From Terriglobia bacterium (GTDB lineage: Bacteria > Acidobacteriota > Terriglobia > 20CM-2-55-15), in NCBI GenBank assembly GCA_965198225.1, contig CBDAOY010000007.1, positions 160,001 to 224,000 of the forward strand: a stretch of 64,000 nt of DNA. Reading direction: 5' to 3'. The notes below the pieces were generated by a model. The model was given only the letters and a program-made list of their open reading frames with translations. It had not been told where the DNA came from and did not search any database. Below, piece after piece: positions 1 to 64,000 of the stretch (positions within the stretch are counted from its first letter, which is position 1; the number at the start of each line of letters is the position of its first letter). The translations under genes and the position numbers were made by a program.

Positions 1-171
1 GGAAACATCGAACTCTTCGACCCAGACCGTTTCGGCCAGCGCTCCGATGGGAAGGCCTTCTGGCTGGGAGGTCGTTTGAGTGGATCCGGACGAAGACAGG
101 ACCCAGGTTGTTAGGCCCACTGTAAGGACCAGGATGGACCCCCAACCGGGCCGCGCTGATGAGATACCCAT
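1..171 (-). CDS. 5' part of an exported/membrane hypothetical protein (runs off the window)
   Basis: Minus-strand GGGAGG RBS, ATG at 171, open to the window edge: MGISSARPGWGSILVLTVGLTTWVLSSSGSTQ..., signal-peptide-like. Confidence 0.6.
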   Translation of the reverse strand, partial: MGISSARPGWGSILVLTVGLTTWVLSSSGSTQTTSQPEGLPIGALAETVWVEEFDVS

Positions 172-604
172 AAGACAATCCTCCCTTGGCGTACCGGACG
201 TAGTGATAGCTCCCGGACTTTCCGTCTGGTTCAATGCCCGTCCCGAAGCGGCGTCTTACCTCAGGAGTCCGTCCTTGCCCGATGCTCCCATCGGCCCAAA
301 ATGCGTGACGGGATATGAGTGCTGAGATGCTAGCAGGGATCGTCGGGCTGGGTTAATCCCCCATTAGTACTGTTTTGGGCTAATCCAATCAGTACACTAA
401 ATACTATATCTTTAGATGTATTATTTCTCCCTCGGGAGCACGGCGTTCGGCCGCTGCTACATACCGACCGAATGCGGCTATACTGTCCCGGGCCGGCCCT
501 GCTCTCGGGCTCGCGCCGCACTCAGATTCTTGCCGGACCGTGTAACCATCGAACTTCCGCGGACGTTAGATCGAACAGAGGGTTAATCAGGGAGTTTTTT
601 GTGA

Positions 605-3049
605 ATGGATGACCTGGATCAGACGGTAGACTTGCGCTCGACAAATTGGACGCTCCCTCTCCTGGTGGCCTTGTTCGTGGGCAGCGGCTGCGCAGCGCTG
701 GTCTACGAGGTCGTCTGGTTCCAGCTCCTCAGTCTGGTCATCGGGTCCTCGTCGGTATCGCTCGGGGTGCTGCTGGGCACGTTCATGGGAGGGATGTGTC
801 TGGGCAGTTTGATGCTGCCACGCCTGGTATCGCCGGAACATCATCCACTCCGGCTGTACGCGTTCCTGGAACTCGGGATCGGTGTGATCGGACTGGCGGT
901 CCTGTTCGCCATGCCGCTGGTGGGCGGTGTGTACACGGCCTGGGCGGGGTCGGGTATTGTCGGCATGTTGCTGCGGGGGATCGTGGCAGCCATCTGCCTG
1001 CTGCCGCCGACGATCCTGATGGGTGCGACGCTTCCGGCGATCTCGCGATGGGTGGAAACCACTCCCAGCGGTGTGTCGTGGCTCGGATTCTTCTATGGCG
1101 GAAATATCGTAGGAGCCGTTATCGGGAGCCTGCTGGCCGGCTTCTACCTCCTCCGTGTCTACGACGTTGCGATCGCCACGCTCGTCGCGGTCGGGATCAA
1201 TGTCGCCGTCGCCCTGTTGGGCCTTGCCCTGGCGAAGGCGACACGCTACGAGCCGGCAGCGCCGACGGCGGAAACGGAAGAGTCGGAAGGCGCCTCCTGG
1301 CCGGTCTACGTTACGATCGGCCTGTCGGGGATGACGGCGCTCGCGGCCGAAGTCATCTGGACCCGCCACCTTTCGTTGCTCTTCGGTGCCACTGTCTACA
1401 CGTTCTCGCTGATACTCTCGGTCTTCCTGCTGGGGTTGGGAATCGGCAGTAGTCTCGGCTCTGCCCTTGCGCGCTCGATCAAGAAACCGCGCATGGCGCT
1501 TGGCCACTGTCAGCTCTTGTTGTGCCTGGCCATGGCCTGGGCCGCCTACTCGATCACCGTATCGCTGCCGTTCTGGCCGATCGATCTCACGCTGACATCG
1601 GACCTGTGGATCAGTCTGCAGCTCGATCTGGCCCGCGCGCTGTGGGCGATGCTGCCGGCGGCGATTCTCTGGGGCGCCAGCTTCCCCCTCGCGCTGGCTG
1701 CGGCCGCGGCGCGTGGGCAGGATCCCGGGCGTCTGGTCGGCGGCCTTTACGCCGCAAATACGGTGGGGGCCATCGTCGGTTCTCTGGGCGCAAGTCTCGT
1801 GCTGGTCGCCTGGCTCGGTAGCCAGCTGGCCTTGCAGTTGTTGATCGTCTTTTCCGCGGTTTCGGGGTTGCTCATGTGGGCTTCAGGCGGAGCCGGGGGG
1901 AGCCAGGATCGGTTCGGGATACGTGAAGCGGTCCCCGTGTCCGCCGCGATGGGTCTCGCGGTTCTTCTCGCTCTCGCTGTTCCAGGCCTGCAGCCGGGAT
2001 TCGTCGCATACGGTCGCTTCCTGCCGACGCTCGGATACACCCCCAACGTCATCTACGTGGGCGAGGGGCTGACCGCGACGGTAGCCGTCTCCGAAGAGTC
2101 GGACGGCATCCTCAACTACCACAACGCCGGAAAGGTTCAGGCCTCGAGCTATCCCGAGGACATGCGACTCCAGCGGATGCTCGGGCATCTGACGACGCTG
2201 GTGCCGGAAAACCCCGAAACGTTTCTCGTCATCGGATGCGGCGCAGGAGTGACGGCCGGCGCCGTCAGTATCAACCCCGATATGGAACGCATGACCATCG
2301 CCGAAATCGAACCGCTGGTGCCGGAGGTGGTCTCGACCTATTTCGGCGTCGAAAACTACAACGTCGTCGACAACCCACGTGTGGATATCCGTATCGACGA
2401 CGGACGCCACTTCCTGCTGACCACCGATCAGAAGTTCGACGGCATTACCTCCGATCCGCTGGATCCCTGGGTGAAGGGGGCGGCGGCGCTCTATACGAGG
2501 GAGTTCTGGCAACTGGCGAAGGATCACCTGAAGCCGGGCGGCGTCGTGACGGTGTTCGTGCAACTCTACGAAAGTACCGAGGAAGCGGTGAAGAGCGAAA
2601 TCGCCACGTTCTTCGACGTCTTTCCAAACGGTGCGGTCTTCGCGAATACGGTCTCCGGGGAGGGCTATGACGTGGTATTGCTCGGCCAGGCCGACCCTGT
2701 GCCGATCGACATCGACCGCATCCAGCGGCGCCTGGACAGTCCCGACTACGCGCTGGTCAGACGGTCGCTCGGCGAAGTCGGGTTTTATTCCGCGGTCGAT
2801 CTGCTGGCCACTTTTTCCGGCCAGGCGTCCGACCTTGCCCCGTGGCTCGAAGGGGCGGCGATCAACCAGGATCGAAACCTCCGTCTGCAGTACCTTGCCG
2901 GCAGGGGCTTGAACCTCTATCAGGCCGACATCATCTTCGACCACATGGTCGCTACAGGCATCCAGTTTCCGGAACTCCTGTTTACCGGGTCCCCGGTCCG
3001 GATGGGGCAACTCGAGAGTTCGATCCTGACGCGACAGGGTCGATTTTAG
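605..3049 (+). CDS. Fused multi-TM membrane domain / spermidine-synthase-like SAM-binding protein
   Basis: About 13 hydrophobic segments, then LVIGCGAG, EIEP, DGRHFL, DPLDPW motifs. Confidence 0.85.
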   Translation: MDDLDQTVDLRSTNWTLPLLVALFVGSGCAALVYEVVWFQLLSLVIGSSSVSLGVLLGTFMGGMCLGSLMLPRLVSPEHHPLRLYAFLELGIGVIGLAVLFAMPLVGGVYTAWAGSGIVGMLLRGIVAAICLLPPTILMGATLPAISRWVETTPSGVSWLGFFYGGNIVGAVIGSLLAGFYLLRVYDVAIATLVAVGINVAVALLGLALAKATRYEPAAPTAETEESEGASWPVYVTIGLSGMTALAAEVIWTRHLSLLFGATVYTFSLILSVFLLGLGIGSSLGSALARSIKKPRMALGHCQLLLCLAMAWAAYSITVSLPFWPIDLTLTSDLWISLQLDLARALWAMLPAAILWGASFPLALAAAAARGQDPGRLVGGLYAANTVGAIVGSLGASLVLVAWLGSQLALQLLIVFSAVSGLLMWASGGAGGSQDRFGIREAVPVSAAMGLAVLLALAVPGLQPGFVAYGRFLPTLGYTPNVIYVGEGLTATVAVSEESDGILNYHNAGKVQASSYPEDMRLQRMLGHLTTLVPENPETFLVIGCGAGVTAGAVSINPDMERMTIAEIEPLVPEVVSTYFGVENYNVVDNPRVDIRIDDGRHFLLTTDQKFDGITSDPLDPWVKGAAALYTREFWQLAKDHLKPGGVVTVFVQLYESTEEAVKSEIATFFDVFPNGAVFANTVSGEGYDVVLLGQADPVPIDIDRIQRRLDSPDYALVRRSLGEVGFYSAVDLLATFSGQASDLAPWLEGAAINQDRNLRLQYLAGRGLNLYQADIIFDHMVATGIQFPELLFTGSPVRMGQLESSILTRQGRF

Positions 3050-3056
3050 AGTTGGC

Positions 3057-3941
3057 ATGGAAAAACTCCGATTCGGCGGCCAGACGATGGTCGCCCCGCT
3101 CAAGGCGGTGGCGCTGAAGCGTCCGCGTGATGCCTTTCGGTCGACCGAAGCCATCGAGGGCCAGTGTCGGGCGCTCGACTACCTGCGCCCGCCGGACCTC
3201 GAACGCGCCGAACGGGATCATCGACAATTCGTCTCCCTCATCGAGTCGGCCGGCGCAAGGGTCTTCTACCTGCCAGAAGATGCGGGCACGGGCTTGGATT
3301 CCATCTACACCCATGACCCTCTCCTGATGACCGATGCGGGCGCCGTTGTTCTCCAGACCGGGAAGGAGGCCCGTCGGAGGGAAGGGCCGGCGTTTGCGGC
3401 CGCGCTGGAGGAGTGGGGCGTGCCTGTCGTCGGAACCATCGACGGCGACGCGACGGCCGAGGGCGGGGACATGCTCTGGCTGGATGCGTCGACGCTGGTC
3501 CTCGGGCGCGGCTTTCGAACTAACGCGGCCGGTGTCTCGTCGCTGACTGAACTGCTCAAGCCGTGGGGCGTCGGCGTCATCCCTGTTGAGCTGCCTTACT
3601 GGAACGGGCCTTCGGAGGTTCTGCACCTCCAGTCGTTCATCAGCCTGCTCGACGAGGGCCTCGCTCTTGTCTACCGACGCCTGCTTCCGGTGACGCTGTT
3701 CGAGATCCTCAACGATCGCGGTTTCGAACTCGTCGACGTGCCTGATGAGGAATACGACTCGCTCGGTTCGAACGTTCTCGCGCTCGCTCCCCGGAACATC
3801 GTCATGGTATCCGGCAACCCGGAGACGCGATCCCGGATCGAGGGGGCCGGCTGCCGCGTCTCGGAATTTGACGGCAGCGAGATCTGTTTCCCCGGATCAG
3901 GGGGCCCCACCTGCCTGACCCGCCCGTTGTTGAGAGGCTAG
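3057..3941 (+). CDS. Amidinotransferase / dimethylarginine dimethylaminohydrolase family protein
   Basis: DSIYTHD, EGGD, HL, C-terminal GSGGPTCLTRP catalytic Cys motif. Confidence 0.85.
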   Translation: MEKLRFGGQTMVAPLKAVALKRPRDAFRSTEAIEGQCRALDYLRPPDLERAERDHRQFVSLIESAGARVFYLPEDAGTGLDSIYTHDPLLMTDAGAVVLQTGKEARRREGPAFAAALEEWGVPVVGTIDGDATAEGGDMLWLDASTLVLGRGFRTNAAGVSSLTELLKPWGVGVIPVELPYWNGPSEVLHLQSFISLLDEGLALVYRRLLPVTLFEILNDRGFELVDVPDEEYDSLGSNVLALAPRNIVMVSGNPETRSRIEGAGCRVSEFDGSEICFPGSGGPTCLTRPLLRG

Positions 3942-4114
3942 CAGCCCGTGGCAGAAGTCTGATGGTTCGCGCGCACCGGTCTTCGGAGGCGGAGACGAGG
4001 CGCGAGGAGGAGTTGATGCTGTTTCATCATGGGAACGAAAAATGAATCATTCTCGAAGCGCCAGCTGTTCGGCGGTTTACCTGAGCCGCCGCCCGATGGC
4101 GTTGGAGGGCAGAT

Positions 4115-4807
4115 ATGAGCAGGTATTCGATCGCCGAATTTGTATCCAGTACCTCGCAGAAAGACCGCGGCGAGGGACTGTTCGAGCTGGAGACGGAACG
4201 GATGCTCGAGGTCAACTTGAGCGGCCGGGTCTGGACCAAGATGGGATCGATGGTGGCCTACGAGGGCGACATCAAGTTCACACGGGAGGGCGTCCTCGAG
4301 CACGGCCTGGGTCGGATGCTGAAGAAGAGCTTCACCGGCGAGGGTGTGCGGCTGACGAAGGCCGAAGGCAGGGGAGCGCTGTACCTGGCCGACATGGGCA
4401 AGAAGGTTTCGATCCTAAAACTCCAGGGGGAGTCGCTCTTCGTCAATGGCAACGACCTGCTGGCTTTCGAAGACGGAATTCAATGGGACATCAAGCTGAT
4501 GCGCAAGGTGACGGCGATGCTGGCCGGAGGCCTGTTCAACGTGAGGCTCGAAGGCACCGGCATCGTGGCGATCACCACGCACTATGATCCGCTGACGCTC
4601 CGAGTCTCGGCCGATCGTTCCGTAACGACTGATCCCGGTGCCACCGTGGCCTGGTCTGGTTCGCTCAACCCGGAGTTCAAGACCGATGTGTCGCTCAAGA
4701 GCTTCATCGGCCGCGGCAGCGGAGAGTCGATCCAGATGTCTTTCTCCGGCGAGGGCTTTGTCGTCGTTCAGCCCTACGAGGAAGCCTTCGTTCAAGCTCG
4801 GGGGTAG
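4115..4807 (+). CDS. AIM24 family protein
   Basis: GSMVAYEG, GGLFNVRLEGTG, SGESIQMSFSGEGFVVVQP; GGAGG RBS. Confidence 0.85.
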   Translation: MSRYSIAEFVSSTSQKDRGEGLFELETERMLEVNLSGRVWTKMGSMVAYEGDIKFTREGVLEHGLGRMLKKSFTGEGVRLTKAEGRGALYLADMGKKVSILKLQGESLFVNGNDLLAFEDGIQWDIKLMRKVTAMLAGGLFNVRLEGTGIVAITTHYDPLTLRVSADRSVTTDPGATVAWSGSLNPEFKTDVSLKSFIGRGSGESIQMSFSGEGFVVVQPYEEAFVQARG

Positions 4808-4892
4808 CAGCCTGCCGCGGAAGTGCTTGGTTTTTCGTCAGCGCCGCCTAAGCGAGGCGGTAGCCCAAATAGGGCCGCGCCGAATACATTCC

Positions 4893-4920
4893 TTGACACT
4901 ATATTCGATATGGCTATAAT
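4893..4920 (+). promoter_or_regulatory. sigma70 promoter, probably leaderless, for the PadR gene
   Basis: TTGACA-16 bp-TATAAT ending 6 nt before ATG 4927. Confidence 0.75.
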
Positions 4921-4926
4921 AGGCGC

Positions 4927-5289
4927 ATGAGCCAAGAACAATCTCGACTCGCCGCGCTCCTGCCGTTGCCGCCTGTGACCTTCCATATCCTGATGACGCT
5001 CGCCGGTCAGGATCGCCACGGTTACGCCATCATCCAGGAAGTCGAAGCGCGGACGGATGGCGCGGTCCGTATCGGTGCGGGCACCCTCTACCGTTCGATC
5101 CAGCGGATGCTGGAACAGGGTTTGATCATCGAAACTCTGGATCGTCCGACGCCGGACCTGGACGATGAGCGTCGTCGGTATTACCGGATTACTTCGTTTG
5201 GTTCCGACGTGGCGAGGGCCGAGACTCGACGCCTGGCGCAGATGCTGAAGCTGGCCCGGGCGCAGGGCTTCGCCCCCGGGAGAGTGTGA
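4927..5289 (+). CDS. PadR family transcriptional regulator
   Basis: FHILMTL..HGYAI..GAGTLYRSI..RRRYYRIT. Confidence 0.9.
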   Translation: MSQEQSRLAALLPLPPVTFHILMTLAGQDRHGYAIIQEVEARTDGAVRIGAGTLYRSIQRMLEQGLIIETLDRPTPDLDDERRRYYRITSFGSDVARAETRRLAQMLKLARAQGFAPGRV

Positions 5290-5810
5290 TGCGCCCCTAC
5301 GAGCTCCTGTTGCATCTCTACCCCGCGGCGTTCCGCATCGAATACGGAGACGAACTCCGTCGGGTTTTCGCCCATCGTCGGGCCGACACCTCCGGGACCT
5401 TCGGGCTGACGTGGCTGTGGATGGAGGTGATCAAGGACACGTTCCTCAACGCGATTGCCGTGTACTGGGACATCCTGCGCCAGGACCTCCCGTATACCGC
5501 CAGGACGTTGGGACGAGCTCGTGGTTTCGCAATGACGGCGATCCTGGTCACGGGGCTTGGCGTCGGTGCGAACACGGCCGTGTTTTCGATCACCGACCAC
5601 GTCCTCATCCGGCCTCTTCCGTTCGCCGATTCCGACCGGCTCGTGAAGCTCTGGGAGCATCCTCCCGGATACGCTCGGATGGAGCTGTCGCCCCCGAACT
5701 ATCGCGATTGGCGCGATCGCAGCGTGTCTTTCGAAGAAATGGGTGCGTACCATGCCGTATCGGCGAACCTGGTCGGGATCGGCGACCCGGAGACTGGTAC
5801 AGGTCACTAA
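5286..5810 (+). pseudogene. Truncated ADOP/MacB-type ABC permease (N-terminus only)
   Basis: LLLHLYPAAFR..QDLPYTARTL..GVGANTAVFS..RPLPFAD; stops after 174 aa, whereas the family is much longer. Confidence 0.8.
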
Positions 5811-5919
5811 GCGGCTCTACCCCCCCCAAGAAAGCCCCCGGGCTGAGCCCCGGACCGCGGGTGATATCATCGGCAGCGATGTCGGGTTCTTGCAGCAGTC
5901 CGCCCCCCGGGGGGCGTCG

Positions 5920-7902
5920 TTGACGGACACGCCACAACACCAGCCTGGGCAGGATGCCGGCTCGGTCGACGAAGCCAAGAAATTCCGTGCCCTTCTGCAG
6001 CACGCCAACGACCTGGTTTATTCGGTCACAATCAACCCGGACGCGGGGACCTGGCGGCTGGAGTTCCTTAGTGACCGCATCCTCGATCTGAGCGGTTGTC
6101 GACCGGATGAATTCTTGCAGGAAGGCCGGCTGGGGGAAGGCGGTCCCTTTCGTCTGGCTGAACCCGCAGAGCACCCATTCGAGCTTCTTCACCCGGACGA
6201 CCTGGAGCAAGCGCTCCAGGCGACGCGGCGATTGTCCGCGGGCGAGAAGGTAATCCGTGAATACCGCATCCGAAACCGCCAGAGCGAGGAATACCGCTGG
6301 GTGGAGGACCGGTCGGAACCGGAGATGGACTCGCATCACCGCGTGGTCCGCATCTGGGGGATCGTTCGCGACATCACCGAGCGTCGCGAAAGAGAGGACG
6401 CGCTCAGACACCTTGCGGCGATCGTCGAAGTGACCGACGATGCCGTCGTCGGGCTGGACCCGGCCGGCCGGGTAGTGACCTGGAACTCGGCAGCGTCGGC
6501 GTTGTACGGTTACGAGAGCGAAGAGATCGTCGGCGAGCTGTTCTTTGATCGGGTCGTGCCGGATCGCGCCGTTTCGCTGAACGACCAGCTGAAATCGCTG
6601 GAGAGTGGGCACTTCAAGGAGCCCGACACCGAGCACGTGAACCGGGTCGGTCAGGCAGTTCCGGTTTCACTGACGGCGTCGGTGATCGATGGAGCGAATA
6701 CGACCTCTCGAATGATCGCCCTGGTGGTTCGCGACCTGACCGAGCGCCAGCAACTCGAGCAGCAGCTGCTTCAGTCTCAGAAGATGGAGGCCGTCGGCCG
6801 TCTTGCAGGTGGGATCGCCCACGACTTCAACAACATTCTCACGGTGATCCTCGGACTCGCGCGCGAAATCCGACTCGGTTCGGACGATCCATTGGCTGAG
6901 GAGGTCGAAGGTATCCAGCATGCGGCCGAGAGGGCGGCGCTCCTGACGCGGCAACTGCTCGCCTTCAGTCGAAGACAGATGCTTCAACCGAAGGTTCTCG
7001 ATCCCAACGAGCTGATCACGAACCTAGTGGGCCTGGTGCGCAAGCTCCTCGGCGAGCACATCGAAGTCGCGACGGAACTGGATGCCTCGACGGGACGTAT
7101 CAAAGCGGATCCTGTCCAACTGGAACAGGTCGTGATGAACCTGGCTGCAAACGCCCCTGATGCGATGCCCGACGGCGGTCGAGTCACGATCGAAACCGCT
7201 AACGTCGATTTTGACGACGAGTTTGTCCGGACTCACTCAGGAAGCCGTCCCGGCGCCTACGTGCGGCTGCGGTTTGCCGACACGGGCGCCGGGATGAGCG
7301 ACGAAACGCTGGTTCACGTTTTCGAGCCGTTCTTCACGACGAAGGGACCGGCGCTGGGGACGGGACTGGGGTTGTCGATGGTGTACGGCGTCGTCAAGCA
7401 GAGTCTCGGCTACATTTCGGTGGTGACCGAGCCCGGCGAGGGAACAGCCTTTGAGATATACCTGCCGAGGGTTCGAGAGGTGTCGCCTGCGCCTGCCGAT
7501 CCGCCCACGACTGCCCTGGGTGTTGAAACCATTCTCCTGGCCGAGGACGAGCCGTCTTTGAGGGGTTTTGTGCGTCGGGCGCTCGAGGCCGCCGGATACC
7601 GCGTGCTGGAAGCGCACGACGGCAAGGACGCTCTGACCGCCTTCGAAGAGAACGCCGAAGACATTCAAGCGATTCTGACCGACATCGTGATGCCCAACCA
7701 GAGCGGGCCCCAACTCGCCGATCGCGTGCGCGCGCGGCGACCGGGAATCGGCATCGTCTACATGTCCGGCTATCCCGACCTGGCAGACGACCAGCGCCCG
7801 ACGCTGGACGAGACTTCGGTGTTCATCCAGAAACCGTTCACGATGGAAGAGCTCACGGTGGCACTTCGGAATGTGCTGGATCGCTCCTCAGCCGAAGCTT
7901 GA
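5920..7902 (+). CDS. PAS-PAS hybrid sensor histidine kinase / response regulator
   Basis: PAS domains, [10 protein letters not shown]-box, GTGLGL, receiver domain (LAEDE, TDIVMP, QKPF); start uncertain (TTG 5920, ORF open from 5743). Confidence 0.9.
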
Positions 7903-7974
7903 CGTCTGCATAATCCCAGCTGGGACACCGCTCACGCGGGCAGGTGCGCCTGCTACCACTCCCGCGACCGCGCT

Positions 7975-8237
7975 GGGGTCCACTTCGTTTCCAGCGGAAC
8001 ATATAGAGGCCGAAGCTGGTCAGGGAGAACGTGATCGCGAGTGCGTACTGGAATAACCCGAAATCGAACACGATCCGGTAGATCGGCAGGTATACGATCT
8101 CGACGATTCCGACCAGCAGACAAAGAGCCCCGAGCCGGCGTGCCGCTTCTTCCTTGAGTTCCGGCGCCCAGGATCGGAGGAGCGGCGCCGAGCTGAACCT
8201 CCTGAAGATGCGGTGGCTGTCGGTGGCAGTTTCTTCA
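7975..8237 (-). pseudogene. Frameshifted membrane-protein N-terminal fragment
   Basis: MKKLPPTATASS then a second frame ELKEEAARRLGALCLLVGIVEIVYL..ALAITFSLTSFGLYMF (two TM segments); no intact ORF. Confidence 0.4.
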
Positions 8238-8402
8238 TTACGAGTGTCTTCAGATAGCGGCGACTTTTGGCTGCGGTCTGGTGACGCAACTAATACGTAT
8301 GAAACACTTTGCCGACATGCCGGCCACGATTATAGAAGCTGCGGGAAGTCGGCTGCAAGGACACATGACGCCTTTCGTCGGTCGAGATCCGCCCAAGTGG
8401 AG

Positions 8403-8427
8403 CAAATGTCACAATTGGTGACATTTG
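8403..8427. promoter_or_regulatory. Perfect inverted repeat, candidate transcription factor site upstream of the DUF1592 operon
   Basis: CAAATGTCAC-aattg-GTGACATTTG. Confidence 0.55.
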
Positions 8428-8533
8428 TTTGGTTGTTTTTTGGCGGGCTGTAGCATTAAATATGATGTCGTGGGATCTGTGCACCTGCGGGTGTGGTGCG
8501 CGTATGTTTGGAAACCGAGCGGGGTGACGTAAG

Positions 8534-10969
8534 TTGATGATGACGAGAGAGATGATGAAGAGAATGTTGCTGTTCGGTCTCGTCGTGGTCGTCGCCGTGG
8601 CGATGGACCCTCAGGCCGACGGCTCGATCGCAATGTTGCCGGCGCACAGCGTATCGCCCCCATCGCCCGCCGCGGTGAATTCGGCCATCCTGGATCAGTA
8701 TTGCAGCGCCTGCCATGATGATGACCTGCGCTCGGGAGGGTTCGCGCTGTCGGAACTGGACCTGGAGCAGCCGGGGGAAACGGCCGAACGGTTCGAAACG
8801 GTCATCTTGAAGCTGAACGCCGGGATGATGCCGCCTCCCGGAATGCCTCGACCCGAAGCCGGCGTCATCGATGATTTCATTGCCGGGGTGGAGGGAGCGA
8901 TCGACACGGCGGCCGCTGCCGACCCGAATCCCGGCCGGCCGATTCTGCACCGGCTCAATCGGACCGAGTATTCCAACGCAGTCCGTGACCTGCTGGGTGT
9001 GGAGATCGACGCCGAGTCCTACCTGCCGCCCGACGACATGAGCGAAGGCTACGACAACATGTCCGACGTGCTCACGATTTCGCCGGCCCTTCTCGAGAGT
9101 TACATGGTCACGGCGGGGAAAATCAGCCGGATGGCAGTCGGCGATCCCGAGGCGGCTCCGGTTGTCGACACCTATGTGGTACCCCAGGCGGTTTCGCAGA
9201 TGCGTCACGTTCCGGGCGCGCCGTTCGGTACCCGGGGCGGCACGGTCGTTCGTCACAACTTCCCGGCCGATGGCGAGTACACCTTCTGGATGAGTTTCTA
9301 CTACGCCAGCATCGGTCCCCTCTTCGGCGACAACATACCGGCCGAAGGAGAGCAGATCGAGGTTGCGATCGACGGCGTGCGCGTCGCGCTGCTCGATATT
9401 CCGCGGCAGATCAAGACGGTCGAAGACGTCCGGACCGAACCGATCAAGGTGACTGCGGGACCGCACGACGTCTCGGCGACGTTTATCGAGAGAGGCGCAG
9501 GACCCGTCGAAGATTTCGTGATGCCTTTCGAGCGTGTCCTCGTGGATCTTTCGACCGGCCACTTCCCGGGCCTGACCGGTCTGCCGCACTTGCGCAACCT
9601 TGGCATCAATGGGCCCTACAACGTGACGGGTGTCAGCCCGATCCCAAGCCATGAAAAGATCTTCGTCTGCCGTCCGGCCGATGATAGCGAAGAAACTTCC
9701 TGCGCCCGCCATATCGTGTCGAAGCTGGCGCGTCTGGCGTTCCGGCGGCCCCTGACGGATCAGGACGTCGAGCCCCTGATTTCCTACTTTCGCAGCGGTC
9801 GGGAACAGGGCGATTTCGATGCGGGCATCCGTCTGGCGCTGCAGGCTATTCTGGCGGATCCGGAATTCCTGTTCCGTTTCGAGCGCGACCCCGAAGGCGC
9901 CGAGCCCGGCACGAACCATCGGATCACCGATCTCGAACTGGCTTCCAGGCTGTCGTACTTTCTGTGGAGCAGCGCGCCCGACGACGAGTTGATCACGATT
10001 GCCGCTGACCGACAGCTGTCGGACCCGACGATCCTAGAGCAACAGGTACGGCGGATGCTGGAACATCCGAAGGCCGAGACCTTGTCGACGAACTTCGCGT
10101 CCCACTGGCTGCGGCTGCAGAACCTCAAAGACATCCATCCCGACGCGTACCTGTTTCCCGACTGGGATTACAACCTGACCCGGTCGATGCGGAGGGAAAC
10201 AGAGTTGTTCTTCAACAGCATCGTCCGCGAGGACCGCACCATCATCGATCTCCTCGATGCCGACTATACGTTCGTCGACGGGCGGCTTGCCCGGCATTAC
10301 GATGTACCCAACGTCGTCGGTAGCCGATTCCGTCGCGTCGGGCGGGCCAACAGCGAGCGACGCGGCCTGCTCGGGCAGGGCAGCATCCTGACCTTGACCT
10401 CGATGGCAAACCGGACGTCACCGGTGCTACGGGGCGCGTGGATCATGGAAGTCATCCTGGGGACGCCTCCGCCGAACCCGCCGGCCAACGTGCCGCCGCT
10501 CGAGGAGAACGAGACGGGACAGAAGCTGTTGTCGGTGCGCGAGCGTCTGGTGTCGCACCGCGCGAATCCGGCCTGCGGCGCCTGCCACGACATCATCGAT
10601 CCGCTGGGGTTCTCTCTCGAGAACTTCGATGCGGTCGGAGCATGGCGCGCGAAGGATAGCGGTTTCGCCATTGACCCGTCGGGTACGCTCTTCGACGGTA
10701 CCGAAGTGGCCGGGCCGTCCGATCTTCGCGAGTATCTACTTCGGAGCCAGGATCTGTTCGTCAGGAACTTCACGCGGAACCTGCTGATGTACGCGATGGG
10801 CCGGGTTCTGCACCACTACGACATGACCACCGTCCGCGAGATCGTTCGCCAGGCGGGGGCCGAAGACAACCGCTTCTCATCCTTCGTCATGGCCATCGTC
10901 AACAGCACGCCGTTCCAGTTTCGACGCGTGGAAGCGCTCCCGACGGAGGAGGATGCGGCAAGGCACTAG
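8534..10969 (+). CDS. DUF1592/DUF1588/DUF1587 (PSD/PSCyt) cytochrome c domain protein
   Basis: CSACH and CGACH heme motifs, HRLNRTEY, ELASRLSYFLWSS, TSPVLRGAW. Confidence 0.9.
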   Translation: MMMTREMMKRMLLFGLVVVVAVAMDPQADGSIAMLPAHSVSPPSPAAVNSAILDQYCSACHDDDLRSGGFALSELDLEQPGETAERFETVILKLNAGMMPPPGMPRPEAGVIDDFIAGVEGAIDTAAAADPNPGRPILHRLNRTEYSNAVRDLLGVEIDAESYLPPDDMSEGYDNMSDVLTISPALLESYMVTAGKISRMAVGDPEAAPVVDTYVVPQAVSQMRHVPGAPFGTRGGTVVRHNFPADGEYTFWMSFYYASIGPLFGDNIPAEGEQIEVAIDGVRVALLDIPRQIKTVEDVRTEPIKVTAGPHDVSATFIERGAGPVEDFVMPFERVLVDLSTGHFPGLTGLPHLRNLGINGPYNVTGVSPIPSHEKIFVCRPADDSEETSCARHIVSKLARLAFRRPLTDQDVEPLISYFRSGREQGDFDAGIRLALQAILADPEFLFRFERDPEGAEPGTNHRITDLELASRLSYFLWSSAPDDELITIAADRQLSDPTILEQQVRRMLEHPKAETLSTNFASHWLRLQNLKDIHPDAYLFPDWDYNLTRSMRRETELFFNSIVREDRTIIDLLDADYTFVDGRLARHYDVPNVVGSRFRRVGRANSERRGLLGQGSILTLTSMANRTSPVLRGAWIMEVILGTPPPNPPANVPPLEENETGQKLLSVRERLVSHRANPACGACHDIIDPLGFSLENFDAVGAWRAKDSGFAIDPSGTLFDGTEVAGPSDLREYLLRSQDLFVRNFTRNLLMYAMGRVLHHYDMTTVREIVRQAGAEDNRFSSFVMAIVNSTPFQFRRVEALPTEEDAARH

Positions 10970-11041
10970 TCGATCAGCGACCGTATAAACCGACCCGTTA
11001 TCATATGTACGACATCACACCAGGTAGATAAGGAGAGGGCG

Positions 11042-12415
11042 ATGTACATTACCAAGAAACATATTTCCAGGCGGACGGCCCTTCATGGCATCGGCGTGAC
11101 CCTGTCGTTGCCGCTGTTGGAGGCGATGTTGCCCGCCCAGACGCCGATGCGGCAGACGGCGGCAGCGACGAAGACGCGTCTGGCCGCGCTCGAGATGGTG
11201 CACGGTTCGGCCGGCAGCACCGGCGACGGGACCCGCCTGCACTACTGGTCGCCCGAGAAGCAGGGTCGCGATTTCGAGATCACCCAGATCCTGCGTTCGC
11301 TGGCTCCCCACCAGGAGTACCTGACCGTAGTCAGTCACACCGACATCGCCCCAGCGACCGCTTCCATGCCCGCCGAGGCCGGCGCCGACCACACGCGTTC
11401 TTCGGCCGCGTTCCTGACCTGCGCTCATGCACGGATGACCGAGGGCGCCGACATCTACAACGGCGTCTCGATGGATCAGCTCTACGCGCAGCAGTTCGGC
11501 CAGGACACGCCGTTGCCCTCGATCCAACTTGCCATTGAGGACGTCGGCTCGTTGACCGGCGCCTGCGGCTACGGTTACAGCTGCGTGTACGCGAACACGG
11601 TGTCCTGGTCTTCGCCGACGACACCGCTTCCGATGGAGCGTGATCCCCGTGTTGCGTTCGAGCGCCTGTTCGGCGACGGCGCGACGCCGGAACAGCGGCT
11701 CAGCCGCCGCCAGGCCAGTGCCAGCATTCTCGACGGCATCCTCGGAAAGATCGACGACCTGAAGAAGGGGTTGGGCGAAGCGGACAGGGTCCGGCTGGAC
11801 GACTACCTGGATGACGTTCGTGAGATCGAGCGGCGGATCGAACGGGCAGAGCATCACAATGCGACCAAGGAGGCCGTCGAGTTGCCGTCCGCTCCGATCG
11901 GGGTGCCCGACGTCTGGACCGAGCATGTCAAGCTGATGTTCGACCTCCAGGTCCTGGCGTTCATGACCGACACGACCCGTGTTTCCGCCTTCAAGATGGG
12001 CCGCGACGTCAGCTCCCGCGTCTACACCGAGAGCGGCGTGAAAACCCCGTTCCATTCGCTGTCGCACCACGGCAACAAGCCCGACAAGCTGGCCGAGTTC
12101 GCGCAACTGAACGAGTTCCACGTGAACCAGGTGTCGTACTTCATCGACAGGCTCAAGAACACTCCCGATGGCGACGGCAACCTTCTCGACCACTCAGTCG
12201 TGCTCTACGGCAGCCCTATGGGCGACGGCAGCGTGCACAACCACCTGCGAATTCCGCTGTTCCTGGCCGGCAAGGCCAACGGGCAGCTCAAAGGTAACCA
12301 CCACCTGCTTTGCCCTGATGCTACGCCTCTGGCGAACGTCTACCTGACGCTGCTGCGAAGGATGGGGGTCGACGTCGACACGTTCGGCGACAGCACGGGC
12401 GAAGTCGCAATCTGA
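11042..12415 (+). CDS. DUF1552 (HXXSHH) protein with Tat-like N-terminus
   Basis: ISRRTALHG, FHSLSHH, GDGNLLDHS. Confidence 0.9.
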   Translation: MYITKKHISRRTALHGIGVTLSLPLLEAMLPAQTPMRQTAAATKTRLAALEMVHGSAGSTGDGTRLHYWSPEKQGRDFEITQILRSLAPHQEYLTVVSHTDIAPATASMPAEAGADHTRSSAAFLTCAHARMTEGADIYNGVSMDQLYAQQFGQDTPLPSIQLAIEDVGSLTGACGYGYSCVYANTVSWSSPTTPLPMERDPRVAFERLFGDGATPEQRLSRRQASASILDGILGKIDDLKKGLGEADRVRLDDYLDDVREIERRIERAEHHNATKEAVELPSAPIGVPDVWTEHVKLMFDLQVLAFMTDTTRVSAFKMGRDVSSRVYTESGVKTPFHSLSHHGNKPDKLAEFAQLNEFHVNQVSYFIDRLKNTPDGDGNLLDHSVVLYGSPMGDGSVHNHLRIPLFLAGKANGQLKGNHHLLCPDATPLANVYLTLLRRMGVDVDTFGDSTGEVAI

Positions 12416-12431
12416 GCCAGCGCGGAGGAAA

Positions 12432-14033
12432 GTGGATATGTTGTGGAAAAACGTAGTCGGCAGCCTCTTCGTCGCCGTGTTCACCGCCATTTCGACGGCG
12501 GTGTTGGTTCTGGCAGGCGTCGCCGCGGATGCCCCCCTCGCCGATGCGGCGATGGAAGGCGACATCGAGACCGTCCGCGCTTTGCTTGCCGGGGAGGCCG
12601 ACGTCAACGCGGCCCAGGGCGACGGCATGACCGCCCTGCATTGGGCGGCGTACCGGGATGATCTGGACACTGCCGATTTGTTGCTCCAGGCCGAGGCCGA
12701 CGTTACGGCCAAGACGCGCGTGGGCGCGATCATGCCGATCTCTCTGGCCGCCCAAAACGGCGGCGCTGTCATGATCGCGAAACTGATCGAGGCCGGGGCA
12801 GAGGCGAACTCCCGAACCGCGACCGGTGCGACCGCCTTGATGATGGCAGCCATGTCGGGCAGCCTGGAAGCCGTCGAGGTTCTGCTCGACAACGGGGCTT
12901 TCGTCAACGCACGTGAGAAGAAGAACGGTCAGACACCCTTGATGTTCGCGGCCTGGGAGAATCGCCCCGACGTCATCAGACTACTACTCGAGCGCGGAGC
13001 TCATGTCGGCCTGGCGACCTATCTCATTTCGATGGACGACACGCCGATCGACACGGTCGGTCTTCCGATCCAGGGCCGCAGAGGCCGGGGGCCGAGAGCC
13101 CCGGGCGGGAACTCTACGATGGGGGGCCAGACGGCCTTGCTGTTTGCCGCGCGTGACGGCCATCTGGATGCGGTGAAGGCGCTCGTCGAAGCCGGTGCAG
13201 ACGTCGACCAGATCAACGGAGGTGAAGGGTCGAGCCCGATGGTGATCGCCGTCGCAAACGGGCACTACAGCGTCGCCAAGTATCTCCTCGACCAGGGCGC
13301 GGATCCCAACATCGCCAACATTGACGGCCTGGCACCGCTGTACGCGACCGTGAACATGCGCCATGCGCCGGTGTCGTGGGCTCCGAATCCGTTGACAGAC
13401 CAGGAGACGGTCGACGGGCTCGAGTTGATCCGCGCGTTGCTCGAAAAGGGTGCGAACCCTGATGCGCGCGTCGAGCGAAAACTGTGGTTCAGCCCCACCT
13501 CCCACGACCGCGGCTGGATCGACTATTCCGGTTCCACTCCGTTCTGGCGCGCCGCCCGATCGAGCGACGTCGAGGCGATGCGCATCCTTATCGAGTTCGG
13601 CGCGGACCCGAACATCAACAGCTACGGTGGTATCACGCCACTGATGGTTGCAGCGGGCATCGGCTGGATCGGTAATTTCAGCCAGAACCTGCCGGATTCC
13701 TGGATGGATACCGTCCAGTACTGTGTCGAACTCGGCAACGACATCAATGCGGCCGACAAGGACGGCTACACTGCGCTGCACGGAGCGGCAGCCCGCGGCG
13801 ACGACGAAATGATCACATATCTGGTCGACCAGGGTGCGGATGTGACCGCCCTCAACAAGGACGGAGATTCCCCCGCCGACATGGCTTTCGGACCGTCGCG
13901 CTTCTTCATCCCGAGACCGGAGACGCGGGACCTGCTGATCAGGCTTGGATCGCCGTTCCTGGACAATTGCCGTTCCGACCAGTGCGTCGACGGCAAGTTC
14001 AACGCGGAGGGGAAAACCCCGAACCAGAACTAG
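12432..14033 (+). CDS. Exported ankyrin-repeat protein
   Basis: Signal peptide and many G.TALH/TPL ankyrin repeats. Confidence 0.9.
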   Translation: MDMLWKNVVGSLFVAVFTAISTAVLVLAGVAADAPLADAAMEGDIETVRALLAGEADVNAAQGDGMTALHWAAYRDDLDTADLLLQAEADVTAKTRVGAIMPISLAAQNGGAVMIAKLIEAGAEANSRTATGATALMMAAMSGSLEAVEVLLDNGAFVNAREKKNGQTPLMFAAWENRPDVIRLLLERGAHVGLATYLISMDDTPIDTVGLPIQGRRGRGPRAPGGNSTMGGQTALLFAARDGHLDAVKALVEAGADVDQINGGEGSSPMVIAVANGHYSVAKYLLDQGADPNIANIDGLAPLYATVNMRHAPVSWAPNPLTDQETVDGLELIRALLEKGANPDARVERKLWFSPTSHDRGWIDYSGSTPFWRAARSSDVEAMRILIEFGADPNINSYGGITPLMVAAGIGWIGNFSQNLPDSWMDTVQYCVELGNDINAADKDGYTALHGAAARGDDEMITYLVDQGADVTALNKDGDSPADMAFGPSRFFIPRPETRDLLIRLGSPFLDNCRSDQCVDGKFNAEGKTPNQN

Positions 14034-14051
14034 ACTTTCCTGGCGAAAGAG

Positions 14052-14090
14052 AAGCCCCGGCGGTCCGCCCGACGCCGGGGCTTTTTTCTT
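14052..14090 (+). terminator. Rho-independent terminator
   Basis: AAGCCCCGGCG..CGCCGGGGCTT followed by a T run. Confidence 0.85.
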
Positions 14091-14123
14091 GCGCGGGCTT
14101 CTCGTGTAGCGAAACTTGCGTCG

Positions 14124-14195
14124 GGTGTAGGTGCGCTCTATGAGCGCACTTCGTTTGGGTTCGAAGAATGTGCGGTCATAGACCGCACCTACACC
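14124..14195. repeat. GTAG-type REP doublet (REPIN)
   Basis: GTAG-GTGCGCTC-TAT-GAGCGCAC plus inverted GTGCGGTC-ATA-GACCGCAC-CTAC. Confidence 0.85.
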
Positions 14196-14321
14196 TCCCC
14201 AGGAAATCCGCCTATCCAAAAATTTCCTCCCCTCGAAAGGCTGTTTTGGACAAGGATGGTCATAGACCGAACCTTCATGGACGCCTGGCAAACAGGTTCC
14301 CGTCGACGGAGATTGAAAAGC

Positions 14322-16997
14322 ATGGCTCTCGAATACCTGTCTCAGTTGCCCGACACCAACCCGGAAGAAACCGCCGAATGGCTGGAATCGCTGGAAAGCC
14401 TTCTCCAGTCAGGGACTCACGATCGCGCCTCGTATCTGCTGCGGGCGATCGTACGTCGGGCCAGGGACCTGGGCATCGAACTTCCGGTTGCGGTGCAGAC
14501 TCCGTACATCAACTCGATCCCGGCTGAAGACGAACCGGACCTCCCGTTGAACGCCGACCTGGAAAAGCGAATCCGTCGTTTGATCCGATGGAACGCCATG
14601 GCGATGGTGCACCGCGCGAACGAACGCATCGAGGGCCTCGGCGGTCACCTTTCAACATACGCTTCGTCGGCAAGTCTCTACGAGGTCGGTTTCAATCACT
14701 TCTTCCGCGGCTGCGACGCTCCCGGGGGCGGTGATCAGTTGTTCATCCAGGGACACGCCGCTCCCGGCATCTATGCCCGTGCGTTTCTGGAAGGCCGCCT
14801 GGCGGAACAGGATCTCGACCACTTTCGGACCGAAACTTCGGGTAAGGGTCTGCCGTCATACCCGCATCCATGGCTGATGCCCGACTTCTGGCAATTCCCG
14901 ACCGTGTCGATGGGTTTGGGGCCCATAGCGGCTATCTACCAGGCGCGCTTCAATCGTTACCTGCAGGACCGCGGCCTGAAAGATACTTCCGAGCAGAGAG
15001 TCTGGTGCTTCCTCGGAGACGGTGAGACCGATGAGCCGGAGACTCTCGGCGCACTTTCGGTCGCGGCCCGTGAGCAGTTGGATAACCTGGTCTTCGTCGT
15101 GAACTGTAACCTGCAGCGCCTGGACGGTCCCGTGCGGGGCAACGGGAAGATCATGCAGGAGCTCGAAGCGGTGTTCCGCGGAGCGGGCTGGCGTGTCATC
15201 AAGGTCGTCTGGGGACCGGAATGGGATCCCCTTCTGGCACGGGACGACGACGGCCTGCTCGTTCAGCGGATGAACCAGGTGACCGACGGGGAGTTCCAGA
15301 AGTACTCCGTCGAAGACGGCGATTACATACGCAAACACTTCTTTGGCACCGATCCACGACTTCTCGAGCTCGTTTCCGATCTCAGCGATCGGCAACTGAC
15401 CCGGCTGCGACGTGGCGGCCACTCGTTTCGGAAGCTCTATACAGCTTACAAGTCCGCTGCCGAACATCGCGGCCAACCCATCGCGATCCTGGCGAAGACC
15501 GTAAAAGGTTGGATGCTCGGCAGCCATTTCGCGGGACGAAACGTCACGCACCAGCTCAAGCATCTCGACGAAGAACAGCTTCGAAAGTTCCGAGACGTGC
15601 TGGATCTGCCGATCCCGGACAGCCGCATCGAGGAAGCACCCTACTATCATCCCGGTCCGGACAGCGAGGAGGTGCGCTACCTGATCGAGAGGCGGCGCCA
15701 GCTGGGCGGTCCGTTGCCCAGCCGTAGCCGCAACAGCGCGGCGGTCAAGATTCCGGCGCCCGGCATCTTCAAGGAGTTCCGTGCCGGCGCGAAAGGCGGT
15801 GTGGAGGTGTCGACGACGATCGCATTCACGCGCTTGTTGCGGACGCTTCTGCGGGACAAGAAGATCGGTGCAAGGGTCGTGCCGATCATTCCCGACGAAG
15901 CCCGGACGTTTGGAATGGACGCTCTTTTCAGAGAGGTTGGAATCTACTCTTCGCTCGGCCAGCTCTACGAACCGGTCGACTCGGACCTGCTGCTCAACTA
16001 CAAGGAGGCCAAGGACGGCCAGCTGCTCGAAGAGGGAATCACCGAGGCGGGATCCATGGCGTCGTTCACCGCCGCGGCCACGTCCTATTCGACCCATGGC
16101 GTCGCCATGATCCCGTTCTACATCTTTTATTCGATGTTCGGTCTCCAGCGTACCGGGGACCAGGTTTGGGCGGTTGGGGATTCTCGGGGACGCGGCTTCA
16201 TGATGGCCGCCACGTCGGGACGCACGACCCTGAACGGGGAAGGGCTCCAGCATCAGGATGGCCACAGTCATCTGATGGCGAGTACGGTGCCGAACCTCGT
16301 CTCATACGACCCCGCGTACGCGTACGAGCTTTCCACCATCATCTATAACGGTCTGGAGAGGATGATCCGAGACCAGGAAGACATCTTCTACTACATCACG
16401 ATCTACAATGAGAACTACGCGATGCCGCCGATGCCCGAGGGAATCGAGGAAGGCATTCTGAAGGGCATCTACCTGTTGAGCCCTACCCCTCCGGGAAAGA
16501 AATCCGTGGCGCAGCTCTTCGGCAGCGGCCCGATCTTGAGGTGTTCACTGGAAGCCCAGGGAATCCTGGCAGAGGACTTCGGCATTCAGACCAATGTCTG
16601 GAGCGTCACCAGCTATCAGGAGCTGTTTCGGGACGGGAGGCGCGTCGAACGTCACAATCGGCTGAATCCTGGCTCGAAGCCGGGGCTTTCCTACCTGGGG
16701 AAAGTCCTGAAACCTCACCCGGGACCCGTGATTGCCGCGTCGGACTGGGTGTCCCAGATCCCCGACATGCTGCGTCCTTTCCTGCCGCGACCTTTCGTTG
16801 CTCTGGGTACCGATGGATACGGACGGTCCGACACCCGGGTTGCGTTGCGGTCGCATTTCGAGGTCGATGCGCGATGGATTGTGCACAGCACGCTCTACGC
16901 GTTGATGCGGGAAGGGAAAGTATCGTCCGAGACCGTTCAGAAGGCCCTGAAACAGCTGGAGCTGGACCCCAAGAAGCCCGATCCTTTCGGTGCTTGA
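14322..16997 (+). CDS. aceE: Pyruvate dehydrogenase E1, homodimeric type
   Basis: GGHLSTYAS, FPTVSMGLG, GDGETDEPE, NCNLQRLDGP, GEGLQHQDG, GTDGYGRSD. Confidence 0.95.
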   Translation: MALEYLSQLPDTNPEETAEWLESLESLLQSGTHDRASYLLRAIVRRARDLGIELPVAVQTPYINSIPAEDEPDLPLNADLEKRIRRLIRWNAMAMVHRANERIEGLGGHLSTYASSASLYEVGFNHFFRGCDAPGGGDQLFIQGHAAPGIYARAFLEGRLAEQDLDHFRTETSGKGLPSYPHPWLMPDFWQFPTVSMGLGPIAAIYQARFNRYLQDRGLKDTSEQRVWCFLGDGETDEPETLGALSVAAREQLDNLVFVVNCNLQRLDGPVRGNGKIMQELEAVFRGAGWRVIKVVWGPEWDPLLARDDDGLLVQRMNQVTDGEFQKYSVEDGDYIRKHFFGTDPRLLELVSDLSDRQLTRLRRGGHSFRKLYTAYKSAAEHRGQPIAILAKTVKGWMLGSHFAGRNVTHQLKHLDEEQLRKFRDVLDLPIPDSRIEEAPYYHPGPDSEEVRYLIERRRQLGGPLPSRSRNSAAVKIPAPGIFKEFRAGAKGGVEVSTTIAFTRLLRTLLRDKKIGARVVPIIPDEARTFGMDALFREVGIYSSLGQLYEPVDSDLLLNYKEAKDGQLLEEGITEAGSMASFTAAATSYSTHGVAMIPFYIFYSMFGLQRTGDQVWAVGDSRGRGFMMAATSGRTTLNGEGLQHQDGHSHLMASTVPNLVSYDPAYAYELSTIIYNGLERMIRDQEDIFYYITIYNENYAMPPMPEGIEEGILKGIYLLSPTPPGKKSVAQLFGSGPILRCSLEAQGILAEDFGIQTNVWSVTSYQELFRDGRRVERHNRLNPGSKPGLSYLGKVLKPHPGPVIAASDWVSQIPDMLRPFLPRPFVALGTDGYGRSDTRVALRSHFEVDARWIVHSTLYALMREGKVSSETVQKALKQLELDPKKPDPFGA

Positions 16998-17014
16998 GAG
17001 ACGTGTGTGAACGA

Positions 17015-17089
17015 GGTGTAGGTGCGGTCTATGACCGCACATCTCGTGGTTCCTCAAGCATTTGTGCGGTCATAGACCGCACCTACACC
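17015..17089. repeat. REP doublet
   Basis: Two inverted GTAGGTGCGGTCTATGACCGCAC units. Confidence 0.85.
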
Positions 17090-17099
17090 CGAGAAGCAG

Positions 17100-18737
<1,638 letters not shown>

Positions 18738-18742
18738 TTTAG

Positions 18743-18792
18743 CGAAATCTCGCAGCCTGGCTACGATATTTCGTAATAATCACGAAATATCG
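18743..18792. promoter_or_regulatory. Candidate enhancer sites for the sigma54 activator
   Basis: CGATATTTCGT-7 bp-ACGAAATATCG perfect inverted repeat plus a CGAAATCTCG half-site. Confidence 0.65.
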
Positions 18793-18943
18793 CACCCCTT
18801 CGATGGCCCGATTTCATTTTAACTTACTTATATTTAATGCTTTACGGCTTTGGTTCCTATGGACGCCGGCGTGTACCAGAAACACCAAGGCAAATGGAAA
18901 CGCCAGACAACATTCAACCTTTCAGAAAAAGAGGAGACATGAA

Positions 18944-20713
18944 ATGACATTCACCAACACCACTCGAAAGACGCTCTTGGTTGGACTGATGGCCGTACTC
19001 GCTTTTACGACCCCGGTCCAGGGCCAACTCCCGAATCCGGGAATGGAGATCGACCCGGCAAACACCGCTCTGGTCATCACCGATCCGCAGAACGACTTCC
19101 TGAGCCCCGATGGAGTCACATGGGGCGTTGTCGGCAAGAGCGTGACCGAAAACAACACGGTCGAGAACATCGAGAGCCTGTTGAAGGCCGCCAAGGCGAA
19201 CGACATTCCGGTATTCGTTTCCCCTCATTACTACTACCCCACCGATCACGGCTGGAAGTTCGAGGGGGCTCTCGAAGCCTTCATGCACGCCGTTGGCATG
19301 TTCGACCGCGAAGACGCCCTGAGCCTGGACGGCTTCGAGAACTCTGGTGCCGACTGGCTGGAGCGGTACAAGCCCTACATCAAGGATGGCAAAACCGTCG
19401 TGTCCAGTCCCCACAAGGTGTACGGTCCCGAGACGAACGATCTGATCCTGCAACTCCGCAAGCGCGGTATCGACCGAGTGGTCCTGGCCGGAATGTCGGC
19501 GAACCTCTGCACGGAAAGTCACCTGCGCGAGCTGCTGGAGCAGGGCTTCGAAGTCGCCGTCGTCTCTGACGCGACCGCCGCCGCCCAGGTTCCCGACGGT
19601 GATGGCTACCAGTCCGCGCTCGTCAACTTCCGGTTCATCGCGAACACCGTCTGGACGACCGCCGAAGCGCTCGAAAGGATCGAGCGGACCACAACCGATG
19701 CACGGGCCGCGGCTCAGCCCAGTAGCGCCGCGACATTCGTCCAGACGTCAGGTCGAGAAACGAAACCGGAGATGACCTCCCAGAGCACGTCGGGCCGAAC
19801 CCATCATCGGACGATGGACATCGGCGGTCTGGAGATCTTCTACCGTGAAGCGGGTCCCGTCGAAGCACCGACGGTGCTGCTGTTGCACGGTTTCCCGACC
19901 TCGTCGCATATGTTCCGCAACCTGATCCCGCTTCTCGCGGATCGCTTTCATGTGATCGCACCCGACTACCCGGGTTTCGGCGCAAGCTCGATGCCGACAC
20001 CGCAGGAATTCGACTACACCTTCGACAACCTCGCCGATGTTGTCGATCAGCTCGTCACCAGGTTGGGAATCGAAAAGTACAGCATCTATCTTATGGATTA
20101 CGGCGCCCCCGTCGGCTATCGCCTCGCGGTGCAACATCCCGAACGGGTGCAGGCTCTCATCATCCAGAACGGCAACGCGTACGACGAAGGTCTCCGCGAG
20201 TTCTGGGATCCGATCAAGGCCTACTGGAAGGACCGCACCCCCGAGCAGGGAGAGGCTCTCCGCGACGCTCTCTTGACCCTGGAAGCCACGAAGTGGCAAT
20301 ACACAAACGGGGTTCGCGAGGTGGCGGCGATTTCTCCGGACAACTGGTTCCACGACCAGTTTCTGCTGGAGCGGCCGGGCAACAAAGACATCCAGCTCGA
20401 GTTGTTCTACGATTATGGCTCGAACCCGCCGCTCTACCCGGAATGGCAGGCGTACTTCCGGGAGCACCAACCGCCGGCTCTCATCGTTTGGGGCAAGAAC
20501 GACTACATTTTTCCGTCCGAAGGCGCCTCCCCGTACACACGCGACCTGGATGACGTCGAGCTCCACCTCTTCGACACCGGACACTTCGCCCTGGAGGAAG
20601 ACGGCGCCGCCATAGCGGACCTGATTCGTGACTTCCTCGAACGGAAGGTCGTCGAGCAGGGGACGGATTCGAAACTGGCTTCGACACAAACCGTCGCAAA
20701 GGGACTCCGGTAG
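18944..20713 (+). CDS. Exported fusion of isochorismatase-like cysteine hydrolase and alpha/beta hydrolase
   Basis: Signal peptide; TDPQNDF, HK, MSANLC; then [20 protein letters not shown]; RBS GAGGAG. Confidence 0.85.
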
Positions 20714-21360
20714 TGGCTCGTCCGATCAGCGACATTGCTTTTACACCGGCCGTAAAGGCCGCACAGCAGAAACGCGGCTCGCGGCTCTCTTACTCCCGGA
20801 TGGAACAGCGAGGCGGATGGGCCGGCGTCGTTACTCGCGAACTCGAAGACTTCATCGGCCAACGAGACTCGCTGTACCTGGGGACGGCCAGCGCGGACGG
20901 CCAGCCTTACATCCAGCACCGGGGAGGTCCGCCCGGCTTCCTCAAGGTGCTGGACGAGGAGACACTCGCGCTGGCCGACTTTGCCGGCAACGCCCAGTAC
21001 ATATCGCTGGGTAACCTCAGCGAAAACAACAAGGCGTTCATCTTCCTGATGGACTACTCCAACCGGCGGCGGATCAAGATCTGGGGCGAAGCGGAGTTCG
21101 TGGAGGACGACCCAGAACTGTTGGCCCGGCTGGTCGATTCTGGATACGAGGCGCGGCCTGAACGGGCGCTCGTGTTTCACGTCAGGGCCTGGGACGTCAA
21201 CTGTCCCCAGCACATCCGGCAACGCTTTACGCCCGAAGAGATCGAGCCCACGCTCGAAGCGTTGCGCGCCAGGATCGAGCAACTGGAATCCCGGTTGCAA
21301 GATGCTGGCCTGGACCCGTCGCCCGAGGCGGACGAACCGATAGCCCGGAGGGCAGGTTGA
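20713..21360 (+). CDS. Pyridoxamine 5'-phosphate oxidase-like FMN-binding protein
   Basis: PYIQHRGGPPGF, DFAGNAQYISLGNL, WDVNCPQHI. Confidence 0.9.
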   Translation: MARPISDIAFTPAVKAAQQKRGSRLSYSRMEQRGGWAGVVTRELEDFIGQRDSLYLGTASADGQPYIQHRGGPPGFLKVLDEETLALADFAGNAQYISLGNLSENNKAFIFLMDYSNRRRIKIWGEAEFVEDDPELLARLVDSGYEARPERALVFHVRAWDVNCPQHIRQRFTPEEIEPTLEALRARIEQLESRLQDAGLDPSPEADEPIARRAG

Positions 21361-21970
21361 ACCGACGCGATACCAATTCCTGATCGACACCTACGAGACG
21401 GAGCGACTCAAGACGCTCAGCGTGTGGAGCATGTTCGAAGACGATGATCTCGGGGTCAGGCCTCACTCCTCCGACCGACGCGGCCGCAGTGTCCGGGAAC
21501 AGATGGTGCACCAGTGCATCAGCGAAGACCTCTGGTTTCGTCAGATCCTTGGCGTCGACATCGAGTTGCCCCCCTTACCGGAAGAGGAGTCGCGTCTTGG
21601 GTTCATCCAGCGTTACGCCGATGACTCCGGCAGGAGGTTGGAGTCGCTCCGCCTTCGAAACGAGACATGGTGGGAGGAACCATCGATGTTCTTCAACGTT
21701 TCGCGGTCGCGAGCCTGGGTGCTTGTGCGGCGCGTTGCGCACACCTCCCACCACCGCGGGCAGCAGATGGCGATGCTGCGAATGCTCAACCGGGATGTCC
21801 ACAGCAACTACGGCCCGACTGCCGACACGGGCGGCCTGATGCAGAACAAGGCGCCGGTGATCTACGCGTATCCCGACCTCGATACCCTGCTCGAGCAGGA
21901 AGCCGGTGCAGCAGGGCTCAAGGCGCCGCTGCCCGGACCGGGGGAGAAGGCGCCGACGGAACGGCCGTGA
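21357..21970 (+). CDS. DinB family protein (probable 1-nt frameshift near the start)
   Basis: YQFLIDTYETERLKTLSVW, HQCISE, AHTSHHRGQ; GGAGG and TTG at 21357 are out of frame by one base. Confidence 0.8.
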
Positions 21971-22009
21971 CCGTTCGCGGATTGGTCATGCGATCAACAG
22001 GAGAAGACA

Positions 22010-22339
22010 ATGAGCAGACAGCTAGGACAGTTGACAGACGCGAACTTTGAACTAGAACTCGCTCGAGCCGATCAACCCGTATTGGTCGACTTCTGGGCAG
22101 ACTGGTGTGGGCCTTGCCACGCGGTCGCTCCAACGCTCGAAGAGCTGGAGAAGACGTTTTCTGGTCGCGCAACGATCGCGAAGCTCGACGCCGATCAGAA
22201 CCCGCAGGCCTCTGCACGCTACGGTATACGGTCCATTCCAACGCTGATATTGTTCAAGGCCGGACGCGAACAGGAGCGACTGCTGGGAGCCCAGCCAAAG
22301 AATGCGATATCGGAATTGCTGGAGCGGAACGCGGCTTGA
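22010..22339 (+). CDS. trxA: Thioredoxin
   Basis: DFWADWCGPC, GIRSIPT. Confidence 0.95.
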   Translation: MSRQLGQLTDANFELELARADQPVLVDFWADWCGPCHAVAPTLEELEKTFSGRATIAKLDADQNPQASARYGIRSIPTLILFKAGREQERLLGAQPKNAISELLERNAA

Positions 22340-22368
22340 AGCTGCCGCGATCCATCGGCGGCATACCT

Positions 22369-22464
22369 GTGCGGTCATAGGCCGCACCTACACCGCGAGA
22401 ATACCGTCGTACAAATGTAGGTGCGGTCTATGACCGCACACTGTTCGACACACGCACCTACACC
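22369..22464. repeat. REP cluster (one single copy plus one partly deleted doublet)
   Basis: Same GTAG-GTGCGGTC family. Confidence 0.8.
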
Positions 22465-22593
22465 TGGTCCTGGAGTTTCGCTTGTCTCCGGCATCGAGAC
22501 TTCGTAGGAGGACCGCATACTCTACGCTGAGCGAAAAGCTGCGTGGGTTGGTGGTATCATTGTCGGGCCCTTTCACACGAAACGGACCACACT

Positions 22594-22953
22594 ATGATCG
22601 ACGATGTGAAAGAACTCTTCCAAAGCTTCATCGCCCCTCAGCTCGAGGGTATCAAAGGTGAACTTGTAGCCATCAACGCCAGAATCGACGCCCAGGACGT
22701 GAAGTTTGAAGCGAGGTTTGAAACCCTCGACAGCAAGTTTGAAGCCCTCGACATGAAGTTCGGAACCATTTCTCCGAGAATGGAAGCCTATCGCGGGGAA
22801 CTGCTCGCTCAGATACAGCGTGTGGAAGAAACCTTGTCAGCCGACTTCGTCCGCCTCGAAAGCAAGGTCGACCTCCGTCTGGCTTCGATGGATGAGAAAC
22901 TGGACCTCTTCCGTCGGGAACTGCTGGCGGAGATCAGAGCGTCGAAAAACTAG
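22594..22953 (+). CDS. Small coiled-coil hypothetical protein
   Basis: Heptad-like repeats KFEARFETLDSKFEALDMKF. Confidence 0.7.
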   Translation: MIDDVKELFQSFIAPQLEGIKGELVAINARIDAQDVKFEARFETLDSKFEALDMKFGTISPRMEAYRGELLAQIQRVEETLSADFVRLESKVDLRLASMDEKLDLFRRELLAEIRASKN

Positions 22954-22970
22954 GTTCCGTATCGAAAAAC

Positions 22971-22996
22971 GTGCCGTCATAGACCCCACCTACACC
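22971..22996 (-). repeat. Degenerate REP
   Basis: GTGCCGTCATAGACCCCACCTACACC. Confidence 0.7.
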
Positions 22997-23015
22997 TCCC
23001 TCACGAAGGATCCGG

Positions 23016-23804
23016 CTAACCGGAAAGTACCGATTCTTTGGGAACCTTGGCCGGCAACTCTCCGAACTTCCTCTTGTAGTACCGCGTCCAGAAATGCAGT
23101 GCGGGCAATCCGAGGGCGGTCGGCAATATCCAGGGAAGGAACGACCAGGTTCCCTGGATCAATGCGCCGCCGAAGAGAGTCCGCGCACCAAAAACCAGGA
23201 ACGCCGTGTGAAAGGCAATACCCGAACCCACCATGCCGTCCATGTGTCTGTACCACCACGCCATCGGCGTGGGACGGGGGTTCGCGAAGAACTTCCTGTT
23301 CTCGACGAAGTCCGCCACACCGGCCGCACCCAGTGCGACCGGGATCCAGAACATGGCGCTGCCGCCCCGGGCGATATGGTAGGCGCCGAAGACAAACACC
23401 GAGACACTGGCGGACACCTGTGCCAGGTTGAGCGAACGCAGCCGGGTACCGGCAAAGATCTCAGGCTGGCGCTTGGTGCGGACGGCGCGCACGCCGTTCT
23501 CAACACCCTGAAGCAGGAAGATGGCCAGCAGTCCGAGGATGGCGACGAACATGATGTCGTCTGCGGGTATCTGGGACAGCGTGACGGGCTCGCCAACCCA
23601 GCTCGACGGATGAATCAGGACCCACGAGGACGAACCGAGTGCCGTCAGCGCGACAGTGTAGGCGCACAGGCTGAACACCTTGCCGGCAGCGATGTGAACG
23701 CGGCCGCCTTTTGGCGCGAACGCCGGTATCCAGAACGTGGCCAGACCCAGAAAACCCATCGAAATGTGCATCCAGCGCAGCACGCCGTGAATCGTTTCAG
23801 CCAC
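23016..23804 (-). CDS. Multi-TM membrane protein (DUF2306-like)
   Basis: MHIS..KGGRVHIAAGK, WWYRHM..AFHTAF. Confidence 0.75.
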   Translation of the reverse strand: MAETIHGVLRWMHISMGFLGLATFWIPAFAPKGGRVHIAAGKVFSLCAYTVALTALGSSSWVLIHPSSWVGEPVTLSQIPADDIMFVAILGLLAIFLLQGVENGVRAVRTKRQPEIFAGTRLRSLNLAQVSASVSVFVFGAYHIARGGSAMFWIPVALGAAGVADFVENRKFFANPRPTPMAWWYRHMDGMVGSGIAFHTAFLVFGARTLFGGALIQGTWSFLPWILPTALGLPALHFWTRYYKRKFGELPAKVPKESVLSG

Positions 23805-24408
23805 GACGGACCTCCTTCGGTCTCCTCTTCGGTTCCGGGTGTTTCACGTCTCTGGGCTGCCGACGCAATTCGATTCGCCCAAGCGCCTCATCGCACCACT
23901 GAACCTTTGCACGAAGCGAGTGAATGCCCATGCGCACGGCCAGGAAGACGTGAAAGTCCTCGGAGTTCAAATTGTCGAGTTCCGCTGTGTCGTTCCCGGC
24001 AAACTCGGATTCGGCCTGTAGAAGCAGGGCCAGGAATTCGCCGAGGCGAGAGCGCAGGTCGAGCATGAAGTCGGTGGTCGCTTCCAGGTCCTCGAGTTCG
24101 TGCATGAAGCACAACTGGGCCACGTAAGCAAACCGCTCGGTCCCCATCTGCGGCCCGGCCTTCAGCCATTCGATCAGTTCCCCACGCCCTTCCGCGGTCC
24201 TGTGATAGACACGGCGGGGAGGTCCTTTCACGGGAGGCTCGATCCTGCTCCTCAACCACCTCCGGTTTTCGAGCTTCTTCAGGGTGGGATAGATCTGGCT
24301 CAGCTCTGCGGACCAGAAGTGACGGGTGCCCTGGCTGAAATCACTTTTGATGTCGTAACCGCTTGCGGGCTCATGGAGCATTCCCAGCAGGATATGTTCG
24401 AGACTCAT
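23797..24408 (-). CDS. PadR family regulator (AphA/Vir_act type)
   Basis: SGYDI..FWSAELSQIYPTL. Confidence 0.9.
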   Translation of the reverse strand: MSLEHILLGMLHEPASGYDIKSDFSQGTRHFWSAELSQIYPTLKKLENRRWLRSRIEPPVKGPPRRVYHRTAEGRGELIEWLKAGPQMGTERFAYVAQLCFMHELEDLEATTDFMLDLRSRLGEFLALLLQAESEFAGNDTAELDNLNSEDFHVFLAVRMGIHSLRAKVQWCDEALGRIELRRQPRDVKHPEPKRRPKEVRRG

Positions 24409-24430
24409 GTTGCATTACCGCCTTGACGCC

Positions 24431-24460
24431 AATCTATGACATAATTTATATAGTTGTCAA
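24431..24460 (-). promoter_or_regulatory. sigma70 promoter with AT-rich operator for the PadR gene
   Basis: Minus strand TTGACA-18 bp-TAGATT. Confidence 0.6.
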
Positions 24461-24545
24461 GGAAATCGACCCAAACGGAGGACGTCGACGACGAATTCGT
24501 GAAGTTTGGGGATAGAGCGGGAGGCGCGCCGGAGGCAATCAGTCG

Positions 24546-25616
24546 CTACGAGCGCGCGCGTTTTCGAGCTGCCTGACTGATCTTGTCTCCGATCATCGCG
24601 ATCTTCTGGTCGTGCAGTCGCTTCTCGCTCAGCCAGTACGGGGAGGTGATCTCCTTGAAGGCGTAGATCGCAGCCTGAATTCCCTCGGCCCAGGCGACGG
24701 CGATCAGCTTGATGTCGCCGTGAACGTCGCCCACCGCGAACACGCCGCGCCGGCTGGTCTCGTAATAGGGGTCGATCGCGATGCTGCCATCATCGTTCAG
24801 ACGCACATCCAACCGGCGAAACGTGTCCTTCGCCGAGAGAAAACCGATCTGAACGATGATCCGGTCGACGAGCAGGGACTGGCTATCGGTCAGAGTGAGA
24901 CGGATTCGGTTGTCGGCGAACTCCGCCGCCGATATTTCGCACGACAGGTGCAGGGCTGCACCCGACGACTTGACTCTTGCGAACGTGTCGGCTTTGCCGG
25001 AGGGCTGCGCTCCGCGAACGATGAGATGAACCAGTCCCTCCCGGCCCAGCACAATCACCGCCGCGTCGAGAGCCGAGTCCCCCGCGCCCACAATCGCGAC
25101 ATCCTGCCCTTCGTAGTCTCCGATCTTCGGAACCTTGTAATGCACATTCCTCGAGTTGAGCTGGTCCAGGACGGGAAGCTTGCGGGGGAAGTGCAGCAGC
25201 CCGCACGCGATGATTACCTTCCGGCATTTGTAGACTTCGTTGTTCGTGATCACCTTCCTGAGGGGATCGTCCTTTTCTGTTTCGTCCGTGTCCTCGATGT
25301 CGACCAGTTCCTCGCCGAACCGGAACTGAACCAGAGCGTCGCAGGCCTGGCGATAGACCCGCGACGACAGTTCCTCGCCGCTGATGCCGTCGGGAAATCC
25401 CGGGACGTCGACGATTTTCTTCTCCGGGTAGAGAAACCGCGGCTGCCCACCGGGTTTGTCCTTGGCTTCGATGACAAGAGTCGTCAGGCCGCGGTGTGCC
25501 GTGGTCAGGCTCGCAGCCAAACCCGCTGGACCCGCCCCAATGATGATGACGTCCCAATAGGCCAGGCTGTCGAAGTCGATGTCTTCTTCCAGTTCGGTAA
25601 CATTGAAATCTGCCAT
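24546..25616 (-). CDS. TrxR-fold FAD/NAD(P) oxidoreductase (ferredoxin-NADP reductase type, no CxxC)
   Basis: GAGPAG, YPEKKI, VHY, GAGDSA, FAVGD; RBS AAGGAGG before ATG 25616. Confidence 0.85.
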   Translation of the reverse strand: MADFNVTELEEDIDFDSLAYWDVIIIGAGPAGLAASLTTAHRGLTTLVIEAKDKPGGQPRFLYPEKKIVDVPGFPDGISGEELSSRVYRQACDALVQFRFGEELVDIEDTDETEKDDPLRKVITNNEVYKCRKVIIACGLLHFPRKLPVLDQLNSRNVHYKVPKIGDYEGQDVAIVGAGDSALDAAVIVLGREGLVHLIVRGAQPSGKADTFARVKSSGAALHLSCEISAAEFADNRIRLTLTDSQSLLVDRIIVQIGFLSAKDTFRRLDVRLNDDGSIAIDPYYETSRRGVFAVGDVHGDIKLIAVAWAEGIQAAIYAFKEITSPYWLSEKRLHDQKIAMIGDKISQAARKRARS

Positions 25617-25818
25617 CGAGGGACCTCCTTCAATCATGATACGCCGAGCATTTGCCGGGCCGTCACCTTTACCCGGCGACGGGGCGGCAGCGCACAGATC
25701 AAACCGATGGTTGGCCGCTTGCGCCCTCTTGTGGTCCAATTCTTCAGCCATCGGGATGGAAGAAGCCCTCGATGTCGCACCTGACTGGAGCAGGACCAAT
25801 AACCCCTCGAGGAAAACA

Positions 25819-27024
25819 ATGGCAGACCTAGACAATAAATCATTCACAACTCGCACTGTTCATGCAGGTGAAAGGCTGGATCTGGAAGGCGTGAATCCGG
25901 TGGTTTCTGCCATTCACCCTTCCGTGGGGTATACCTTTGCAGACTCCAACGATCTGGATGCCGTCCTGGGCAACGAAAAGGCGGGGTACGTGTACTCCAC
26001 ACGGTACGCCAATCCGACCGTTACGGCCTTTGAGACGGCCGTTGCCAATCTGGAGGGAGCCGAAAAAGCTCACGCTTTTTCCTCCGGAATGGCGGCCATT
26101 CACATGTCGTTGTTGGCGGGCGGTGTTCAGGCCGGAACTTCGGTTGTTGCAGCGGCCGATGTGTATGGCGCAACCTACACGCTCCTGCAGGACATTTTCA
26201 CCCTCCTGGGCGCCAGGGTTCACTTTGTCGATGTCCTTGACCTGGAGACCGTGCATCGAACCGTAGTCCAGGAAAAACCGGCCATAGTGCTTGTAGAAAC
26301 GATCTCCAACCCCCTGATGAAGGTTGCCGACCTGCCGCGTCTGGTCGAAATCGCCCATGTAGAGGGCGCGCTTCTTCTGGTCGATAACACGTTCTGCTCC
26401 CCCTATCTGTGCAATCCCATCGCGTTCGGTGCAGATATGGTGATTCACAGTGCGACGAAATCCATTGCCGGTCACGGTGACGTCATGGCCGGTATCGTGG
26501 CGACGACGGCTGCTCTGAAAGAGAAATCCTTTGCCTTGAACAAGCTCGTCGGCAGCAGCATCGGTCCGTTCGAAGCGTGGCTGGCATTGCGAGGTCTCAA
26601 GACCCTGTCTTTGCGCATGCGCCAGCAGTGCGATAACGCGCTCGCGCTGGCGGAATGGCTGGTGGGCCATCCCAGGGTCCAGCATGTCAATTATCCCTTC
26701 CTGCCGGACCATCCCCAGCATGGGCTGGTGCATTCGCTGACTGGGGGCAGGGGAGCCGGCGGAGTGTTCTCATTTGAAATCCTGGGAGCGGGCCGGGAGC
26801 AGATCTTTGCCTTCATGGATGCCCTGGATTTGATCCAGCCGGCCACGTCATTGGGCGACATATATTCGCTGGTGCTCTACCCGGCCATTTCTTCGCATCG
26901 GACACTGACGCCGGAAGAGCGGGGCTCGTTGGGCATCGGAGATGGCCTTGTCCGTATTTCTGCAGGCATTGAAGATGTGGCGGACCTCCAGGCCGATATC
27001 GAGCACGCGCTGTCGGTGGTTTAG
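25819..27024 (+). CDS. Cys/Met metabolism PLP enzyme (cystathionine gamma-synthase / methionine gamma-lyase family)
   Basis: YSTRYANPT, SSGMAA, DNTF, HSATKSIAGH, SLGD, RISAGIED. Confidence 0.9.
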   Translation: MADLDNKSFTTRTVHAGERLDLEGVNPVVSAIHPSVGYTFADSNDLDAVLGNEKAGYVYSTRYANPTVTAFETAVANLEGAEKAHAFSSGMAAIHMSLLAGGVQAGTSVVAAADVYGATYTLLQDIFTLLGARVHFVDVLDLETVHRTVVQEKPAIVLVETISNPLMKVADLPRLVEIAHVEGALLLVDNTFCSPYLCNPIAFGADMVIHSATKSIAGHGDVMAGIVATTAALKEKSFALNKLVGSSIGPFEAWLALRGLKTLSLRMRQQCDNALALAEWLVGHPRVQHVNYPFLPDHPQHGLVHSLTGGRGAGGVFSFEILGAGREQIFAFMDALDLIQPATSLGDIYSLVLYPAISSHRTLTPEERGSLGIGDGLVRISAGIEDVADLQADIEHALSVV

Positions 27025-27033
27025 ACCTGGAGA

Positions 27034-27103
27034 GTGTAGGTGCGGTCTATGACCGCACACTGTTCGAACCGAAACACGTGCGCTCATAGAGCGCACCTAC
27101 ACC
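27034..27103. repeat. REP doublet
   Basis: GTC variant plus inverted CTC variant. Confidence 0.85.
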
Positions 27104-27163
27104 CGATCAGGGGAGCGCGGTTTGGCCGAGACCGCTCCCCGGCGGCAAGCAGACGAGATTCTT

Positions 27164-27559
27164 TCAATCTTCGGTAGTGATCCGCACCGGGTCCTGAACG
27201 AGCTCGCATTCATCCAGGCTGGAACAGCCGCACCGGATTCCCTCTTCCAGCAAGCGTTTCATTTCGCGGGCCCGGTCGATCATCCGGTCAATCTCGACCA
27301 GCTTCGAGCGTGCCAATTCGGACCACCGTTCCGAGGGGCTCGCATCGGCAGGAAAACCGTAGAACAGCTCTTTGATTTCCTCGACTCTAAAGCCGGCGCG
27401 CTGGGCCACTCCGATTCCCGCCAGCAGCATCAGCACGTCCGGCCCATAGCTTCTCCTTCCGTTGATCCGCATCGGTGGAGGCAGCAGGCCGATGCTTTCA
27501 TAGTATCGGAGCGCAGACGGCCGAAGACCCGCCTTCTCAGCCACTTCGCTTATTCTCAT
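27164..27559 (-). CDS. MerR family, SoxR-like regulator
   Basis: ISEVA..SALRYYE..GRRSY; C-terminal GIRCGCSSLDEC. Confidence 0.9.
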   Translation of the reverse strand: MRISEVAEKAGLRPSALRYYESIGLLPPPMRINGRRSYGPDVLMLLAGIGVAQRAGFRVEEIKELFYGFPADASPSERWSELARSKLVEIDRMIDRAREMKRLLEEGIRCGCSSLDECELVQDPVRITTED

Positions 27560-27577
27560 TTTCCGCCGAAAACCTCC

Positions 27578-27608
27578 TTGACTTAAAGTTCACTTTAACT
27601 TCTAGGCT
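27578..27608 (+). promoter_or_regulatory. MerR/SoxR-type promoter with 19-bp spacer
   Basis: TTGACT-19 bp-TAGGCT containing the dyad TAAAGT-TC-ACTTTA. Confidence 0.8.
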
Positions 27609-27648
27609 ATCACATGAAGTCGATGAATACGGTCGCGAGGAGGCGAAA

Positions 27649-27984
27649 ATGCCGGAGAAGATGAAAGAGACCAAAGGCACCCTTGCCTGCAGACTGAGTT
27701 CCGCGGAGCTTGCCCGAAGGAGCGAGGAGATTTCGAAGCTGCTCGAAGGCTCTCTGGAGTGGAGAGAACGACACGATGGATTTGCCGCGAGCTTTTCCGG
27801 GGATGAGCAAACAGCAAGGCGTCTGCTGGATTTCATATTGATGGAGCGCCGATGCTGCAGCTTTCTCAGCTTCCAACTGAGCTTCGAGCCGGAAATGGGA
27901 TCTATCCGACTCAACCTCGGCGGATCCCGGGAGGCTCGAGACTTCTTAAAGCAGCTGGCAGGCGCCGCCGGGGTGAATCCATGA
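27649..27984 (+). CDS. Small Cys-containing hypothetical protein
   Basis: ACRLS..ERRCCSFLSF; GAGGAGG RBS. Confidence 0.8.
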   Translation: MPEKMKETKGTLACRLSSAELARRSEEISKLLEGSLEWRERHDGFAASFSGDEQTARRLLDFILMERRCCSFLSFQLSFEPEMGSIRLNLGGSREARDFLKQLAGAAGVNP

Positions 27985-29102
27985 CCTCAGGGACTGGCAC
28001 GACAAAGGCCACGCCATGCCGACATCTCCTGTCACTGGGGTTGGTCCTGCTCGCAACCCCGATCGTAGGCGAACCCTTGAGGGCGCAGGAGCTGCGAGTG
28101 GGAAAAGAAGTCATCGTTCGCGCCGACGAAGTGATCGAAGAGGACCTCTACGCGTTCGGAGACACCGTTGTCATCGAAGGAACCGTGAGAGGTGACGTGA
28201 TGGCCAGCGGTCGAGAAGTAAGGCTGCTGGGAACGGTGGAAGGCGACCTTACCGGGTGCGGCCAGACCTACATCGTGGATGGCCGCGTCGGCGATGATTT
28301 GCGAATTGCCGGTATGACCACTGTCCTGGGACACGGGGCTCGCATCGGCGGCGATTTCGTGACGGCGGCTCTCGGTCTCGAGACCAACAAAGGGAGCTGG
28401 GTCGATGGAAGCCTCCTGTTCGCCGGCTACGAGGCGACGCTCGCCGGCGATGTCTTCGGCGACTTCCGTGCCGAGGCGGTCGCAATCGCGTTGGACGGAA
28501 GTGTTAGAGGAGATGTGGATGCTGCTGTCGGCGGCGGTGGAGAGTCTGCCGGATTCTTGGGGCGTGTTCGCCACGTCGTCATCGTTTCGATTTTCGGTCT
28601 GTTGCTGGCCTGGATCGCCCCCTTGACCCTGCGGGATCTGGAATCAAAGGCACAAAAAAGGCCGCTCGCAGGAATCGGCCGCGGTGTGATCGCTATCGCA
28701 GTGCTGTTGGCCCAGGCCCTGGGGGTGCTGATTGTCGTGATCGGTCTCGGACTGGCGGCCGGGCTCCTGAAACTATGGTCCTTATTGCTGCCCACCCTCA
28801 TCGTCGTAAGTTTTGCGGAAGGTATCCTGCTCGCCGGTTTCTGGATCTTCGGTGCGTTCGTCGCGCCCGCCTCGGTGAGCCTGATGGCCGGACGCGCAAT
28901 CCTGGGTCGGGCCGTGCCGGATCGGGCGGGAGGGTTGTTCTTGCCTCTGGCGGCCGGACTCAGCGTGTTCGCCGTCCTCGTGAGCGTCCCCTACCTGGGG
29001 GTGCTGGTCCACCTGTTGGTCCTGTTCCTGGGCCTCGGCGCGTTCTGGCTCTGGCTATTCAATTCGTTGGAAAACCTGCGCGAGCCCGTATCGTCTTCCT
29101 AG
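27981..29102 (+). CDS. Bactofilin-like beta-helix plus multi-TM membrane protein
   Basis: Repeats I.GTV.GD, then 5-6 TM segments; ATGA overlap with the upstream gene. Confidence 0.7.
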   Translation: MTSGTGTTKATPCRHLLSLGLVLLATPIVGEPLRAQELRVGKEVIVRADEVIEEDLYAFGDTVVIEGTVRGDVMASGREVRLLGTVEGDLTGCGQTYIVDGRVGDDLRIAGMTTVLGHGARIGGDFVTAALGLETNKGSWVDGSLLFAGYEATLAGDVFGDFRAEAVAIALDGSVRGDVDAAVGGGGESAGFLGRVRHVVIVSIFGLLLAWIAPLTLRDLESKAQKRPLAGIGRGVIAIAVLLAQALGVLIVVIGLGLAAGLLKLWSLLLPTLIVVSFAEGILLAGFWIFGAFVAPASVSLMAGRAILGRAVPDRAGGLFLPLAAGLSVFAVLVSVPYLGVLVHLLVLFLGLGAFWLWLFNSLENLREPVSSS

Positions 29103-29367
29103 TGGCCGGTAACAGAGAGAGTGATAGTGGCGTTGCGAGCGCAACGGTACCGGATTCTAGGAGCGCCGCCCGAGGTAATGCTGCTTCATTGCGAGAAGGC
29201 GAGACGACGAAGACGGTGCTGTTCCGCCGCAACCCGAAGGGACGACGGGTCTTGCGAGCCACAAAGAGGAGCTAGGAAACCGGCGTTTTTCGTAGCCGCA
29301 ACGAGTCGGGAGAGGACCCGCAAGGCCCATCGGCGACGCTGTCACTCTCTCTGTTACAGGCCACTAG
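29099..29367. mobile_element. MITE copy 1 (269 bp, CTAG ends)
   Basis: 29-bp terminal inverted repeats CTAGTGGCC(G/T)GTAACAGAGAGAGTGA(T/C)AG, 27/29 identical. Confidence 0.8.
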
Positions 29368-29483
29368 CACGCCCCCCGACCCGCGAGCTCGCGTCGATTC
29401 ACTTCAGGCTGGAGCTCACGGGGTTCGGGACGGCCGCGACGCCGCCTGCCCCCTCCCGTCCTTCTCCTCATAGTGGTTTCTTC

Positions 29484-29568
29484 TGCGAGAAGGCGAGACG
29501 ACGAAGACGGTGCTGTTCCGCCGCAACCCGAAGGGACGACGGGTCTTGCGAGCCACAAAGAGGAGCTA
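29484..29568 (+). repeat. Exact 85-bp copy of the MITE interior (29190-29274)
   Basis: TGCGAGAAGGCGAGACG...CACAAAGAGGAGCTA identical in both places. Confidence 0.9.
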
Positions 29569-29784
29569 TTCCAGTTCGTTATCCAAATCGTCTTCTTCGT
29601 CTGGAGTGGTTTCTTCTGCCTTGGATTGATTGTGGGTGTGCAGCATCCGCTCTATGTCTTCTGGTCGCACCGGTACACCCAACGAACTTCCGAATAGCAG
29701 GACGATGCACAGCAACACCTTGCCCAGCAGGCGTTCCAATCCCATTGGCCTTGGCCGGATCCGTCCTTCGCCAACCTGCTCCAC
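29566..29784 (-). CDS. Small single-TM acidic hypothetical protein
   Basis: VLLCIVLLFGSSLGVPVRPEDIE..acidic tail. Confidence 0.45.
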   Translation of the reverse strand: MEQVGEGRIRPRPMGLERLLGKVLLCIVLLFGSSLGVPVRPEDIERMLHTHNQSKAEETTPDEEDDLDNELE

Positions 29785-29963
29785 TGTAAAATCAACCGAA
29801 GATGTTTTTGGACCAGAACGGCTTCTCGGTTTGAGCTCCGCGGTCTATGAGCGCACATCGCTGCGGAAGGAAGAAGCCGGGCCCACGTTCGGGATGCCTG
29901 GGTAGTGCAGGGACAAAGGGTTGGTGACCGGGCGAAATCATACGGTAGTGAAAACTGATCGAC

Positions 29964-30539
29964 ATGCTCAATATTGTATTGTTCGGGCCGCCCGGTTCTG
30001 GGAAGGGCACACAAAGCGAGAAAATAATCGACACATATGGGCTGGTTCATTTGTCGACTGGTGACCTTCTCAGAAAGCATCTCAGTGAGGGGACGGAGTT
30101 AGGCAAAATTGCCAAAGAATACCTGGATAACGGTAGATTGGTGCCGGACAAAATAGTCATCGAAATGGTCGAAGATAAGATCGCAGATCATCTTGATGCA
30201 GAGGGATTTGTTTTCGACGGGTTTCCAAGAACCGTTAACCAGGCTGCAGCTCTGGATGAAATGCTTGGCAATCACAACCTGTCGATTTCCGGAATGATCG
30301 CTCTCGATGTCCCGGAGGACGAACTAAGAAAAAGGATCACGGAACGAGCGAAAACCTCGGGCAGGGTCGACGATCAGGATGACGAAAAAATAAGTACCCG
30401 AATCCGGGTGTATACAGATGAAAGTGCACCAGTCGTGGGTTATTACAGAGATCAAAAGAAGCTTAGCGGCGTACGCGGTGTCGGTTCGATAGATAGCGTC
30501 TTTCAAGATATCCGTGCCGCGATTGATCGGATCGCTTGA
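29964..30539 (+). CDS. adk: Adenylate kinase, short LID type
   Basis: GPPGSGKGTQ, STGDLLR, DGFPRT, GRVDD. Confidence 0.95.
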   Translation: MLNIVLFGPPGSGKGTQSEKIIDTYGLVHLSTGDLLRKHLSEGTELGKIAKEYLDNGRLVPDKIVIEMVEDKIADHLDAEGFVFDGFPRTVNQAAALDEMLGNHNLSISGMIALDVPEDELRKRITERAKTSGRVDDQDDEKISTRIRVYTDESAPVVGYYRDQKKLSGVRGVGSIDSVFQDIRAAIDRIA

Positions 30540-30585
30540 TTAGCGCCTTGGGTGCTCTTACCTACCACCGCTGAGCGGTAGCGAC

Positions 30586-31305
30586 TCAGTCGACCCCACA
30601 CCCTTTCTCCGCAGGGGGCCTCTCGGTTAATAGCGACGCTATGAGTTCTGAGCCAGATCCCGTCGTGGCGAGCTCACGAGCAACATCACCGAGTTGTTTT
30701 CTGAGGGAAGCATTGGCTTCTTCCAGATCCGCAATACACTGCTGAAGTTTCTTGACCTTCGGAGCCATTTCTTCGACCGTGTATCGTTGTTTGATGTGTT
30801 GAGGGCAGTTCGGGCTCCAGGCCTTCACGCGGAAGCGCAAAACGCGCTCGGGTCGAGCCTTGTAATCGGTGTCGACCAGGGTTTCGAGCAGCGCCGGATC
30901 ATCTTCGACGAACTCGGCGGTACCCCAGATTTTGATCCGATGGCGGTTCGGATAGTCCATCAGGAAGATAAACGCCTTGTTGTTCTCGCTCAGGTTTCCC
31001 AGCGAGATGTACTGGAAGTTCCCCGCAAAATCCGCCAGCGCAAGCGTATGGTCATCGAGTACCTTGAGGAAGCCTTTGGGGCCACCGCGGTACTGGATGT
31101 ATGGTTGACCATCTTGGCTTGCGGTTCCCAGATAGAGAGAGTCTCGCTCGCCGATGAACTCCGCAAGTTCTGGCGTCACAACGTCGCGCCACGGTCCCTG
31201 TTCTCCCCGCTGTTCCATCCTGGCGTAAGAGGCGCGTGAGCCCCGCCTCTCCTGGGCGGCCTTGACTTCGGCTGTGAAGGCGATTTCACTGATCGGGCGT
31301 TCCAT
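30586..31305 (-). CDS. Pyridoxamine 5'-phosphate oxidase-like protein (paralog of 20713..21360)
   Basis: PYIQYRGGPKGF, WSPNCPQHI; RBS AAGGAGG before ATG 31305. Confidence 0.9.
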   Translation of the reverse strand: MERPISEIAFTAEVKAAQERRGSRASYARMEQRGEQGPWRDVVTPELAEFIGERDSLYLGTASQDGQPYIQYRGGPKGFLKVLDDHTLALADFAGNFQYISLGNLSENNKAFIFLMDYPNRHRIKIWGTAEFVEDDPALLETLVDTDYKARPERVLRFRVKAWSPNCPQHIKQRYTVEEMAPKVKKLQQCIADLEEANASLRKQLGDVARELATTGSGSELIASLLTERPPAEKGCGVD

Positions 31306-31537
31306 AATTGGAGCCTCCTTTCTTCCGAAAAGGTCATGGTCTTCTGTCATGAGGGACATAGTCAAAACAAAAAACCCCGTTCTCGCGACGCTCGATCATC
31401 GCGAGGTGAGATGATGACGGTCCGGACGCGATGCCGGATCGAAGACGCGTGGGTCCCACCAACAGCTCAACGCGTTCTTCACTCAAGTGGCATCCTGTGG
31501 TCGGATTTACCACAACGAATTGTTTGAACGATTGTTC

Positions 31538-31821
31538 CCGAGGAGGAGAGCATGACGACACAGTTGGACGCCATCGTGATCGGCACGGGACAGGCGGGGC
31601 CATCGCTCGCCGGCCGCCTGAACCGAGAAGGTTTGAAGACCGCCATTATCGAACGCAAGCTCGTTGGCGGGACCTGCGTCCCGAGGAGGAGAGCATGGAC
31701 ACAGTTGGACGCCATCGTGATCGGCACGGGACAGGCGGGGCCATCGCTCGCCGGCCGCCTGAACCGAGAAGGTTTGAAGACCGCCATTATCGAACGCAAG
31801 CTCGTTGGCGGGACCTGCGTC
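31538..31821 (+). repeat. Tandem duplication, 143 + 141 bp, including RBS and start
   Basis: CCGAGGAGGAGAGCATG...GGGACCTGCGTC occurs twice. Confidence 0.9.
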
Positions 31822-33072
31822 AACGTCGGCTGCATCCCGACCAAGACCCTGGTGGGGAGTGCCAAGGTCGCGTACACGGCAAGACAGGCCAGGCAATTCG
31901 GTGTGATTGTCGATGGCCCGGTTACTGTGGACATGCGGCAGGTCAAGGAACGCAAGGACGCAATCTCGGGTGCCTCGAACAAGGGCCTCACCGGCTGGCT
32001 CGAAGGCATGGAGAACGTCACGCTGGTCCGTGGGCACGCAAGGTTCGTCGGCTCCCGCCAGGTCCGGGTCAGCCAGGACACGTTTGAAGCGGAGAAGATC
32101 TTCATAGACGTAGGCGCTCGCGCCCGCATTCCCGACATCGAAGGCCTCGATGACGTGGATTATCTAACCAACTCGAGCATGATGGAAATCGACTTCCTGC
32201 CACGGCATCTGATCATTATCGGCGGCAGCTATATCGGACTGGAGTTCGCTCAGATGTATCGACGCTTTGGCGCCGAAGTCACTGTCATCGAGATGGGTGA
32301 TCGGCTCATCGCCCGCGAGGACGAAGACGTTTCGCAAACCGTGCGCGAGATCCTGGAAGGAGAAGGCGTCAACATTCGATTGAATGCGGAGTGCGTCAGA
32401 GTGCGTCGTTCCTCAGGCGGTGTCACTGTGAATGTGAGCTGCGAGGAAGAACCCCTCGAAGTCGAGGGGACCCATCTGCTGCTTGCCGTGGGGAGGACGC
32501 CCAATACCGATGACCTTGGCCTCGACAAGGCCGGCATTGAAACCGGTGGGTACGGCCACATCGTCGTCGACGATTTCCTGCGCACGAATGTCCCGGGCGT
32601 TTGGGCTATCGGCGAGGTGAACGGTCGCGGCGCATTCACGCATACGTCCTACAACGACTACGAAATCGTCGCCGCCAACCTGTTCGACGACGACCCGCGC
32701 CGCGTCACGGACCGCATTCTCTGTTACGGGCTCTTCATCGATCCACCGTTGGGCCGGGTCGGAATGACCGAGCGACAGGCAAAAGAGTCCGGCCGAAGTG
32801 TGCTGGTCGGGAAACGGGCCATGACCCGGGTGAGCCGGGCGAAAGAATTTGGAGAGACCCGCGGGTTCATGAAAGTTCTGGTGGATGCCGACAGCAAGGA
32901 GATCCTCGGTGCAGTCATCCTCGGGCTCAGCGGCGACGAAGCCATCCATTGCATTATGGACGTGATGTACACGGGGAAGCCCTACACGACGATATCCCGG
33001 GCGGTCCACATCCACCCAACGGTCGCCGAACTGATCCCAACCGTTCTTCAAGAATTGAAACCGATGACGTAA
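31552..33072 (+). CDS. Pyridine nucleotide-disulfide oxidoreductase (MerA/Lpd/RclA-like) with duplicated N-terminus
   Basis: GTGQAG, GGTCVNVGCIPTK, GGSYIG, HIHPT. Confidence 0.9.
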   Translation: MTTQLDAIVIGTGQAGPSLAGRLNREGLKTAIIERKLVGGTCVPRRRAWTQLDAIVIGTGQAGPSLAGRLNREGLKTAIIERKLVGGTCVNVGCIPTKTLVGSAKVAYTARQARQFGVIVDGPVTVDMRQVKERKDAISGASNKGLTGWLEGMENVTLVRGHARFVGSRQVRVSQDTFEAEKIFIDVGARARIPDIEGLDDVDYLTNSSMMEIDFLPRHLIIIGGSYIGLEFAQMYRRFGAEVTVIEMGDRLIAREDEDVSQTVREILEGEGVNIRLNAECVRVRRSSGGVTVNVSCEEEPLEVEGTHLLLAVGRTPNTDDLGLDKAGIETGGYGHIVVDDFLRTNVPGVWAIGEVNGRGAFTHTSYNDYEIVAANLFDDDPRRVTDRILCYGLFIDPPLGRVGMTERQAKESGRSVLVGKRAMTRVSRAKEFGETRGFMKVLVDADSKEILGAVILGLSGDEAIHCIMDVMYTGKPYTTISRAVHIHPTVAELIPTVLQELKPMT

Positions 33073-33264
33073 GGTGGGTACCGGCGCAACGCCCGAAGCG
33101 GCCGTGCGCTGGCGGACAATCAGCTGGTGTGACGGATGAGTGTTTGCCCGTGCCCGTCTTCCCCGTTCGAAAAGCGCCAGCCCTTGACCTTTAACTGTGG
33201 GGCTTCTACCCTTCGGCGAGAACCGTCATTTGTCCCAATTCTCTAAGCACATCCGCGTGTCTGT

Positions 33265-34746
33265 ATGACTCACACATTCCAACGGAGATCGTTTGCGATT
33301 GGCGTCTTCATCGTTACCCTATCGCTGCCCCTGCCGGCCGAAGGGCAAAACAATGAGTGGACTTGGAAGGCATCGGGAAGTAGCCGGACCCGGGCAGAGC
33401 TGGAAGAGATACTTCGTATTCATGAAGAATGGCGAGATTCCGATGGAAAGGGTGGTCGCCGGGCGGACCTGATCGGTGCGGACCTGACCGGCGCCGACCT
33501 GACCGGCGCGACCCTGACCGGCGCAAACTTGACCGGTGCGGACCTGACCGGCGCGAACCTGACTGGGTCGGCCTTGAAGGAGGCGATCCTGACCGGCTCA
33601 GCCCTGGACAACGCGGACCTGAGGAGGGCGATCCTGACCGGCTCAGCCCTGGACTACGCGGACCTGACCGGCGCGAATCTGACCGGCGCGGACCTGACCG
33701 ACGCGTACCTGGCCGGCGCCGACCTGAGGGAGACGATCCTGAGCGGCTCTGCCCTGGACTACGCAGACTTGAGTGAGGCGATCCTGACCGGCTCAGCCCT
33801 GGACCACGCGACCCTGACCGGCGCGAACCTCATCGATGCGGACCTGACTGGCGCGACCCTGAGCGAGGCGATCCTGGACAACGCGATCCTGTCGCGCGTC
33901 GACCTGACCGGCGCTAACCTGACCGGCGCGAACCTGGCCTTCGCGGACCTGACCGATGCGGACCTGACCGGCGCGACGCTGACCGGCGCAAACCTGACCC
34001 GCGCGAACTTGCAAGCTGCGATCTTTCAACCGAATTCCGTTCCGGAAAGCAGAGATGTTGCAACGGCGGAAAATCTGCAGTTTCTTAGGTATGAAAATGC
34101 TCCGGAGGCTCTTGTTCAGCTTCGCAACGTCTTCAAGAACGGCGGCTTTCTGGATCAAGAACGGAAGATCACCTACGCGCTAAGAAGACGCCAGGCTGAG
34201 TTACTTTGGGAAGAATGCGATTCAGCCAGCTTGTTGGCCTGTGGAGCCTATGCCTTCGACAGAATATTCTTCGACATGACTTCCCACTATGGAATGAACC
34301 CGAGTCGGCCGCTGCTGCTGGCGTTAGCCGGTTGGTTTCTATTCACGCTGATATACCGCCTGTTCATTCACTTCCCTGGAGCCTCCGGTGTTTATGTTGT
34401 AAAAAGGGGAATCTATGCAGGACGTGAACACACCAGGAGACTTCAGATTCGTCGCAGAGCTGTTCCGCCGGCGCAGAGATGGAGCCGTACCTGGAAGTAT
34501 CCGCTTCACATGTTTCTTCGAGAGTGGCGTCTCGCTCGCGCAGCCATGTTTTTCAGCTTGATGTCTACCTTTAACCTCGGATTTCAGGCTCTCAACTTTG
34601 GACGGTCGTTGAGGATGCTCACGAAGCGAGAATACGACATGAAGGCGATCGGATGGGTTCGGACGGTGGCAGGTTTTCAATCGCTGATCAGCGTGTACTT
34701 GATAGCATTGTGGGTCCTTACATATTTCGGCAGACCGTTTGAGTAG
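33265..34746 (+). CDS. Pentapeptide-repeat protein with C-terminal membrane domain
   Basis: Long A(D/N)LTG repeat tract, then TM-helix-TM. Confidence 0.9.
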   Translation: MTHTFQRRSFAIGVFIVTLSLPLPAEGQNNEWTWKASGSSRTRAELEEILRIHEEWRDSDGKGGRRADLIGADLTGADLTGATLTGANLTGADLTGANLTGSALKEAILTGSALDNADLRRAILTGSALDYADLTGANLTGADLTDAYLAGADLRETILSGSALDYADLSEAILTGSALDHATLTGANLIDADLTGATLSEAILDNAILSRVDLTGANLTGANLAFADLTDADLTGATLTGANLTRANLQAAIFQPNSVPESRDVATAENLQFLRYENAPEALVQLRNVFKNGGFLDQERKITYALRRRQAELLWEECDSASLLACGAYAFDRIFFDMTSHYGMNPSRPLLLALAGWFLFTLIYRLFIHFPGASGVYVVKRGIYAGREHTRRLQIRRRAVPPAQRWSRTWKYPLHMFLREWRLARAAMFFSLMSTFNLGFQALNFGRSLRMLTKREYDMKAIGWVRTVAGFQSLISVYLIALWVLTYFGRPFE

Positions 34747-34823
34747 GTCTTCATTCAGTGACTGATCCGATCACTAGTCTCAGCGAACGAAGACCGCCAA
34801 GGTGCGCTCGAAACGAGGTATCC

Positions 34824-35363
34824 ATGGATTATCCGATGAATCCCGATTTGAAAGTTGGCAACGAGTTCCCCGACTTTGAGTTGCCCGACCAAGATGGAAA
34901 GGCCCAACGTCTGTCCAAACTCATTCGGGGCTTTCCGACCGTTCTGATCTTCAGCCGGGGTTACTATTGACCAAAAGATCGTCGTCAGTTGACGACGTAC
35001 GTGAAAGAGTTGCAGCCGGAGTTTCGCGTCAACTATTGCAAGATGATCACTGTATCGGTCGATGACCGGATGAACACTAATGAGACGCGGACGGCGCTCG
35101 CGGCGGACTGGCCGTTCTTGATGGACCCGGACCGCACGCTGCTCCCCGAGCTACAGATGGTCGACCGAACGGATCCGGTGCATGGCGAGGTTTACATTCC
35201 GTATACATTCATCCTTGATCGGGGCCGGACCATATACAAGATCTACAACGGTTGGTGGTTTGTGGGTCGGCCGACGGTTGAGGAGATTCGAATGGACTTG
35301 CGGGCTCTCATGAGTCAACGTCCTGACTGGGTCTATTCGGACGAACAGTCCGCTGCAGGCTGA
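34824..35363 (+). CDS. Peroxiredoxin-like (AhpC/TSA, redoxin) selenoprotein; TGA 34968-34970 read as Sec
   Basis: ORFs 34758..34970 and 34989..35363 share a frame; FPDFELPDQDG..FSRGYY-U-PKD..ITVSVD..PYTFILD. Confidence 0.85.
34980..34997 (+). promoter_or_regulatory. Candidate bacterial SECIS hairpin
   Basis: CGUCGUC-AGUU-GACGACG; the loop follows the UGA by 16 nt. Confidence 0.7.
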
Positions 35364-35382
35364 GAACGCTACCTGGCCAAAG

Positions 35383-36197
35383 ATGACTTCATACGTTCTA
35401 CGTTGCACGATCATCGCTGTTTGCTCAGCGGCGACAGCTACGATGCTCGGTGCCCAGGGCTCGAAACCCGCACTCCTTCAGGGTTCGGAGCTCGAGCACT
35501 TTCTCAAGACAGCAGACATCACTCACATCGAAAACACCGATCGCGGCGTCACAGGATCAAAGAAAGTGACGCTCGAACACGATTCGTTGACGTATTTCGC
35601 GGTTTTCAAAACGATCGATGAGTTTTTGAGCGGACAGACAACGCAGCGAAGTGGTAGTACGGCGGCCGATCCCCATGACAGCTGGAAGACGGAAGTCGCG
35701 GCATACGAACTGGACAAAATGATCGGTCTCGGGATGGTTCCGGCTACGGTCGAGCGTCGCCACGGTCGCGAGCTGGGATCAATGCAGTGGTGGGTCGAAA
35801 ACACGATGGCCGAGCGAGACCGGATCGAAGAGGGCATCCGACCGCCCGACCCGGCGGGGTGGACCGAACAGACGTACACCATCTGGTTGTTCGACAACCT
35901 GATTTACAACGTGGACCGCAATCTGGATAACATGTTGGTCACAGAGGACTGGCGGGTTTACCTGATCGACCATTCTCGATCTTTTCGGAGTGTCAAAGAG
36001 CTGCAGCGCCCGATGCTCCGGTTTTCAAGATCGCTGCTGGATGCGATCGGGAAACTTGACGAAATCTCCCTACAGGAACGGTTGGGACCCTACCTTAGCA
36101 CTTCCCAGATCGGCGCACTCCTGGAACGTCGTGATCGGATACTGGAACGGGCACGCGACCGGATTGCCGGGGAGCGGAAAACGTGCTCTACAACTAG
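35383..36197 (+). CDS. Exported kinase-fold (PI3/4-kinase/CotH-like) protein; probable frameshift near the 3' end
   Basis: AVFK, EVAAY, NVDRNLDN, LIDHSRSF; an alternate frame ends GAENVLYN-stop at 36197, which removes the overlap with the next gene. Confidence 0.7.
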
Positions 36198-36225
36198 TCT
36201 GCGGCCCTATCAGGGCCCCGTTCAC

Positions 36226-36948
36226 CTATGTAATCACTTCTCCATCCGGTCCGCAGCACATGCTGTCTTCGGGCTCCTTCTCGTGATCGACGGCGATCCC
36301 GGCTTTCTCTAATCGATCCTCAAATCCTTCCCGCCAGCCGGGCGATAAGGCTCGGATCTGAATCACCTTCTTGCAGTCTTCGAGGTTCTTCCGGTCGAAG
36401 TAGTACAAGTGGCATACGTCTCGAACGCTCATTCCGGCGGGGTCCCTTCTCAACGGCTCGAAAGAGTCGCCGGCGCCGACTTCCCCTTCTTCCAGGACCC
36501 GAAAATAAAAGCCCACGCGGCAGCTCTGAAGAAACATCTTTGGAAATTGCACGTTCTCCATCTTGATTCCGAGCCTGTAGCAGGGGACCCGTGGCTGAGT
36601 GACCTCGACACGGGCGTCTCCGACTTTGAACACATCGCCGACCTGGATCTTGTCTTCCGGCATTCCTTCGACGGTGAAGTTCTCTCCGAACTGCGGGTGC
36701 TTGAAATCGTTGCGGCCGAGTTCCTGCGCCCAGCGGTTGTAGTTCTCGATCGAGTAGACACAGGCTGCCTTGTAGATCCCCCCGTGACCTTTCAAATCCA
36801 CCTGCTGGTCGCCGTCCAGATTCAGGGTTCGAAGCATGACCCGGCCACTTACCGGTTCTTTGAAGATTCCGGTTGCGACCGTCTTGCCCATGTAGGGAAC
36901 TTCTTTCCTGAGAGAGACACTCACCGTGAGAAGCTTCATGACGTCCAC
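36226..36948 (-). CDS. MOSC plus 3-alpha domain protein (YiiM-like)
   Basis: TGIFK, GDQQVD..HGG, FGENFT, QPRVPCYRL. Confidence 0.9.
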   Translation of the reverse strand: MDVMKLLTVSVSLRKEVPYMGKTVATGIFKEPVSGRVMLRTLNLDGDQQVDLKGHGGIYKAACVYSIENYNRWAQELGRNDFKHPQFGENFTVEGMPEDKIQVGDVFKVGDARVEVTQPRVPCYRLGIKMENVQFPKMFLQSCRVGFYFRVLEEGEVGAGDSFEPLRRDPAGMSVRDVCHLYYFDRKNLEDCKKVIQIRALSPGWREGFEDRLEKAGIAVDHEKEPEDSMCCGPDGEVIT

Positions 36949-37078
36949 TCCTTTCAGCCGAAGGTCGGGAGTGTCCCTTCCTTACAGCGGCTGACGTATT
37001 GCTCACCCGCTTTCTGCCGGAATCTCCGCATCCGCTCGACAGCCAGATTGCCGCCTCCCCGGATCGCCAAGCGCCAGT

Positions 37079-37354
37079 CTAGTGTCCTGAGTTAGAAGTT
37101 CGTTCACTATCTCCGATGGATGTTGCCACTCGCTGGGTGGACGTTGAACCGATCGACAACGGGGGTATGCACGCGGCCGGCTCGGCCCTCACAACCGGCA
37201 ACTTCCATCGGCCCTGCGGGTTCGGGCGGAACGGCGCTGTCTTTGGAGTCGCTCCGCCTCGCAATGAATGAGCATTGGCTCGTCGTCGCTCCGCCAAATC
37301 CAGTGTCGTTGCGCTCCGAAATATAGCAAACGCACTTCTAATTCAGAACACTAG
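37079..37354. mobile_element. MITE copy 2 (276 bp, CTAG ends), inverted relative to copy 1
   Basis: 32-bp terminal inverted repeats, 27/32 identical; interior alignable with 29099-29367. Confidence 0.8.
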
Positions 37355-37415
37355 AGTAGGTGGAACAGTCAAGATAACGTAAAATTTTCGGTTTCTGGCT
37401 GTGGAGGGAATCACC

Positions 37416-38300
37416 ATGCTGCGAAAACGAGACGGATGCGCGTTGGCTCTGGTCGCCGTCCTGGCTAGCACCGCTTGCACCACGTCTTCGGAACGGCCGG
37501 CAGAACCGCTGCGGTTTTCGGGCATCCCGGACCAGAACACAACCGAGTTGGAAGAAAGATTCCAACCTTTTGCCGAACATCTCTCCCGGCAGCTCGGAGT
37601 CCCGGTGGAATACGTTCCATCCCGCGACTACCAGGCCGCCGTGGAGATGTTCAAGAACGGAGATATCGTCCTGGCATGGTTCGGCGGGCTGACCGGCGTG
37701 CAGGCACGCGCCGGGGTGCCTGGGGCTCGAGCCATTGCGCAGGGAGACACGGACCCGGAGTGCTATTCGTATTTCATCGCGCACCGGGACACCGGTTTGA
37801 CGCAGAAGGACGAATTTCCGAGCGATATCGGGAACTTCAAGTTTACCTTCGGCAGCGACAGTTCCACGTCCGGGAGACTGATGCCGGAGTACTTCATCCG
37901 CCAGTACACAGGTAAATCGCCCCGGGATTTTTTTACCGACCCGTTGGGCTTTTCTGGAAGCCACGACAAGACGGTCGAGCTGGTTGAGAGTGGCCAGTAC
38001 GAGGTTGGAGCTGTCAATTATCTCGTCTACGAACGGAGGGTGAATGAGGGTACCACCGACCCCGATGTCGCCCGCATAATCTGGCAGACTCCCACTTACG
38101 TCGACTACCACTGGGTCGCGCACCCGCAGATCGAGCAGGTGTTTGGCGAGGGGTTTACCGAGAGAATACAAGAGGCCCTCATCGGGATCACGGATTCGAG
38201 CCTGCTGTCGGCTCTTCCCAGAGAGCGCCTGATTCCGGCTGCCGATGAGGACTACGACCAGCTGCGGAATGTGGCCGAGCAATTGGGGATGCTGCGTTGA
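37416..38300 (+). CDS. PhnD-fold substrate-binding lipoprotein, putative selenate-binding subfamily
   Basis: Lipobox STAC; IPDQ, WFGGLTGVQAR, FTFGSDSSTSGRLMP, GFSGSHDKT. Confidence 0.85.
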   Translation: MLRKRDGCALALVAVLASTACTTSSERPAEPLRFSGIPDQNTTELEERFQPFAEHLSRQLGVPVEYVPSRDYQAAVEMFKNGDIVLAWFGGLTGVQARAGVPGARAIAQGDTDPECYSYFIAHRDTGLTQKDEFPSDIGNFKFTFGSDSSTSGRLMPEYFIRQYTGKSPRDFFTDPLGFSGSHDKTVELVESGQYEVGAVNYLVYERRVNEGTTDPDVARIIWQTPTYVDYHWVAHPQIEQVFGEGFTERIQEALIGITDSSLLSALPRERLIPAADEDYDQLRNVAEQLGMLR

Positions 38301-39061
38301 TTATGGAAGACGATTCGGAGAAGGGGCTGTCGCTGGAGGGGGTGTCGGTCGAATTCGGATCCCTTACAGCGCTCCGCGGCATCCATCTCGAAGTCGGCAG
38401 GGCCGAGAGACTCGGACTCGTGGGACTGAGTGGAGCCGGGAAGACCACGCTGCTCCGCCTCTTCAATGGCATGGTCCGGCCCACTCGCGGCCACGTGCGC
38501 ACGCTTGGACAGCGGCTCGATGCTCTTTCGCTCAGCAACCTGCGTAGTGTCCGGGCGCGCGTCGGCTTCGTGCATCAGGAGCTCAACCTGATTCCAAACC
38601 TGAATGCGCTTCAAAACGTGCTGCTGGGAAGACTCGGCCAGATCTCCACAGCTCGGGCTCTCGCACTGCTGACCTTCTCCTCCGGGCAGATCCTGACGGA
38701 AGTCCACGAACTCCTGGACCGGGTCGAGATCGGAGAAAAACTCTACGAAAGGGTGGACCGCCTTTCAGGGGGCGAGCGCCAGCGTGTCGCGATCGCCCGA
38801 GCTCTCTTCCAGAGACCCGAAATCCTGCTTGCCGACGAACCCGTTTCCAGCGTGGACCCGGCCAGGGCAAGATCGGTCTTGGAACTTCTTATCGACCTTG
38901 CGCAGGAACACGGGCTCACGCTTTGCGTCAGCCTTCACAACCTTGGTCTCGCGCGCGAATTCTTCCCGCGCCTGGCCGGGATGAGGGCTGGGGAAATCGT
39001 CTTTGACCGGCCGGCTGATGCCATCGCGGAAAGGGAATTTCAAAGTCTCTTCGAGCTATGA
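38297..39061 (+). CDS. PhnC-like ABC ATPase
   Basis: GLSGAGKT, LSGGERQ, LADEP. Confidence 0.9.
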   Translation: MIMEDDSEKGLSLEGVSVEFGSLTALRGIHLEVGRAERLGLVGLSGAGKTTLLRLFNGMVRPTRGHVRTLGQRLDALSLSNLRSVRARVGFVHQELNLIPNLNALQNVLLGRLGQISTARALALLTFSSGQILTEVHELLDRVEIGEKLYERVDRLSGGERQRVAIARALFQRPEILLADEPVSSVDPARARSVLELLIDLAQEHGLTLCVSLHNLGLAREFFPRLAGMRAGEIVFDRPADAIAEREFQSLFEL

Positions 39062-39984
39062 CGGATCACAAGAACTCCATTGTTCGGTTTCTTGGCGAAG
39101 CGACGAAATCACCTCCTCGGGTATCCCTGGTCCCAAGAGCCAGGACGGGCGTATTGCTTGCGATCACCGCTCTGGCGGTGTGGGCGTTCTGGCACCTGGG
39201 ATTGCGGCCTTCGAGTCTAATTCCTTCCGCGCCGAGCCTCCAGGTGGCGATGGAGTTCTTCTCCCGGGCGCTGACCCCCGCCCTGGATTATGAGTCTTCA
39301 AACCTGCCTCCCGGTATCGTGTCCCTGCCATGGAAAGCCATCCAGGCCGCCGGAAACACCGTCATTTTCGCATCCGCCGCCATGACCCTCGCGGTTCCCC
39401 TTGCCCTGCTGCTCGGTTTTCTCGCCGCCACGGCATGGTGGACCCAGGACCCGGTTGGGGGCAGTTCTTCCTCGCGCAGGTCTGTGAAGGGAATGTTCCG
39501 GCCACTGGCCTACGGAAGCACGAGGCTTCTGATAGCCCTCATGCGCTCGATTCACGAGTTGCTCTGGGCGGTTCTCTTATTGGCGGCCTTCGGGCTGCTC
39601 CACGTCAATGCGGTTATCGCTCTGGCAATCCCCTTTGCGGGCGTACTGGCCAAGATCTTTTCAGAGATCATCGATGAGGCCCCGCGGGACACGGCACATG
39701 CTCTACGGGGAGCCGGGGCGTCGCCGTCGCAAATCTTCCTGTTCGCGCTGTTGCCGCGCGCCTTGCCCGACATGACCGCTTACACCTTCTACCGCTTCGA
39801 ATGCGCATTGCGTTCGTCGGCGGTGCTGGGCTTCTTCGGCTTCCCGACGCTCGGCTACTACATGGCCGCTTCTTTTGAAAACCTCTACTACGGCGAAGTC
39901 TGGACATACCTCTACGCCCTGTTCCTGCTGATCGTCATCGTGGAGTGGTGGAGCGGAGTCATCCGGCGGCGGTTTGCTCCATGA
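39058..39984 (+). CDS. PhnE-like ABC permease
   Basis: RSIHELLWA, YRFECALRSSAVLG. Confidence 0.9.
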   Translation: MTDHKNSIVRFLGEATKSPPRVSLVPRARTGVLLAITALAVWAFWHLGLRPSSLIPSAPSLQVAMEFFSRALTPALDYESSNLPPGIVSLPWKAIQAAGNTVIFASAAMTLAVPLALLLGFLAATAWWTQDPVGGSSSSRRSVKGMFRPLAYGSTRLLIALMRSIHELLWAVLLLAAFGLLHVNAVIALAIPFAGVLAKIFSEIIDEAPRDTAHALRGAGASPSQIFLFALLPRALPDMTAYTFYRFECALRSSAVLGFFGFPTLGYYMAASFENLYYGEVWTYLYALFLLIVIVEWWSGVIRRRFAP

Positions 39985-40905
39985 CGCGCCACTCCCAGAC
40001 CGTGGCTCGGCTGAAGAAGGAGCGCCCCAAGAACTGGACGGCGCGTGCCAGCGTGCTTGCGTTGTTCGTCCTTGGGGTAGGATCCTGGATAGTGGGCGAT
40101 TTCGGTACTGGTGCCATGTTCTCCGAAAGACGCTTGACGAACCTCGGGAGCTTTCTCGGCGAGCTTCGCCCCTATCCGCTCCAGTCCACGTCGTTCGACA
40201 GTGGAGTTCTTTTCCGTTGGGTTTGGGAATTGATGCAGTCCAAGGGCCTGGAGGCCACCATGACAACGCTGGCGATCTCCATCGCCGCCATCTTTCTTGC
40301 CGGGTGCGGCGGAGCGATTCTGTCCGTGCTTGCGACGCGTACGCTGCTAACGCCCTCCCCGTTTCTCCCTGCCCTGCGAGCGATCCCGTGGCCGGTGCAA
40401 TTGCTGTGGGGAGGGGTCGTAACCGGATCCAGGTTGTTCATGATCTTCGCGCGCTCCATTCCGGAATACATCTGGGCGTTCCTGTTCCTGGCCGTGCTGG
40501 GCCCAATTGCCTGGCCGCTGGTTCTGGCCCTTGCCGTGCATAACACCGGTATTCTCGGCAGGCTGGGCGCGGAGGTGGTGGAGAACACGGAGTCCCGGCC
40601 GGTGACGGCGCTTCGTGCTCTAGGGGCGACGCGCTCGCAGATTGTCTTCTCCGCGTTCTATCCCCTCGCGTTTTCTCGCTTCCTGCTCTTCTTCCTGTAC
40701 CGCTGGGAGACCTGCGTTCGGGAAGCGACGGTTCTTGGAATGTTGGGCATAGCGCGCTTCCTCGCTCGGCTTCTGGATTCAGGATGCGCGGGCGCGCAAC
40801 CATTACGACGAAATGTTCTTCTTGATTCTGCTGGGCGGGACCCTGGTCCTGATCGGAGACCTGCTCTCGGCTGGAGCGCGCGAGTGGGTCCGCCGCCAGA
40901 CCTGA
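39981..40905 (+). CDS. Second PhnE-like permease, frameshifted near 40755
   Basis: RSIPEYIWA, YRWETCVREATVLG; continues in another frame SLGFWIQDARARNHYDEM..to TGA 40905. Confidence 0.8.
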
Positions 40906-41305
40906 TCGATCGGCCCTGGATTATCGAAGGGCAGCCATGCACGTATGCAAAGTTGGCATTTAGCGCAATCTGGTCGAGGAGCCCAGGGTCAGAGTGCTCA
41001 TCAATGGCACGGCGCACGAAGGCGAGGCCCGGATCATTGACCGGGAAAGTGATCAGTTCGAGCCGTTGATGAGGAAACTAAGACCGCGGACGTTTAAGCG
41101 AGCCATGCGCATCAACGCTGTGCTGATCGAAGTGGACCTCTCCGTCTAGGCGAGTTTCGGGAAGCCGCTGGAGATTTCGAATTCGATGACGAAATGGATG
41201 CCCGACTGGAAGGATCAGCGTTAGGGGGCCATTGATGTCCAAAACTGCTGGAGGAAACCTCCGGAGACGGGTTAAGGCTGTTGGGAGGCGCGAGCTTCAG
41301 GATCG

Positions 41306-41377
41306 GGTGTAGGTGCGCTCTATGAGCGCACATCGTTTCGGCTTGAAGACTGTGCGGTCATAGACCGCACCTACACC
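41306..41377. repeat. REP doublet
   Basis: Close match to 14124-14195. Confidence 0.85.
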
Positions 41378-41548
41378 TCCTCAGGAGCTCCGCCCTTCCA
41401 ATTTTGGACAAGGATGTTCGGGAGCCGCCGGTCGCGGGCGGCCCATTGTTCAACTCGAGGACCGGAATCTGAGACCCGCCGGGCGGCGAAAGAACGTGCC
41501 TCAGGATACGGTGATGAAGCGACAGATCATTCAAATGGAGATGGATCG

Positions 41549-44500
41549 ATGAAGAAAGAGAGTTCACCGCCCAATGAGAAGGACGACGTTCGAGAGAACC
41601 GGGAGTCACGGGGAGCGTCAGGTTTGGGCCGGCGCCGGTTCATCCGCAACACGCTGGTCGCCTCGACGGCCGCGTCACTGGGCCAGGTGGGCGTCGTCCC
41701 GGCAGTGGGCCTCCCCATACAGGGTGGCGGAGGGCAGGGCCAGACCCGAGGGCCGGATGTCCCGGCCGTCCGGGCGGGCGCGACCGAGAATTGGAACGAG
41801 CCCTGGGTCTGGCGGCCGAGCGACTGGCCGGGCCAGCAACTGCACCTCAACGTCGTGGAAAACGAAAACCCCGGACGCGCGGTTGGCTTCGGCAATCCCG
41901 GCTCTATCCTGTTCAGTTACGGTGGCAACACACCGGGACCTACGATCCGGATGAGGGGCGACGAGATTCTCTTTGTGAAGCTCCGAAACATGCTTGGAGA
42001 AGACCTGGGCACGAGCGCGATCCGGGAAAGCCCGGACCCTAATGGACTCACTCCTGGCCTCGACATGCAAATCCGACGGCAGGGAGGCGACACCTACGCC
42101 GTCATTCCGGCCGAGGTCAAGCACGATACCTGCCTTGGGGAACACACTAATGGACTGCACGCCGCTCACGTCACCAATCTGCATACGCACGGACTTCACG
42201 TGCGGCCCGGCCGGAACCCGGATGGGACCCATTCCGACAACGTCATTCTCCGAGTGATGCCCCAGGCGGACCTTCTTCGCCGCGAAGAGCACGCGACGGA
42301 TCCGGATTGCCAGTTCTTGAGAGATCCCGGCCAGATTTCTTTTTTGCGAGACGACGAACAGGTCGGCGAGGCGGACTACGAGTTCCGACTGGGCAATGTC
42401 CAGCGCAAGAAGATGGAAAGGGAAGGCAAGCCCCCACAGCCGCACCCGGCGGGCACCTTCTGGTATCACCCCCACGCTCATGGCGCGACGCACAACCAGG
42501 TGGCCAGCGGCATGGCCGGGTTTCTCATCGTCGAAGGCGACATCGATGACACGGTGAACCGATTCTTCACGAACCGGACCGCCCCGGACCCGGAAGCGAA
42601 GACGGGCGACTACGACTACCGGGAGCGCCTGATGTTCATGCAGCGCGTTCTCAACCTGTCGCAGGACCCGGATGCGCCAGCCCGGCAACGAGGCCTGCGG
42701 CAGGCCGGCCGGAACCCGGCTCTCGTCAACGGCGACAGCGTACCGGCGATCATCCGGATGCGGCCGGGAGCCATCGAACGATGGCGCGTGATCAACGGAA
42801 GCGTCGACGGACGGGGCTTCAAACGGTTCATGGTGGTCAAAGGCCAGTACACGGTCCAGACGGTCCCGAACCCTGCGCCTCCTCCCCAGACCAGCATGGA
42901 GCTGTTCGAAGTGAACGAACAGGGTCAAACCGTCGGTCCGATCACGCTCGCCGACCTGGAGAGCCTGGAATCGCGGAAGCAGAATCTCTATCAGCTCTCG
43001 GTCGACGGGATCGCCCTGGTTACCGGCTCCGGAGACCAGGTCCGGTATGCGATCAAGGATCTCTCCGAGCAGAACGCGGGGTCTCGGAACCCTCTCTGGA
43101 CACCCGACCCCGATGCGTTGGAGTCGCTGGGCGCAGGTCCCGGCGACTCCAGCGTGGATACTCTGTCCAGGTTGAGAAACGTCTGGAAGAGTGGCACCAA
43201 CGTTCGGGATTGCTTCGTCCGCCCGAACGAGTTCTACATGGGACCAGCCAACCGGACGGATCTCTTCTTTCAGGCGCCCCGCCTCGGTTCCGACAGTCGG
43301 ACCGCCGCGGATTCCAATACCCGATATGATGTCTATACCGTATTGGCGAAGGCGGTGGTGGTCCACAGCGACAATCCCGATCAGACGGCCCAACGTCGGG
43401 TCAACGGCAATCGGCCGACCGCGTCTACGCCCTCGCCAGCCGACGTCGTCCTGGCCTATATCGTCGTGGAGGAGGCAGCCGGGCAGAATCCGATAGCCAA
43501 TTACGACATCAAGAGTCTTATCAACCGATTGTCCGACGACCTGCCGCCGGTTCAGGACTATCTGCTGCCCATCGGCGACGACGAACTCATCGTCTCGAGC
43601 GAAGAAGCCACCGCCCGCAACCTACCCCTCGATAGTCACCGCACCCGAACCATCACATACTCGGGTTGGGGTTCCCAAGACGCGCCGTTGCTGAGCACCT
43701 ACCCGACCGATCCGTCCGCCGGCAACTTTAATTCCTTCATCGAAAACGACCAAACCAACAACGGTGGCCGACTGGAGAACCTGATCTATGCCCGGAACGG
43801 CGTCGATGCGGATGGCAACCCCTACTATGTCGCCTTGCCCGCCGCCATTCGAACCATGGCCATCGGCTTCGACAACCCCAGTCCGATCGATCCCGATCCG
43901 CGGAACCTACCGCGCAAGTTCGATCCGACCGACCTGAACCGGGCCCGGATGCTCGAAGATACCGCCGAAGAGTGGGCGTTGTACAACGTCTCGGACATGC
44001 TGTGGGGGAATACACGACCAGTGCGAAAGGGACCGACCGACCCGGTCGACCAGAACAACGATCCCCGAGCGGCCGACTACACGCAGCCGACTACCCAGTT
44101 CAAGGAACACTATGTCTCCTACCCGATGTCGCGAAGGGAAGGACAGGAGATATTCGATCGGAACCACGACTTCCAGGTCGTCAGCCGCGGGGTCGACCAT
44201 CCGTTCCATATCCATCAGAATCCCTTTTGGGTGACGCGGATCGAGATCCCGGACGAGAACGGAGACCTCACCAACATACTGGACGAACCCCGGTGGATGG
44301 ACACCATCTGGATTCCCCGCCACCGGGGACGCGTCGTCTTTCGGTCTCGCTTTCCCGACTACGTCGGGGCGTACGTCCACCACTGCCATATCCTCCTGCA
44401 CGAGGACAACGGCATGATGCACGTGATCGAAGCGACTCCGTTCGTCAGCCAGAGCAACTACGTCGCTAAGGATGGCGCGAGCGACGCCGAGGGGAAGTTT

Positions 44501-44614
44501 CCACGTCCCACACGTCAGGATGCGTACAGGCGGAGCAGCATGTTTCTGGATCCCGATCCGAATACCGGCCAGAACTATCCGGGTTTCGACGTGGAGCCGC
44601 CGGAACTGGCCTGA
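41549..44614 (+). CDS. Large Tat-exported multicopper oxidase
   Basis: GRRRFIR; HTHG, WYHPHAH, HPFHIH, HCHILLHEDNGMM. Confidence 0.9.
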   Translation: MKKESSPPNEKDDVRENRESRGASGLGRRRFIRNTLVASTAASLGQVGVVPAVGLPIQGGGGQGQTRGPDVPAVRAGATENWNEPWVWRPSDWPGQQLHLNVVENENPGRAVGFGNPGSILFSYGGNTPGPTIRMRGDEILFVKLRNMLGEDLGTSAIRESPDPNGLTPGLDMQIRRQGGDTYAVIPAEVKHDTCLGEHTNGLHAAHVTNLHTHGLHVRPGRNPDGTHSDNVILRVMPQADLLRREEHATDPDCQFLRDPGQISFLRDDEQVGEADYEFRLGNVQRKKMEREGKPPQPHPAGTFWYHPHAHGATHNQVASGMAGFLIVEGDIDDTVNRFFTNRTAPDPEAKTGDYDYRERLMFMQRVLNLSQDPDAPARQRGLRQAGRNPALVNGDSVPAIIRMRPGAIERWRVINGSVDGRGFKRFMVVKGQYTVQTVPNPAPPPQTSMELFEVNEQGQTVGPITLADLESLESRKQNLYQLSVDGIALVTGSGDQVRYAIKDLSEQNAGSRNPLWTPDPDALESLGAGPGDSSVDTLSRLRNVWKSGTNVRDCFVRPNEFYMGPANRTDLFFQAPRLGSDSRTAADSNTRYDVYTVLAKAVVVHSDNPDQTAQRRVNGNRPTASTPSPADVVLAYIVVEEAAGQNPIANYDIKSLINRLSDDLPPVQDYLLPIGDDELIVSSEEATARNLPLDSHRTRTITYSGWGSQDAPLLSTYPTDPSAGNFNSFIENDQTNNGGRLENLIYARNGVDADGNPYYVALPAAIRTMAIGFDNPSPIDPDPRNLPRKFDPTDLNRARMLEDTAEEWALYNVSDMLWGNTRPVRKGPTDPVDQNNDPRAADYTQPTTQFKEHYVSYPMSRREGQEIFDRNHDFQVVSRGVDHPFHIHQNPFWVTRIEIPDENGDLTNILDEPRWMDTIWIPRHRGRVVFRSRFPDYVGAYVHHCHILLHEDNGMMHVIEATPFVSQSNYVAKDGASDAEGKFPRPTRQDAYRRSSMFLDPDPNTGQNYPGFDVEPPELA

Positions 44615-44709
44615 CCCGAATCTGGAGCTTCGGCCAAAGTTGGCAGCCGTCATTGTGTCGGAAGCTTCCTGGAAGTTGAACCGGTGAACCAATCGAGGAA
44701 TCGGCACCC

Positions 44710-46761
44710 ATGAGCAGACAATTCGATCGCGTCCTGATCGTCATGTTCGAGAACCAGTACCGTCGGTACGTGATGCAGGACCCATTCATGCGCAAACTGG
44801 CGGAGGCAGGCGCCGACATGGCGAACTACTTCGGCGCGTTTCATCCCTCGCAGACCAACTACATCGCATCGCTGGCTGCCGAGGTCTGCGCCGTGACGAA
44901 CGACACACCTCCGGCTGAACCACTATTGCAACAGACTCTGGTCGATCTGCTCGAGGACGGCGGGATCTCCTGGAAGGCTTATATGGAGGACTATCCGGGG
45001 AATACGTGGAATCCGGCCTGGCAACAGTCCGGTTATCCCTCCAGCGACCAACCCCTCAACGAGTACCCGGGTCTCAAAAGCACCGACCTGGCAAGGTTCT
45101 ACCGCAAGCACAACGCTTTCGCGTCGTTCCACACCATTCAGCGGGATGAGAAGCGCTGGGCCAGGATCGTCGGCGCAACCGAGTTCTGGACGGACGTCGA
45201 AAGCGATTCACTGCCCGAATACGGCTGGTTTACGCCCAACATCTGGAACGACGGACACTACCTCCACAACACGCATGTGGACACTGATCCGCGGACCCAG
45301 CTGGTTCCGCAGATATCACGTTGGTTGGAGTACGTGTTCCTCGGCAGGATCGCCGGCGCGAAGGTGCAAGGCGGATCGGGGGTCGGGCAAGGCTTCATCG
45401 GTCTCAACCTCGACCTCGATCTACTGCTCACGGATCCAGCGGCGGCATGGAGCAAATCCCGTGTTCCCAAGGGCACCCTGATCGTGGTGACGTTCGACGA
45501 AGCCGATTTCGACGCCACGGGCTACGACACGAACTACGATGGACCCAACCAGGTCTACACGGTCTTGCTTGGAGACATGATTCGCCCCGGCACCTTTGTT
45601 CAAACTCCATACAATCACTACAGCTTGATCAGGACGATCGAGCGCAACTACGAAATCGGAGACCTTGGCAAGAACGATCGTGACGCGAACTGGTTCCGGT
45701 TTCTCTGGAACGAGAAGTTTGCGTGGTCGGATCCTGCTCCAACAGGTATCGCGACAGCGGGCCACATTGCGCTGACCAGCCCAGCAGCGACGCAGCAAGG
45801 CCCAGGCGGCGCACCAAACGCCCTGCTCGCATTCGACGAGGGAGGCGGCAGCATCATGTCGGCGTCCCTCCAGGACGGTGCGTGGTCCGACCCCGAATCG
45901 ACCGGCCTGAAGGCAAACGGCCGCATCGCCATGGCGACTGTTGGAGACGTCGTCCACCTCGTCATGGTCAACGACGATCAGCTCCTTCGTTGTTCGTACC
46001 AGCCGGGCGAGGGATGGTCGGAAGCAAGGCCCATGAATCTGACCGCTTCCGGCGGCATCGCATTGAGCGCCTACAACGACTACGCCGATCAGAGACAGAA
46101 GTTGATGCTGTGCTGGACGGGCCAGAACGGATTCATCAGATTCCTGATCTTCGACCGAGGCGAGTGGCAAGGCGAGCCGGGAGATGTCGGCCAATTGACC
46201 GACGGCCCAATGGCCCTTCGGCAACTGGGCCCGTCTCTGTTCCTCGTCTACAAGGAACGCAACACCAGAAAGCTCCGGATGACGACCTTCAATCTGGGCC
46301 CGTTCAACGCGTTTCACGCGGTGGACTTCACCAATGACCCTGCCCCTGCGAACGATACTTCCTTGCACGCCTGGTCCCCTTTCGACGTGCACGTCGGCCA
46401 CTTCGCCGGGAAATCGAATACCGTGCAAAACGACTACCAGGCGTTGGGCGACCTCGCCATGGCGACCATTGAAGGAGGAGAAATGCATCTCGTCCATCGA
46501 GGTGCGTATCGGGATACTCCCACCGCTTTCACCGAGATCTTCGGCCTTACAGGGATCTTTACTGCCAGCCAGTCCGAGACCAACGGCTTCGGCACGATGC
46601 GCCAGGCCGGATGGACGCGTGAACAGGAATACTCGAAGATTTGTCTCGACCCCGACAATCCGATCGCAATGGCTTCGGATGGGAGCCGACTGTTGATGGT
46701 GTGGCGTGACGCAGGGACGGGCCAGGCACTGCAGTTTTGTGTTGGGAGCTATGGTGTATAG
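44710..46761 (+). CDS. Phosphoesterase (SapM/acid phosphatase-phospholipase C family) with C-terminal repeat domain
   Basis: IVMFEN, HPSQTNY, RKHNAF, TPNIWNDGH, TFDE, YNHYSLIRTIE. Confidence 0.85.
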   Translation: MSRQFDRVLIVMFENQYRRYVMQDPFMRKLAEAGADMANYFGAFHPSQTNYIASLAAEVCAVTNDTPPAEPLLQQTLVDLLEDGGISWKAYMEDYPGNTWNPAWQQSGYPSSDQPLNEYPGLKSTDLARFYRKHNAFASFHTIQRDEKRWARIVGATEFWTDVESDSLPEYGWFTPNIWNDGHYLHNTHVDTDPRTQLVPQISRWLEYVFLGRIAGAKVQGGSGVGQGFIGLNLDLDLLLTDPAAAWSKSRVPKGTLIVVTFDEADFDATGYDTNYDGPNQVYTVLLGDMIRPGTFVQTPYNHYSLIRTIERNYEIGDLGKNDRDANWFRFLWNEKFAWSDPAPTGIATAGHIALTSPAATQQGPGGAPNALLAFDEGGGSIMSASLQDGAWSDPESTGLKANGRIAMATVGDVVHLVMVNDDQLLRCSYQPGEGWSEARPMNLTASGGIALSAYNDYADQRQKLMLCWTGQNGFIRFLIFDRGEWQGEPGDVGQLTDGPMALRQLGPSLFLVYKERNTRKLRMTTFNLGPFNAFHAVDFTNDPAPANDTSLHAWSPFDVHVGHFAGKSNTVQNDYQALGDLAMATIEGGEMHLVHRGAYRDTPTAFTEIFGLTGIFTASQSETNGFGTMRQAGWTREQEYSKICLDPDNPIAMASDGSRLLMVWRDAGTGQALQFCVGSYGV

Positions 46762-46866
46762 CGCGGCCCTGCATTTATCAAACCGGCAGGCGCACCCGCC
46801 GCTACCGGGAGCAGTTGGGGAAGGAGGTGTGTGTCGATCCCCGATGCGTCTTGATGGAAACCCGCG

Positions 46867-48297
46867 TCAGTTGGTCCCAACCACAAACGTCGTTTCGTCT
46901 TCGCCGTCGGCGTTTTTGATGGTTATGGTCCAGCCTTCGGCGGCCGGCTCGATCACCCCGAAATCGATGTTGTGGATGAACGTCAGGTCTTGCTTGTCTA
47001 CGCCCAATTCCTGAAGCACCGAGGGGTTGGCATCGAGCAACGCGTCGGTGATCTCCGGGTCCAGCGCGGTCGCGCCGCCTCCAAAGACCAGTTGAGGGGG
47101 CCGTCCGTCTGTGAAGGCCAGCTTTTCAAATTGATGCACATGCCCTGCAATTAACATTTTGACCGAAGCCGGGATGCCCTGGTCCTCGGACTGTTTCAAA
47201 GCAGCCTGAAGGGTGAGGTCGGTGAAGGCGATTTTCGGCACGCCGTTGTCAAGAAAACTGGCGACGGCCCAAAAGGGGCGGTGCGTGGTGAGCCAGGCGG
47301 GAGTCCCTTCGCTGGCAAGGCCGTCTATGACGGTGAATTCCTGAGCATAGCGCGCCACGGTGGCGGGATCCGGCGTGGCCGCATAGTCATCGGGGATCTC
47401 CGACGTGTCCATGACGAGGATGTCCTGAGGACCGGCGGGCACTCGATACGGATCGGTGTAATCTTGACAGTTTTCCCACGTCCAGGGGTCGTCTGGCAGG
47501 GTGACGAGGTCGAGAAAATAGAACCACCCTTTCCAGGCACGGGCGGTGGACGGGTCCGTGCCGCAATCTTCATGGTTGCCCCGAATAAACACCCAGGGCG
47601 CTTGCGGAAGAAGGGTTTTCGCCGGCTCGAAGAAGTCCGCTTTCCAACTGGCCCACGTGTACCCGATGTTGCTTTGCTCGCATCGCGCATCGCAGGTCCC
47701 AGACTCACGGTAGTGATAGTCGCCAACGTGAATAATCAGATCCGGGCCGACCGCGTCGATGCTGGCGGCGACTGCAGCGAAGTTCCAGGCAGGTCCCAGA
47801 CTGTCTACGTCCACCCCTGTGCAGTTTTGAACATCGTTTCCTTTGACCCGGCACCCGGTGTCGCCCACGACGACGATCCTTTGAGGGGAGGATACCGGGA
47901 CCGCCAACGCCTGACCGTCAATGGACGCCGAGGCCGTCCCGGAAGGGATCCCATATTCGCACACCTGGATCTCTTCGAACATCGGCGGTGACGCAGGGCT
48001 TCGAAGGGTCATCGTGTGCGTCGTTCCGTCGAGTTGGATGTTCGGACAACCGCCGTTCTGTGCCGTGACTGCCCGCGCCACGGCGTTGCCCTCCGGCCCT
48101 AACGCGACCCATAAATAGTCTGCGGAAGCAGCGTCGTCGGCCTCAGTGGCTTGATCGTCCGAGCAAGAGAGCGCCGCAAGCACCAAAAACGCGCCGATGA
48201 AGCACAGACGAGAACCTCGAAAAGATCGGGGCGCGTAGCGGACTGTGGCGACAGGCTCACGCGGCGTGACTACGGATTTTCGCCCGGCGAATATCAT
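46867..48297 (-). CDS. Metallophosphoesterase lipoprotein, purple-acid-phosphatase-like
   Basis: Lipobox ALSC; GDTG, GDYHY, GNHE, TTH, GHVH. Confidence 0.85.
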   Translation of the reverse strand: MIFAGRKSVVTPREPVATVRYAPRSFRGSRLCFIGAFLVLAALSCSDDQATEADDAASADYLWVALGPEGNAVARAVTAQNGGCPNIQLDGTTHTMTLRSPASPPMFEEIQVCEYGIPSGTASASIDGQALAVPVSSPQRIVVVGDTGCRVKGNDVQNCTGVDVDSLGPAWNFAAVAASIDAVGPDLIIHVGDYHYRESGTCDARCEQSNIGYTWASWKADFFEPAKTLLPQAPWVFIRGNHEDCGTDPSTARAWKGWFYFLDLVTLPDDPWTWENCQDYTDPYRVPAGPQDILVMDTSEIPDDYAATPDPATVARYAQEFTVIDGLASEGTPAWLTTHRPFWAVASFLDNGVPKIAFTDLTLQAALKQSEDQGIPASVKMLIAGHVHQFEKLAFTDGRPPQLVFGGGATALDPEITDALLDANPSVLQELGVDKQDLTFIHNIDFGVIEPAAEGWTITIKNADGEDETTFVVGTN

Positions 48298-48449
48298 CTA
48301 ATTCCTCAAGCGTCCATCGATCGACAAACGCATAGTATCAATTGTCATGGAAAACATTTGGGTAGTAGCGGGATTTTAGTAGGATTGGGACCGATTTGAA
48401 GGAATCTGGGAATTGTCACTAGAACAACACGCCTTGGGGAGACAACGTC

Positions 48450-49827
48450 ATGATCTTGAAGGAACCGACTGTTGGCCCGATCATTGGTTGGACGACCACG
48501 AATTCCGTCAGGCTTTGGATTAGAGGCGATAAGAGCTCGAACAACCGGACTTTCGGCGTCGCTCGAATACGGAAGAGCGGAGCGAAAAGGTTCGGTCAAC
48601 CCAAAGTCTTCAAAATGATGCCGGTGTTTGATTTCACGGGCATCGTCAACTTTGACGGCCTGTCTACAAATCAAGGCTACGACTATCAGATCGGATACGT
48701 CTTTGCCGATGGCGAACCCGACGACTTATCGATCAGTTCGAAAGATGATTGGAGTGATGCTGCGCACGGCACTCTTCGGACGGCGGTTTCAAACTCCACC
48801 GACCACACGTCATTTATTTTCGGGTCATGTCGGTACTTGTTGCGCCTGTTCGGCGGGTCATTCTTTGATGGCCGCGGCGACAAAACCTTTAGATCGATCA
48901 ACCGACAGATCAGTGCCGGAAAATCGACGGATTTGTTGTTAATGGTCGGCGATCAAATCTACGCTGATGACCTCAATTTCCTTGCGCCTGATAATCAAGT
49001 CGACGAATTCCTTTCCCGTTACCGCAAAGTCTTTGGCCAAAAACACATTCGGGAACTCATGAGCCGATTGCCGACCTACATGACATTGGATGATCACGAA
49101 ATCAGCAATGATTGGGATCAGGACCGCGTCAAGAAAGAGGGCGACCTTTTTGCCGCCGCCATTCATGCTTACGAGTGTTATCAGTTTGTCCACGGCCCCG
49201 GCTTTCGGTTTTCGGGCAAAGCGAACAGGTCCGACACGCCCCAAAAGCTCTGGTACAGATTCCGACGGCAAATCGACCTTTTTCGTTACAGAGCGCTATT
49301 CCTCTTATGAACCGGAGCAGATGATCAGCCCGGAGCAAATGGACGCGCTGAAAAAATGGCTGGTCGCCCCTGGGCAGGGCACGAATACCAAATTCATAGT
49401 TACATCGGTGCCGTTCTTTCCCGATACGCGTTCAGGCTCAAAAGACAAGTGGTCTGGCTTTACCGAACAGCGACTGGAAATTCTGGAATACATCCGCAGG
49501 AACAAGGTTTCCAAGGTCGTATTCCTTTCCGGCGACGTCCACTGTTCGATGGCTGGACAACTCAAATGTGCGGGTGATCCGGATTTCCTAGTAACGTCCG
49601 TTGTTTCTTCGTCGTTTTTCTGGCCCTATCCACAGGGTCAGGCTTCGGGGTTCAAACTCAAAGGAACACTCGAAAACAGCGGTGGCCAGAACTACACCCT
49701 GTCAGGCTTCGGGAAGGTCCATTCCGACGACAATTTCACACGCCTCTCGACGGGCCACGGTAAATTAAGAGTGGAATTCTTCGAACGGAAGGGAGCGCTC
49801 TTGGGGACTAGAACATTAACCTTGTGA
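48450..49827 (+). CDS. Alkaline phosphatase D family protein, frameshifted near 49262
   Basis: FGSC, GDQIYAD, DDHEISND; second frame DKW, FLSGDVH. Confidence 0.8.
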
Positions 49828-49935
49828 CGAGAGAAGGCACTGCGCCCCTGAGGACCGTTCCGCTCCGAAGGCGTGTTCGGGACATTGGTCTGGAGCGAGC
49901 GATGGAGAATCATATCGGCGTAAATGCGATCGTAG

Positions 49936-51605
49936 ATGGAAACAAACGTGATCCCCTCTGAATCGCCTCACTCAGCTCTCTTCTGGCAGGATTCGGACGG
50001 CAATGAGCGTTCCTTTGTCCTAGACGGCGACCGGACCACGATCGGTCGGCAGGACAGTGATGTCGTGATTCTCGACCCGGCTGTCTCGCGGAGCCACGCT
50101 TTCATCGATAGAGTCGACGGCGGTTATCTCATTACGGACAACGACAGCAAGCAAGGCACCTTGGTCAACGGGGAAGCCATCAAGTCCCACGTCCTGGAGC
50201 TCGGAGACCGAATCGAGCTCGCAAGAAAGAGATTCGTCTTGCACTTCAACTGCTGGTCCCGTCCAACAGATCACACCGACCACGCTGCTGGCACCTCCCG
50301 TTCGACCTGATCGAGCGTTCAATCAGCGACATCCAGACCGCACTGATGTCGGATTCCTCCATTCTCGACAAGGTCTCCTGCATTCTCGAGTTCCGGTACC
50401 GGTGGGAACACTTGTTTACGCCGGACGTGGCTTTTGAACAGATCCTCAGCTCTCTGTTGAAGATCAGCCGGGGGGAACGTGCGTTCATGCTCGTCCGGAA
50501 AGGCGATGGCTTTGGCTACGCTTCCGGGATGGGATCGGACGGCCAGACGTTGAGCGAGGACAAGTTTCAGACGAGCCGAACTGTGGTTTCGAGGGTACTG
50601 AAGAGCGGCCGTCCGCTATTCATGACTGAAGAGCTCGATCGGGTCATTGCCGAGCAGCAGAGCATCATGGCGATGCGACTGGGGGCGGTTGCCTGCATTC
50701 CTCTTTACGGTATCCCGGCCGAGGGCGATACCCCGGTCATCCTGGGCATCCTGTACGTCGACAGCACCAAACCCATGCACTCCTTGACCGGCCTGGACGA
50801 AAAGATCGTGAGCAAGCTGGCGCTCGAGGCCGCCAATGTGCTGGAGCGCATCGAGCTCGTCAAGAGCATCGAGCAACGCCAGGCGCTGGAGCAAGAGCTG
50901 GCGTTGGCGGAAGAAACACAGAAGGCTTTGTTGCCGACCGAGCTCCCCGAGATCGAAGGCTTTCGTTTCTGTGGGTATTCCAAGCCGACCCGCTATGTCG
51001 GTGGAGATTTCTACGACTTCATGCCGGCGTCTGACGACGGCTTCTATGGACTGCTGGGCGACGTGTCGGGTAAGGGGGTTGCCGCCTCGCTCGTCAGTTC
51101 GATGGCGCTGGGGTGTTTGAGGACACAACTGCGGTCAGGCCAGCCACTTGTCGCTCCGGCCGAATTGCTGAACCAGTTGCTCTTTGAAACCTCCCCGGAA
51201 CGCTTCGTGACGCTGTTCCTGCTTCAGCTGGGTCGCGACGGTCGTGGCAGCTACCTGAGCGCGGGTCACAATACCGCTTTTCTCTACCGAAGAGGATCAG
51301 GGGGGGTGGAGGACATCTCCTCAAACAACCTGATCGTAGGGGCGTTCGACTTCGCGACGTTCCACTCTGCTTCGATCACGCTGGAGTCGGGGGACGTCCT
51401 GCTGGTTTACTCGGATGGCCTCAGTGAGGCGGAAAATCCGGCCGGGACGATGCTAGGTGAGGACGCCATTCGAGAGACGCTGAAGGAAAGTGCGGAAGCC
51501 GGGGCGAACGAGGTCGAGGCTGCGCTGCTCGATCTGGTCGATGTCTTTACGGAGGGTCACAGCCAGAGCGACGACATTACGATGGTCATTATCGAGTCGT
51601 TATGA
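49936..51605 (+). CDS. FHA-GAF-PP2C (SpoIIE) phosphatase, frameshifted near 50250
   Basis: IGR..SRSH..GT.VNG; GAF; GGDFYD, GDVSGKG, YSDG, DDIT. Confidence 0.85.
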
Positions 51606-51663
51606 GGCTCGACTGCACACCACCTCCGGACTGTGAGCGCGACGCCCAGTTATTGTCTCAAGG

Positions 51664-51736
51664 GAACTGGGCCAGGGCGGTATGGGATCGGTCTGGCTGG
51701 CGCAGTTTCGAGGTCAGGTCGTCAGGTTGCGATCAA
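51664..51736 (+). pseudogene. Ser/Thr kinase N-lobe remnant
   Basis: [14 protein letters not shown], then GRQVAI in a shifted frame. Confidence 0.6.
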
Positions 51737-51896
51737 TACACTACCCAGATGAGACATTTCTTCCGCTTGAATCCCACCTGTAGGTCAACACATCCCTTCT
51801 AATCGTAGACTTTCCACACAGGGGAATTTATTCTTCCTACGCTGCGAGGCCGTTTCCGGGGGAAGCGGGTCGCCAGCGAGCGTCGGAGGATCATTT

Positions 51897-52895
51897 ATGA
51901 AACCGAGTCGAAGACAGTTCTTGAAGAGCGCAAGCGTGGCAAGTATCGCGGCGTTGGCGGGCAGTCCCGTAGGCGCGCGCAGTTCCGAGGCCCAGAGCGG
52001 CGCCGGTCCGCGTGTGCGTATGGTCGAGACCCCGATTCTCGACATCGGGTACGAAGAGCATGGGGATAGCGAGGGGTTTCCGATCATCCTCCTGCACGGC
52101 TTTCCCTACGATGTGCGATCGTGGGACGGGGTAGCGCCGCCCCTGGCCGATGCCGGTTACAGGGTTCTCGTGCCATATCTTCGCGGGTACGGCCTTACGC
52201 GCTTTCGCGATTCCGATGTACTGCGCACGGCCGAGCAGGCTGCGATCGCTCAGGACGTGATCGATTTTGCCGATGCGCTCAGCCTGGAGCAGTGCGCACT
52301 GGCGGGTTTCGACTGGGGGAATCGTGCGGCCTGCATCGCGGCGATCCTGCACCCCGAACGGGTGAGGGCCCAGGTGGCCATCGGTGGGTATTCAGTACAG
52401 AACACGGTGACCCCTGGGCGGCCCGCACCAGCCGTCGCTGAGGCGAGGCGCTGGTACCAGTGGTACTTCAATACGGACCAGGGGCGGGCCGGGCTCGAGG
52501 CGAATCGCCGGGACATCATCCGGTACCTGTGGGAGACGTGGTCGCCCGGCTGGGAGTATACAGACGAGGCGTTCAACCGCTCGGCCCCCTCGTTCGACAA
52601 TCCTGACTTCGTGGATGTCGTCATCCACTCATACCGGCACCGGCATTTGAACGCTCCGGGGGAGAAGCGCTTCCTGGCGGTGGAACGCCGGTTGGCGGAG
52701 CGGCCGCCGATCCAGGTGCCGGCCATTGTGCTGCGTGCGGCAGAGGGCGGCTTTGGCCGCCCCTCGCAGGACCCGTCAGGAGACGAAGCAAGATTCCCAG
52801 GGCTCGTTGCGCGCCGTATCATTGAGAAGGCAGGACACAACCTGCCGGTGCAGCGGCCCGATGCGGTGTCGGCGGCCCTGTTTAAGCTGCTATAG
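51897..52895 (+). CDS. Tat-exported alpha/beta hydrolase (epoxide hydrolase-like)
   Basis: SRRQFLK, HGFP, GFDWG, AGHN. Confidence 0.9.
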   Translation: MKPSRRQFLKSASVASIAALAGSPVGARSSEAQSGAGPRVRMVETPILDIGYEEHGDSEGFPIILLHGFPYDVRSWDGVAPPLADAGYRVLVPYLRGYGLTRFRDSDVLRTAEQAAIAQDVIDFADALSLEQCALAGFDWGNRAACIAAILHPERVRAQVAIGGYSVQNTVTPGRPAPAVAEARRWYQWYFNTDQGRAGLEANRRDIIRYLWETWSPGWEYTDEAFNRSAPSFDNPDFVDVVIHSYRHRHLNAPGEKRFLAVERRLAERPPIQVPAIVLRAAEGGFGRPSQDPSGDEARFPGLVARRIIEKAGHNLPVQRPDAVSAALFKLL

Positions 52896-52897
52896 GG

Positions 52898-52950
52898 GAC
52901 CATGGTGTTACCTGGTATTCGGCGGGAAACTGTTCAGGAGATTGTTCAGT
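52898..52950 (+). repeat. 53-bp direct repeat, copy 1
   Basis: GACCATGGTGTTACCTGGTATTCGGCGGGAAACTGTTCAGGAGATTGTTCAGT; 48/53 identical to 54120-54172. Confidence 0.85.
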
Positions 52951-53081
52951 CGGGTGCGTCCTCCGTACTGGTTCCCTGCGTCTGGTTCAGTGGGCTGACT
53001 CTCCGGACCAAGGGGCTCGAAACCACTGCTACTGCCTCTCCTTGATCCCGGCATGCGCAGGCAGTAGGTGGATTCCGGGCT

Positions 53082-53381
53082 TCAGATTCGCGCCTTCCGA
53101 CGGGCCTCGCGCTCCCGGGCAATGCGTTCAGCCAGAAAGACCTTGAGAAGGGACTGATAGGGAACGTCCTGTTCGTTTGCCAGCGCCTTCAATTCCTCAA
53201 GCATCCCCGCGGGCAGCCGAACCGAAATTGTGGTCGTCGATGGCTTCAGTGCGGGAAACGAGCCCCGCACCGCCTTGTCCCAATCGAAGTAGTCGACAAC
53301 ATCGTGTTCGGCCCAAAACTTGCGTTCCCGATCCTCGGTTCGGAACCGAGGAGGCCTAGTTGTCCTTTTTCGGGCGCTCAT
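53082..53381 (-). CDS. BrnA/CopG-like antitoxin
   Basis: ERKFWAEHD, ISVRLP..DVPYQSLLK. Confidence 0.85.
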   Translation of the reverse strand: MSARKRTTRPPRFRTEDRERKFWAEHDVVDYFDWDKAVRGSFPALKPSTTTISVRLPAGMLEELKALANEQDVPYQSLLKVFLAERIAREREARRKARI

Positions 53382-53670
53382 ATATCTTCCGCTCTCGCCG
53401 GCTCATGTCCCGGGCCGATATGACCCGAACGAGTGTTTCCCGTATCGTGAAGACGACTGTCAGGAATCGGCCCTGCGTGGTCTGTCCGAGCGCCGCGTAT
53501 CGAAGTTCATCGCCGGTGCTCTTCGCAGGCGCCACCAGTACGGGCCGATTGAAGAAGAGTTGCTCGGCTTCGCTTTCGATAACGCCGTGCCGTTTCCGGT
53601 TCTTGCCCGAGTTCCCCGCGTCCCATTGGAAACCAACACAGCCTGCCAGTTCGTCCGGGAACTCGGGCAC
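53356..53670 (-). CDS. BrnT family toxin
   Basis: FQWD..KN.KRHGV, RVISARDM. Confidence 0.9.
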   Translation of the reverse strand: MPEFPDELAGCVGFQWDAGNSGKNRKRHGVIESEAEQLFFNRPVLVAPAKSTGDELRYAALGQTTQGRFLTVVFTIRETLVRVISARDMSRRERKIYERPKKDN

Positions 53671-53676
53671 AAGTGG

Positions 53677-53705
53677 AGTATATCTCCAGCATATACGTGA
53701 GTCAA
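53677..53705 (-). promoter_or_regulatory. Leaderless sigma70 promoter with operator dyad for the BrnT/BrnA pair
   Basis: TTGACT-17 bp-TATACT, 6 nt before GTG; dyad GTATAT..ATATAC. Confidence 0.7.
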
Positions 53706-54029
53706 GAATGCCGGCCGTATCGGTTCGACCTAGGTGCGAGAGCCCGACGACGGTGATCGGACCGACCGACAACTTGAGCGCACCTCAGGTGAGGATATCG
53801 TGGTGCTGGCGGTTCATCGTTCCCAGGCCGCGCGGAGATGGCAGGCTCGCACTTGAGAGCACATCTACTTGTCGTTCGGAATGGATCGATTCGGATAGCC
53901 CGCTTCAAACGTGCCGTTGTAAAAGGGCTGAGCGGGTCAAAGAGGTGGAGTGATCCCCGGCTTGAACACAGGCGGTCTCTGGGCTTGACGCCTTTCGATA
54001 AGTATAAGAAAATATAGCTACTTACCTGT

Positions 54030-54067
54030 GGGATCGTAGCTCAGTTGGAAGAGCGCCCGCTTCACAC
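54030..54067 (+). tRNA. 5' half of tRNA-Val(CAC), truncated after the anticodon loop
   Basis: GGGATCG-TA-GCTC-AGTTGGAA-GAGC-G-CCCGC-TT-CAC-AC; the expected GCGGG, T-arm and 3' acceptor strand are missing. Confidence 0.8.
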
Positions 54068-54119
54068 AACAACTCAAACACGTTATCTTGTTGGTTCTTC
54101 GTGTCTCTTGGCTGGGTAC

Positions 54120-54172
54120 GACCATGGTATTACCTGGTATTCGGCGTGAAATTGTTCAGTAAATTGTTCAGT
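54120..54172 (+). repeat. 53-bp direct repeat, copy 2
   Basis: Ends in tandem ATTGTTCAGT-AA-ATTGTTCAGT. Confidence 0.85.
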
Positions 54173-54249
54173 TGCGACGAAGGTTGCGAAACGATCCGCA
54201 GCTGCTTGTCCTTGATCCAGGCGTGCGGAGAGAGTAGATTCAAACTGAA

Positions 54250-54477
54250 ATGAGCTACCGGGACATCATCACCATCGAAGCCGGCAAACGGGGGGGGAAA
54301 CCCTGCGTTCGCGGCCTTCGCATCACGGTGTACGATGTTCTCGACTACCTCGCTTCCGGGATGACCGAATCAGAGATTCTTTCGGATTTCCCCGACCTCA
54401 ATGCAGATGACATCCGTGCGTGCCTCGAATTCGCGGCTGACCGCGAGCGCAAACTGGTCTCGCTTCCCCCCGAGTGA
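54250..54477 (+). CDS. DUF433 antitoxin
   Basis: GKRGGKPCVRGLRITV..DIRACL. Confidence 0.9.
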   Translation: MSYRDIITIEAGKRGGKPCVRGLRITVYDVLDYLASGMTESEILSDFPDLNADDIRACLEFAADRERKLVSLPPE

Positions 54478-54806
54478 AGCTTCTATTCGACGAAAACCTG
54501 AGTCCCAGGCTGGTCAAGGAACTGAAGGCCGACTTCCCGGATTCGGTACATGTTCGGGACATTGGTCTGGAGCGAGCGATGGACGAGGCCGTCTGGAACT
54601 ATGCGAGGGACAACGGATTGGTGATCGTCTCGAAAGACGCCGATTTCCGTCAACTCAGCTTCCTGTTTGGAAATCCTCCAAAGGTGATCTGGATCCAACG
54701 AGGGAATTGCTCGACTGCAGCTGTCCTATCGTTGTTTCGACAACGCATCTCAAACCTCCTCAAGTTCGGTCAGGAGGAAGATGGGGCATTCCTAGCGCTT
54801 CGGTAA
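54474..54806 (+). CDS. DUF5615 PIN-like toxin
   Basis: LLFDENLS, SKDADF, PPKVIW; GTGA overlap. Confidence 0.9.
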   Translation: MKLLFDENLSPRLVKELKADFPDSVHVRDIGLERAMDEAVWNYARDNGLVIVSKDADFRQLSFLFGNPPKVIWIQRGNCSTAAVLSLFRQRISNLLKFGQEEDGAFLALR

Positions 54807-54984
54807 CCTGAATCACTTCCCTCGGCGGCAACCGGATTCACCACACTCTTCTCAAGCGTCACTTGTCCGAGACGCGCGATTCATTGAACTGACAGTTTGA
54901 TTGCTTCCAACTCCTTCCTCTCGTACTATTTACGCAAGTTTTTCCTGGACATGGCGAGGGAACGCCTGCGAGGCAGCGCGACCT

Positions 54985-57693
54985 ATGGCTCTCACGGCAG
55001 GTACACGTCTGGGTCCATACGAAATCGGCGACCAACTCGGTGCCGGCGGCATGGGAGAGGTGTATCGCGCCACCGACACCCGTCTGGACCGCACGGTTGC
55101 CATCAAAGTCCTTCCTGAACACCTCGCCGACGAACCGCAACGCCGGGAACGCTTCGAGCGTGAAGCCAAAGCCGTCAGCAGCCTGAACCATCCGCACATC
55201 TGCACGCTCCACGACGTGGGTGAACAGGACGGGATTCACTACCTCGTCATGGAGTACGTGGAGGGCGACACACTCCAGCAGCGTTTGGAGAAAGGCCGAC
55301 TGCCGCTGGATCAGGCCCTCGAATACGCCATCCAGATCGCCGACGCGCTGGACAAGGCCCACCGGCAGGGTGTGGTGCATAGGGATTTGAAGCCCGGCAA
55401 CATCATGATCACGAAGTCGGCAGGTGTGAAGCTCCTCGACTTTGGGTTGGCAAAGCTCAAAGGCGATGCCGATCAAGTCTCGCCGCTCTCTCAGATGCCC
55501 ACCCAAGACCCTTCAGCGCCCCTGACAGCAGAAGGCACGATCCTCGGCACGCTCCAGTACATGGCTCCTGAACAACTGGAGGGCAAGGAAGCCGATGCCC
55601 GGACGGACATCTTCGCATTCGGTGCGGTCGTCTACGAGATGGTCACGGGGAAGAAGGCGTTCGAGGGGGCGAGTCAGGCGAGTTTGATTGCGGCCATCAT
55701 GGATCATGAGCCGCAAGCGATGGCTGAGCTTCAGACCATGACGCCATCGTCGCTGGATCACATCGTGACGACATGCCTCGATAAAGATCCCGATATGCGG
55801 TGGCAGACGGCAGCCGACTTGATGCGCGAGTTGAAGTGGATAGAGGATGGAAACGCACAGGTCGGAACCGCTTCTATCGAAATTCCCTCAAAGAAACGCG
55901 AGCGTGTCGCGTGGTCCGCGAGCCTCGTTCTCCTACTTTCGACCCTTGGAGTCGCCTCCGTTGCGTTTTTCGGTAACGCACCACAGGAGCAGACGACATT
56001 CCGATTCTCTTTCGCCCATCCTTCGGAGGCTCGTGGAGACGTACTGACCGTCTCACCCGATGGCCAACGCCTTGCGTTTCTCGCGTCAAGCTCGACCGGT
56101 GCTCAAGCGGTGTGGGTCCGCGATTTCGAGTCCGGTGAGATGCGGATGCTGGCGGGTTCCGAGAATGCCACCGGATCTTTGTTCTGGTCGCCTGATGGAC
56201 AGGCCATCGGATTCTTCACTGTGACCGAGCTCAAGGCGGTGGATCTTTCTGGCGGTTCTCCTCGGACGGTGTCGCCCCAAGTCGCAAACAGGGGCGGCAC
56301 ATGGAACAAGGACGGGGAGATCATTTTGTCCCTAGGAGGAACGCTACAGCGCGTGTCGGCGGAGGGTGGCCAACCCACGCCGCTGGAGTTGTCGGGCGGG
56401 TTCCCGTACTTCCTGCCCGATGGGATTCATTTCCTTTATGAGTCCAGCTCTGGTCGCGGCCAGTCACTCGGACCTGGGCGACGCCAACTTGAGCCGTCTT
56501 CGATTTACGTGGCGTCTCTGGAATCCTCAGAAACGCGCCTTCTGTTGATTGCCGACCGCGATACCAAGGCTGCGTACGCGAGCGGGCATGTCCTGTTCGT
56601 GAGCGGGGGCGTGTTGATGGCGCAACCGTTTGACGTCGATAGCCTCCAGCTCAGGGGAGAAGCCCACCGAATCGGTCCCCAGGTGTCTTCTCCAGGGGTG
56701 GGGCACGGGGATGACATCCCGTTTTCGGTTTCGACCAACGGTATTCTCGCGTTTCGGTCCGGGAACCGCGTGGATGGACAACTCGTGTGGTTCGATCGTG
56801 AAGGAAACGAAACCCGACGGGTTCCTCAGCCACAGTCAGGCGAGTATCTGAACCCGTCCCTGTCCCCGAGCGGGCAACAGATCGCGGTGAACCGCAAGGA
56901 CCCGGCGACCGGGAATGTCGATATTTGGCTCATCGATATGGGAACGGATACACCGGATCCGCTCACCTCAACGGCATCGTTCGATGCCGACCCGGTCTGG
57001 TCACCCGACAGCCAGGAAATCGCCTTTTCGTCCTACCGGAACGGGAAGTGGGGCCTCTGGAAGAAGAATATCCGCACGGGCGAGGAAGAGCGTCTCTGGG
57101 AGGCTGCCGAGGGATCCGAGCCGAGAACCATGGACTGGTCGCCGGACGGAGAGTTCATTCTCTTCGACCTTCGAAGTCCAAACTCCGACCTCTTCGACCT
57201 TCGAGGTTCAAACTCCGACGTTTGGGTGTTGCCCGTTTCCGGGGATGATCCATGGCCGCTCCTGAACAATCCGAATATCTTCGAGTACGCCGCCCACTTT
57301 TCTCCAGACGGTGAGTGGGTCGCATACATCTCGAGTGAGGCCGGCGCGTTTAGCATCTACGTGGCGCGGTTCCCGGAGGGCACCGAGGGAGGACGGGTCT
57401 CGCTCGCTGGAAGTACTCATCCAAGGTGGAGGGGCGACAGAAGGGAGCTGTTCTACAAGGGCGGTTTTGGGAGCGCCCCGGTGATGGCGGTCCGTGTAGA
57501 GGCTGGCTCCTCGGGCCTTCAATTTGATAACCCAGTACCGGTTTTTGATTCGGTAATGTTAGGGATGTCGGACGGTCGGCACCACTATGCTGTGACTGCC
57601 GATGGAAACCGTTTTCTGCTGAGACGACCGAGCCTGGCCCCCCCACCTGTCACCGTCATCGTCAACTGGACTGCTGAACTGGAAAACCAATGA
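54985..57693 (+). CDS. Ser/Thr protein kinase with TM segment and PD40/TolB-like propeller
   Basis: [24 protein letters not shown]; repeated SPDG. Confidence 0.95.
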
Positions 57694-57923
57694 ACCCCGG
57701 CACCCAACTCGGCAGCTACGAGATCCTCTCCCCGCTCGGCAAAGGCGGCATGGGATCGGTGTGGCTGGCGCGGGATGCGAAGTTGGGCCGGCAGGTGGCG
57801 ATCAAGACCCTGCCTGAAGAGTTCGCCAGAGACGCCGACCGTCTCGCCCGGTTTGAGCGTGAAGCCAAACTCCTCGCGTCGCTGAATCACCCAAAGCGGA
57901 TAAGCGATATAAGCAGGGGCTGA
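57690..57923 (+). pseudogene. Truncated Ser/Thr kinase (N-lobe only)
   Basis: [18 protein letters not shown], then an abrupt loss of homology. Confidence 0.85.
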
Positions 57924-58026
57924 CGACTATGGCAGCGCTGACAGTGCCGTCGTATAGGTCTTATGTAAATCCGCGGGCGGCCGCAGGCCGTCGCGCGAAA
58001 ATCCACTCACCCGCTCGCGCGGGAGA

Positions 58027-59280
58027 TCAAGCCAGGAGGGCTTTGACCCCGGCCACAGCGCGCGCGACGTGCTCCATCGTGTTGTAGACGTGGGGGCAAA
58101 GCCGGATGCCGCCCGTGCCGGCACCTGCAATCCCGTGCTCTTCATACAGACGGTTCAAGACTTCGCGGCTCTTCCCTCGCTCGAGTTCGACGATGCACAC
58201 GCCGCCCGAGAGCTTCTCGTCCTCGGGGGTCACGAGCGTGCGACCCGCATCGACGAGCCCGGCTTTGAGCGCCGTGGCGAGCTCCGTCATGCGTGCTTCC
58301 ATCTGAGCCGCGCCTATGGCGTTATGGAAATCCACCGTCGTGCCGATGGCCGCGAGACACGCGTCGTCACGCTGGCCGAGCGATTCGAATTTGCGGGCGC
58401 CTTTCGGATCGGGGTCGACGTCATCGCCCCATCCCGGCGCGACAACGTTCGGCCAAATACGCGCTATGTTTGACGCTTTCACATAGAGGATCCCCGCTTC
58501 TTTCGGCCCCATGAACCACTTGTGCGCCGAAGCAGAATAGGAGTCGCAGCCGATGTCGCGGAGATTCACATCGAGCGCCCCCCAGCTCTGCGCGCCGTCG
58601 ACGTGCACGTAAACGCCTTTTTCGTGCGCTGCCTCGACGATTTGTTTCGCGGGGAGCTTGATGCCGCTCACGTTCGAGACATGCGTAATCGAGAGAACCT
58701 TTGTCTCGTCCGAGAGTGCTTCGATGAAGGTGTCCACGAGCTCCTGGGAGCTCTTCGGGTGCTTCGGCGTCGAAACGCGTCTCACGGTAAGCCCGAAGCG
58801 CGCCGCCCTCACGTCCCAGGCAACGTTGTTCGTCGGGTGATTCTGGCTCCATAGCACGACCTCATCGCCCTCTTCGAGGTCGAGGCCGTTATTGATCATG
58901 TTGTTGGCCTCGCTCGTATTGCGCACGAGGGCGATCTCGTCAGCGGTGACGCCGAGCTGCTTCGCGACCTTCTTCCGTGACTCCTCACGGAGTCCACCGA
59001 ATTTTCCTCGATTGTTGAACGAGCAGTCGCGGTCGATATCCGCAGTCAACTCCGAGACCCGCTCCGCGACGGCGCGTGAAGACGGACACAAGTTGGCGGC
59101 GTTCATCGGCACTCTTTCCTCGCTGAAAGAAAACTGGGCGCGCACGAGATGCCAGTAGGCTTCGCCCTCGACCGACGTTTCCGCGAGCGCCGACGCCTCG
59201 GCCTCATTGGATTTGAGGGCGATGGGTAGAAGTGCCGCCGAGGCGGCGAATTCTTTGAGAAAGGACCGGCGAGAGTTCAT
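58027..59280 (-). CDS. Tat-exported class V aminotransferase (isopenicillin N epimerase / cysteine desulfurase-like)
   Basis: SRRSFLK, RNTSEA, DGAQ, SAHKW. Confidence 0.9.
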   Translation of the reverse strand: MNSRRSFLKEFAASAALLPIALKSNEAEASALAETSVEGEAYWHLVRAQFSFSEERVPMNAANLCPSSRAVAERVSELTADIDRDCSFNNRGKFGGLREESRKKVAKQLGVTADEIALVRNTSEANNMINNGLDLEEGDEVVLWSQNHPTNNVAWDVRAARFGLTVRRVSTPKHPKSSQELVDTFIEALSDETKVLSITHVSNVSGIKLPAKQIVEAAHEKGVYVHVDGAQSWGALDVNLRDIGCDSYSASAHKWFMGPKEAGILYVKASNIARIWPNVVAPGWGDDVDPDPKGARKFESLGQRDDACLAAIGTTVDFHNAIGAAQMEARMTELATALKAGLVDAGRTLVTPEDEKLSGGVCIVELERGKSREVLNRLYEEHGIAGAGTGGIRLCPHVYNTMEHVARAVAGVKALLA

Positions 59281-59429
59281 GGAGCCTCCTTCGATCAGAC
59301 CAGTAGCGATCGTAGCCAGGATGATACCGCATTTGTCACGCCGGCTGATCTGCCGTGCTGGTTCCCGCGAGTTTTGAAAACGCGATCAGTAGTGCAACCT
59401 CAGAGGCTGGGGACACTCGTTTCTCAGAC

Positions 59430-59949
59430 GAGATGGTGTCGACGACATATGCATCACCGGAGACTGATAAACAGGAGCCCTTCGCTTCGGCACCTGGTTC
59501 ACGCCAAGCGGGAGCGTCGTTCTCGCCTAGCGGAGAGTGGCTCGCCTACCATTCGCAAGAACTAAGGTTCAACGAACTGTACGTCCAGGCGTTTCCGTCA
59601 AATGGCACTCAGCACGCCCACTTTGGAAGAGCTGCCGACCTATCCGATCTGGTCGCAGGACGGTCGTCAGCTTATTTTTCGACCTTCGGCCATTTTGGGA
59701 AGGAGTTTGTTGACCGTTATCGATGTCACGACAGACCGTGGCGTTCCAGAATTCGGGCCTCCCGAGGGGCTTCCCGTGCAGGACTTCCTTACGTTCCCGT
59801 TTTTTCGGAGCTACGACATTCTTCCCGATGGGCAGAGATTCGTCGTCGTCATGCCCGAAGAAGCAGGCGACGGCGGACCGAGGTCCTCACGGATCAATGT
59901 CTGTCAGAACTGGACCGAAGAACTGAAGGAACTCGTGCCGGTTCCATGA
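59430..59949 (+). pseudogene. C-terminal propeller fragment of a kinase-PD40 protein
   Basis: FSPSGEWLAY..LYVQAFP, frameshift, WSQDGRQL..YDILPDGQRF..NWTEELK. Confidence 0.75.
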
Positions 59950-60074
59950 CCTCCTGTCACCCGAGTCCGCAACTCTGGAGAGCTCCGGGAAGCGATTGTT
60001 CAGTTTTGTTCAGTCGAGCGAGGCATCGGGTTCGCCCGCGCACGCCCGAACCAGTCGTCGTCAACGGGTTGAAC

Positions 60075-60105
60075 TGAACCGCCCCGGGAATCCCGGGGCG
60101 GTTCA
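60075..60105. terminator. Strong hairpin between convergent genes
   Basis: TGAACCGCCCCGGG-AAT-CCCGGGGCGGTTCA. Confidence 0.7.
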
Positions 60106-60183
60106 CTTTCACCCTTCGTTCCTATTGAGAGTCGGGTTGACTACCACTACGAGACGACGAGAGGATGGAGCCCAGGAGACACC

Positions 60184-60825
60184 TCAGCCCTCGTCGTCAT
60201 CGTCATCATCGTCGTCATCATCATCATCGTCATCATCGAAGCCGAGGATCGCATATCCTGACAGAGGTGCGAATGGGACAGTTGGATCACCAGTGAATCC
60301 CCCTGCCATGATCGAGTACAGACCTTCCAAGCCATCCTCTCCGTCAGAGAGCATGAACGAGCACGCCGCTCTAACCGAGGGTGTCGAGGCATTTTCGAAG
60401 ATAACGCAGTCACCACTGAAATCGGACTGACCTGGCGCTGAGTCTAGTACCGTGCCCGTGAAAGTGCCACGCCCTTGATACGTACCGGCACCGCCGGGGA
60501 ATGGTCCGGAAATGATCACCAACTGTTCCAGCTCTAATTGTCCGCTAATGTCTCCTGCAATCTCCCAAGTGGCAACTGTGTGTATGACGGTGTCTCCATG
60601 TTCAGTGATCATAGAACTTACGACGGTGCCTCCCAGGGGCCGAGCCTGCGCGCTCACGGGACTCAGTGGTGTGATCGCTGGGTCATCCGAGGCTCTGACC
60701 GTCGTCAAGCTTGCGAGCAGCACGATCGACGCTATTACTGCCATGCAAGGTATTGGCAGACGTTTTGTGATTAGAGGTTGAGGAGAAGCCAGGTTCATCG
60801 GTTTGGTTTTCTTTGCTTGTAGCAT
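60184..60825 (-). CDS. Exported beta-rich hypothetical protein with poly-Asp tail
   Basis: RBS AAGGAGG, hydrophobic leader ending VRA, C-terminal F-D15-EG. Confidence 0.7.
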   Translation of the reverse strand: MLQAKKTKPMNLASPQPLITKRLPIPCMAVIASIVLLASLTTVRASDDPAITPLSPVSAQARPLGGTVVSSMITEHGDTVIHTVATWEIAGDISGQLELEQLVIISGPFPGGAGTYQGRGTFTGTVLDSAPGQSDFSGDCVIFENASTPSVRAACSFMLSDGEDGLEGLYSIMAGGFTGDPTVPFAPLSGYAILGFDDDDDDDDDDDDDDDEG

Positions 60826-61233
60826 TGATCCCTCCTTCAGGAACCATGAAAGTTCAGACGTTGCGCTAGTGCTAGTCTTCGCGGCCCTCACCGATTAAGG
60901 CGGGAATTGTGATGGAAAACTCCAACGGGATCAGAGAAATCTCTGGAAATCGCCCGAGAGTGGGAGGGGCAATTTTGGTGCCAGCTAACCGAAGCGTTAC
61001 TTCATTGAAACGGAAGACGATGTGATTGGCTTCTTACCAACCCTTCCAAGGACCAATCTACGGATTTTCTATGTCCATTTCCGTTGATGAAGCTTCGGAC
61101 ATCGGTTGACTTTTGATCTTCTCTGACCCGCTGGCGCTTGATACCTGGCTCCTCTCAAGCAACGTTTCCTGTAATGTCCTGAAGCTGTGTGCTAACTTGA
61201 GGTTACATTCAGACCGACGGTGCAAACGCTCAC

Positions 61234-61818
61234 ATGCCGGTACGATCCCACCAGGATGCGACGCAGTTGCTTCACGCCTGGGGTGAAGGCGACAAGAGCG
61301 CACTGGAGAAGCTGACACCTCTCGTCTACAAAGAGCTGCACCGGTTGGCCCGACACTACATGCGTGGGGAACGGCCCGACCACACTCTTCAAACCACGGC
61401 TCTCGTTAATGAAGCGTATGTGCGCTTGATCGATTGGAAAAATGCGCGCTGGCAGAACCGAGCGCATTTCGTGGCCGTTGCCGCGCAGTTGATGCGGCGC
61501 ATTCTGGTGGACCATGCGCGCTCACGGCACTACGCCAAACGGGGCGGTGGAGCGCAGCGGGTGTCGCTGGACGAAGTCGCGCTGGTATCGGAGAAACGGG
61601 CTCCGGAGGTGATTGTGGTGGATGATGCCCTGCGCCGCTTGGATGCCATCGATCCGCGCAAGGCGCAGGTGGTGGAGCTACGGTTTTTTGGGGGGCTCAG
61701 CGTGAAGGAGACCGCGGAGGTGTTGAAGGTCTCCCAGCAGACCGTCTTCCGTGACTGGGATCTGGCTCGCGCGTGGCTGCATCGCGAGATCAGCGAGAAG
61801 GATGACGATGAAGCCTGA
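61234..61818 (+). CDS. ECF sigma factor of the kinase-associated type
   Basis: TQLL.AW..LQTTALVNEAY..RRILVDHAR..ELRFFGGL. Confidence 0.9.
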   Translation: MPVRSHQDATQLLHAWGEGDKSALEKLTPLVYKELHRLARHYMRGERPDHTLQTTALVNEAYVRLIDWKNARWQNRAHFVAVAAQLMRRILVDHARSRHYAKRGGGAQRVSLDEVALVSEKRAPEVIVVDDALRRLDAIDPRKAQVVELRFFGGLSVKETAEVLKVSQQTVFRDWDLARAWLHREISEKDDDEA

Positions 61819-64000
61819 ACGCTGGGAGCTAATCGAGAAGCTGTACCAGGCCGTTGTCGAGCGGCCGCCGGGCGAGCGGGCGGCCTTTCTGGAGGAAGCT
61901 TGCGCCGGTGACGAAGAGCTCCTGCGTGAGCTGGAGTCGTTGCTGGAGCACCGAGAACAGGCCGGATCCTTTATGAAGGCCCCCGTCGTTGACCAATCGG
62001 CGGGATCATTTGGAGAAGATTCCGTCGGATCGTCAGGTAACAAGGACAGCTCGATAGTCGGCAAGACCATCGCTCATTACAAGGTCCTGGCAAAGCTCGG
62101 TGAGGGCGGGATGGGAGAGGTGTGGAAAGCCCGCGACGAAAAACTCGGTCGTGAAGTTGCCCTCAAGACGCTCCCGGAGGAGTTCGCCAAGGATGCGGAA
62201 CGCCTGTCCCGGTTGGAACGCGAGGCGAGGCTGCTGGCGTCGTTGAACCATCCCAACGTCGCGACGATCCACGGGCTGGAGGAACGCGGAGGAACACGAT
62301 TCCTCGTCCTGGAACTCGTCGAAGGCGACACGCTCGCGGACCGGCTCAAGGGAGGAGCCATCCCCGTCGAAGAATCCCTCAAGCTGGCCCTCCAGATTGC
62401 CGAAGCCCTCGAAGCCGCGCACGAAAAAAGTGTCATTCATCGGGATCTGAAACCCGCCAACATCAAAGTCACTCCCGACGGCAAGGTCACGGTGCTCGAC
62501 TTCGGGTTGGCGAAGGCGTTTGCGGGGGATGGGGCGGATGTGAACCTGTCCCAGTCACCCGCGTTGAGTGCGGCTACCCAGCCAGGGGTCATTCTGGGAA
62601 CGGCAGCGTACATGTCCCCGGAGCAGGCACGGGGACAGGAAGTCGATAAGCGCACCGACATTTGGGCGTTTGGATGTGTCCTGTACGAGATGCTGACGGC
62701 TCGCCGCCCATTTCGTGGGGAGACGCTCTCCGACATCGTCGCCAAGATTCTCGAAAGCGGGCCGGACTGGAGCAGCCTGCCTGCGAACACCCACGCGAAG
62801 ATTCGCGAACTACTCGAACGTTGCCTCGACAAGGACGTCAAGGCTCGGTGGCACGACATCGCCGACGTGCGGGTGGACATTCAGAAGGTTCTTGCTGATC
62901 CAAGCGGCGTGATAGTCCGGCCGGTTGCCGATGAGCTTCAGGCACCGCAGAAACCAACGCCGCGGTGGGTCTGGGCCGCCGTCGCACTGGCGGCGATCGT
63001 AGCCCTCATCGCGACTTTGAACCTGCAACCCGACGCGCCAACTCCCACCGTCGTGCGGTTTTCGCACCGCCTGCCCGCCGGGCAAGCGTTCACCGCCGCT
63101 AGCCCTCAGACTACCCGACGACTGATCGATGTCTCCCCGGATGGTTCCACCATCGTGTACGCGGCAAACGGCGAGCTGTGGATCCGAGATGTCGGTTCCG
63201 AGGAGGTGCGCCCAGTTTCGGGGACTCAGGAGAACTCGCGCCACCCGATCTTTTCACCGGACGGCGAATGGGTAGCGTACTGGGCCGACGGCCAACTCAA
63301 GAAGGTTCAGACCGCCGGTGGGACTCCGGTGGTGTTGTGTGATGCAACGAATCCCACTGGTTGGGATTGGGCTGGAGACACGGTTTTCTTCGGCCAAGGC
63401 GACCGGGGAATTATGAGCGTTTCGTCGAACGGAGGTACACCGGTGGTTGTTGTTGCGGAGGGCGGATGGGGTCCCCGAATGCTGCCCGGCGGCGAAGTCT
63501 TGATGTTCCATCGGATGTCGGCCGAGTCGTCGAGCGGGTTCCAGATATGGGCGCAAACGTTGGAGACAGGTGAACAGACGCTTCTCGTCGAGGATGGCCG
63601 GGCGCAAGGGTACGCTTCGACTCGACATCTCATCTATTTTCTGGACGCCGCGATCTTTGCGGTGCCATTCGACGCTCAAAACCTAGAGGTTTTGGGCGGA
63701 CCCGCGTCGGTAATCGAGAACGTGAGCCGACTGGAGATCCCACAATCTGTGCCGCACTTTAGCCTATCCGACAACGGCACGATCGCTTACATCTCCAGCG
63801 AAAACGCATCCCTGGAACGAAGCCTGGTTTGGGTGGACCGTGACGGACGCAATACGGTGCCACTCGGTGCCGACCCTGCCGACTACGGCCTCCCGCGCAT
63901 TTCGCCGGAGGGGACTAAGGTTGCGGTTGAAATCCTCGCAAGAGGTGATCGTCACATATGGGTGTATGACCTTGAAAGAGAGTCATGGAGCCAGTTCACC
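61808..64000 (+). CDS. Ser/Thr kinase with PD40 propeller (runs off the window)
   Basis: MKPERWELIEKLY.., GEGGMG, HRDLKPAN, DFG, YMSPE, SPDG repeats. Confidence 0.9.
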   Translation, partial: MKPERWELIEKLYQAVVERPPGERAAFLEEACAGDEELLRELESLLEHREQAGSFMKAPVVDQSAGSFGEDSVGSSGNKDSSIVGKTIAHYKVLAKLGEGGMGEVWKARDEKLGREVALKTLPEEFAKDAERLSRLEREARLLASLNHPNVATIHGLEERGGTRFLVLELVEGDTLADRLKGGAIPVEESLKLALQIAEALEAAHEKSVIHRDLKPANIKVTPDGKVTVLDFGLAKAFAGDGADVNLSQSPALSAATQPGVILGTAAYMSPEQARGQEVDKRTDIWAFGCVLYEMLTARRPFRGETLSDIVAKILESGPDWSSLPANTHAKIRELLERCLDKDVKARWHDIADVRVDIQKVLADPSGVIVRPVADELQAPQKPTPRWVWAAVALAAIVALIATLNLQPDAPTPTVVRFSHRLPAGQAFTAASPQTTRRLIDVSPDGSTIVYAANGELWIRDVGSEEVRPVSGTQENSRHPIFSPDGEWVAYWADGQLKKVQTAGGTPVVLCDATNPTGWDWAGDTVFFGQGDRGIMSVSSNGGTPVVVVAEGGWGPRMLPGGEVLMFHRMSAESSSGFQIWAQTLETGEQTLLVEDGRAQGYASTRHLIYFLDAAIFAVPFDAQNLEVLGGPASVIENVSRLEIPQSVPHFSLSDNGTIAYISSENASLERSLVWVDRDGRNTVPLGADPADYGLPRISPEGTKVAVEILARGDRHIWVYDLERESWSQFT

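Follow-up and report, generated by a model that had tools for sequence, protein, structure and literature searches.

A tandem array of putative integration junctions with tRNA-Val 5′ halves and toxin-antitoxin modules in a Terriglobia bacterium

Half of a tRNA-Val gene, equipped with a promoter-like sequence, lies between two nearly identical 53-bp sites and two toxin-antitoxin (TA) type gene pairs in a Terriglobia bacterium. How was a tRNA gene interrupted at the edge of its anticodon loop, and do the repeated sites belong to a mobile system? We addressed this question in a stretch of 64,000 nucleotides (the window; positions 160,001 to 224,000 of contig CBDAOY010000007.1, here C7), then in the whole genome and in its relatives. 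The features of the window that bear on it are as follows.

51897..52895, + strand: alpha/beta hydrolase gene (Pfam Abhydrolase_1, E 1.4e-18; TAT-like signal)
52898-52950, + strand: site 1, the outer 53 nt of a P′ arm (TGTTCAG-N5-TGTTCAG), left side cut off
53032-53067 and 54202-54237, + strand: second homology block, 36 nt, 81% identical, one copy 3′ of each site
53082..53381, − strand: brnA, CopG-type antitoxin (PF12441, E 9.4e-28)
53356..53772, − strand: brnT, RNase toxin (PF04365, E 2.1e-22)
53860..54029, + strand: inner part of an integrase-side (P) arm, homologous to the upstream regions of three other half tRNAs
53985-54013, + strand: promoter-like site TTGACG-17-GAAAAT, upstream of the half tRNA
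54030..54067, + strand: displaced 5′ half of tRNA-Val(CAC), 38 nt (37/38 against positions 1-38 of the intact gene)
54068..54172, + strand: complete P′ arm, a 52-nt spacer (AACAACTCAAACAC...) plus site 2
54120-54172, + strand: site 2, the 53-mer of the complete P′ arm
54250-54477, + strand: DUF433 gene (Pfam E 1.5e-23)
54474-54806, + strand: DUF5615/PIN-like gene (Pfam E 5.5e-37)
54901..57693, + strand: Ser/Thr kinase with PD40 beta-propeller repeats (Pfam), cargo
59997..60013, + strand: P-arm-type TGTTCAG-N3-TGTTCAG, no half tRNA following

The half tRNA and the 53-bp sites

The initial annotation had already named site 1, BrnA/BrnT, the TTGACG motif, the half tRNA-Val, site 2 and DUF433/DUF5615, and all were recovered at the coordinates above. 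The half tRNA includes the whole anticodon loop, TTCACAC, and breaks off right after it. Sites 1 and 2 are identical at 48/53 positions (91%) and both terminate in TGTTCAG-N5-TGTTCAG; the 27-nt core of the repeat has two matches in the window against none in 100 shuffles. Since a second block of 36 nt follows each site, the repeat must be longer than 53 nt, with an indel, and the copy after site 2 lies directly upstream of the DUF433 start codon. Site 1 has neither spacer nor tRNA half. The hydrolase stop codon lies 2 nt before it with nothing of the kind in between, and the hydrolase gene probably belongs to the cargo of another unit, to the left, that has lost its right-hand junction by deletion.

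The brnT and brnA ORFs overlap on the − strand, and both Pfam models score above their cut-offs, as expected for a type II BrnTA module. The BrnT domain covers residues 50-127 of its ORF, which places the true start probably further in. The DUF433/DUF5615 module (54250..54806) is a 652-nt insertion relative to the third unit of the array described below, where only 26 nt are found at the same place. The tandem repeat at 59997..60013, having no half tRNA behind it, is a truncated internal junction, which makes the second unit composite.

A tandem array that terminates at the intact tRNA-Val(CAC)

The window turned out to hold the left end of an array of ~47 kb, from about 212.9 kb to 259.8 kb of C7. 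The initial annotation had suggested looking for an intact tRNA-Val(CAC), and the sole such gene of the genome was found at C7 259763-259836 on the + strand, 45.7 kb downstream of the window's half, where it terminates the array. Upstream of it and on its strand lie four 5′ halves (C7 214030, 224950, 235401 and 236316), 95-100% identical to the gene, forming a direct repeat at the far end of the element, and each is directly followed by spacer and 53-mer. A promoter-like site precedes all four halves (TTGACG-17-GAAAAT in three cases, GATACT in one), and the intact gene also has one. A split or intron-containing tRNA was rejected, as a 3′ half follows none of the four.

The 53-mer was not confined to the window, nor did it lack a link to tRNA genes and an integrase, a combination that would have told against the initial annotation's view. 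It occurs six times in the 6.4-Mb genome, always on C7 and always on the + strand (212898, 214120, 225042, 235493, 236407 and 242800). Nine of the 12 tandem TGTTCA[G/C/A] pairs genome-wide are inside the array, and one on contig C5 adjoins a related integrase remnant at tRNA-Asn. A MITE or REP element was also rejected, the copies being confined to one array and one strand and keeping a constant spacing to the tRNA break.

Unit sizes range from 0.9 to 23 kb, and the cargo comprises kinases, an amidase, an aminotransferase and conjugation genes in addition to TA modules. The adjacency of TA modules and sites noticed in the window holds across the array: a TA module or TA-like gene pair starts no more than about 125 nt from the arm end at 5 of the 6 arm copies of this genome. 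The rightmost unit encodes a TraG/TraD-like coupling protein, a VirB11/TrbB-like ATPase, ArdC and an XRE-M78 regulator, and an IS transposase is inserted next to its integrase; neither a relaxase nor VirB4 was seen among the ORFs scanned. The units between 214067 and 236316 have junctions on both sides, and tblastn with the integrase gave no match on C7 left of 258484. They have thus kept att sites on both sides and lost integrase and transfer genes, as is the case for cis-mobilizable elements (CIMEs).

Some junctions are less regular. At arm s6 (242748) the partner is a truncated ankyrin ORF instead of a tRNA half, and both this arrangement and the bare site 1 require further deletions or secondary-site events. 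The assembly contains no copy of the original host 5′ half with a genus-type promoter (queried with the tRNA-Val upstream region of genomes G001 and G002), and so gives no left boundary for the array. Comparison with the tRNA-Val neighborhoods of the same-genus genomes G001-G003 gave scattered matches at C7 177-197 kb and many paralog matches, and no boundary. We also compared assembled contigs of the public runs X3, X4, X8 and X1 (the last only as short, diverged pieces) with C7 211500-231400. The joints listed, 15 of 91, all fall within kinase paralogs and have short sides; none of them connects one att junction to another, and neither an excised circle nor an empty site was seen, a result that is neutral on mobility since rare excision is invisible in contigs.

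The integrase and the attachment arm in other genomes

None of the 32 PF00589 matches of the genome falls in the window, as the initial annotation had stated. Its further suggestion of an integrase-free array did not hold.

C7 258484-259719, + strand: tyrosine integrase ORF, 411 aa (PF00589, 75.8 bits, with an N-terminal SAM-like domain)

This integrase, outside the window, ends 43 nt before the intact tRNA-Val(CAC) on the same strand. Of the catalytic set R-K-H-R-H-Y, the residues R, K, R, H and Y align, but the first His is replaced by Leu (WLTFRRT), as in 13 of 13 close-clade members, which counts somewhat against a complete set; the substitution is a trait of the clade and not a lesion of this copy. 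The last codons of the gene contain TGTTCAG-N3-TGTTCAG, so that this P-arm pair coincides with conserved integrase codons (ELFSIVQ) and its conservation may be due to coding alone.

At 30 of 34 homologous loci (34-63% identity), a tRNA gene lies 38-270 nt from the 3′ end of the integrase gene. It is on the opposite strand, the usual orientation, at 29 of these 30 and on the same strand only for the array integrase; four further integrase loci all have the usual orientation. The array integrase sits inside a clade with 100/100 support. The other members of that clade use the usual orientation, at tRNA-Asn, Lys, Ala, Pro, Val(GAC) and Val(CAC). Among five more distant homologues (28-31% identity), two have a same-strand tRNA 100-130 nt downstream, and the count of 1 in 30 may make the reversal look rarer than it is.

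The 53-mer proved to be the outer, conserved portion of an attachment-site arm of 105 nt with tandem TGTTCAG repeats. Within the bacterial family, 7 of 34 genomes have this arm, and a pattern scan across 185,579 species, with one genome for each, returned only five stretches, all from Acidobacteriota or Terriglobia. In other genomes it is joined to 5′ halves of tRNA-Val (G040, G016, G006 and G015) and tRNA-Lys (L098), and also to reverse-complemented 3′ halves of tRNA-Asn, tRNA-Pro and tRNA-Val(CAC); the tRNA break is always at the loop boundary. G016 retains a C-terminal remnant of the same integrase as the array's upstream of its tRNA-Val. Between the two repeats of a second type of 5′-half element, found in G015 (left end TTATGCACG...), there is no PF00589 match. 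The arm is missing from the same-genus genomes G001-G003; in G001 and G002 the region upstream of tRNA-Val is a different one, without a match in this genome.

We consider it likely that the half tRNA and the 53-mers are the junction scars of repeated site-specific integrations into the single tRNA-Val(CAC), laid down as a tandem array. The initial annotation had taken the sites for attachment arms of a tyrosine integrase crossing over at the anticodon loop, with units accumulating at a tRNA att site, and the junctions bear this out. As the anatomy suggests, the integrase would exchange strands within the 7-nt anticodon loop, and attP would carry a promoter and a tRNA 5′ half, that is, the reversed orientation. 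With such an attP, the incoming element would restore the tRNA by joining the promoter and 5′ half that it brings to the resident 3′ half, and the resident promoter and 5′ half would be displaced to the far (left) end, still joined to the P′ arm of the element. An element on the 5′ side of the tRNA gene that supplies promoter and 5′ half leaves a 5′ rather than a 3′ fragment as its scar, which settles the puzzle that the initial annotation had raised in pointing out that tyrosine integrases usually leave a 3′ one. We infer that the tandem TGTTCAG repeats are, most likely, arm-type integrase binding sites; besides these N3- and N5-spaced pairs there is a second direct repeat, TGGTATT.

Repeated integrations would then stack the units, presumably with the oldest leftmost. 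Older units would have lost their integrase and come to match the definition of CIMEs, the two window units would have been reduced to little beyond a TA module and a junction, and the rightmost unit, with its integrase, type IV secretion coupling protein, VirB11-type ATPase and ArdC, would be a decayed conjugative or mobilizable element. The content of the array is best read as a tandem accretion of decayed integrase-less islands and a single conjugative element, likewise decayed; the TA modules lie at the ends away from the integrase and probably stabilise the islands.

Other origins of the junctions were weighed against this reading. One integrated element and its junction could have been duplicated in place by unequal homologous recombination, which the dozens of kinase paralogs in the genome could drive. 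Units 2 and 3 start with 880 nt at 88% identity (in the window, the 5′ region of the kinase gene at 54901..57693), and three integrase-less P arms (219997, 224780 and 235228) are preceded by the same homologous stretch, which forms the end of a kinase-type ORF at the last two. Some units may accordingly be mutual copies and not separate arrivals. As an account of the whole array, however, in-place copying is unlikely. The junction arms differ from one another by 12-26% and are nearer to copies in other genera than to their neighbors: the window's P′ arm matches the G015 copy at 92/104 positions and any copy of its own genome at 89/104 at most, and arm s5 matches G041 at 94/104 and G040 at 93/104 vs 82-85/104 for arms s2-s4. 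In these alignments, the relatedness of the arms proves to be horizontal rather than local, and the pairwise identities point away from a single clade for the copies of this genome. The cargo is also not the same between units, and the break lies exactly at the loop boundary in every case, like that of the arms at other tRNAs elsewhere.

The proposal of the initial annotation, small TA cassettes bounded by the 53-bp site and moved singly by an integrase in trans, integron-like without attC, appears very improbable. Two tiny units of ~1.2 kb (212898-214067) and ~0.9 kb (235440-236316) do consist of a TA-type gene pair and junctions only (in the smaller one an RHH pair at 235639-236159), the DUF433/DUF5615 pair is an indel immediately beside the arm, and new units would join next to the integrase as in an integron. 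However, the integrase is not of the integron type, scoring 33.7 bits with the integron-integrase model TIGR02249 against a cut-off of 265, and the sites carry no attC-like hairpin signal: on neither strand do the arm and the 53-mer fold better than shuffled sequence (z −0.29 to −0.65), and the repeats are direct, not inverted. The remaining units are 10-23 kb with non-TA cargo, so 'small TA cassettes' does not describe the array, and the truncated arms in the small units fit decay. Independent movement of the TA pair is not supported by G041, a genome of another genus in which arm and DUF433/DUF5615 block recur as one unit.

Finally, an assembly artefact or a chance tRNA-like sequence is refuted for practical purposes, for although ARAGORN called no tRNA in the window and Rfam (51500-56000, E up to 10) gave two chance-level matches, neither of them a tRNA or riboswitch, the half matches the intact gene at 37/38, the break point is identical in four copies, and the junction is present in at least four other genomes. 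An assembly chimera was rejected on the same recurrence, and a 1591-nt contig of run X8 covers C7 212761-214351 (site 1, brnTA, half tRNA and site 2) with no differences, a support that is not necessarily independent as the run may derive from the source sample.

Orientation, known systems and significance

Seen as scars of repeated integration, the array is a structure of a known kind, in an orientation that is known but rare. An anticodon-loop class of tRNA-targeting tyrosine integrases was reportedly set out by Williams in 2002. The array resembles it in that its identity block stops at the anticodon loop, its integrase adjoins the tRNA and both arms of the element have arm-type direct repeats; it differs in the reversed orientation and in the Leu found for the first catalytic His in its clade. 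Elements that integrate into tRNA genes in reverse orientation are said to have been described by Zhao and Williams in the same year (J Bacteriol 184:859). Recombination with the 5′-distal part of a tRNA obliges the element to supply the 5′ part, in these elements and in the array alike. Unlike them, the array member belongs to an integrase and arm family that is otherwise of the usual orientation and uses tRNA-Val(CAC) both ways, and its four stacked 5′ halves record repeated events. In PMC6563490, which lists archaeal cases of the reversed kind, 5′-distal integration is called 'considerably less frequent' than 3′-distal.

It is possible, and we put it forward tentatively, that the direction of integration at a tRNA gene flipped within this one integrase and arm family. 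The P′ arm or closely related integrases occur at tRNA-Val(CAC) in the usual orientation in G001, G041 and G015 and in the reversed one in this genome, G016, G006, G040 and G015, and the arm is also reversed at tRNA-Lys. As the anticodon stem is a perfect inverted repeat, the same stem half-sites are offered in both orientations and only the 7-nt loop differs (TTCACAC vs GTGTGAA); inversion of the overlap in attP with capture of a promoter and 5′ half would perhaps suffice. If so, nature would have provided in this family a matched pair with which to test how the orientation of integration at tRNA genes is determined, and the stacked, promoter-bearing 5′ halves would act as reserve front ends, so that the tRNA would stay expressed after excision of any of the units.

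The closest parallel for the array as a whole is the tandem ICE/IME accretion with decayed CIMEs of the ICESt1/ICESt3 type, as described in PMC5704250. The two would share a history of integration, decay that keeps att sites and loses integration and transfer genes, and new integration at the regenerated target, as well as chimeric internal att junctions and an integrase only in the youngest unit. They differ in the target, here the 5′ side of a tRNA gene where the other elements use a gene's 3′ end, and in the promoter and 5′ half present in every scar. As in integrons, units would have been added stepwise at one site beside the integrase, which would order the array by age; unlike integrons, it has neither an IntI-type integrase nor attC hairpins, and its units are whole or decayed islands with promoters of their own.

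A promoter-driven tRNA 5′ half beside TA genes thus finds an explanation as ordinary site-specific accretion in the uncommon reversed orientation, in a well-resolved case from the Acidobacteriota, whose mobile elements are little studied. The locus supplies an arm family common to targets in tRNA-Asn, Pro, Lys and Val, used in both orientations on tRNA-Val(CAC), and a four-deep record of 5′ halves. It is also a caution for annotation, the kinase, hydrolase and TA genes within the ~47-kb stretch being island cargo. The family offers a concrete system in which to ask how overlap sequence and arm geometry decide orientation, and whether the integrase-less TA remnants are still mobilised.

Sites and genes within the window

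Two 53-mers, identical at 48 of 53 positions, occur in the window together with half of a tRNA gene and two small gene pairs.

Features of the window (window positions; strand where recorded)
52898-52950, + strand: 53-mer, site 1
53082-53381, - strand: BrnA/CopG antitoxin (Pfam)
53356-53772, - strand: BrnT (Pfam)
54030-54067: 5' half of tRNA-Val(CAC), 38 nt, 37/38 against positions 1-38 of the intact gene
54120-54172, + strand: 53-mer, site 2
54250-54477: DUF433 (Pfam)
54474-54806: DUF5615/PIN-like (Pfam)

The half tRNA breaks at the last base of the anticodon loop and starts 16 nt after the end of a promoter-like site, TTGACG-17-GAAAAT. The 27-nt core of the repeat gave two matches in the window vs none in 100 shuffles, and each 53-mer is followed by a 36-nt block (81% identity between copies), with an indel between the 53-mer and the block. 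The initial annotation had described these sites, genes, promoter-like site and half tRNA correctly, and its remark that the window holds no integrase agrees with the absence of any PF00589 match there; ARAGORN found no tRNA in the window.

Beside its TGTTCAG pair, the 53-mer carries a second direct repeat, TGGTRTTAC / TGGTATTCG, of period 10 (window 52903-52925 and 54125-54147), the first copy of which overlaps a short palindrome, ACCATGGT. A second protein, an excisionase for example, may bind this repeat.

The array on contig C7

Across the 6.4-Mb assembly the 53-mer has six copies (arms s1 to s6, left to right), all on the + strand of contig C7, on which window position 1 is 160001.

Features of the array (C7 positions)
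212898, 214120, 225042, 235493, 236407, 242800, + strand: 53-mers
214030, 224950, 235401, 236316: four tRNA-Val 5' halves, 95-100% identity
212898-214067: unit 1, 1.2 kb, brnTA only
214068-224950: unit 2, ~11 kb, DUF433/DUF5615, two kinase-PD40 genes, aminotransferase
224990-235401: unit 3, ~10 kb, three kinase-PD40 genes, amidase
235440-236316: unit 4, 0.9 kb, weak RHH match (below cut-off), small ORF
236355-259763: unit 5, 23 kb, HipA with HTH partner, XRE-M78 regulator, antitoxin-like ORF with ParE, ankyrin proteins, TraG/TraD-like coupling protein, VirB11/TrbB-like ATPase, ankyrin-ArdC fusion, IS transposase, integrase
258484-259719, + strand: integrase ORF, 411 aa, Phage_integrase domain and N-terminal SAM-like domain
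259763-259836, + strand: single intact tRNA-Val(CAC) of the genome

The initial annotation had read the region as integrase-free, but beyond the window an integrase adjoins the intact tRNA-Val(CAC), the gene that it had proposed to look for. The integrase shares the strand of this tRNA and ends 43 nt before it, which places the element 5' of the gene. A tblastn search with the integrase found no integrase remnants on C7 left of 258484.

In alignments the junctions follow one order: the integrase-side P arm with TGTTCAG-N3-TGTTCAG, ~165 nt, the TTGACG promoter-like site, the 38-nt half, a 52-nt spacer and the 53-mer, the spacer and 53-mer forming a P' arm that ends in TGTTCAG-N5-TGTTCAG. This is the expected internal junction of a tandem array, in which the right end of an element meets the left end of its neighbor. 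Each of the four halves runs directly into the ~52-nt spacer (AACAACTCAAACACGTTATCTTGTTGG...) and then the 53-mer, and each is preceded by a promoter-like site; the intact tRNA-Val(CAC) has CAGACA-17-AATAAT. The genome holds 12 tandem TGTTCA[G/C/A] pairs, nine of them within the array and one, on contig C5, adjoining a related integrase remnant at tRNA-Asn. The P-arm motif is to be read with caution, as the pair falls on conserved codons (ELFSIVQ) of the integrase C-terminus; the motif is also kept in the non-coding P' arm and in integrase-less P arms.

Some junctions are truncated: at site 1 the 53-mer stands alone, 2 nt past an alpha/beta hydrolase stop codon, and at C7 219997 only the P-arm pair is left. 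A third such junction is the arm at C7 242748 (within 242526-242854, or 4526-4854 of stretch L094), where a truncated ankyrin-repeat ORF takes the place of the tRNA half; the arm is 96% identical to the one at C7 236355, and by our own count 12 of 21 positions at the fusion resemble the tRNA anticodon arm, which suggests a secondary-site event followed by deletion.

The anticodon-loop class of tyrosine integrases, for which a passage of PMC6563490 cites Williams 2002, has an established behavior, and on this basis strand exchange would take place within the 7-nt loop with the integrase bound to the TGTTCAG arm repeats. Integration would rebuild the tRNA with the promoter and 5' half brought by the element, and the resident 5' half would be pushed leftwards.

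A toxin-antitoxin or similar pair begins within ~125 nt of the arm in five of the six copies. Compared with unit 3, which has 26 nt at this place, the DUF433/DUF5615 pair forms an insertion of 652 nt; in G041, a genome of another genus, the same arm is followed by a degraded DUF433/DUF5615 pair (DUF433 protein 90.5% identical), and this recurrence indicates that the pair travels with the arm. The kinase-PD40 genes (~930 aa) have undergone a huge expansion: the genome has dozens of paralogs, with five full copies plus several fragments at C7 214901-235182, and in G015 too this arm is followed by similar genes.

Neither the left boundary of the array nor the original host 5' half was found when same-genus tRNA-Val neighborhoods and upstream regions were compared with this genome. 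A lone 33-nt segment upstream of an FHA-domain gene (window 49874-49906), an exact match to 54551-54583 within the DUF5615 gene, hints that the array formerly extended further left and may be a relic of another arm-plus-toxin-antitoxin unit. Among the joints listed in assembled contigs of public runs there was no att-to-att joint, and thus no evidence of present mobility.

A multi-copy repeat lies just 3' of the intact tRNA (C7 259924-261770, or 15924-17770 of stretch L019), with 113 nt in ~10 genome copies plus 20-22-nt ends; the interval also holds, on the - strand, a DDE transposase and an integrase fragment of 168 aa, facing the 3' end of the tRNA as is usual.

Arms and integrases in other genomes

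Of the 34 genomes of the family, 7 carry the spacer and 53-mer (4 of 11 genera), and all three other genomes of the genus lack them; a pattern scan of 185,579 species, one genome each, found the arm in five stretches, all from Acidobacteriota or Terriglobia. The search for the 53-mer and its neighboring tRNA fragments, also proposed initially, thus revealed arms joined to halves of several tRNAs.

tRNA parts before the arm (G, genomes; L, sequence stretches)
tRNA-Val(CAC) 5' half: G040, G016, G006; G015 twice, 1 kb apart
tRNA-Lys(TTT) 5' half: L098
tRNA-Asn 3' half, reverse-complemented: G041, G015, G037, L095, L096, L099
tRNA-Pro 3' half, reverse-complemented: G037
tRNA-Val(CAC) 3' half, reverse-complemented: G041, G015
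no recognisable tRNA part: L036, L050

The break always falls at the loop boundary; the first ~17 nt past it vary with the target tRNA and the remainder of the arm is conserved. The same layout, in the usual orientation, is seen in G037, where the integrase at tRNA-Pro and the arm with the displaced tRNA-Pro 3' half lie 15 kb apart on one contig. The Terriglobia MAG OZ240237.1 (L098, ~4700-4850) has the tRNA-Lys(TTT) 5' half attached to the same P' arm, whose spacer is similar; here another tRNA is used in the reversed orientation.

Integrase loci were searched in the 34 genomes of the family and 400 of the class (tallies of the class search take in two unpublished genomes, on which no claim rests), and 34 loci were examined, with one locus from an unpublished genome left out. 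In 30 of them a tRNA lies 38-270 nt from the 3' end of the integrase, and in four none is nearby; the tRNA is on the opposite strand in 29 of the 30, and on the same strand only for the integrase of this array. Four further named loci (53-75% identity) all have the usual orientation. In the tree the array integrase falls in a clade of 13 (100/100 support, inner branches unresolved), the other members of which all have the usual orientation, their targets being Asn, Lys, Ala, Pro, Val(GAC) and Val(CAC). WLTFRRT is present in 13/13 of this clade (the array's at L019:14484-15719) vs W-H-x-x-R-H-T in more distant relatives, so that the first catalytic His is Leu throughout. In G016, residues 345-411 of this integrase survive as a remnant (69% identical) upstream of tRNA-Val.

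Two observations count against the rarity of reversal. Among five more distant homologues (28-31% identity), two are followed after 100-130 nt by a tRNA on the same strand, Ser-TGA at L062 (G005) and Gly-GCC at L063 (G009), and these two may be reversed as well. Displaced tRNA-Val(CAC) 5' halves are also left by a second, unrelated type of element (left end TTATGCACG...), in G015 (L029, 10619 and 17701), where the repeat takes in at least 130 nt of upstream sequence, and in G003 (L032; G003:C1:669353-669622), where an integrase fragment lies just upstream of tRNA-Val on the same strand.

Nine PF00589 matches in the source genome score equally (152 bits; six open frames of 313 aa and three of 236, 278 and 334 aa) and probably represent a multi-copy IS-like element encoding a tyrosine recombinase.

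Origin of the units and relation to known systems

The copy closest to the window arm, s2, is that of G015, at 50/52 for the 53-mer and 92/104 for the whole arm; within its own genome the window arm reaches at most 89/104. Arms s5 and s6 agree at 100/104 positions, and s5 matches G041 at 94 and G040 at 93 vs only 82-85 for s2-s4. This closeness to copies in other genomes favors the separate acquisition of related elements. Local copying has its own evidence: units 2 and 3 have 880 nt in common at 88%, and the three integrase-less P arms are preceded by the same homology, at two of them the end of a kinase-type ORF, so that some copying, or a shared ancestor, is likely for those units.

An integron was rejected, the array's integrase scoring 33.7 bits vs a cut-off of 265 on the integron-integrase model and folding giving no attC-like hairpin signal at the array sites. 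The initial interpretation accordingly loses its "integron-like" part along with the "integrase-free" one, but its att-site accretion and arm repeats stand. The array fits the accretion and CIME scheme as described in the relevant passages of PMC5704250, and there are known cases of integration into the 5'-distal part of a tRNA gene, which a passage of PMC6563490 calls "considerably less frequent". The C7 array is of a known kind, and its orientation, though rare, is known as well; the useful twist is that the same tRNA is used in both orientations inside one arm and integrase family.
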